A DNA stretch of 64,000 bases, taken from NCBI RefSeq assembly GCF_003790525.1, contig NZ_CP033635.1; one strand, given 5' to 3'. Shown here one piece after another: positions 1 to 64,000 of the stretch. A program made the translations under genes and the position numbers. Numbering within the stretch: position 1 is the first letter of the stretch; each line of letters opens with the position of its first letter. A model generated the notes under the pieces. That model ran no database searches, was not told where the DNA came from, and saw nothing but the letters and a program-made list of their open reading frames with translations. Source of the DNA: Escherichia coli (GTDB lineage Bacteria; Pseudomonadota; Gammaproteobacteria; Enterobacterales; Enterobacteriaceae).

Positions 1-676
1 CAAAGACTGGACCCGGCAGAATTTACACGTACATGTGGAAGCAAGCGGTGAGCAGTATCGTTTTGTTATGCCAGGCGCGGCATTAAATGAAGATGAGTTT
101 CGCCAGCTTGAAGAGCAAGTTCTGGAAATTGAATCCGGTGCTATCCTGGTCATAAGCGGAAGCCTGCCGCCAGGTGTGAAGCTGGAAAAATTAACCCAAC
201 TGATTTCCGCTGCGCAAAACCAAGGGATCCGCTGTATCGTCGACAGTTCTGGCGAAGCGTTAAGTGCAGCACTGGCGATTGGTAACATCGAGTTGGTTAA
301 GCCTAACCAAAAAGAACTCAGTGCGCTGGTGAATCGCGAACTCACCCAGCCAGACGATGTCCGCAAAGCCGCGCAGGAAATTGTTAATAGCGGCAAGGCC
401 AAACGAGTTGTCGTTTCCCTGGGTCCACAAGGGGCGTTGGGCGTTGATAGTGAAAACTGCATTCAGGTTGTGCCACCACCGGTGAAAAGCCAGAGCACCG
501 TTGGCGCTGGTGACAGCATGGTCGGCGCGATGACACTGAAACTGGCAGAAAATGCCTCTCTTGAAGAGATGGTCCGTTTTGGCGTAGCTGCGGGGAGTGC
601 AGCCACACTCAATCAGGGAACACGCCTGTGCTCCCATGACGATACACAAAAAATTTACGCTTACCTTTCCCGCTAA
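1..676 (+). CDS. pfkB: 6-phosphofructokinase II, 5'-truncated by window edge
   Basis: Translation matches PfkB C-terminal region (ribokinase-family motifs GAGDSMVGA); gene starts before position 1. Confidence 0.9.
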   Translation, partial: KDWTRQNLHVHVEASGEQYRFVMPGAALNEDEFRQLEEQVLEIESGAILVISGSLPPGVKLEKLTQLISAAQNQGIRCIVDSSGEALSAALAIGNIELVKPNQKELSALVNRELTQPDDVRKAAQEIVNSGKAKRVVVSLGPQGALGVDSENCIQVVPPPVKSQSTVGAGDSMVGAMTLKLAENASLEEMVRFGVAAGSAATLNQGTRLCSHDDTQKIYAYLSR

Positions 677-776
677 CTGAAACATTCCCCCTGCATTGGG
701 GGAATCACCACCAACCTGTCGGCAACGCGTTTCTCCGACTATGCTCAAAAGTCATGTGATAACAAAGGGGTGAACT

Positions 777-1067
777 ATGGCCAGTGGCGATCTTGTCCGT
801 TATGTCATAACCGTCATGTTGCATGAGGATACATTGACTGAAATTAATGAGTTGAATAATTACCTGACACGCGACGGTTTTTTGCTCACCATGACGGATG
901 ATGATGGAAATATCCATGAGCTGGGGACTAACACTTTTGGACTTATCAGTACCCAAAGTGAAGAAGAAATTAGAGAACTGGTTTCGGGGCTTACCCAAAG
1001 TGCAACCGGCAAAGATCCTGAAATCACCATCACGACCTGGGAGGAATGGAATAGCAACAGAAAATAA
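777..1067 (+). CDS. ydiZ: small conserved protein YdiZ
   Basis: 96-aa ORF immediately downstream of pfkB as in K-12 order; sequence recognised. Confidence 0.75.
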   Translation: MASGDLVRYVITVMLHEDTLTEINELNNYLTRDGFLLTMTDDDGNIHELGTNTFGLISTQSEEEIRELVSGLTQSATGKDPEITITTWEEWNSNRK

Positions 1068-1172
1068 ATGGTTTTTGGGCAATAATCAGTCTGTGGTGTG
1101 CGTTAGCTCGTGTTTTTACACCGCATTCTTGCGCTAACCTTATGATCTGGCAGACAACATGGGAGAGACATC

Positions 1173-2033
1173 ATGTGGCAGGCAATCAGTCGTCTTTTGA
1201 GCGAGCAGTTAGGTGAAGGCGAAATCGAACTGCGTAATGAACTGCCTGGCGGAGAAGTCCATGCCGCATGGCATTTGCGCTATGCAGGACGTGACTTTTT
1301 CGTCAAATGTGATGAAAGGGAACTGCTTCCCGGTTTTACCGCCGAAGCCGACCAACTGGAGTTACTGTCGCGTAGTAAAACCGTCACTGTGCCTAAGGTT
1401 TGGGCAGTTGGCGCTGACCGTGACTACAGTTTTCTGGTGATGGACTATCTCCCTCCTCGCCCGCTGGATGCGCATAGCGCATTTATTCTTGGTCAGCAAA
1501 TTGCGCGTTTACATCAATGGAGCGACCAACCTCAATTTGGCCTCGATTTCGATAACGCGCTCTCCACAACTCCCCAGCCCAATACCTGGCAACGTCGCTG
1601 GTCAACGTTTTTTGCTGAACAACGGATTGGCTGGCAGCTGGAACTGGCGGCAGAAAAAGGGATCGCTTTCGGCAATATCGATGCCATCGTCGAGCATATT
1701 CAGCAGCGTCTGGCCTCGCATCAACCGCAGCCTTCTCTGTTGCACGGCGATTTATGGTCCGGCAACTGTGCGCTGGGTCCGGATGGCCCGTACATTTTCG
1801 ACCCGGCCTGCTACTGGGGTGACCGAGAGTGCGACCTGGCGATGTTACCGCTGCATACTGAACAGCCGCCACAAATCTATGACGGCTATCAGTCAGTATC
1901 CCCGCTACCTGCCGATTTCCTTGAACGTCAACCGGTTTACCAACTCTACACGCTGTTAAATCGTGCAAGGTTATTTGGCGGTCAGCATTTGGTTATTGCT
2001 CAGCAGTCACTGGATAGATTATTAGCAGCATAA
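1173..2033 (+). CDS. yniA: fructosamine/ketosamine-3-kinase family protein
   Basis: 286-aa ORF, kinase-like family, K-12 synteny. Confidence 0.85.
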   Translation: MWQAISRLLSEQLGEGEIELRNELPGGEVHAAWHLRYAGRDFFVKCDERELLPGFTAEADQLELLSRSKTVTVPKVWAVGADRDYSFLVMDYLPPRPLDAHSAFILGQQIARLHQWSDQPQFGLDFDNALSTTPQPNTWQRRWSTFFAEQRIGWQLELAAEKGIAFGNIDAIVEHIQQRLASHQPQPSLLHGDLWSGNCALGPDGPYIFDPACYWGDRECDLAMLPLHTEQPPQIYDGYQSVSPLPADFLERQPVYQLYTLLNRARLFGGQHLVIAQQSLDRLLAA

Positions 2034-2073
2034 TATGGGGTGAGGATAATGGCCGCTCCGTGCGGCCTTTTGA

Positions 2074-2610
2074 TTAAATAAACCCCAGCAGAGAAAAGAA
2101 CACATAACCTGCAGCAATACAAATAACCGGCAGGATATACAGCGAGAAAAACTGCAGGAAAATAGTATGGTGCGGCACAACAATACGTGACTCAATTTGT
2201 TCACGCGTTAGCCCCTCTTCCCCTTTGGCTTTTTCCAGAATGAGTTGATCTTCAACACCTTCCCGCAAGAAGCGCGCCTGGCGACTCATCCGGGCACCGG
2301 AATCCTGCAACGCCAGTCCGACAAAAATCAGGATGAAAATCATCCAGAACATAACGTTCACGCCACCATTAAAATTGGGCGTCGGGGAGTTATACCAGAA
2401 CAGATTCAAAAAAGGCGTATTCGCCTGCATCATATCGATCATGACATGAGTAAAATCGAGCATGACCGCATTAATGCCTTCCTGGTTTTCCTGCCGGGTA
2501 TTCATAAATTTAAGCAAAGAAATCAATGTAGAGATCAATGCAGGTATAAAAATCACCCAACCCAAAATCCTTTTCAAAACAGCAATGCGTCCAGCTTGTT
2601 GATACGTCAT
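2074..2610 (-). CDS. yniB: inner membrane protein YniB
   Basis: 178-aa hydrophobic ORF, convergent with yniA as in K-12. Confidence 0.8.
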   Translation of the reverse strand: MTYQQAGRIAVLKRILGWVIFIPALISTLISLLKFMNTRQENQEGINAVMLDFTHVMIDMMQANTPFLNLFWYNSPTPNFNGGVNVMFWMIFILIFVGLALQDSGARMSRQARFLREGVEDQLILEKAKGEEGLTREQIESRIVVPHHTIFLQFFSLYILPVICIAAGYVFFSLLGFI

Positions 2611-2756
2611 GAGTTCTCCTTGATTAAGACGCGTCGTTTCACTTAGTTTACCTGTAGATATCTGTTTTCGCCCATTCTTTAAAGGCGATATGATAGGCGC
2701 TTAATCATAAGCACGGCTTAATACCTTACACATAATGCTCTAAAGGAGAGGTTGTA

Positions 2757-3425
2757 ATGTCAACCCCGCGTCAGATTCTTGCTGCAATTTTTGATATGGA
2801 TGGATTACTTATCGACTCAGAACCTTTATGGGATCGAGCTGAACTGGATGTGATGGCAAGCCTGGGGGTGGATATCTCCCGTCGTAACGAGCTGCCGGAC
2901 ACTTTAGGTTTACGCATCGATATGGTGGTCGATCTTTGGTACGCCCGGCAACCCTGGAATGGGCCAAGCCGTCAGGAAGTAGTAGAACGGGTTATTGCCC
3001 GTGCCATTTCACTGGTTGAAGAGACACGCCCATTATTGCCAGGCGTGCGTGAAGCCGTTGCGTTATGCAAAGAACAAGGTTTATTGGTGGGACTGGCCTC
3101 CGCGTCACCACTACATATGCTGGAAAAAGTGTTGACCATGTTTGACTTACGCGACAGTTTCGATGCCCTCGCCTCGGCTGAAAAATTGCCTTACAGCAAG
3201 CCGCATCCGCAAGTATATCTCGACTGCGCAGCAAAACTGGGCGTTGACCCACTGACCTGCGTGGCGCTGGAAGACTCGGTAAATGGCATGATCGCTTCTA
3301 AAGCAGCCCGCATGCGTTCCATCGTCGTTCCTGCGCCAGAAGCGCAAAATGATCCACGTTTTGTATTAGCAAACGTCAAACTCTCATCGCTGACAGAACT
3401 CACCGCAAAAGACCTTCTCGGTTAA
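2757..3425 (+). CDS. hxpB: HAD-family hexitol/2-deoxyglucose-6-phosphate phosphatase
   Basis: 222 aa with HAD motif I (FDMDGLLIDSE); K-12 yniC position. Confidence 0.85.
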   Translation: MSTPRQILAAIFDMDGLLIDSEPLWDRAELDVMASLGVDISRRNELPDTLGLRIDMVVDLWYARQPWNGPSRQEVVERVIARAISLVEETRPLLPGVREAVALCKEQGLLVGLASASPLHMLEKVLTMFDLRDSFDALASAEKLPYSKPHPQVYLDCAAKLGVDPLTCVALEDSVNGMIASKAARMRSIVVPAPEAQNDPRFVLANVKLSSLTELTAKDLLG

Positions 3426-3553
3426 TGACCAGGGGCAGTGATCACACTGCTCCTGGTTCTTTATCTGAATTTGCATTCAACTGACGGATTAATCGTCAAT
3501 TTAAGAGAAAGAGTTACACCGTCACCACTTCCGCGCACTGTATAAAAATCCTA

Positions 3554-3573
3554 TACTGTACGTATCGACAGTT
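3554..3573. promoter_or_regulatory. LexA box (SOS box) upstream of ydjM
   Basis: TACTGTACGTATCGACAGTT fits CTGT-N8-ACAG exactly; a second imperfect box overlaps 3537-3556. Confidence 0.7.
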
Positions 3574-3587
3574 TAGTGAGTTTTATC

Positions 3588-4178
3588 ATGACGGCGGAAG
3601 GTCACCTTCTCTTTTCTATTGCTTGTGCGGTATTTGCCAAAAATGCCGAGCTGACGCCCGTGCTGGCACAGGGTGACTGGTGGCATATTGTCCCTTCCGC
3701 AATCCTGACGTGTTTGTTACCGGACATCGATCACCCAAAGTCGTTTCTTGGGCAGCGATTAAAGTGGATATCAAAACCGATCGCCCGCGCTTTTGGGCAT
3801 CGTGGTTTTACCCACAGTCTGCTGGCGGTATTTGCGCTGCTGGCAACCTTTTACCTTAAGGTTCCTGAAAGCTGGTTCATTCCGGCTGATGCATTGCAGG
3901 GCATGGTGCTGGGTTATTTGAGCCACATACTTGCCGATATGCTGACACCCGCCGGTGTTCCCCTGCTCTGGCCATGCCGCTGGCGTTTCCGCTTGCCTAT
4001 CCTGGTTCCCCAAAAGGGCAACCAACTGGAACGTTTTATCTGCATGGCATTATTTGTCTGGTCGGTATGGATGCCTCATTCATTACCCGAAAACAGCGCT
4101 GTCCGTTGGTCATCGCAAATGATCAATACCTTGCAGATCCAGTTTCATCGGCTTATTAAGCATCAGGTTGAATACTAA
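3588..4178 (+). CDS. ydjM: LexA-regulated inner membrane protein YdjM
   Basis: ORF beginning MTAEGHLLF at second in-frame Met; membrane protein; K-12 synteny. Confidence 0.85.
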   Translation: MTAEGHLLFSIACAVFAKNAELTPVLAQGDWWHIVPSAILTCLLPDIDHPKSFLGQRLKWISKPIARAFGHRGFTHSLLAVFALLATFYLKVPESWFIPADALQGMVLGYLSHILADMLTPAGVPLLWPCRWRFRLPILVPQKGNQLERFICMALFVWSVWMPHSLPENSAVRWSSQMINTLQIQFHRLIKHQVEY

Positions 4179-4310
4179 AAAGGCAAAAATCACCTTTCTG
4201 GAATAAGCAATTCCATTTGAATATAAGAGCCAGCTCACAGTTCTGTTAATCTTGCGCCAACACTATGACTGCTACGCAGTGATAGAAATAATAAGATCAG
4301 GAGAACGGGG

Positions 4311-5702
4311 ATGAACTTTCCATTAATTGCGAACATCGTGGTGTTCGTTGTACTGCTGTTTGCGCTGGCTCAGACCCGCCATAAACAGTGGAGTCTGGCG
4401 AAAAAAGTGCTGGTGGGTCTGGTGATGGGTGTGGTTTTTGGCCTCGCCCTGCATACCATTTATGGTTCTGACAGCCAGGTACTTAAAGATTCTGTACAGT
4501 GGTTTAACATCGTTGGTAACGGCTATGTTCAACTGCTGCAAATGATCGTTATGCCGTTAGTCTTTGCCTCTATTCTGAGCGCGGTTGCCCGTCTGCATAA
4601 CGCATCTCAGTTAGGCAAAATCAGTTTTCTGACCATCGGAACGCTTTTGTTTACCACGCTGATTGCGGCGCTGGTCGGTGTGCTGGTCACCAACCTGTTT
4701 GGTTTGACGGCTGAAGGTCTGGTTCAGGGTGGTGCAGAAACTGCACGTTTGAACGCCATCGAAAGTAACTATGTTGGTAAAGTCTCTGACCTGAGCGTTC
4801 CGCAGCTGGTCTTGTCCTTTATCCCGAAAAACCCGTTTGCCGATTTGACCGGAGCCAATCCGACGTCAATTATCAGCGTGGTAATTTTTGCCGCATTCCT
4901 CGGCGTAGCTGCGCTCAAGCTGCTGAAGGATGATGCGCCGAAAGGTGAACGCGTCTTAACCGCTATCGATACCCTGCAAAGCTGGGTGATGAAACTGGTT
5001 CGCCTGGTCATGCAGCTGACCCCTTACGGCGTTCTGGCGCTGATGACCAAAGTGGTTGCAGGTTCTAACCTGCAAGACATCATCAAACTGGGAAGTTTCG
5101 TTGTCGCGTCCTACCTCGGTCTGCTGATTATGTTTGCAGTGCATGGCCTTCTGCTGGGCATTAATGGCGTGAGCCCGCTGAAATACTTCCGTAAGGTATG
5201 GCCAGTTCTGACGTTTGCCTTTACCAGCCGTTCCAGTGCTGCGTCTATCCCACTGAATGTGGAAGCACAAACGCGTCGACTCGGTGTTCCTGAATCCATC
5301 GCCAGTTTCGCCGCCTCTTTCGGTGCAACCATTGGTCAGAACGGCTGTGCCGGTTTGTATCCGGCGATGCTGGCGGTGATGGTTGCGCCTACGGTTGGCA
5401 TTAACCCGATGGACCCGATGTGGATTGCGACGCTGGTCGGTATTGTTACCGTTAGTTCCGCAGGCGTTGCCGGTGTCGGTGGTGGTGCAACTTTCGCCGC
5501 ACTGATTGTGCTGCCTGCGATGGGCCTGCCAGTAACCCTGGTGGCGCTGTTAATCTCCGTTGAACCGCTTATCGACATGGGCCGTACGGCGCTAAACGTT
5601 AGTGGCTCGATGACAGCTGGCACGCTGACCAGCCAGTGGCTGAAGCAAACCGATAAAGCCATTCTGGATAGCGAAGACGACGCCGAACTGGCACACCGTT
5701 AA
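4311..5702 (+). CDS. tcyP: L-cystine transporter (sodium:dicarboxylate symporter family)
   Basis: 463-aa polytopic membrane ORF; K-12 ydjN position. Confidence 0.9.
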
Positions 5703-5705
5703 TTC

Positions 5706-6521
5706 TTATGCTGGCAACGGTCCGTTTTGTATAGGGACCGTTGCCTTACTTTTTAAATGTTCCATCGCGGCGATGCATACTGACTCATATTGAAACAGAT
5801 CGTCAGCGAAAAAAATGGCCAACTTATCAATACATTCCTGGCTCAATGAATGTGCCTGTAGCGAGAAGCTTAAAACCTCATACCCGAGACGTTTTCTAAG
5901 TGAACTATCTGAAATACTCATAATATCTTCAAGCACACCATTTCCCATTCCCGGAAGATTTAGTGGATTAAAAAGAAGACTGATATTAAGCATTGATATT
6001 ATCGAAGGAAACTTTAGGAGACTCTCATTTTTTTGAATCGCAGCAAAAATGCTCCCGACAGGATGTATATAATTTTGTTCATAGTATATAGTCCTTAAAT
6101 AGTGAATAACCAACCTGTTTTTTATATTGATCAAATTGGTCATTTTTTCTGGGCGAAATACAGAAGTGACATCCATTCCAATAAAATCTTTATTTATACC
6201 TCTTATCCGAATTTCACTACCATAAAGATTATTAATTATTACTCTATATTTAACATTGTCCTGCAGATATGTATCAAAACTAAGTGCTGGCGCTCCTGGC
6301 TTTGAGGCATCATAGTTAATGTTAGACATATAGGCAATCATATAATTAAAGTTTGATTCTGCTATTTCATCGCAGTCACATTGACCCGTTGATATAAAGA
6401 AAGTGAGTGCTGTCATAGTAGACTGCAGCCTTTCTTTAAAAGAGTCGAAAGCCAGGCTTTTAATATTTAAATCACCATAATTACTCTGTATTAAGTTTGT
6501 AGAAAGCATCTCCCGCCTCAT
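5706..6521 (-). CDS. ydjO: uncharacterised protein YdjO
   Basis: 271-aa AT-rich ORF in the K-12 ydjO position. Confidence 0.7.
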   Translation of the reverse strand: MRREMLSTNLIQSNYGDLNIKSLAFDSFKERLQSTMTALTFFISTGQCDCDEIAESNFNYMIAYMSNINYDASKPGAPALSFDTYLQDNVKYRVIINNLYGSEIRIRGINKDFIGMDVTSVFRPEKMTNLINIKNRLVIHYLRTIYYEQNYIHPVGSIFAAIQKNESLLKFPSIISMLNISLLFNPLNLPGMGNGVLEDIMSISDSSLRKRLGYEVLSFSLQAHSLSQECIDKLAIFFADDLFQYESVCIAAMEHLKSKATVPIQNGPLPA

Positions 6522-6797
6522 ATTGTTAACAAAATTATTATCTCATTTAAATCTAAGTCATTTACAATATAAGTTTAAGAGCGACGCCACAGGATGAACT
6601 ATCAAAAATAGCTCATCATGATTAGCAAAACTTAACCATTTTAAAATAAATAAACAATTAAAGAAAAAAGTTCACTTATTTATAGCAATAGATCGTCAAA
6701 GGCAGCTTTTTGTTACAGGTGGTTTGAATGAATGTAGCAATGAAATACAAAATTTCAGGCCATGTAACTCCCGGCAAAACCGGGAGGTACGTAATCT

Positions 6798-7040
6798 TTA
6801 CTCAGTCACTTCCCCTTCCTGGCGGATCTGATTTGCCCAACGCTGGGCGGATTCAGGCACAGTAAACGCCGGTGAGCGCATAAATGACTCCCCCATCAGT
6901 ACAAACGCAACATATTTGCCACGCAGCATCCAGACATCACGAAACGAATCCATCTTTATCGCATGTTCTGGCGGCGCGGGTTCCGTGCGTGGGATATAGC
7001 TAATAATCTGGCGGTTTTGCTGACGGAGCGGTTTCTTCAT
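6798..7040 (-). CDS. cedA: cell-division modulator CedA
   Basis: 80-aa product starting MKKPLRQQNRQ (ORF extends to 7061 with an upstream Met). Confidence 0.8.
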   Translation of the reverse strand: MKKPLRQQNRQIISYIPRTEPAPPEHAIKMDSFRDVWMLRGKYVAFVLMGESFMRSPAFTVPESAQRWANQIRQEGEVTE

Positions 7041-7243
7041 TACTGGCTTCACTAAACGCATATTAAAAATCAGAAAAACTGTAGTTTAGCCGATTTAGCC
7101 CCTGTACGTCCCGCTTTGCGTGTATTTCATAACACCGTTTCCAGAATAGTTTCCGAAGCGGGATCTGGCTGGTGGTCTATAGTTAGAGGGTTTTTTGACC
7201 AAAACAGCGGCCCTTTCAGTAATAATTTAAGGAGACGAGTTCA

Positions 7244-9505
7244 ATGTCGCAACATAACGAAAAGAACCCACATCAGCACCAGTCACCACTACACGATTCC
7301 AGCGAAGCGAAACCGGGGATGGACTCACTGGCACCTGAAGACGGATCTCATCGTCCAGCGGCTGAACCAACACCGCCTGGTGCACAACCTACCGCCCCAG
7401 GGAGCCTGAAAGCCCCTGATACGCGTAACGAAAAACTTAATTCTCTGGAAGACGTACGCAAAGGCAGTGAAAATTATGCGCTGACCACTAATCAGGGCGT
7501 GCGCATCGCCGACGATCAAAACTCACTGCGTGGCGGTAGCCGTGGTCCAACGCTGCTGGAAGATTTTATTCTGCGCGAGAAAATCACCCACTTTGACCAT
7601 GAGCGCATCCCGGAACGTATTGTTCATGCACGTGGATCAGCCGCTCACGGTTATTTCCAGCCATATAAAAGCTTAAGCGATATTACCAAAGCGGATTTCC
7701 TCTCAGATCCGAACAAAATCACCCCAGTATTTGTACGTTTCTCTACCGTTCAGGGTGGTGCTGGCTCTGCCGATACCGTGCGTGATATCCGTGGCTTTGC
7801 CACCAAGTTCTATACCGAAGAGGGTATTTTTGACCTTGTTGGCAATAACACGCCAATCTTCTTTATCCAGGATGCGCATAAATTCCCTGATTTTGTGCAT
7901 GCGGTAAAACCAGAACCACACTGGGCAATCCCGCAGGGGCAAAGCGCTCACGACACCTTCTGGGATTATGTTTCCCTGCAACCGGAAACACTGCACAACG
8001 TAATGTGGGCGATGTCGGATCGTGGTATCCCGCGCAGCTACCGCACTATGGAAGGCTTTGGTATTCATACCTTCCGTCTGATTAACGCCGAAGGTAAAGC
8101 GACGTTCGTACGTTTCCACTGGAAACCACTGGCAGGTAAAGCCTCACTCGTTTGGGATGAAGCACAAAAACTAACCGGACGTGACCCGGACTTCCACCGC
8201 CGCGAGTTGTGGGAAGCGATTGAAGCCGGCGATTTTCCGGAATACGAACTGGGCTTCCAGTTGATTCCTGAGGAAGATGAATTTAAGTTCGACTTCGACC
8301 TTCTTGATCCAACTAAACTTATCCCGGAAGAACTGGTGCCCGTTCAGCGTGTCGGCAAAATGGTGCTCAATCGCAATCCGGATAACTTCTTTGCCGAAAA
8401 CGAACAAGCAGCATTCCATCCAGGTCATATTGTTCCTGGTCTGGACTTCACCAACGATCCGCTGTTGCAGGGGCGTTTGTTCTCTTATACCGATACACAA
8501 ATCAGTCGTCTTGGCGGACCAAATTTCCATGAGATTCCGATTAACCGCCCGACCTGCCCTTACCATAATTTCCAGCGTGACGGCATGCATCGTATGGGGA
8601 TCGACACTAACCCGGCGAATTATGAACCGAACTCGATCAACGATAACTGGCCGCGCGAAACACCGCCGGGGCCGAAACGCGGCGGTTTTGAATCATACCA
8701 GGAGCGCGTGGAAGGCAATAAAGTTCGCGAGCGCAGCCCATCGTTTGGCGAATATTATTCCCATCCGCGTCTGTTCTGGCTAAGTCAGACGCCATTCGAG
8801 CAGCGCCATATTGTCGATGGTTTCAGTTTTGAGTTAAGCAAAGTAGTTCGTCCGTATATTCGTGAGCGCGTTGTTGACCAGCTGGCACATATTGATCTCA
8901 CTCTGGCCCAGGCGGTGGCGAAAAATCTCGGTATCGAGCTGACGGACGACCAGCTGAATATCACCCCGCCTCCGGACGTCAACGGTCTGAAAAAGGATCC
9001 ATCCTTAAGTTTGTACGCCATTCCTGACGGTGATGTGAAAGGTCGCGTGGTAGCGATTTTACTTAATGATGAAGTGAGATCGGCAGACCTTCTGGCCATT
9101 CTCAAGGCGCTGAAGGCCAAAGGCGTTCATGCCAAACTGCTCTACTCCCGAATGGGTGAAGTGACTGCGGATGACGGTACGGTGCTGCCTATAGCCGCTA
9201 CATTTGCCGGAGCGCCTTCGCTGACGGTCGATGCGGTTATTGTCCCTTGCGGCAATATCGCGGATATCGCTGACAACGGCGATGCCAACTACTACCTGAT
9301 GGAAGCCTACAAACACCTTAAACCGATTGCGCTGGCAGGAGACGCGCGCAAGTTTAAAGTAAGAATCAAGGTCGCTGATCAGGGTGAAGAAGGGATTGTG
9401 GAAGCTGACAGCGCCGATGGTAGTTTTATGGATGAACTGTTAACGCTGATGGCAGCACACCGCGTGTGGTCACGCATTCCTAAGATTGACAAAATTCCGG
9501 CGTAA
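7244..9505 (+). CDS. katE: catalase HPII
   Basis: 753-aa large-subunit catalase, unmistakable sequence. Confidence 0.95.
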
Positions 9506-9551
9506 ATATGGATAAGGTCACGCCCCCTGGGGAGTGACCTTACCACCTTAC

Positions 9552-10313
<762 letters not shown>

Positions 10314-11666
10314 TTAATGTGCTTTTTTAAGCTCTGCGATGCAGTCGGCAAAATTTGGCAACCATTTCTCGTGCGCCAGAATCATCTCGCGTGCCAGCAG
10401 CTCAGCATCGCGATCGGAATGCACCAACGGACTAAGGTTTAGGGCCAGTAACACATCGTTAAACTCTCCGCTAAGTGCGGCGTTGCTGGCAGCAATCTCG
10501 AAGCTTTTAATGGTGTGAATCAGCCCCATCACTTTATCATCGAAATGCGTAATGCGCGGATGTGGCGTCGCGCCATCGCGCCCCAGCGTACAGGTCATTT
10601 CTACCGCCCAGTCTGCCGGAATATTATCAATATGCCCATGATGCGGGATATTAACGTAATGTTCAGCTTGCTTGTCGTTGTAGATAGCGTTGATCACTTC
10701 GCATGCAGCATCAGAGTAATAAGCCCCACCGCGCTGTTCCAGTTCTTTCGGCTTAACTTTCAACTCCGGGTTTTTATACAGCTCAAAAAGTTGTTTCTCG
10801 ACTTTCTGTACTACCTGCGCTCGTGCGCCGCCTTTGTAGTATTCGCCCATTTCAATAGCCAGCATCTCTTTTTGCTTGAAGTAATAAAGCAAATAAGAAC
10901 ACGGCAACAGATTCAGAGAACGAATTAAGCCTTCGCTAAATGGCAGATCGAAAATATTTTTAACGCCAGATGCTTTTAACTGCCCGGATGCCACACCATC
11001 AAGCAATTCGGCAAAGCGTGATTTGCCATTTACCAGCACATCTTTAATGAACACCATATGGTTGAGGCCGAACAGATCGATAGATAAATCATCGCTGTCT
11101 TTCAGCATCAGAACATCGCGAATAAACATCTTCATGCCGATCGGAATATTACACACGCCGATAAAGCGTTTAAATCCAGTATGACGATAAACGGCTTCAG
11201 TGACCATTCCCGCCGGGTTAGTGAAATTAATCACCCATGCATTCGGACAAAGTTCTTCGACATCTTTTACGATGTCAAAAATCACCGGAATGGTACGCAG
11301 ACCTTTAAACAGGCCGCCCGCGCCGTTGGTTTCCTGACCAAGATAACCATGACTTAATGGAATACGTTCATCCAGTTCGCGCGCCGGTAATTGGCCTACG
11401 CGCAGTTGGGTAGTAACGAAATCAGCATCTTTCAATGCTTCGCGGCGATCCAGCGTTTTATAAAGCTTCATCGGGACGCCAGCGTTATCAATCATCCGTT
11501 GGCAGAGATCAAAAATAATATCCAGTTTCTCTTTACCATCTTCGACATCCACCAGCCATAATTCGCTGACCGGCAATTCGTGATAACGCTTAATAAATCC
11601 TTCCAGTAACTCCGGGGTATAGCTGCTCCCGCCACCAATAGTGACGACTTTTAATTTCTGGCTCAT
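10314..11666 (-). CDS. chbF: 6-phospho-beta-glucosidase (GH4, NAD/Mn-dependent)
   Basis: Product starting MSQKLKVVTIGGGSSYTPELL; ORF track extends further upstream to 11735. Confidence 0.9.
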   Translation of the reverse strand: MSQKLKVVTIGGGSSYTPELLEGFIKRYHELPVSELWLVDVEDGKEKLDIIFDLCQRMIDNAGVPMKLYKTLDRREALKDADFVTTQLRVGQLPARELDERIPLSHGYLGQETNGAGGLFKGLRTIPVIFDIVKDVEELCPNAWVINFTNPAGMVTEAVYRHTGFKRFIGVCNIPIGMKMFIRDVLMLKDSDDLSIDLFGLNHMVFIKDVLVNGKSRFAELLDGVASGQLKASGVKNIFDLPFSEGLIRSLNLLPCSYLLYYFKQKEMLAIEMGEYYKGGARAQVVQKVEKQLFELYKNPELKVKPKELEQRGGAYYSDAACEVINAIYNDKQAEHYVNIPHHGHIDNIPADWAVEMTCTLGRDGATPHPRITHFDDKVMGLIHTIKSFEIAASNAALSGEFNDVLLALNLSPLVHSDRDAELLAREMILAHEKWLPNFADCIAELKKAH

Positions 11667-11769
11667 AATTTCTCCCTTCAGTACAGAATACTGATATCTG
11701 GCATATCTGCCCCCCGGACATAAATAATCCAGCAACAGGACAGATATGTGAATTGTCAGGTATAACGAC

Positions 11770-12612
11770 TTACTGATTAAATTCAGTCAATTTCTTACGA
11801 TAGCTCTTAGGCGTAAAGGACGTTAATTTCTTAAACGTTTTAATAAACAAACTCGGGCTACTATAACCGGCCTCAAACGCAACATCCGTCACTGAATAGT
11901 TGGTCATTTCCAGTTGTTTTTTGGCAAAATTAATACGGATTTCATTAATAATCTGCATTGGCGTTTTGCCATAATATCGTTGAGTCGCTCGCGTCAAATA
12001 TTCCTGTGATTTGGCTGACAACGTCACCATATTCTCCAGTGCCGATTCACTAAACTGCTCTTTATCATGCATCTTTTCTACCGTACTTTTCAGCCACTGC
12101 GGTACATCATCAATCACCTGTTCTTCGCGGTAATGACGTAAACGGTTAATGACATAAAAAGTAACCATCTCAACAAACTCTTCCAGCCCTGTTTCGCGGA
12201 AATTCAATGAAGAAATCACTGTTTCCACATAGGTGAGAAAAGCGTTATTGGTCCGGTATACCTGCGAAGCAACAAAGCAATAAGGCAACAACGGCAGGTA
12301 ATGCTGCTCAAAAAAGCGTTTACTGATCCCAACGTTCAATATGCGCGTGGCACCAAACTCATAAAAACTTTGATGGTGCGAACCTAACGGAATAAAAACA
12401 AAATCGCCCCGTTCCAGTAACACGCGCTTACCGTTAATCTCCTGGAAATAACGCCCGGTTAATACCAGAGTAAATTCATAATAGTCGTGCTGATGCAGTC
12501 CGCTGATACTCTCAGTTTTGTTGTAGATAAACACATGGAAGTTTTTGCCATTAAACAACTGCTGTTCTCGGGCAGTGGCAATTTCCGGCGCGTTAATCAT
12601 TGGCTGCATCAT
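11770..12612 (-). CDS. chbR: AraC-family dual regulator of chb operon
   Basis: 280 aa, cupin N-domain plus AraC HTH C-domain. Confidence 0.9.
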
Positions 12613-12619
12613 CGACTCC

Positions 12620-12970
12620 TTATGCCTTCAGTTTTTCATGAAGCTCAATTAATTCAGTAATCAGTTCACGCGCAAGCATGGACGTCATTAAATGATCCTG
12701 AGCGTGGACCAGCACCAGACTCACTTTCATCTTACCTTCGCCCGCATCGCCTTCAATCAGTTTCGTCTGTACCAGATGCGCTTCATTCAATGCCATCCGT
12801 GACTGATCCATCATGGCTTTTGCTGCGGCAAAATCGCCCTGCTTCGCCTGTTTCAGTGCCGCATACGCCAGGCTGCGCGCTTGTCCGGAGTTGATGATAA
12901 GCCCCATCACCACTTCTTCCAGCTCTTCAGCTTCTGTTTGCGTATCGGGAATGTTATCGAGATCCATCAT
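12620..12970 (-). CDS. chbA: PTS chitobiose-specific EIIA
   Basis: 116 aa lactose/cellobiose-family EIIA. Confidence 0.9.
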
Positions 12971-13020
12971 ACATCGTTCCTCTCTTTTCTTACCGGCACG
13001 ATTACCCGTACCGGCATCGA

Positions 13021-14379
13021 TTAAAATTTCAGGGCGTTAGCGATATCTTCTTCGCTCTCTTCTTTATCAATCGCGTTTTGTGCTTTGTTAGCGACCACAA
13101 CAAAGGGCAGATAAATTAACGTTGCGATACCAAGGTTGAAGAGTGCGACCAGCAATGCGGCGACGCTACCGTTGGTGTTAAAGAAGGCTCCCAGACCGGT
13201 TGGCATGGTCCACGGTGCAATATTGGTCACCGGAGGAATAATGCCCATGTAGTACGCTGCGAGGGTGATTGCCGCCAGAATCGGTTGTACCAGTACAAAC
13301 GGGATAAACATCACCGGGTTCATGATAATTGGCAGACCAAACAGAATCGGTTCGTTAATCTGGAAGATGCCGGACGGCAGCGCCAGTTTTGCCACCTGAC
13401 GATAATCAGCACGGCGAGAGGCGATAAAGATAGCCAGGATCAGACCTAAAGTCGCACCACTGCCCCCAAGGAAAATAAAGGAGTCCAGCATCGGCTTGGC
13501 CCAGATATGGAAGGTCTTACCGGCTGCCAGCGCCGCTTCGACGGAACCATATTGCTGATAGGTCGCGATATTTTCCAGCGCCCAAGGCGTCATAATGCCG
13601 TTGTCCAGTGCGGTCAGCGCCAGCGCACCATGAATACCGAAGAACCAGAGCAGTGGAACAAAGATCACATAGGCCCAGCCCACCACACTACCCAACGATG
13701 CCAGTGGGGTTGAGATGGTATCCATAATGATCTGATGGAAGTTGGTGCCCCAGGTATTCAACGCCCAGGCAATAATCCCCATCACGGAAAGAATAATAAA
13801 GCCGGGAATTAAAGCCGAGAAGGAACGCGATACTGAAGCAGGTACGCTATCGGGCAATTTAATGACCCAATTGCGGCGGACAATAAAGGTAAACATTTCT
13901 GCCACCACCAGGCCAATAATAATCCCGGAGATGATATTCGCCCCACCTAACCAGTTTGCGCCAACCGCATAGGCCTCACCGACACTATATGGGGTGACGG
14001 TCATAAATGCTGCAACGGATAACAACCCGGCCGCCAGCGCATCGACTTTACGCTCTTCTGCCAGCGCCATGCCAATAAAGAACGGTGCCATTAAAGACAT
14101 TATCCCTAATGTTCCGTTATATACGTTGCCGCCAATACCTTTCAGACCATTAAGTGTTTCAATGGTTGAGGCATCCAGGCGAATACCTAAGGAATAAAAA
14201 AACGACCCCTCCCCAAAGCTTAGAAAAACGTTGTTAATTAATACAAACATGGCCCCCGCAAGGGTTAACGGCATTAAGCGAATAAAGCCATTTTTGATTG
14301 CATTAACGTGTGGCTGCTTTCCTATTTTAACTGCAAAAGGGAGGAGTACCTTTTCAAGCGATGCAATAACATTACTCAT
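13021..14379 (-). CDS. chbC: PTS chitobiose-specific EIIC
   Basis: 452-aa polytopic permease. Confidence 0.9.
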
Positions 14380-14463
14380 AGAAAAATACCCTTAAAAACC
14401 GCAATTTAAATATTGCGGTATTGATTTATGAAATAACTCTTTGACGGGAAAATTTAAAATAAA

Positions 14464-14784
14464 TTAATTTGCTGCGGCTTTTTTAATCGCTGCAACCGCA
14501 GCCTTAAGCACGCCTAAACCATCGACTTTGCCATAAAGCAGCGAGTCAATTACTTCAACCGGTTTGTTGGGTAACAAACGCTGGATTTCGGGCAACATAT
14601 AAGCAATCTGCGGCCCTAATAACACGACATCGGCATTCTGACCTTTTTCACCAGCCAGTGTTTCCGGAAATGCTTCAATAATGACCGGAACTTCATATTT
14701 TTCTGCCTGTGCGCGCATTTTTGATACCAGTAAAGAGGTAGACATGCCCGCAGAACAAAACAGATAAATGTGTTTCTTTTCCAT
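14464..14784 (-). CDS. chbB: PTS chitobiose-specific EIIB
   Basis: 106-aa product starting [17 protein letters not shown] (phospho-Cys motif). Confidence 0.9.
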
Positions 14785-15023
14785 AAAACTGCCCTCATCG
14801 ACGATTATCTGTAAGCCAGACACTCCGCAAGCCTTAACCTGCTTCCATGCTCTGGGTAACTTGCGAAACCAACATGACTTTTTTTGTGGCTGAAAGGAGT
14901 ATACGGTATAGACCTGAGCAATAGTATTTCTTTGACCTTATAAATTGTCTCTCCTTGACCTGCGGTTATGACCCTCTTCACATTTCGGGCAAATAATTCG
15001 CGAAGATAATTAAGAACTCAGGC

Positions 15024-15053
15024 CAAAAAAAACCGGCACAATGGCCGGTTTCC
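15024..15053 (-). terminator. rho-independent terminator downstream of osmE
   Basis: Stem ACCGGC / loop ACAATG / GCCGGT flanked by an A-run on plus strand (U-run for minus-strand transcript). Confidence 0.6.
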
Positions 15054-15082
15054 GTTGTAACTCAAGCTTTCAGGCGAAGTGA

Positions 15083-15421
15083 TTACTTCGCAGCCTGTGG
15101 ATCAGTGTCGTATTCAGCACAGGTCTGATAACCGGAGTTGATGACATGTCCGGTATCATCTAACGCGACAAAGTAGGTTTCTGCTTTACCATCACGTTGA
15201 CCCAGGATGTAGGTCTGGCAAGTACCACGAGCATGGATCATGCTCACTTCAGACGAAGGTTTACCCGCAATTTGTGCAACCTGCGCCCGGCTCATGCCTT
15301 TTTTGACGTCTTTCACCACAGGCTGTACAAACTGGTCTTTGGTACGATCATAAGCCGTACAACCCGCCAGCATGGTTAATACCGCCGCTGCACTCAGAAT
15401 TCCTGCCATATTCTTGTTCAT
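15083..15421 (-). CDS. osmE: osmotically inducible lipoprotein E
   Basis: 112 aa with lipoprotein signal (LAGC). Confidence 0.9.
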
Positions 15422-15622
15422 ATTCCGTCCTCTTGTTTATCAGCGTGTTAGATAAGCCTGGAATACATTGGGCGCTTTTTCAAGCCCGTGAACGAAACGG
15501 CTCCGCTTTCAGAGGATTCCTGTATGACGTTTTAACCACCATTCAGCCCGCTGTCGCTTGTCGTTTCAGTAGCAACGGGTTAGCTTTAAGGAAGTTTTGT
15601 CTTTTCTGTCTGGAGGGGTTCA

Positions 15623-16450
15623 ATGACATTGCAACAACAAATAATAAAGGCGCTGGGCGCAAAACCGCAGATTAATGCTGAAGAGGAAATTCGTCGTAGT
15701 GTCGATTTTCTGAAAAGCTACCTGCAAACTTATCCGTTCATTAAATCACTGGTGCTAGGTATCAGCGGCGGTCAGGACTCCACGCTTGCCGGTAAGCTGT
15801 GCCAGATGGCGATTAATGAACTGCGCCAGGAGACCGGCAACGAATCACTGCAATTTATTGCCGTACGCCTGCCCTATGGTGTTCAGGCCGACGAACAAGA
15901 TTGCCAGGATGCCATTGCCTTTATTCAACCGGATCGCGTATTAACCGTTAATATCAAGGGCGCGGTATTGGCCAGCGAACAGGCGCTGCGCGAAGCGGGT
16001 ATTGAATTAAGTGATTTTGTCCGTGGCAATGAAAAAGCGCGTGAGCGGATGAAAGCACAATATAGCATTGCGGGTATGACCAGCGGTGTCGTGGTGGGCA
16101 CCGATCATGCAGCAGAAGCCATTACCGGATTCTTCACTAAATATGGTGACGGCGGTACGGACATTAATCCACTGTATCGTCTCAACAAACGTCAGGGTAA
16201 ACAGTTACTGGCAGCATTAGGTTGCCCGGAACACCTTTATAAGAAAGCCCCAACTGCCGATCTGGAAGATGATCGCCCTTCTCTGCCAGATGAAGTGGCA
16301 CTCGGCGTGACCTATGACAATATCGACGACTATCTGGAAGGGAAAAACCTACCTGAACAGGTCGCCAGAACAATAGAGAACTGGTATCTGAAAACTGAAC
16401 ATAAACGCCGTCCGCCAATTACCGTTTTCGATGATTTCTGGAAGAAGTAA
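15623..16450 (+). CDS. nadE: NH3-dependent NAD+ synthetase
   Basis: 275 aa, PP-loop motif SGGQDS. Confidence 0.95.
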
Positions 16451-16495
16451 TAATTTGCACATATTGGTTTGTGCGAAAAAGAGTACTTTGTTCAC

Positions 16496-16529
16496 GCCGG
16501 ATGCGGCGTGAACGCCTTATTCGACCTAC
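16496..16529. repeat. REP (repetitive extragenic palindrome) element
   Basis: GCCGGATGCGGCGTGAACGCCTTATTCGACCTAC resembles the E. coli REP consensus. Confidence 0.6.
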
Positions 16530-16646
16530 AAAACTATGCAAATTCAATATATTGCAGGAGTCGAATAGGCCTGACAGGCGTAGCACGTCAGACGGTGTAA
16601 CCTTTGTCATCGACCCGCCTCTTTTTTAATCGCTCTCCGCCTGTTA

Positions 16647-16666
16647 CACTGGATAGATAACCAGCA
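16647..16666. promoter_or_regulatory. non-canonical LexA box upstream of cho
   Basis: CACTGGATAGATAACCAGCA (CTGG-N8-CCAG variant) just upstream of the cho start. Confidence 0.6.
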
Positions 16667-16679
16667 TTCGGAGTCAACA

Positions 16680-18180
<1,501 letters not shown>

Positions 18181-18304
18181 TTAGTGGCAATCAGGCTTTT
18201 TTTGCATCTGTTTGAGAACAAAAAAGAAAACCGCCGATCCTGTCCACCGCATTACTGCAAGGTAGTGGACAAGACCGGCGGTCTTAAGTTTTTTGGCTGA
18301 AAGA

Positions 18305-18790
18305 TTATTCAGCAGTTGCAGGCATTTTACCTTTTGCCGCTGGACGTTCTGTCAGACGCTTCTCAAAATTAGCATTAAATTGCTTTTTCTGTTCCGGCGT
18401 CAGGATGTTGTAAATCTTGTTCTGGGTTTCCATGTGCGCCAGCATGTTAGCTTTGCGCTGTTCTTCCATTTTTGCGATCTGCGCTTCAGCTTTTGCTTTA
18501 TCGAAGGTATCGCTGGCAATGATGTCATGCATTGCGCGGCGTTCTTCCAGCGGCGGACGTTTCATCTGGTCACGCTGGCCTTTCATGATTTCGCGGATCT
18601 GCTGTTTCTGCGCGTCGGTCAGGTTCAGGTCTTTGAACATCATGTCCTGATGCGGACCGAACTTGCCTTTGTGGTGCATCATCGGCTTCGCGTCAGCCGG
18701 TGCTGAGGTAGTGGTGTCTGCGGCATGGGCCAGGTTAGCCGCGCCAAGAGCCAGGGTAGAGGCAACAAACAGTGCAGTTAATTTACGCAT
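18305..18790 (-). CDS. spy: periplasmic ATP-independent chaperone Spy
   Basis: 161 aa, signal peptide, CpxP/Spy family helical protein. Confidence 0.9.
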   Translation of the reverse strand: MRKLTALFVASTLALGAANLAHAADTTTSAPADAKPMMHHKGKFGPHQDMMFKDLNLTDAQKQQIREIMKGQRDQMKRPPLEERRAMHDIIASDTFDKAKAEAQIAKMEEQRKANMLAHMETQNKIYNILTPEQKKQFNANFEKRLTERPAAKGKMPATAE

Positions 18791-19119
18791 ATTCTATATC
18801 CTTCCTTTCAGTTATTTATTACGGCTTTCTTAAGTAGCGTGCCGTGTTGACGAGATTAACTTTACTGACTTTAGCGTCAATTAATCAGAGCAACGGTAAA
18901 ACAATGAAAGTGTAAAAAACACTTTTTCGCCAATTATGGAGAAAAAAAGAAAATTTGATGGAGAGTAATGAGAGAATATTACAACACGATGATTTTGCAG
19001 AGATTATGAAGAACTATACCGGATGACTGGTGATAAATAAAGCAAATAACCAGGATTAATCTGTATTAATTTATAAGAAAGTAACTTAATACCCGCAGAA
19101 TGATTTCTGCGGGTAAGTA

Positions 19120-25183
<6,064 letters not shown>

Positions 25184-25592
25184 TTAATAATAAGTAATGT
25201 TTGCGCTGTAAATGTAGATTGCAGGGTTCGTGCCAGCCAGTGATAAAAGTGCATAAACGGCGGAGGCTAACTGGAAATCAAGCAGTTATAACCAAACCAT
25301 ATGCATTTAAAGTGCATATAAAGTGAATACGTTTGCGATGTGGGTGAATAAAAAGAATAAAAAACGCAATGTTATGCAGAAGTAAAATATAATTCTGGAA
25401 TTGTGATCATTGACGAAATTTACTGGAAATTACTGCGCCATTCTGACGCAACGCGCACCAAAAGCGGGCATTTTTTGCGCCATCGTTGACATCATTAACA
25501 ACCATCGATCAAATCACTTAACAACAGGCGGTAAGCAAAGCGAAATTCTGCTACCATCCACGCACTCTTTATCTGAATAAATGGCAGCGACT

Positions 25593-26399
25593 ATGAAATT
25601 TGTCTCTTTTAATATCAACGGCCTGCGCGCCAGACCTCACCAGCTTGAAGCCATCGTCGAAAAGCACCAACCGGATGTGATTGGCCTGCAGGAGACAAAA
25701 GTTCATGACGATATGTTTCCGCTCGAAGAGGTGGCGAAGCTCGGCTACAACGTGTTTTATCACGGGCAGAAAGGCCATTATGGCGTGGCGCTGCTGACCA
25801 AAGAGACGCCGATTGCCGTGCGTCGCGGCTTTCCCGGTGACGACGAAGAGGCGCAACGGCGGATTATTATGGCGGAAATCCCCTCACCGCTGGGCAATGT
25901 CACCGTGATCAACGGTTACTTCCCGCAGGGTGAAAGCCGCGACCATCCGATAAAATTCCCTGCGAAGGCGCAGTTTTATCAGAATCTGCAAAACTACCTG
26001 GAAACCGAACTCAAGCGTGAAAATCCGGTGCTGATTATGGGCGATATGAATATCAGTCCTGGCGACCTGGATATTGGCATTGGCGAAGAGAACCGTAAGC
26101 GCTGGCTGCGTACCGGAAAATGCTCTTTCCTTCCGGAAGAACGCGAATGGATGGAGAGACTGATGAGCTGGGGGTTGGTCGATACCTTCCGCCATGCGAA
26201 TCCGCAAACAGCCGATCGTTTCTCATGGTTTGATTACCGCTCAAAAGGTTTTGACGATAATCGCGGTCTGCGTATCGACCTGCTTCTCGCCAGCCAACCG
26301 CTGGCAGAATGTTGCGTAGAAACCGGCATCGACTATGAAATCCGCAGCATGGAAAAACCGTCCGATCACGCCCCCGTCTGGGCGACCTTCCGCCGCTAA
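25593..26399 (+). CDS. xthA: exodeoxyribonuclease III
   Basis: 268-aa product starting [14 protein letters not shown]. Confidence 0.95.
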
Positions 26400-26565
26400 T
26401 TTAGCTGTTCTCCTGGCTCAAACTGGGTCAGGAGAATTAACCTTGAGAAAAATCAACAAACTGTCAGTAATGATTTGTTGCCTGCCGCCCTTTGTTATAC
26501 CGTCACTGCGTTTTTAGTTGTCTGACCACTTCTCTATTATCAAGTTTGATATAGGAAACTCCACG

Positions 26566-27276
26566 ATGAACGCTGAGCGTAAATTTCTTTTTGCCTGTCT
26601 TATTTTTGCGCTGCTCATTTACGCTATCCACGCTTTCGGTTTATTCGATCTGCTCACCGATTTACCTCACTTACAAACACTCATCCGCCAGAGCGGATTG
26701 TTCGGTTATAGCCTCTATATTTTGTTATTCATCATTGCCACCCTCTTTCTGTTACCAGGAAGCATACTGGTGATCGCTGGAGGAATAGTTTTTGGCCCGT
26801 TCTTAGGGACACTACTCTCATTAATTGCCGCCACGCTGGCCTCCTCGTGCTCATTCCTGCTGGCGCGCTGGCTGGGGCGTGATTTACTGCTGAAATATGT
26901 GGGCCATAGCCATACTTTTAAGGCCATTGAAAAAGGCATTGCGCGTAACGGTATTAATTTTCTTATTCTGACCCGCTTAATCCCGTTGTTTCCTTACAAT
27001 ATTCAAAATTACGCTTACGGATTAACCACAATCGCCTTCTGGCCTTATACCCTTATTTCAGCACTCACGACTCTGCCCGGTATTGTTATTTATACCGTGA
27101 TGGCAAGCGATCTCGCCAATGAAGGCATTACGCTGCGCTTTATTTTACAACTCTGTCTGGCGGGCCTGGCGCTGTTTATTCTCGTCCAGCTCGCAAAACT
27201 CTACGCCCGACACAAACATGTGGATCTGTCTGCTTCTCGCCGCAGCCCACTTACTCACCCAAAAAATGAAGGATAG
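26566..27276 (+). CDS. ydjX: DedA/TVP38-family membrane protein
   Basis: 236-aa product starting MNAERKF. Confidence 0.85.
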   Translation: MNAERKFLFACLIFALLIYAIHAFGLFDLLTDLPHLQTLIRQSGLFGYSLYILLFIIATLFLLPGSILVIAGGIVFGPFLGTLLSLIAATLASSCSFLLARWLGRDLLLKYVGHSHTFKAIEKGIARNGINFLILTRLIPLFPYNIQNYAYGLTTIAFWPYTLISALTTLPGIVIYTVMASDLANEGITLRFILQLCLAGLALFILVQLAKLYARHKHVDLSASRRSPLTHPKNEG

Positions 27277-27280
27277 AACG

Positions 27281-27958
27281 ATGTTGCAACATTATTCAGT
27301 GTCATGGAAAAAAGGACTGACTGCACTCTGCTTACTGGCTGTTGCTGGGCTTAGCGGCTGCGATCAAAAAGAGAATGCGGCGGCAAAAGTGGAATACGAC
27401 GGACTTTCGAACAGCCAACCGCTGCGTGTCGATGCCAATAACCATACGGTAACCATGCTGGTGCAAATTAATGGTCGTTTCCTCACCGACGACACTCGTC
27501 ACGGTATTGTGTTTAAAGATGGCTCCAACGGACATAAATCGCTGTTTATGGGTTATGCGACCCCGAAAGCATTTTATGAAGCCCTGAAAGAGGCAGGTGG
27601 TACACCGGGCGAAAACATGACGATGGATAATAAAGAAACGACTCATGTCACAGGCAGCAAACTGGAAATTTCGGTCAACTGGCAAGGGGCGGCAAAAGCG
27701 TATTCCTTCGATGAAGTGATTGTTGACAGTAATGGCAAGAAACTGGACATGCGCTTTGGCGGTAATTTAACGGCAGCAGAAGAGAAGAAAACGGGCTGCC
27801 TGGTGTGTCTGGATAGCTGCCCGGTCGGCATCGTCAGCAATGCAACATACACTTATGGTGCGGTTGAAAAACGCGGTGAAGTTAAATTTAAAGGCAATGC
27901 CTCGGTTCTCCCGGCGGATAACACGCTGGCAACGGTTACCTTTAAAATCACCGAATAA
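27281..27958 (+). CDS. ydjY: lipoprotein YdjY
   Basis: Product starting MLQHYSVSWKK with lipobox LSGC. Confidence 0.8.
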   Translation: MLQHYSVSWKKGLTALCLLAVAGLSGCDQKENAAAKVEYDGLSNSQPLRVDANNHTVTMLVQINGRFLTDDTRHGIVFKDGSNGHKSLFMGYATPKAFYEALKEAGGTPGENMTMDNKETTHVTGSKLEISVNWQGAAKAYSFDEVIVDSNGKKLDMRFGGNLTAAEEKKTGCLVCLDSCPVGIVSNATYTYGAVEKRGEVKFKGNASVLPADNTLATVTFKITE

Positions 27959-27972
27959 AGCCAGGATAAAGG

Positions 27973-28680
27973 ATGATGAAGATGCAATCGCGAAAAATCT
28001 GGTACTACCGTATAACCCTCATCATCCTGTTGTTCGCTATGCTGCTGGCATGGGCGCTGCTTCCCGGCGTCCATGAGTTTATCAATCGCAGCGTTGCGGC
28101 GTTTGCCGCCGTGGACCAACAGGGTATAGAACGCTTTATTCAGTCTTACGGCGCACTAGCGGCAGTTGTCTCGTTCTTGTTGATGATTTTACAGGCCATT
28201 GCTGCACCGCTACCTGCGTTTTTGATCACCTTTGCCAATGCGTCGCTGTTTGGCGCGTTCTGGGGCGGCTTACTGTCGTGGACCAGTTCGATGGCCGGCG
28301 CGGCGCTGTGCTTTTTTATCGCCAGAGTGATGGGCCGCGAAGTGGTGGAAAAATTAACCGGCAAAACCGTACTTGACAGTATGGACGGCTTTTTCACTCG
28401 CTACGGCAAACACACCATCCTGGTATGTCGGTTATTGCCTTTTGTCCCTTTCGATCCAATCAGCTATGCTGCCGGTTTGACTTCAATACGTTTTCGCTCG
28501 TTTTTTATCGCCACCGGGCTTGGTCAGTTACCGGCAACTATTGTTTATTCCTGGGCGGGCAGCATGTTAACAGGCGGTACTTTCTGGTTTGTCACCGGAC
28601 TGTTTATTCTGTTTGCCCTGACCGTGGTGATTTTTATGGCGAAGAAAATATGGCTTGAGCGCCAGAAGAGGAATGCCTGA
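27973..28680 (+). CDS. ydjZ: DedA/TVP38-family membrane protein
   Basis: 235-aa membrane ORF. Confidence 0.85.
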   Translation: MMKMQSRKIWYYRITLIILLFAMLLAWALLPGVHEFINRSVAAFAAVDQQGIERFIQSYGALAAVVSFLLMILQAIAAPLPAFLITFANASLFGAFWGGLLSWTSSMAGAALCFFIARVMGREVVEKLTGKTVLDSMDGFFTRYGKHTILVCRLLPFVPFDPISYAAGLTSIRFRSFFIATGLGQLPATIVYSWAGSMLTGGTFWFVTGLFILFALTVVIFMAKKIWLERQKRNA

Positions 28681-29228
28681 TGGGTTTACCGCCGCTTAGC
28701 AAAATTCCTTTCATTTTACGTCCGCAGGCGTGGCTGCATCGTCGCCATTACGGCGAGGTGCTAAGCCCCATTCGCTGGTGGGGGCGGATCCCGTTTATCT
28801 TTTATCTGGTGTCGATGTTTGTCGGCTGGCTGGAGCGCAAACGCTCACCGCTCGATCCGGTAGTGCGATCGCTTGTCAGCGCGCGCATTGCGCAAATGTG
28901 CCTGTGTGAGTTTTGCGTGGATATCACCAGTATGAAAGTCGCCGAGCGTACCGGCAGCACCGATAAACTGCTGGCAGTGGCTGACTGGCGGCAAAGCCCG
29001 CTCTTTAGCGATGAAGAACGGCTGGCGCTGGAGTACGCCGAAGCCGCAAGCGTCACACCGCCAACGGTCGATGATGCCCTGCGTACCCGACTGGCTACCC
29101 ATTTTGACGCTCAGGCACTCACCGAACTGACGGCATTGATCGGCCTGCAAAATCTGTCAGCCCGTTTTAATTCTGCCATGGACATTCCCGCTCAGGGGCT
29201 GTGCCGTATTCCTGAAAAACGTTCTTAA
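28680..29228 (+). CDS. ynjA: carboxymuconolactone decarboxylase-like protein
   Basis: 182 aa, start overlaps ydjZ stop; last backbone gene before island. Confidence 0.85.
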   Translation: MGLPPLSKIPFILRPQAWLHRRHYGEVLSPIRWWGRIPFIFYLVSMFVGWLERKRSPLDPVVRSLVSARIAQMCLCEFCVDITSMKVAERTGSTDKLLAVADWRQSPLFSDEERLALEYAEAASVTPPTVDDALRTRLATHFDAQALTELTALIGLQNLSARFNSAMDIPAQGLCRIPEKRS

Positions 29229-29415
29229 GGAGGGTACTACCTTCACTTCTACCTCTGCCTCCCAAACTCCGTAAAACTCATGCACAATCACCATATTACA
29301 GTCAACCCGAACATTATGAGCTCCACTGAATTCTACTGTTCACCCCCTAAATCAAGCATAAAATGGGGGCATATTTGGGGGCCCATTGTGTTCAGTCAGT
29401 TTCAGGAGCCCCCAT

Positions 29416-30603
29416 ATGGCACTTACAGCCAGACAAGTCGAAACAGCCAAACCTAAAGACAAAGATTATAAACTCTCTGATGAACGTGGTTTATATCTGC
29501 TGGTAAAAACCACGGGAGCACGCTACTGGCGCTTTAAGTACAGGATAGCAGGAAAGGAGAAAAAACTGTCCTTCGGTGTCTATCCTGACGTCTCCCTTGC
29601 AGAAGCCAGAACCAAACGCGACGATGCAAGGAAAATTATCTCCGAGGGCGGTGATCCCGGTGAAAAGAAACGAAGGGAAAAACTCTCACAGAAAATCTCT
29701 GTCACCAACACCTTCCATGCTCTCGCAATCGAATGGCATCATCATAAATCTTTATCATGGTCTGACAGTTACGCCAGAAGCGTACTGGAAGCTCTGGATA
29801 AAGACGTTTTCCCGTATCTGAGCAACCGGAGCGTTACTGATATCCTTCCACTGGAAATGCTGGAAATACTACGTCGAATTGAAAAACGAGGCTCTCTGGA
29901 AAAACTACGCAAGGTCCGGCAATACTGCAATCAGATTTTCCGTTATGCCATAGCCACAGGACGAGCCACTGTCAATCCAGCCTCAGAACTGAGCAGCACG
30001 CTGGCGGCACCAAAAACCGCACATTTTCCCCATCTGAGAGCGGATGAACTTCCTGTTTTTCTCCGGAAGCTCGCTGACTATCACGGCAGTCCTGTCACTC
30101 GTATGGCTACAAACCTGCTGATTCTGACCGGGCTCAGAACGATTGAATTGCGACTGGCCGAATGGTCAGAAATTGATTCTAGCAACGCACTCTGGCATAT
30201 CCCTAGAGAGAGAATGAAAATGCGCCGGCCTCATATTGTTCCTCTGTCACGCCAGGTCATTTCTGTTCTGCAGGAATTACATGGTTTTACCGGACAGTAT
30301 CGCCTTATGCTACCCGGACGTTGCGATGTAAACAAACCTATGAGTGAAGGCTGCATCAATATGGTGCTCAAACGTATCGGTTACGATGGCAGGGCAACCG
30401 GTCATGGTTTTCGTCACACCATGAGTACCATTCTGCACGAACAGGGCTTTAATTCTGCCTGGATTGAAATGCAGTTAGCTCATGTGGATAAAAACTCCAT
30501 CAGGGGTACCTATAATCATGCACATTATCTCGATGGTCGCCGTAAAATGATGCAGTGGTACGCTGATTACATTGATTCTCTTATGGGAAAAACGCACAAA
30601 TGA
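29416..30603 (+). CDS. int: P4-type tyrosine recombinase/integrase
   Basis: N-terminus MALTARQVETAKPKDKDYKLSDERGLYLLV and C-terminal catalytic region (HGFRHT...LAH...Y) typical of P4-like island integrases. Confidence 0.85.
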   Translation: MALTARQVETAKPKDKDYKLSDERGLYLLVKTTGARYWRFKYRIAGKEKKLSFGVYPDVSLAEARTKRDDARKIISEGGDPGEKKRREKLSQKISVTNTFHALAIEWHHHKSLSWSDSYARSVLEALDKDVFPYLSNRSVTDILPLEMLEILRRIEKRGSLEKLRKVRQYCNQIFRYAIATGRATVNPASELSSTLAAPKTAHFPHLRADELPVFLRKLADYHGSPVTRMATNLLILTGLRTIELRLAEWSEIDSSNALWHIPRERMKMRRPHIVPLSRQVISVLQELHGFTGQYRLMLPGRCDVNKPMSEGCINMVLKRIGYDGRATGHGFRHTMSTILHEQGFNSAWIEMQLAHVDKNSIRGTYNHAHYLDGRRKMMQWYADYIDSLMGKTHK

Positions 30604-30613
30604 AATAAACCAT

Positions 30614-30659
30614 CCCCCACCAACTGCAGCGGTTGGTGGGGGCTTAACTGTTATTTTTT
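30614..30659. terminator. hairpin terminator after int (possibly bidirectional)
   Basis: Perfect 11-bp inverted repeat CCCCCACCAAC / GTTGGTGGGGG followed by T-run. Confidence 0.6.
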
Positions 30660-31150
30660 GATTTTTGCCTTCAGGCGTGTCCACAGGAAAATGCAAACTG
30701 CGGTATATACCCGTGTGATAAACAACAGTTTAAGGCTGAAATACTCTCCTGCCTCGCTGGCATTCGTTTCAAACATAGCGAAAAGAACACTCTGCGAGAA
30801 CTCATGACTATAAATAAAATAATAACAGAGTGCTGTCAGTGACGTAGTCCAGAGAATAATACCGACAACCGCTGCAATAATTTTTATCCGTTCTGGAAAA
30901 AGAAACACGGGTATCCGCCACAGGGAGCTGAATAACAGTGAATCTCGTATTCCATTTATTCCACCGTATCCGGTGCTGAAGATAATCACCTGCAGCAGGG
31001 TGGAAAAGATAAAGTATCGCCCCCGTGCGCTCCGGCTGAAAGCAGGTCTGCTGTTTCCGGCATTTAAATGTATTGACCATCTCCCGGTAAAATGTAATAA
31101 ATCCCCCGTTACCGGAAAACCGATGAACAGAATTCGGACAGAAAATGAGT
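30651..31150 (-). pseudogene. N-terminal membrane-domain fragment, possibly of a phosphoethanolamine-transferase/sulfatase-family LPS-modifying enzyme
   Basis: Hydrophobic segments with FAMFETN-like motif; no catalytic domain follows; abuts int terminator. Confidence 0.35.
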
Positions 31151-31153
31151 TCC

Positions 31154-32096
31154 TCAGTTACCTGTTGCGTTTCCCCCGGTCTGATGAGCCAGAGACACAA
31201 TGGTCTGTACCGTTCTGTTGATATTAAACCGGTATTCGATATCTTCTCTGGCGCTGGCAACCATCATCCTGAAGCGTTCCGGGCGGGACAAAAAATCCCG
31301 AAGCGCACTGGTCCATGCAGTCATATCTCCCACAGGTAAAAGTGTTCCTGTCACATTTTTCTGAATGGCATCCGGGATCCCGCCAGTCTCACTGGCAATA
31401 ACGGGAACACCGGAGGCTGACGCTTCAGCCAGGACCATGCCAAATGCCTCATTTTTCAGAAGGCATGATAGCACACTGGCAACCCGGTATATCGGTAACG
31501 CCGGGAAAACAGCACCAGCCATGAAAACATCACCACTCATTCCCAGTGATTCAATCTGCAGGCGAAGGCGTTCTTCGTATTCCTCACGACCAGCGCCCAC
31601 CACGAGCCATCGAAATACTTTCCCTTCCATCTTCAGTTGGTGCAACACCCGGAGCATAAATTCATGCCCTTTCTCGGGACGCAACATACCCACCTGGACA
31701 ATCAGCGGGATATTGCCCGCTGATTCTGTCCATCCCTGAATATGCGGAGGTAACTGTTGCCTGACTTCTCTGTGTAATACAGAAACGATGCCAGCATATC
31801 AGACGGCTCAGGCCTGCAATGTTACTGTCATGACCACTGTGGCAGATTACCAGATCAGGTCTGAATTACCGGATTACCTGCCGCAGTCTGATGATGGAAG
31901 GAAGGTGAAGACTGTTCCTGAAAGGAATAAAAGTAACATCATGTCCGATTGTTCTGGCTTCATGAGCTATTTTACTTTTTTCCCTGCAGGCGAGTAAAAC
32001 AGAATGCCCCTGTTTCTGGAGCGCTGTCATCTGTGCCAGAGCCTGTAACTCCTGGCCACCAATATCTGGTGAAGACTCAGTGAATAAAATCTTCAT
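31154..32096 (-). pseudogene. GT4-family glycosyltransferase, disrupted
   Basis: N-terminal piece (31866-32096) and C-terminal piece (31154-31693, EAFGMVLAEA...GVPVIA motif) in different frames. Confidence 0.6.

Positions 32097-64000: not shown

Follow-up and report, generated by a model that had tools for sequence, protein, structure and literature searches.

A P4-family integrase at the ynjA-ynjB junction of Escherichia coli and the probable retargeting of a tRNA-Phe island through its attP core

In an Escherichia coli DNA stretch of 64,000 nucleotides, all of which was analysed and which we call the window, an intact P4-family integrase gene (int) follows the protein-coding gene ynjA at the left end of a virulence island. 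We conclude that the island was probably integrated by this integrase and that replacement of a 7-bp overlap in its attachment site retargeted the element from tRNA-Phe to the ynjA/ynjB junction. We thus see in the ynj element a natural instance of an integrase changing its target, and no novel type of system.

The integrase gene and its surroundings

28680-29228, + strand: ynjA, the last gene before the island (from the open reading frame list and the RefSeq annotation of relatives)
29416-30603, + strand: int, P4-family (Arm-DNA-bind_3) tyrosine integrase, 395 aa, intact
30614-30642: GC-rich hairpin 3' of int, 13-bp stem, -26 kcal/mol, z = -3.75

The start codon of int is the ATG at 29416, which RefSeq also uses for all relatives and which has AGGAG 8 nt upstream; a longer, TTG-initiated reading frame from 29386 was rejected as a mechanical artefact of the ORF listing. 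Pfam assigns three domains to the product, Arm-DNA-bind_3 (PF13356, aa 3-88, E = 1.2e-27), Phage_int_M (PF22022, aa 100-193) and Phage_integrase (PF00589, aa 207-370). The catalytic residues R241, H330, R333, H356 and Y366 are invariant in the alignment with related integrases, and K268 was assigned as the catalytic lysine by position only. The protein is identical to WP_001218736.1 of the island-bearing strains, which RefSeq annotates only generically as a tyrosine recombinase, and at 90% clustering falls into a group of its own, whose 126 members are all named E. coli. With the NCBIfam model PRK09692 it reaches 299.7, short of the cut-off of 434. Its best PDB matches are solved domain structures of CP4-like and CPS-53 integrases, and a PDB search for mapping Int onto lambda Int gave weak partial matches only (E ~3e-4), inadequate for residue mapping.

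The usual association of P4-family integrases with the 3' end of a tRNA or tmRNA gene is absent here, the neighbour being ynjA. ARAGORN found zero tRNA and zero tmRNA genes in all 64 kb, and Rfam at the gathering threshold reported only isrC, isrN and ES036 in the window, all of them elsewhere, and nothing of tRNA or tmRNA type. A preliminary description of this DNA had already placed an intact P4-type integrase after ynjA without a tRNA or tmRNA target, and these results bear it out. The adjacency it described also stands, but the distance from the ynjA stop to the int start is 187 nt and not 188 bp. As to the strong hairpin terminator it saw after int, the hairpin is there but is not a textbook intrinsic terminator: the T-run on the + strand begins ~12 nt past the stem, and a simple scan calls a terminator on the minus strand. 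Located between int and a convergent pseudogene remnant, this strong hairpin is probably a bidirectional transcription stop between convergent genes.

The insertion site

29222-29232: attL copy of an imperfect 11-bp direct repeat, TTCTTAAGGAG (attR copy in relatives, TTCCTAAGGAG)
29226-29232: TAAGGAG, the exact 7-bp identity block of attL, attR and attB (from the junction sequences)

To define the site, the junctions of the window, six island strains, K-12 and SMS-3-5 were compared. The empty site of K-12 and SMS-3-5, in which ynjA and ynjB lie 9 bp apart, reads ..CGTTCTTAAGGAGAGATGATG.., and the attR of strains Ch1, L26, 24A16CRGN010 and SCU-115 reads ..AGTTTTATTCCTAAGGAG followed by AGA... 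The island is inserted exactly to the base in the 9-bp spacer with no deletion, and the window is 100% identical to the island-free SMS-3-5 over positions 13000-29232 and diverges from there. The repeat common to both island ends, TTC(T/C)TAAGGAG, holds in its exact part the ynjA stop codon (TAA at 29226-29228, inside the crossover block and preserved) and the ynjB Shine-Dalgarno sequence. After insertion the ynjA stop codon survives in attL, and ynjB retains its ribosome-binding site and start codon ATG in attR; the insertion splits the ydjX-ynjD operon, cutting ynjBCD off from the upstream part. A matched attL and attR with a common core, together with a precise empty attB elsewhere, are as found for an integrase-mobilised genomic island.

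The preliminary description had offered an unusual integration site overlapping the 3' end of ynjA as one of two readings, and the repeat with its ynjA stop codon and the 9-bp empty site support it. Of tRNA sequence in 29229-29415, where it saw none, there is only a 7-nt decayed relic in the attP of the element itself. Two further checks it proposed both gave a result, the direct repeat being found at the right island end in relatives, where TAAGGAG is exact at attR, and the att core being defined by the island-free K-12 and SMS-3-5.

TAAGGAG occurs five times in the 64 kb, which is the chance frequency, so the specificity would have to rest on some further, presumed recognition. On their right sides the half-sites of attB (AGATGATG) and attP (GGTACTAC) have hardly anything in common. 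Both observations count against the model given below. A dyad symmetry surrounds the block, in the form TTCC-N7-GGTA in the ynj attP, TTCC-N7-GGCA in the phe-type attP and TTCT-N7-AGAT in the ynj attB.

Content and size of the island

29233-64000: left 34.8 kb of the island, which continues past the window and ends at attR just before ynjB

The island measures 72-99 kb in complete genomes. Its cargo within the window comprises pseudogenised LPS-modification genes, cytochrome b562, IS21, IS3 and IS630 elements, a PhoX-family gene, ICE gene remnants, iha and an amiC paralogue. The window is 99.97% identical to strain Ch1 over 29233-50670 and 51928-64000, and the Ch1 annotation adds, past the window, sitABCD, iucABCD-iutA, an AlpA-family gene and a yeeU/cbtA module. 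The AlpA-family protein of the Ch1 island (78 aa; PF05930, E = 2.6e-10) is a candidate excisionase or recombination directionality factor, as judged by its family. Decay of the island is advanced: IS elements are numerous, and ICE genes, including its own transfer genes, are reduced to pseudogenes. The movement of a 72-99 kb circle between strains finds no explanation in these decayed genes. The partial ABC-transporter pseudogenes of the island were considered as inverted pieces of ynjBCD, an idea dropped on finding ynjBCD intact at the right end. In the relative H30, a nested integrase lies beside an SPI-7-type ICE module and is uninformative on target sites.

Common descent with tRNA-Phe islands

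29233-29415, + strand: int-proximal (P') arm of the attachment site, including the int ribosome-binding site
29233-29239, + strand: GGTACTA, decayed relic of the tRNA-Phe 3' end GGCACCA (by positional homology with tRNA-Phe-adjacent relatives)

The integrase and both arms of its attachment site share common descent with the GI-pheV and GI-pheU islands. The P' arm with the 5' end of int is 83-85% identical in nucleotides to tRNA-Phe-int regions of ~500 E. coli genomes, the P arm is 72-76% identical to the right ends of pheV islands, and Int has 87-88% amino acid identity to the pheU/pheV integrases. Outgroup integrases from Lelliottia, Enterobacter and Providencia (74-81% identity) all lie 176 nt after tRNA-Phe. 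The ynj element keeps this 176-nt distance to the int ATG, which elements at tRNA-Phe show in four genera. The ynj lineage is shown by these comparisons to be sister to the E. coli phe integrases, with the outgroups at tRNA-Phe. The divergence of Int from the phe integrases amounts to a pS of ~0.4, so their split is old.

Several blocks of the P' arm are conserved across genera, namely TTCACTTC, CTCCC.AACTCC, GA.CTCCAC, AATCAAG and GGGGGC..TGGGGGC.CA..GTGTTCA. This arm presumably holds the arm-type Int sites and the int promoter, with the conserved blocks as candidates; a repeat search for arm-type sites in the reconstructed 420-bp attP returned only trivial 8-mers. The GGCACCA at the corresponding place in relatives consists of the last three acceptor-stem bases, the discriminator and CCA. 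By its position in the alignment, GGTACTA is part of the attP of the element, and there is no tRNA gene here and no chromosomal fragment of one. Two features of GI-pheV and GI-pheU islands differ in the ynj element: int is not right downstream of a pheV or pheU tRNA-Phe gene, as it is in the relatives of 83-85% identity, and direct repeats of 19-23 bp from the tRNA-Phe 3' end are lacking.

Replacement of the attP centre

We aligned the attP sites of the two lineages. The reconstructed ynj attP reads ..AGTTTT ATTCC TAAGGAG GGTACTAC CTTCAC.., and the phe-type attP reads ..AGTTTC ATTCC GAGTCCG GGCACCAC TTTCAC... Wholesale replacement is limited to the central 7 bp (GAGTCCG to TAAGGAG), with identity at 1 of 7 positions inside the block as against 17 of 21 and 15 of 20 immediately flanking it, and three alignments make TAAGGAG positionally homologous to GAGTCCG of tRNA-Phe. 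The part over which attP equals attB, ~7 bp, is the same part that differs from the ancestral attP, as in an exchange of the overlap. In published systems, crossover takes place within a stretch of at least 7 bp over which the att sites are identical (PMC10111431), and heterobivalent integrases generally have 7-bp overlaps in which identity is required but not a given composition (bioRxiv 10.1101/2023.11.06.565760). We infer that TAAGGAG is the strand-exchange (overlap) region. The overlap could be shifted by one base or take in the T/C mismatch. The GI-pheV repeat of E2348/69 starts one base to the left of GAGTCCG (PMC11537424).

In the model we favour, the island would have been inserted into the 9-bp ynjA-ynjB spacer by its own P4-family tyrosine integrase, after replacement of the 7-bp overlap in attP had moved its target from tRNA-Phe to ynjA-ynjB. 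Tyrosine integrases need the overlaps of attP and attB to match without reading the overlap, so that such a replacement would retarget the element. Additional specificity would come from the flanking half-sites and from changes in Int.

Eighteen Int substitutions are polarised to the ynj lineage and cluster at aa 131-137 and 255-313. Differences between the integrases also cluster at aa 247-300, where domain-wise dN/dS analysis finds synonymous divergence raised as well and where part of the changes arose in the phe integrases and not in the ynj lineage. This segment may be mosaic rather than adaptive, and we claim no positive selection. That the ynj element is a natural site-affinity derivative, in which attP gained a new overlap, plausibly picked up at a secondary site when the element excised, and Int then co-adapted at aa 131-137 and 255-313, is a proposal on which we are nearly evenly balanced, leaning slightly to doubt.

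If this proposal is true, strand exchange of the whole GI-pheV/pheU family would map to GAGTCCG, at the T-stem/acceptor-stem junction of tRNA-Phe, and altering these seven bases is predicted to retarget or immobilise pheV/pheU islands, which are of medical importance. Many common GI-pheV islands have GATTCCG at attR in place of the GAGTCCG of the tRNA, a mismatch inside the proposed overlap. This is compatible with the overlap only if those islands are immobilised, and their stable fixation would then be explained.

Occurrence among genomes

Among 5426 complete genomes, the island is present in 29 (0.5%) and never at another site; 5388 have an intact ynjA-ynjB junction, and the 29 with attL and int are the same 29 that have attR. 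This minority with its generic annotation is not really the common, well-annotated state that the preliminary description named as a ground for setting its observation aside. No other element was found at ynjA-ynjB in the complete genomes, and a search of these for the int lineage gave 29 matches at ≥99%, the next being at ≤85%, with none at another site. The exact Int protein is indexed in 2596 blocks of assemblies, and all ten distinct contexts out of ten read ydjZ-ynjA-int. Plasmids contain only ~85%-identical phe-type relatives of the int lineage and phages no match.

To see whether the carriers share their flanks, we compared island and chromosome separately. A near-identical island (≤0.07% divergent) occupies the identical junction in ~12 chromosomal backgrounds or flank haplotypes. 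The window and Ch1 have 429 differences in 20.5 kb of flank and 7 in 21.4 kb of island. In six complete genomes, flanks diverging by 1.8-5.3% accompany 0-3 island differences in up to 4.5 kb and an identical Int; their ynjA protein accessions represent six alleles, one of them common to the lineage of the window. Differences in the left flank start 13 bp from the core in L26 and 79, 91 and 115 bp from it in other strains; on the right they start 4 bp past the core in SCU-115 (a SNP) and at 51 and 83 bp in others. Eleven further assemblies have eight flank haplotypes. The flank of the window differs from all six 3-kb flank haplotypes, and 24 complete genomes match its 12-kb flank at ~100%, none of which (0 of 24) has the island. 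The site has been entered independently in several hosts, again as found for integrase-mobilised genomic islands, and the near-identity of the island across divergent backgrounds at one junction points to repeated Int-mediated integration. From these comparisons, the integration system of the island appears to have worked repeatedly and with high site specificity. The attP junction expected of an excised circle or tandem copy was found neither in JGI metagenome contigs nor in complete E. coli genomes, where each carrier gave just two half matches, and assemblies are not expected to show rare circles; the current activity of Int is therefore read from the distribution only.

Alternative explanations

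Spread of the island could have bypassed the integrase altogether, a single ancient integration being followed by homologous recombination of the flanks only, with an integrase that is irrelevant or inactive now. Spread of this kind has been widely suggested for the large islands of E. coli, and the transfer genes of this one are pseudogenes; moreover, the last 280 bp of ynjA in Ch1 equal those of the window while the preceding 950 bp differ at 53 positions, possibly a short imported tract, and the missing attP junction in metagenome contigs and complete genomes fits as well. Homologous recombination, however, needs and would leave much longer common flanks than those observed, in which differences resume 13-115 bp to the left and 4-83 bp to the right. 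Divergence drops from 1.3-5.3% to ≤0.07% exactly at the core, and the flank of the window is 100% that of the island-free SMS-3-5 up to the core. We consider this explanation unlikely.

Less likely still is that a phe-type island of unchanged specificity once hit ynjA-ynjB as a pseudo-att site and that this single accident was inherited or passed on. In its favour, the identity of the core extends over only 7 bp (or 10 of 11), attB and attP differ in their right half-sites, and integrases of this family are known to use secondary sites, SGI1 being a reported example. Against this, a mismatched overlap would give differing sequences at the two ends, whereas TAAGGAG stands in both attL and attR, so the incoming attP already had this overlap. 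The tRNA 3'-end relic of attP is mutated to GGTACTA, and integration at pheV or pheU would damage the tRNA. The old split from the phe integrases (pS ~0.4), the many flank haplotypes that carry the island, and the 5426 genomes, in which the ynj lineage is never at tRNA-Phe and phe-type elements never at ynjA-ynjB, also speak against an accident. The second reading of the preliminary description, a secondary displacement of the int module, here taken as an IS-mediated rearrangement or inversion that brought it to ynjA from an island once at a tRNA gene, is the most improbable and is rejected. The island is full of IS elements, and in at least one carrier, GF60, attL and attR have been parted by a large inversion; yet neither island end has a tRNA gene, and neither junction has an IS element in the window or most carriers. 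Moreover, attL and attR are an intact matched pair, with P' and P arms that are homologous to the pheV/pheU arms and canonically arranged, and the empty site fits to the base with nothing deleted. Retargeting by overlap replacement is the reading we retain.

Comparison with known systems

The closest systems are the GI-pheV and GI-pheU islands with intP4 (PAI I-CFT073, EC958 GI-pheV, SHI-3; PMC11537424, PMC7545054). Like the ynj element, they have int at the left end, in the same orientation and 176 nt from the core end; they also share the cargo of iha and aerobactin, a right-end yee/cbtA module and an AlpA-family gene, and are of similar size as IS-rich mosaics. They target tRNA-Phe with a direct repeat of 19-23 bp of the tRNA 3' end, whereas the ynj element targets the ynjA-ynjB intergenic spacer with 7 bp exact (11 bp imperfect), shows a new 7-bp centre in attP beside a decayed tRNA-derived part, and has its Int in its own 90% cluster. 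ynjA-ynjB is absent from the E. coli island sites listed in PMC11537424 and PMC7545054. Our literature search, with supplementary tables outside its range, returned no paper linking ynjA/ynjB with an integrase, a genomic island or a pathogenicity island.

In the lambda saf site-affinity mutants, reportedly described by Weisberg et al. in 1983, a change of the attP overlap is said to alter the integration site. For mv4 Int, a 7-bp segment must be identical in attP and attB, and its composition is largely free (bioRxiv 10.1101/2023.11.06.565760). While those are laboratory manipulations or phage mutants, the ynj case is natural and fixed in a pathogenicity-island lineage, comes with a different attB context and Int substitutions, and is known from sequence comparison. 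Integrases of PICIs and helper-embedded PICIs include close relatives with different sites, among them tRNA-Phe versus protein-gene sites (PMC10111431). As in the present work, attP was rebuilt there from attL and attR and the identity block localised the crossover (PMC10111431). PICIs, however, are small phage satellites with integrases of another clade, and the ynj element is a ~90-kb virulence island whose target, unlike theirs, is an intergenic stop-codon/RBS junction inside an operon. The integrases of satellite phage P4 and of CP4-57 type have the same three-domain architecture and conserved catalytic residues as Int, but for P4 and most relatives recombination takes place inside a tRNA gene, at its 3' end, and over a longer identity block.

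The ynj element is a natural experiment in how a tRNA-targeting island integrase gains a new chromosomal address, in which one species, and often one genome, contains both the ancestor-like and the derived forms of att site and integrase, without cross-use. For the integrases of pheV/pheU islands it assigns crossover to a region open to experimental test, and it narrows the candidate specificity residues to a few. As an integration site of an aerobactin/sit/iha virulence island, found in E. coli from poultry, swine and humans, the junction had not been listed before, and tRNA-centred island finders would miss it. With the operon split and the stop codon and ribosome-binding site kept, the expression of ynjBCD may change.

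The integrase gene and the left boundary of the island

The chromosomal genes katE, chb, ast, xthA, ydjXYZ and ynjA are followed in the window by foreign DNA, with the integrase gene int starting 187 nt after the ynjA stop.

28680-29228, ynjA
29416-30603, int (395 aa); start as in RefSeq for every relative, AGGAG upstream
Int residues 3-88, Arm-DNA-bind_3; 100-193, Phage_int_M; 207-370, Phage_integrase (Pfam)
30614-30642, GC-rich hairpin 3' of int; 13-bp stem, -26 kcal/mol, z = -3.75

Int has the complete P4-family architecture in Pfam, and the alignment showed that the catalytic Arg, His, Arg, His and Tyr are all kept, confirming the preliminary description of the gene as intact. ARAGORN found no tRNA or tmRNA across the whole 64 kb and Rfam gave three sRNA matches only, all unrelated; together with the gene coordinates and the Pfam domains, these searches bear out the proposal that a P4-type int follows the protein-coding ynjA without a tRNA or tmRNA. 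The structure after int, described as a strong hairpin terminator, is indeed a strong hairpin, but not a canonical terminator because its T-tract is displaced. In the loop of this hairpin, the island-bearing strain B771 shows exactly three differences from the window (30625, 30628 and 30631), consistent with a flipped loop.

TAAGGAG is shared by both island ends and the empty site

In the island-free strains K-12 and SMS-3-5, the ynjA stop and ynjB start codons are 9 bp apart (..CGTTCTTAAGGAGAGATGATGCGCC..). Over 13000-29232 the window matches SMS-3-5 completely (100%), and it diverges from there on. The left junction in the window is CGTTCTTAAGGAG / GGTACTACC and the right junction in island-bearing relatives is AGTTTTATTCCTAAGGAG / AGATGATG, so that TTC(T/C)TAAGGAG is common to both ends of the island. 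The sole stretch identical across the left end (attL), the right end (attR) and the empty site (attB) is TAAGGAG, the att core defined by comparing the ynjA 3' region with the two island-free strains. This repeat includes the ynjA stop codon, in agreement with the suggested integration at an unusual site overlapping the ynjA 3' end. Because it also holds the ynjB Shine-Dalgarno sequence, neither coding region is damaged and ynjB keeps its translation signals; the ydjX-ynjD operon is split by the island. A match of 7 bp in the same register at the two junctions would arise by chance with a probability of about 6e-5; TAAGGAG as such is found five times in the window, which is the chance rate. 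In the island-bearing strain SCU-115 (L016 2714), a lineage-specific SNP 4 bp past the core changes the first of two tandem ynjB ATGs to AAG (TAAGGAGAGAAGATG), so that the second ATG would have to serve as the start codon.

Occupancy and evidence for repeated integration

Among 5426 complete E. coli genomes surveyed, the ynjA-ynjB junction is uninterrupted in 5388; ynjA is followed by int in exactly 29, and the island right end abuts ynjB in the same 29. From the attL and attR coordinates of complete genomes, the island is about 72-99 kb long. In GF60 (NZ_CP172185.1), attL (3268330-3270350, +) and attR (2536018-2536396, -) are about 730 kb from each other and on opposite strands, a sign that a large inversion of the chromosome, presumably between IS copies, later split the island. 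The exact Int protein is present in 2596 indexed blocks of public assemblies, and all ten distinct neighbourhoods read contain ydjZ-ynjA-int. We found int plus arm at >85% identity at no other site in complete E. coli genomes, on no plasmid and in no phage.

Repeated site-specific integration predicts a divergence break at the core in many backgrounds. Between the window and the island-bearing strain Ch1, the flank has 429 differences in 20.5 kb (2.1%) and the island 7 in 21.4 kb. In six complete genomes that carry the island, divergence from the window is 1.8-5.3% in the flanks, against 0-3 differences over as much as 4.5 kb of island; Int is identical in these carriers, and they have six ynjA protein alleles, one of which is shared with the window's lineage. 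The closest left-flank difference, in L26, is 13 bp from the core, and the right flanks of carriers are 1.7-3.9% divergent, with a SNP 4 bp past the core in one strain. Eleven further assemblies add eight more flank haplotypes with identical junctions, and 24 complete genomes, SMS-3-5 among them, have the window's 12-kb flank at about 100% identity and all lack the island. Spread by homologous recombination of the flanks would instead predict shared flanking tracts, and the only hint of one is that the last 280 bp of ynjA (28953-29232) are identical in Ch1, with 53 differences in the 950 bp before; a short recombination tract beside the island is one possible reason, an allele shared locally another. 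The position of the divergence break, at the core in many backgrounds, argues against such spread and for repeated integration. A search of metagenome contigs and complete E. coli genomes turned up neither an excised circle nor an attP junction.

Kinship with tRNA-Phe islands and a proposed retargeting

Over the 417 bp that begin just past the core and reach into int, about 500 E. coli loci show 83-85% identity, and in these the matching region abuts tRNA-Phe (pheU or pheV). The right ends of pheV islands in about 1100 genomes share 72-76% identity with the final ~180 bp at the right end of the island. Int shares 87-88% of its residues with the pheU/pheV integrases and 74-81% with those of Lelliottia, Enterobacter kobei and Providencia, and all of these relatives lie 176 nt past tRNA-Phe. 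By parsimony, tRNA-Phe is the ancestral target and ynjA-ynjB the derived one. The ynj island works like the P4-type GI-pheV/pheU islands and descends from that group, but lacks both their defining tRNA-Phe adjacency and their tRNA-derived direct repeats.

We reconstructed attP of both types from alignments of the att regions of ynj- and phe-type islands (A1, A2, A4). The phe-type attP (..AGTTTC ATTCC GAGTCCG GGCACCAC TTTCACTTC..) and the ynj-type attP (..AGTTTT ATTCC TAAGGAG GGTACTAC CTTCACTTC..) agree at 1/7 positions of the central block and at 17/21 and 15/20 flanking positions. GGTACTA, the 7 nt past the block (29233-29239), corresponds to the tRNA-Phe 3' end GGCACCA, from which it differs by two C-to-T changes, and is a relic, now free of the constraint to rebuild a tRNA. 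Dyad-symmetric bases surround the block in every site (TTCC-N7-GGTA, TTCC-N7-GGCA and, in attB, TTCT-N7-AGAT), and in the right half-site attB is barely like attP.

Heterobivalent tyrosine integrases exchange strands over an overlap of roughly 7 bp, in which attP and attB must be identical and composition is largely free (bioRxiv 10.1101/2023.11.06.565760), and island att sites have in common a block of 7 or more identical bp, within which the crossover lies (PMC10111431). Since the identity block of the ynj element is exactly this minimum and is what differs from the phe relatives, we infer that TAAGGAG (29226-29232) is the strand-exchange overlap, whose replacement would have moved the target from tRNA-Phe to ynjA-ynjB. 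TAAGGAG is common, and part of the specificity must therefore reside in the flanking half-sites and in Int. The shortest published GI-pheV repeat (E2348/69) begins one base left of GAGTCCG (PMC11537424), and the published repeats fit the proposed overlap position. Many common GI-pheV islands have GATTCCG at attR against GAGTCCG in the tRNA (the ST131 pheV island right end, L009; PMC11537424 Table 1), a mismatch inside the proposed block. We read this as a sign that they are immobilised, which could explain their stability; alternatively, the phe-type crossover could lie elsewhere.

Eighteen Int substitutions are polarised to the ynj branch; the clusters among them, at residues 131-137 (core-binding domain) and 255-313 (catalytic domain), are only candidates for specificity residues. 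Residues 247-300, 54 in all, account for 19-20 of the 43-48 positions at which Int differs from the pheU/pheV integrases, and several of the changes there belong to the phe branch. Synonymous divergence in this stretch is 0.65 against 0.39 overall, which points to a mosaic (recombinant) origin more than to simple adaptation.

Target-changing integrase clades and experimental overlap reprogramming are already known, so the principle is not new. A literature search found no paper on an island at ynjA or ynjB, and the site is missing from two detailed accounts of E. coli islands. The ynj island would offer a natural, dissectable example of retargeting, at a site that tRNA-centred island finders would miss.

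Island content

In Ch1, the foreign DNA between the ynjA stop and the ynjB start is 96 kb and carries iha, sitABCD, iucABCD-iutA, an AlpA-family gene and a yeeU/cbtA module, as well as ICE gene remnants and dozens of IS fragments; the transfer genes of the island itself are pseudogenes.

30651-32751 (-), decayed LPS/cell-envelope cluster right after int; pseudogenes in all relatives examined
48300-50100, ICE gene remnants (TIGR03756 and TIGR03757 families); annotated pseudogenes in Ch1
50670-51928, IS3-family element, 1.26 kb; orfB 50873-51919 (NCBIfam NF033516)
50738-50860, 'isrC' match (Rfam), within orfA of the IS3-family element
62242-62384 (-), isrN sRNA match, 138 bits, near the right edge of the window
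62949-63992 (-), island-borne amiC amidase paralogue

The cluster after int comprises a phosphoethanolamine-transferase fragment, a frameshifted GT4 glycosyltransferase and a polysaccharide deacetylase. The ICE remnants suggest that part of the island came from a decayed ICE. The window's island has the IS3-family element, which the island of Ch1, 99.97% identical elsewhere, lacks; the isrC match, lying within orfA of this element, is probably IS sequence and not an independent sRNA gene. With 667 bits against the NCBIfam AmiC model, the amiC paralogue falls just short of the 700-bit cut-off.
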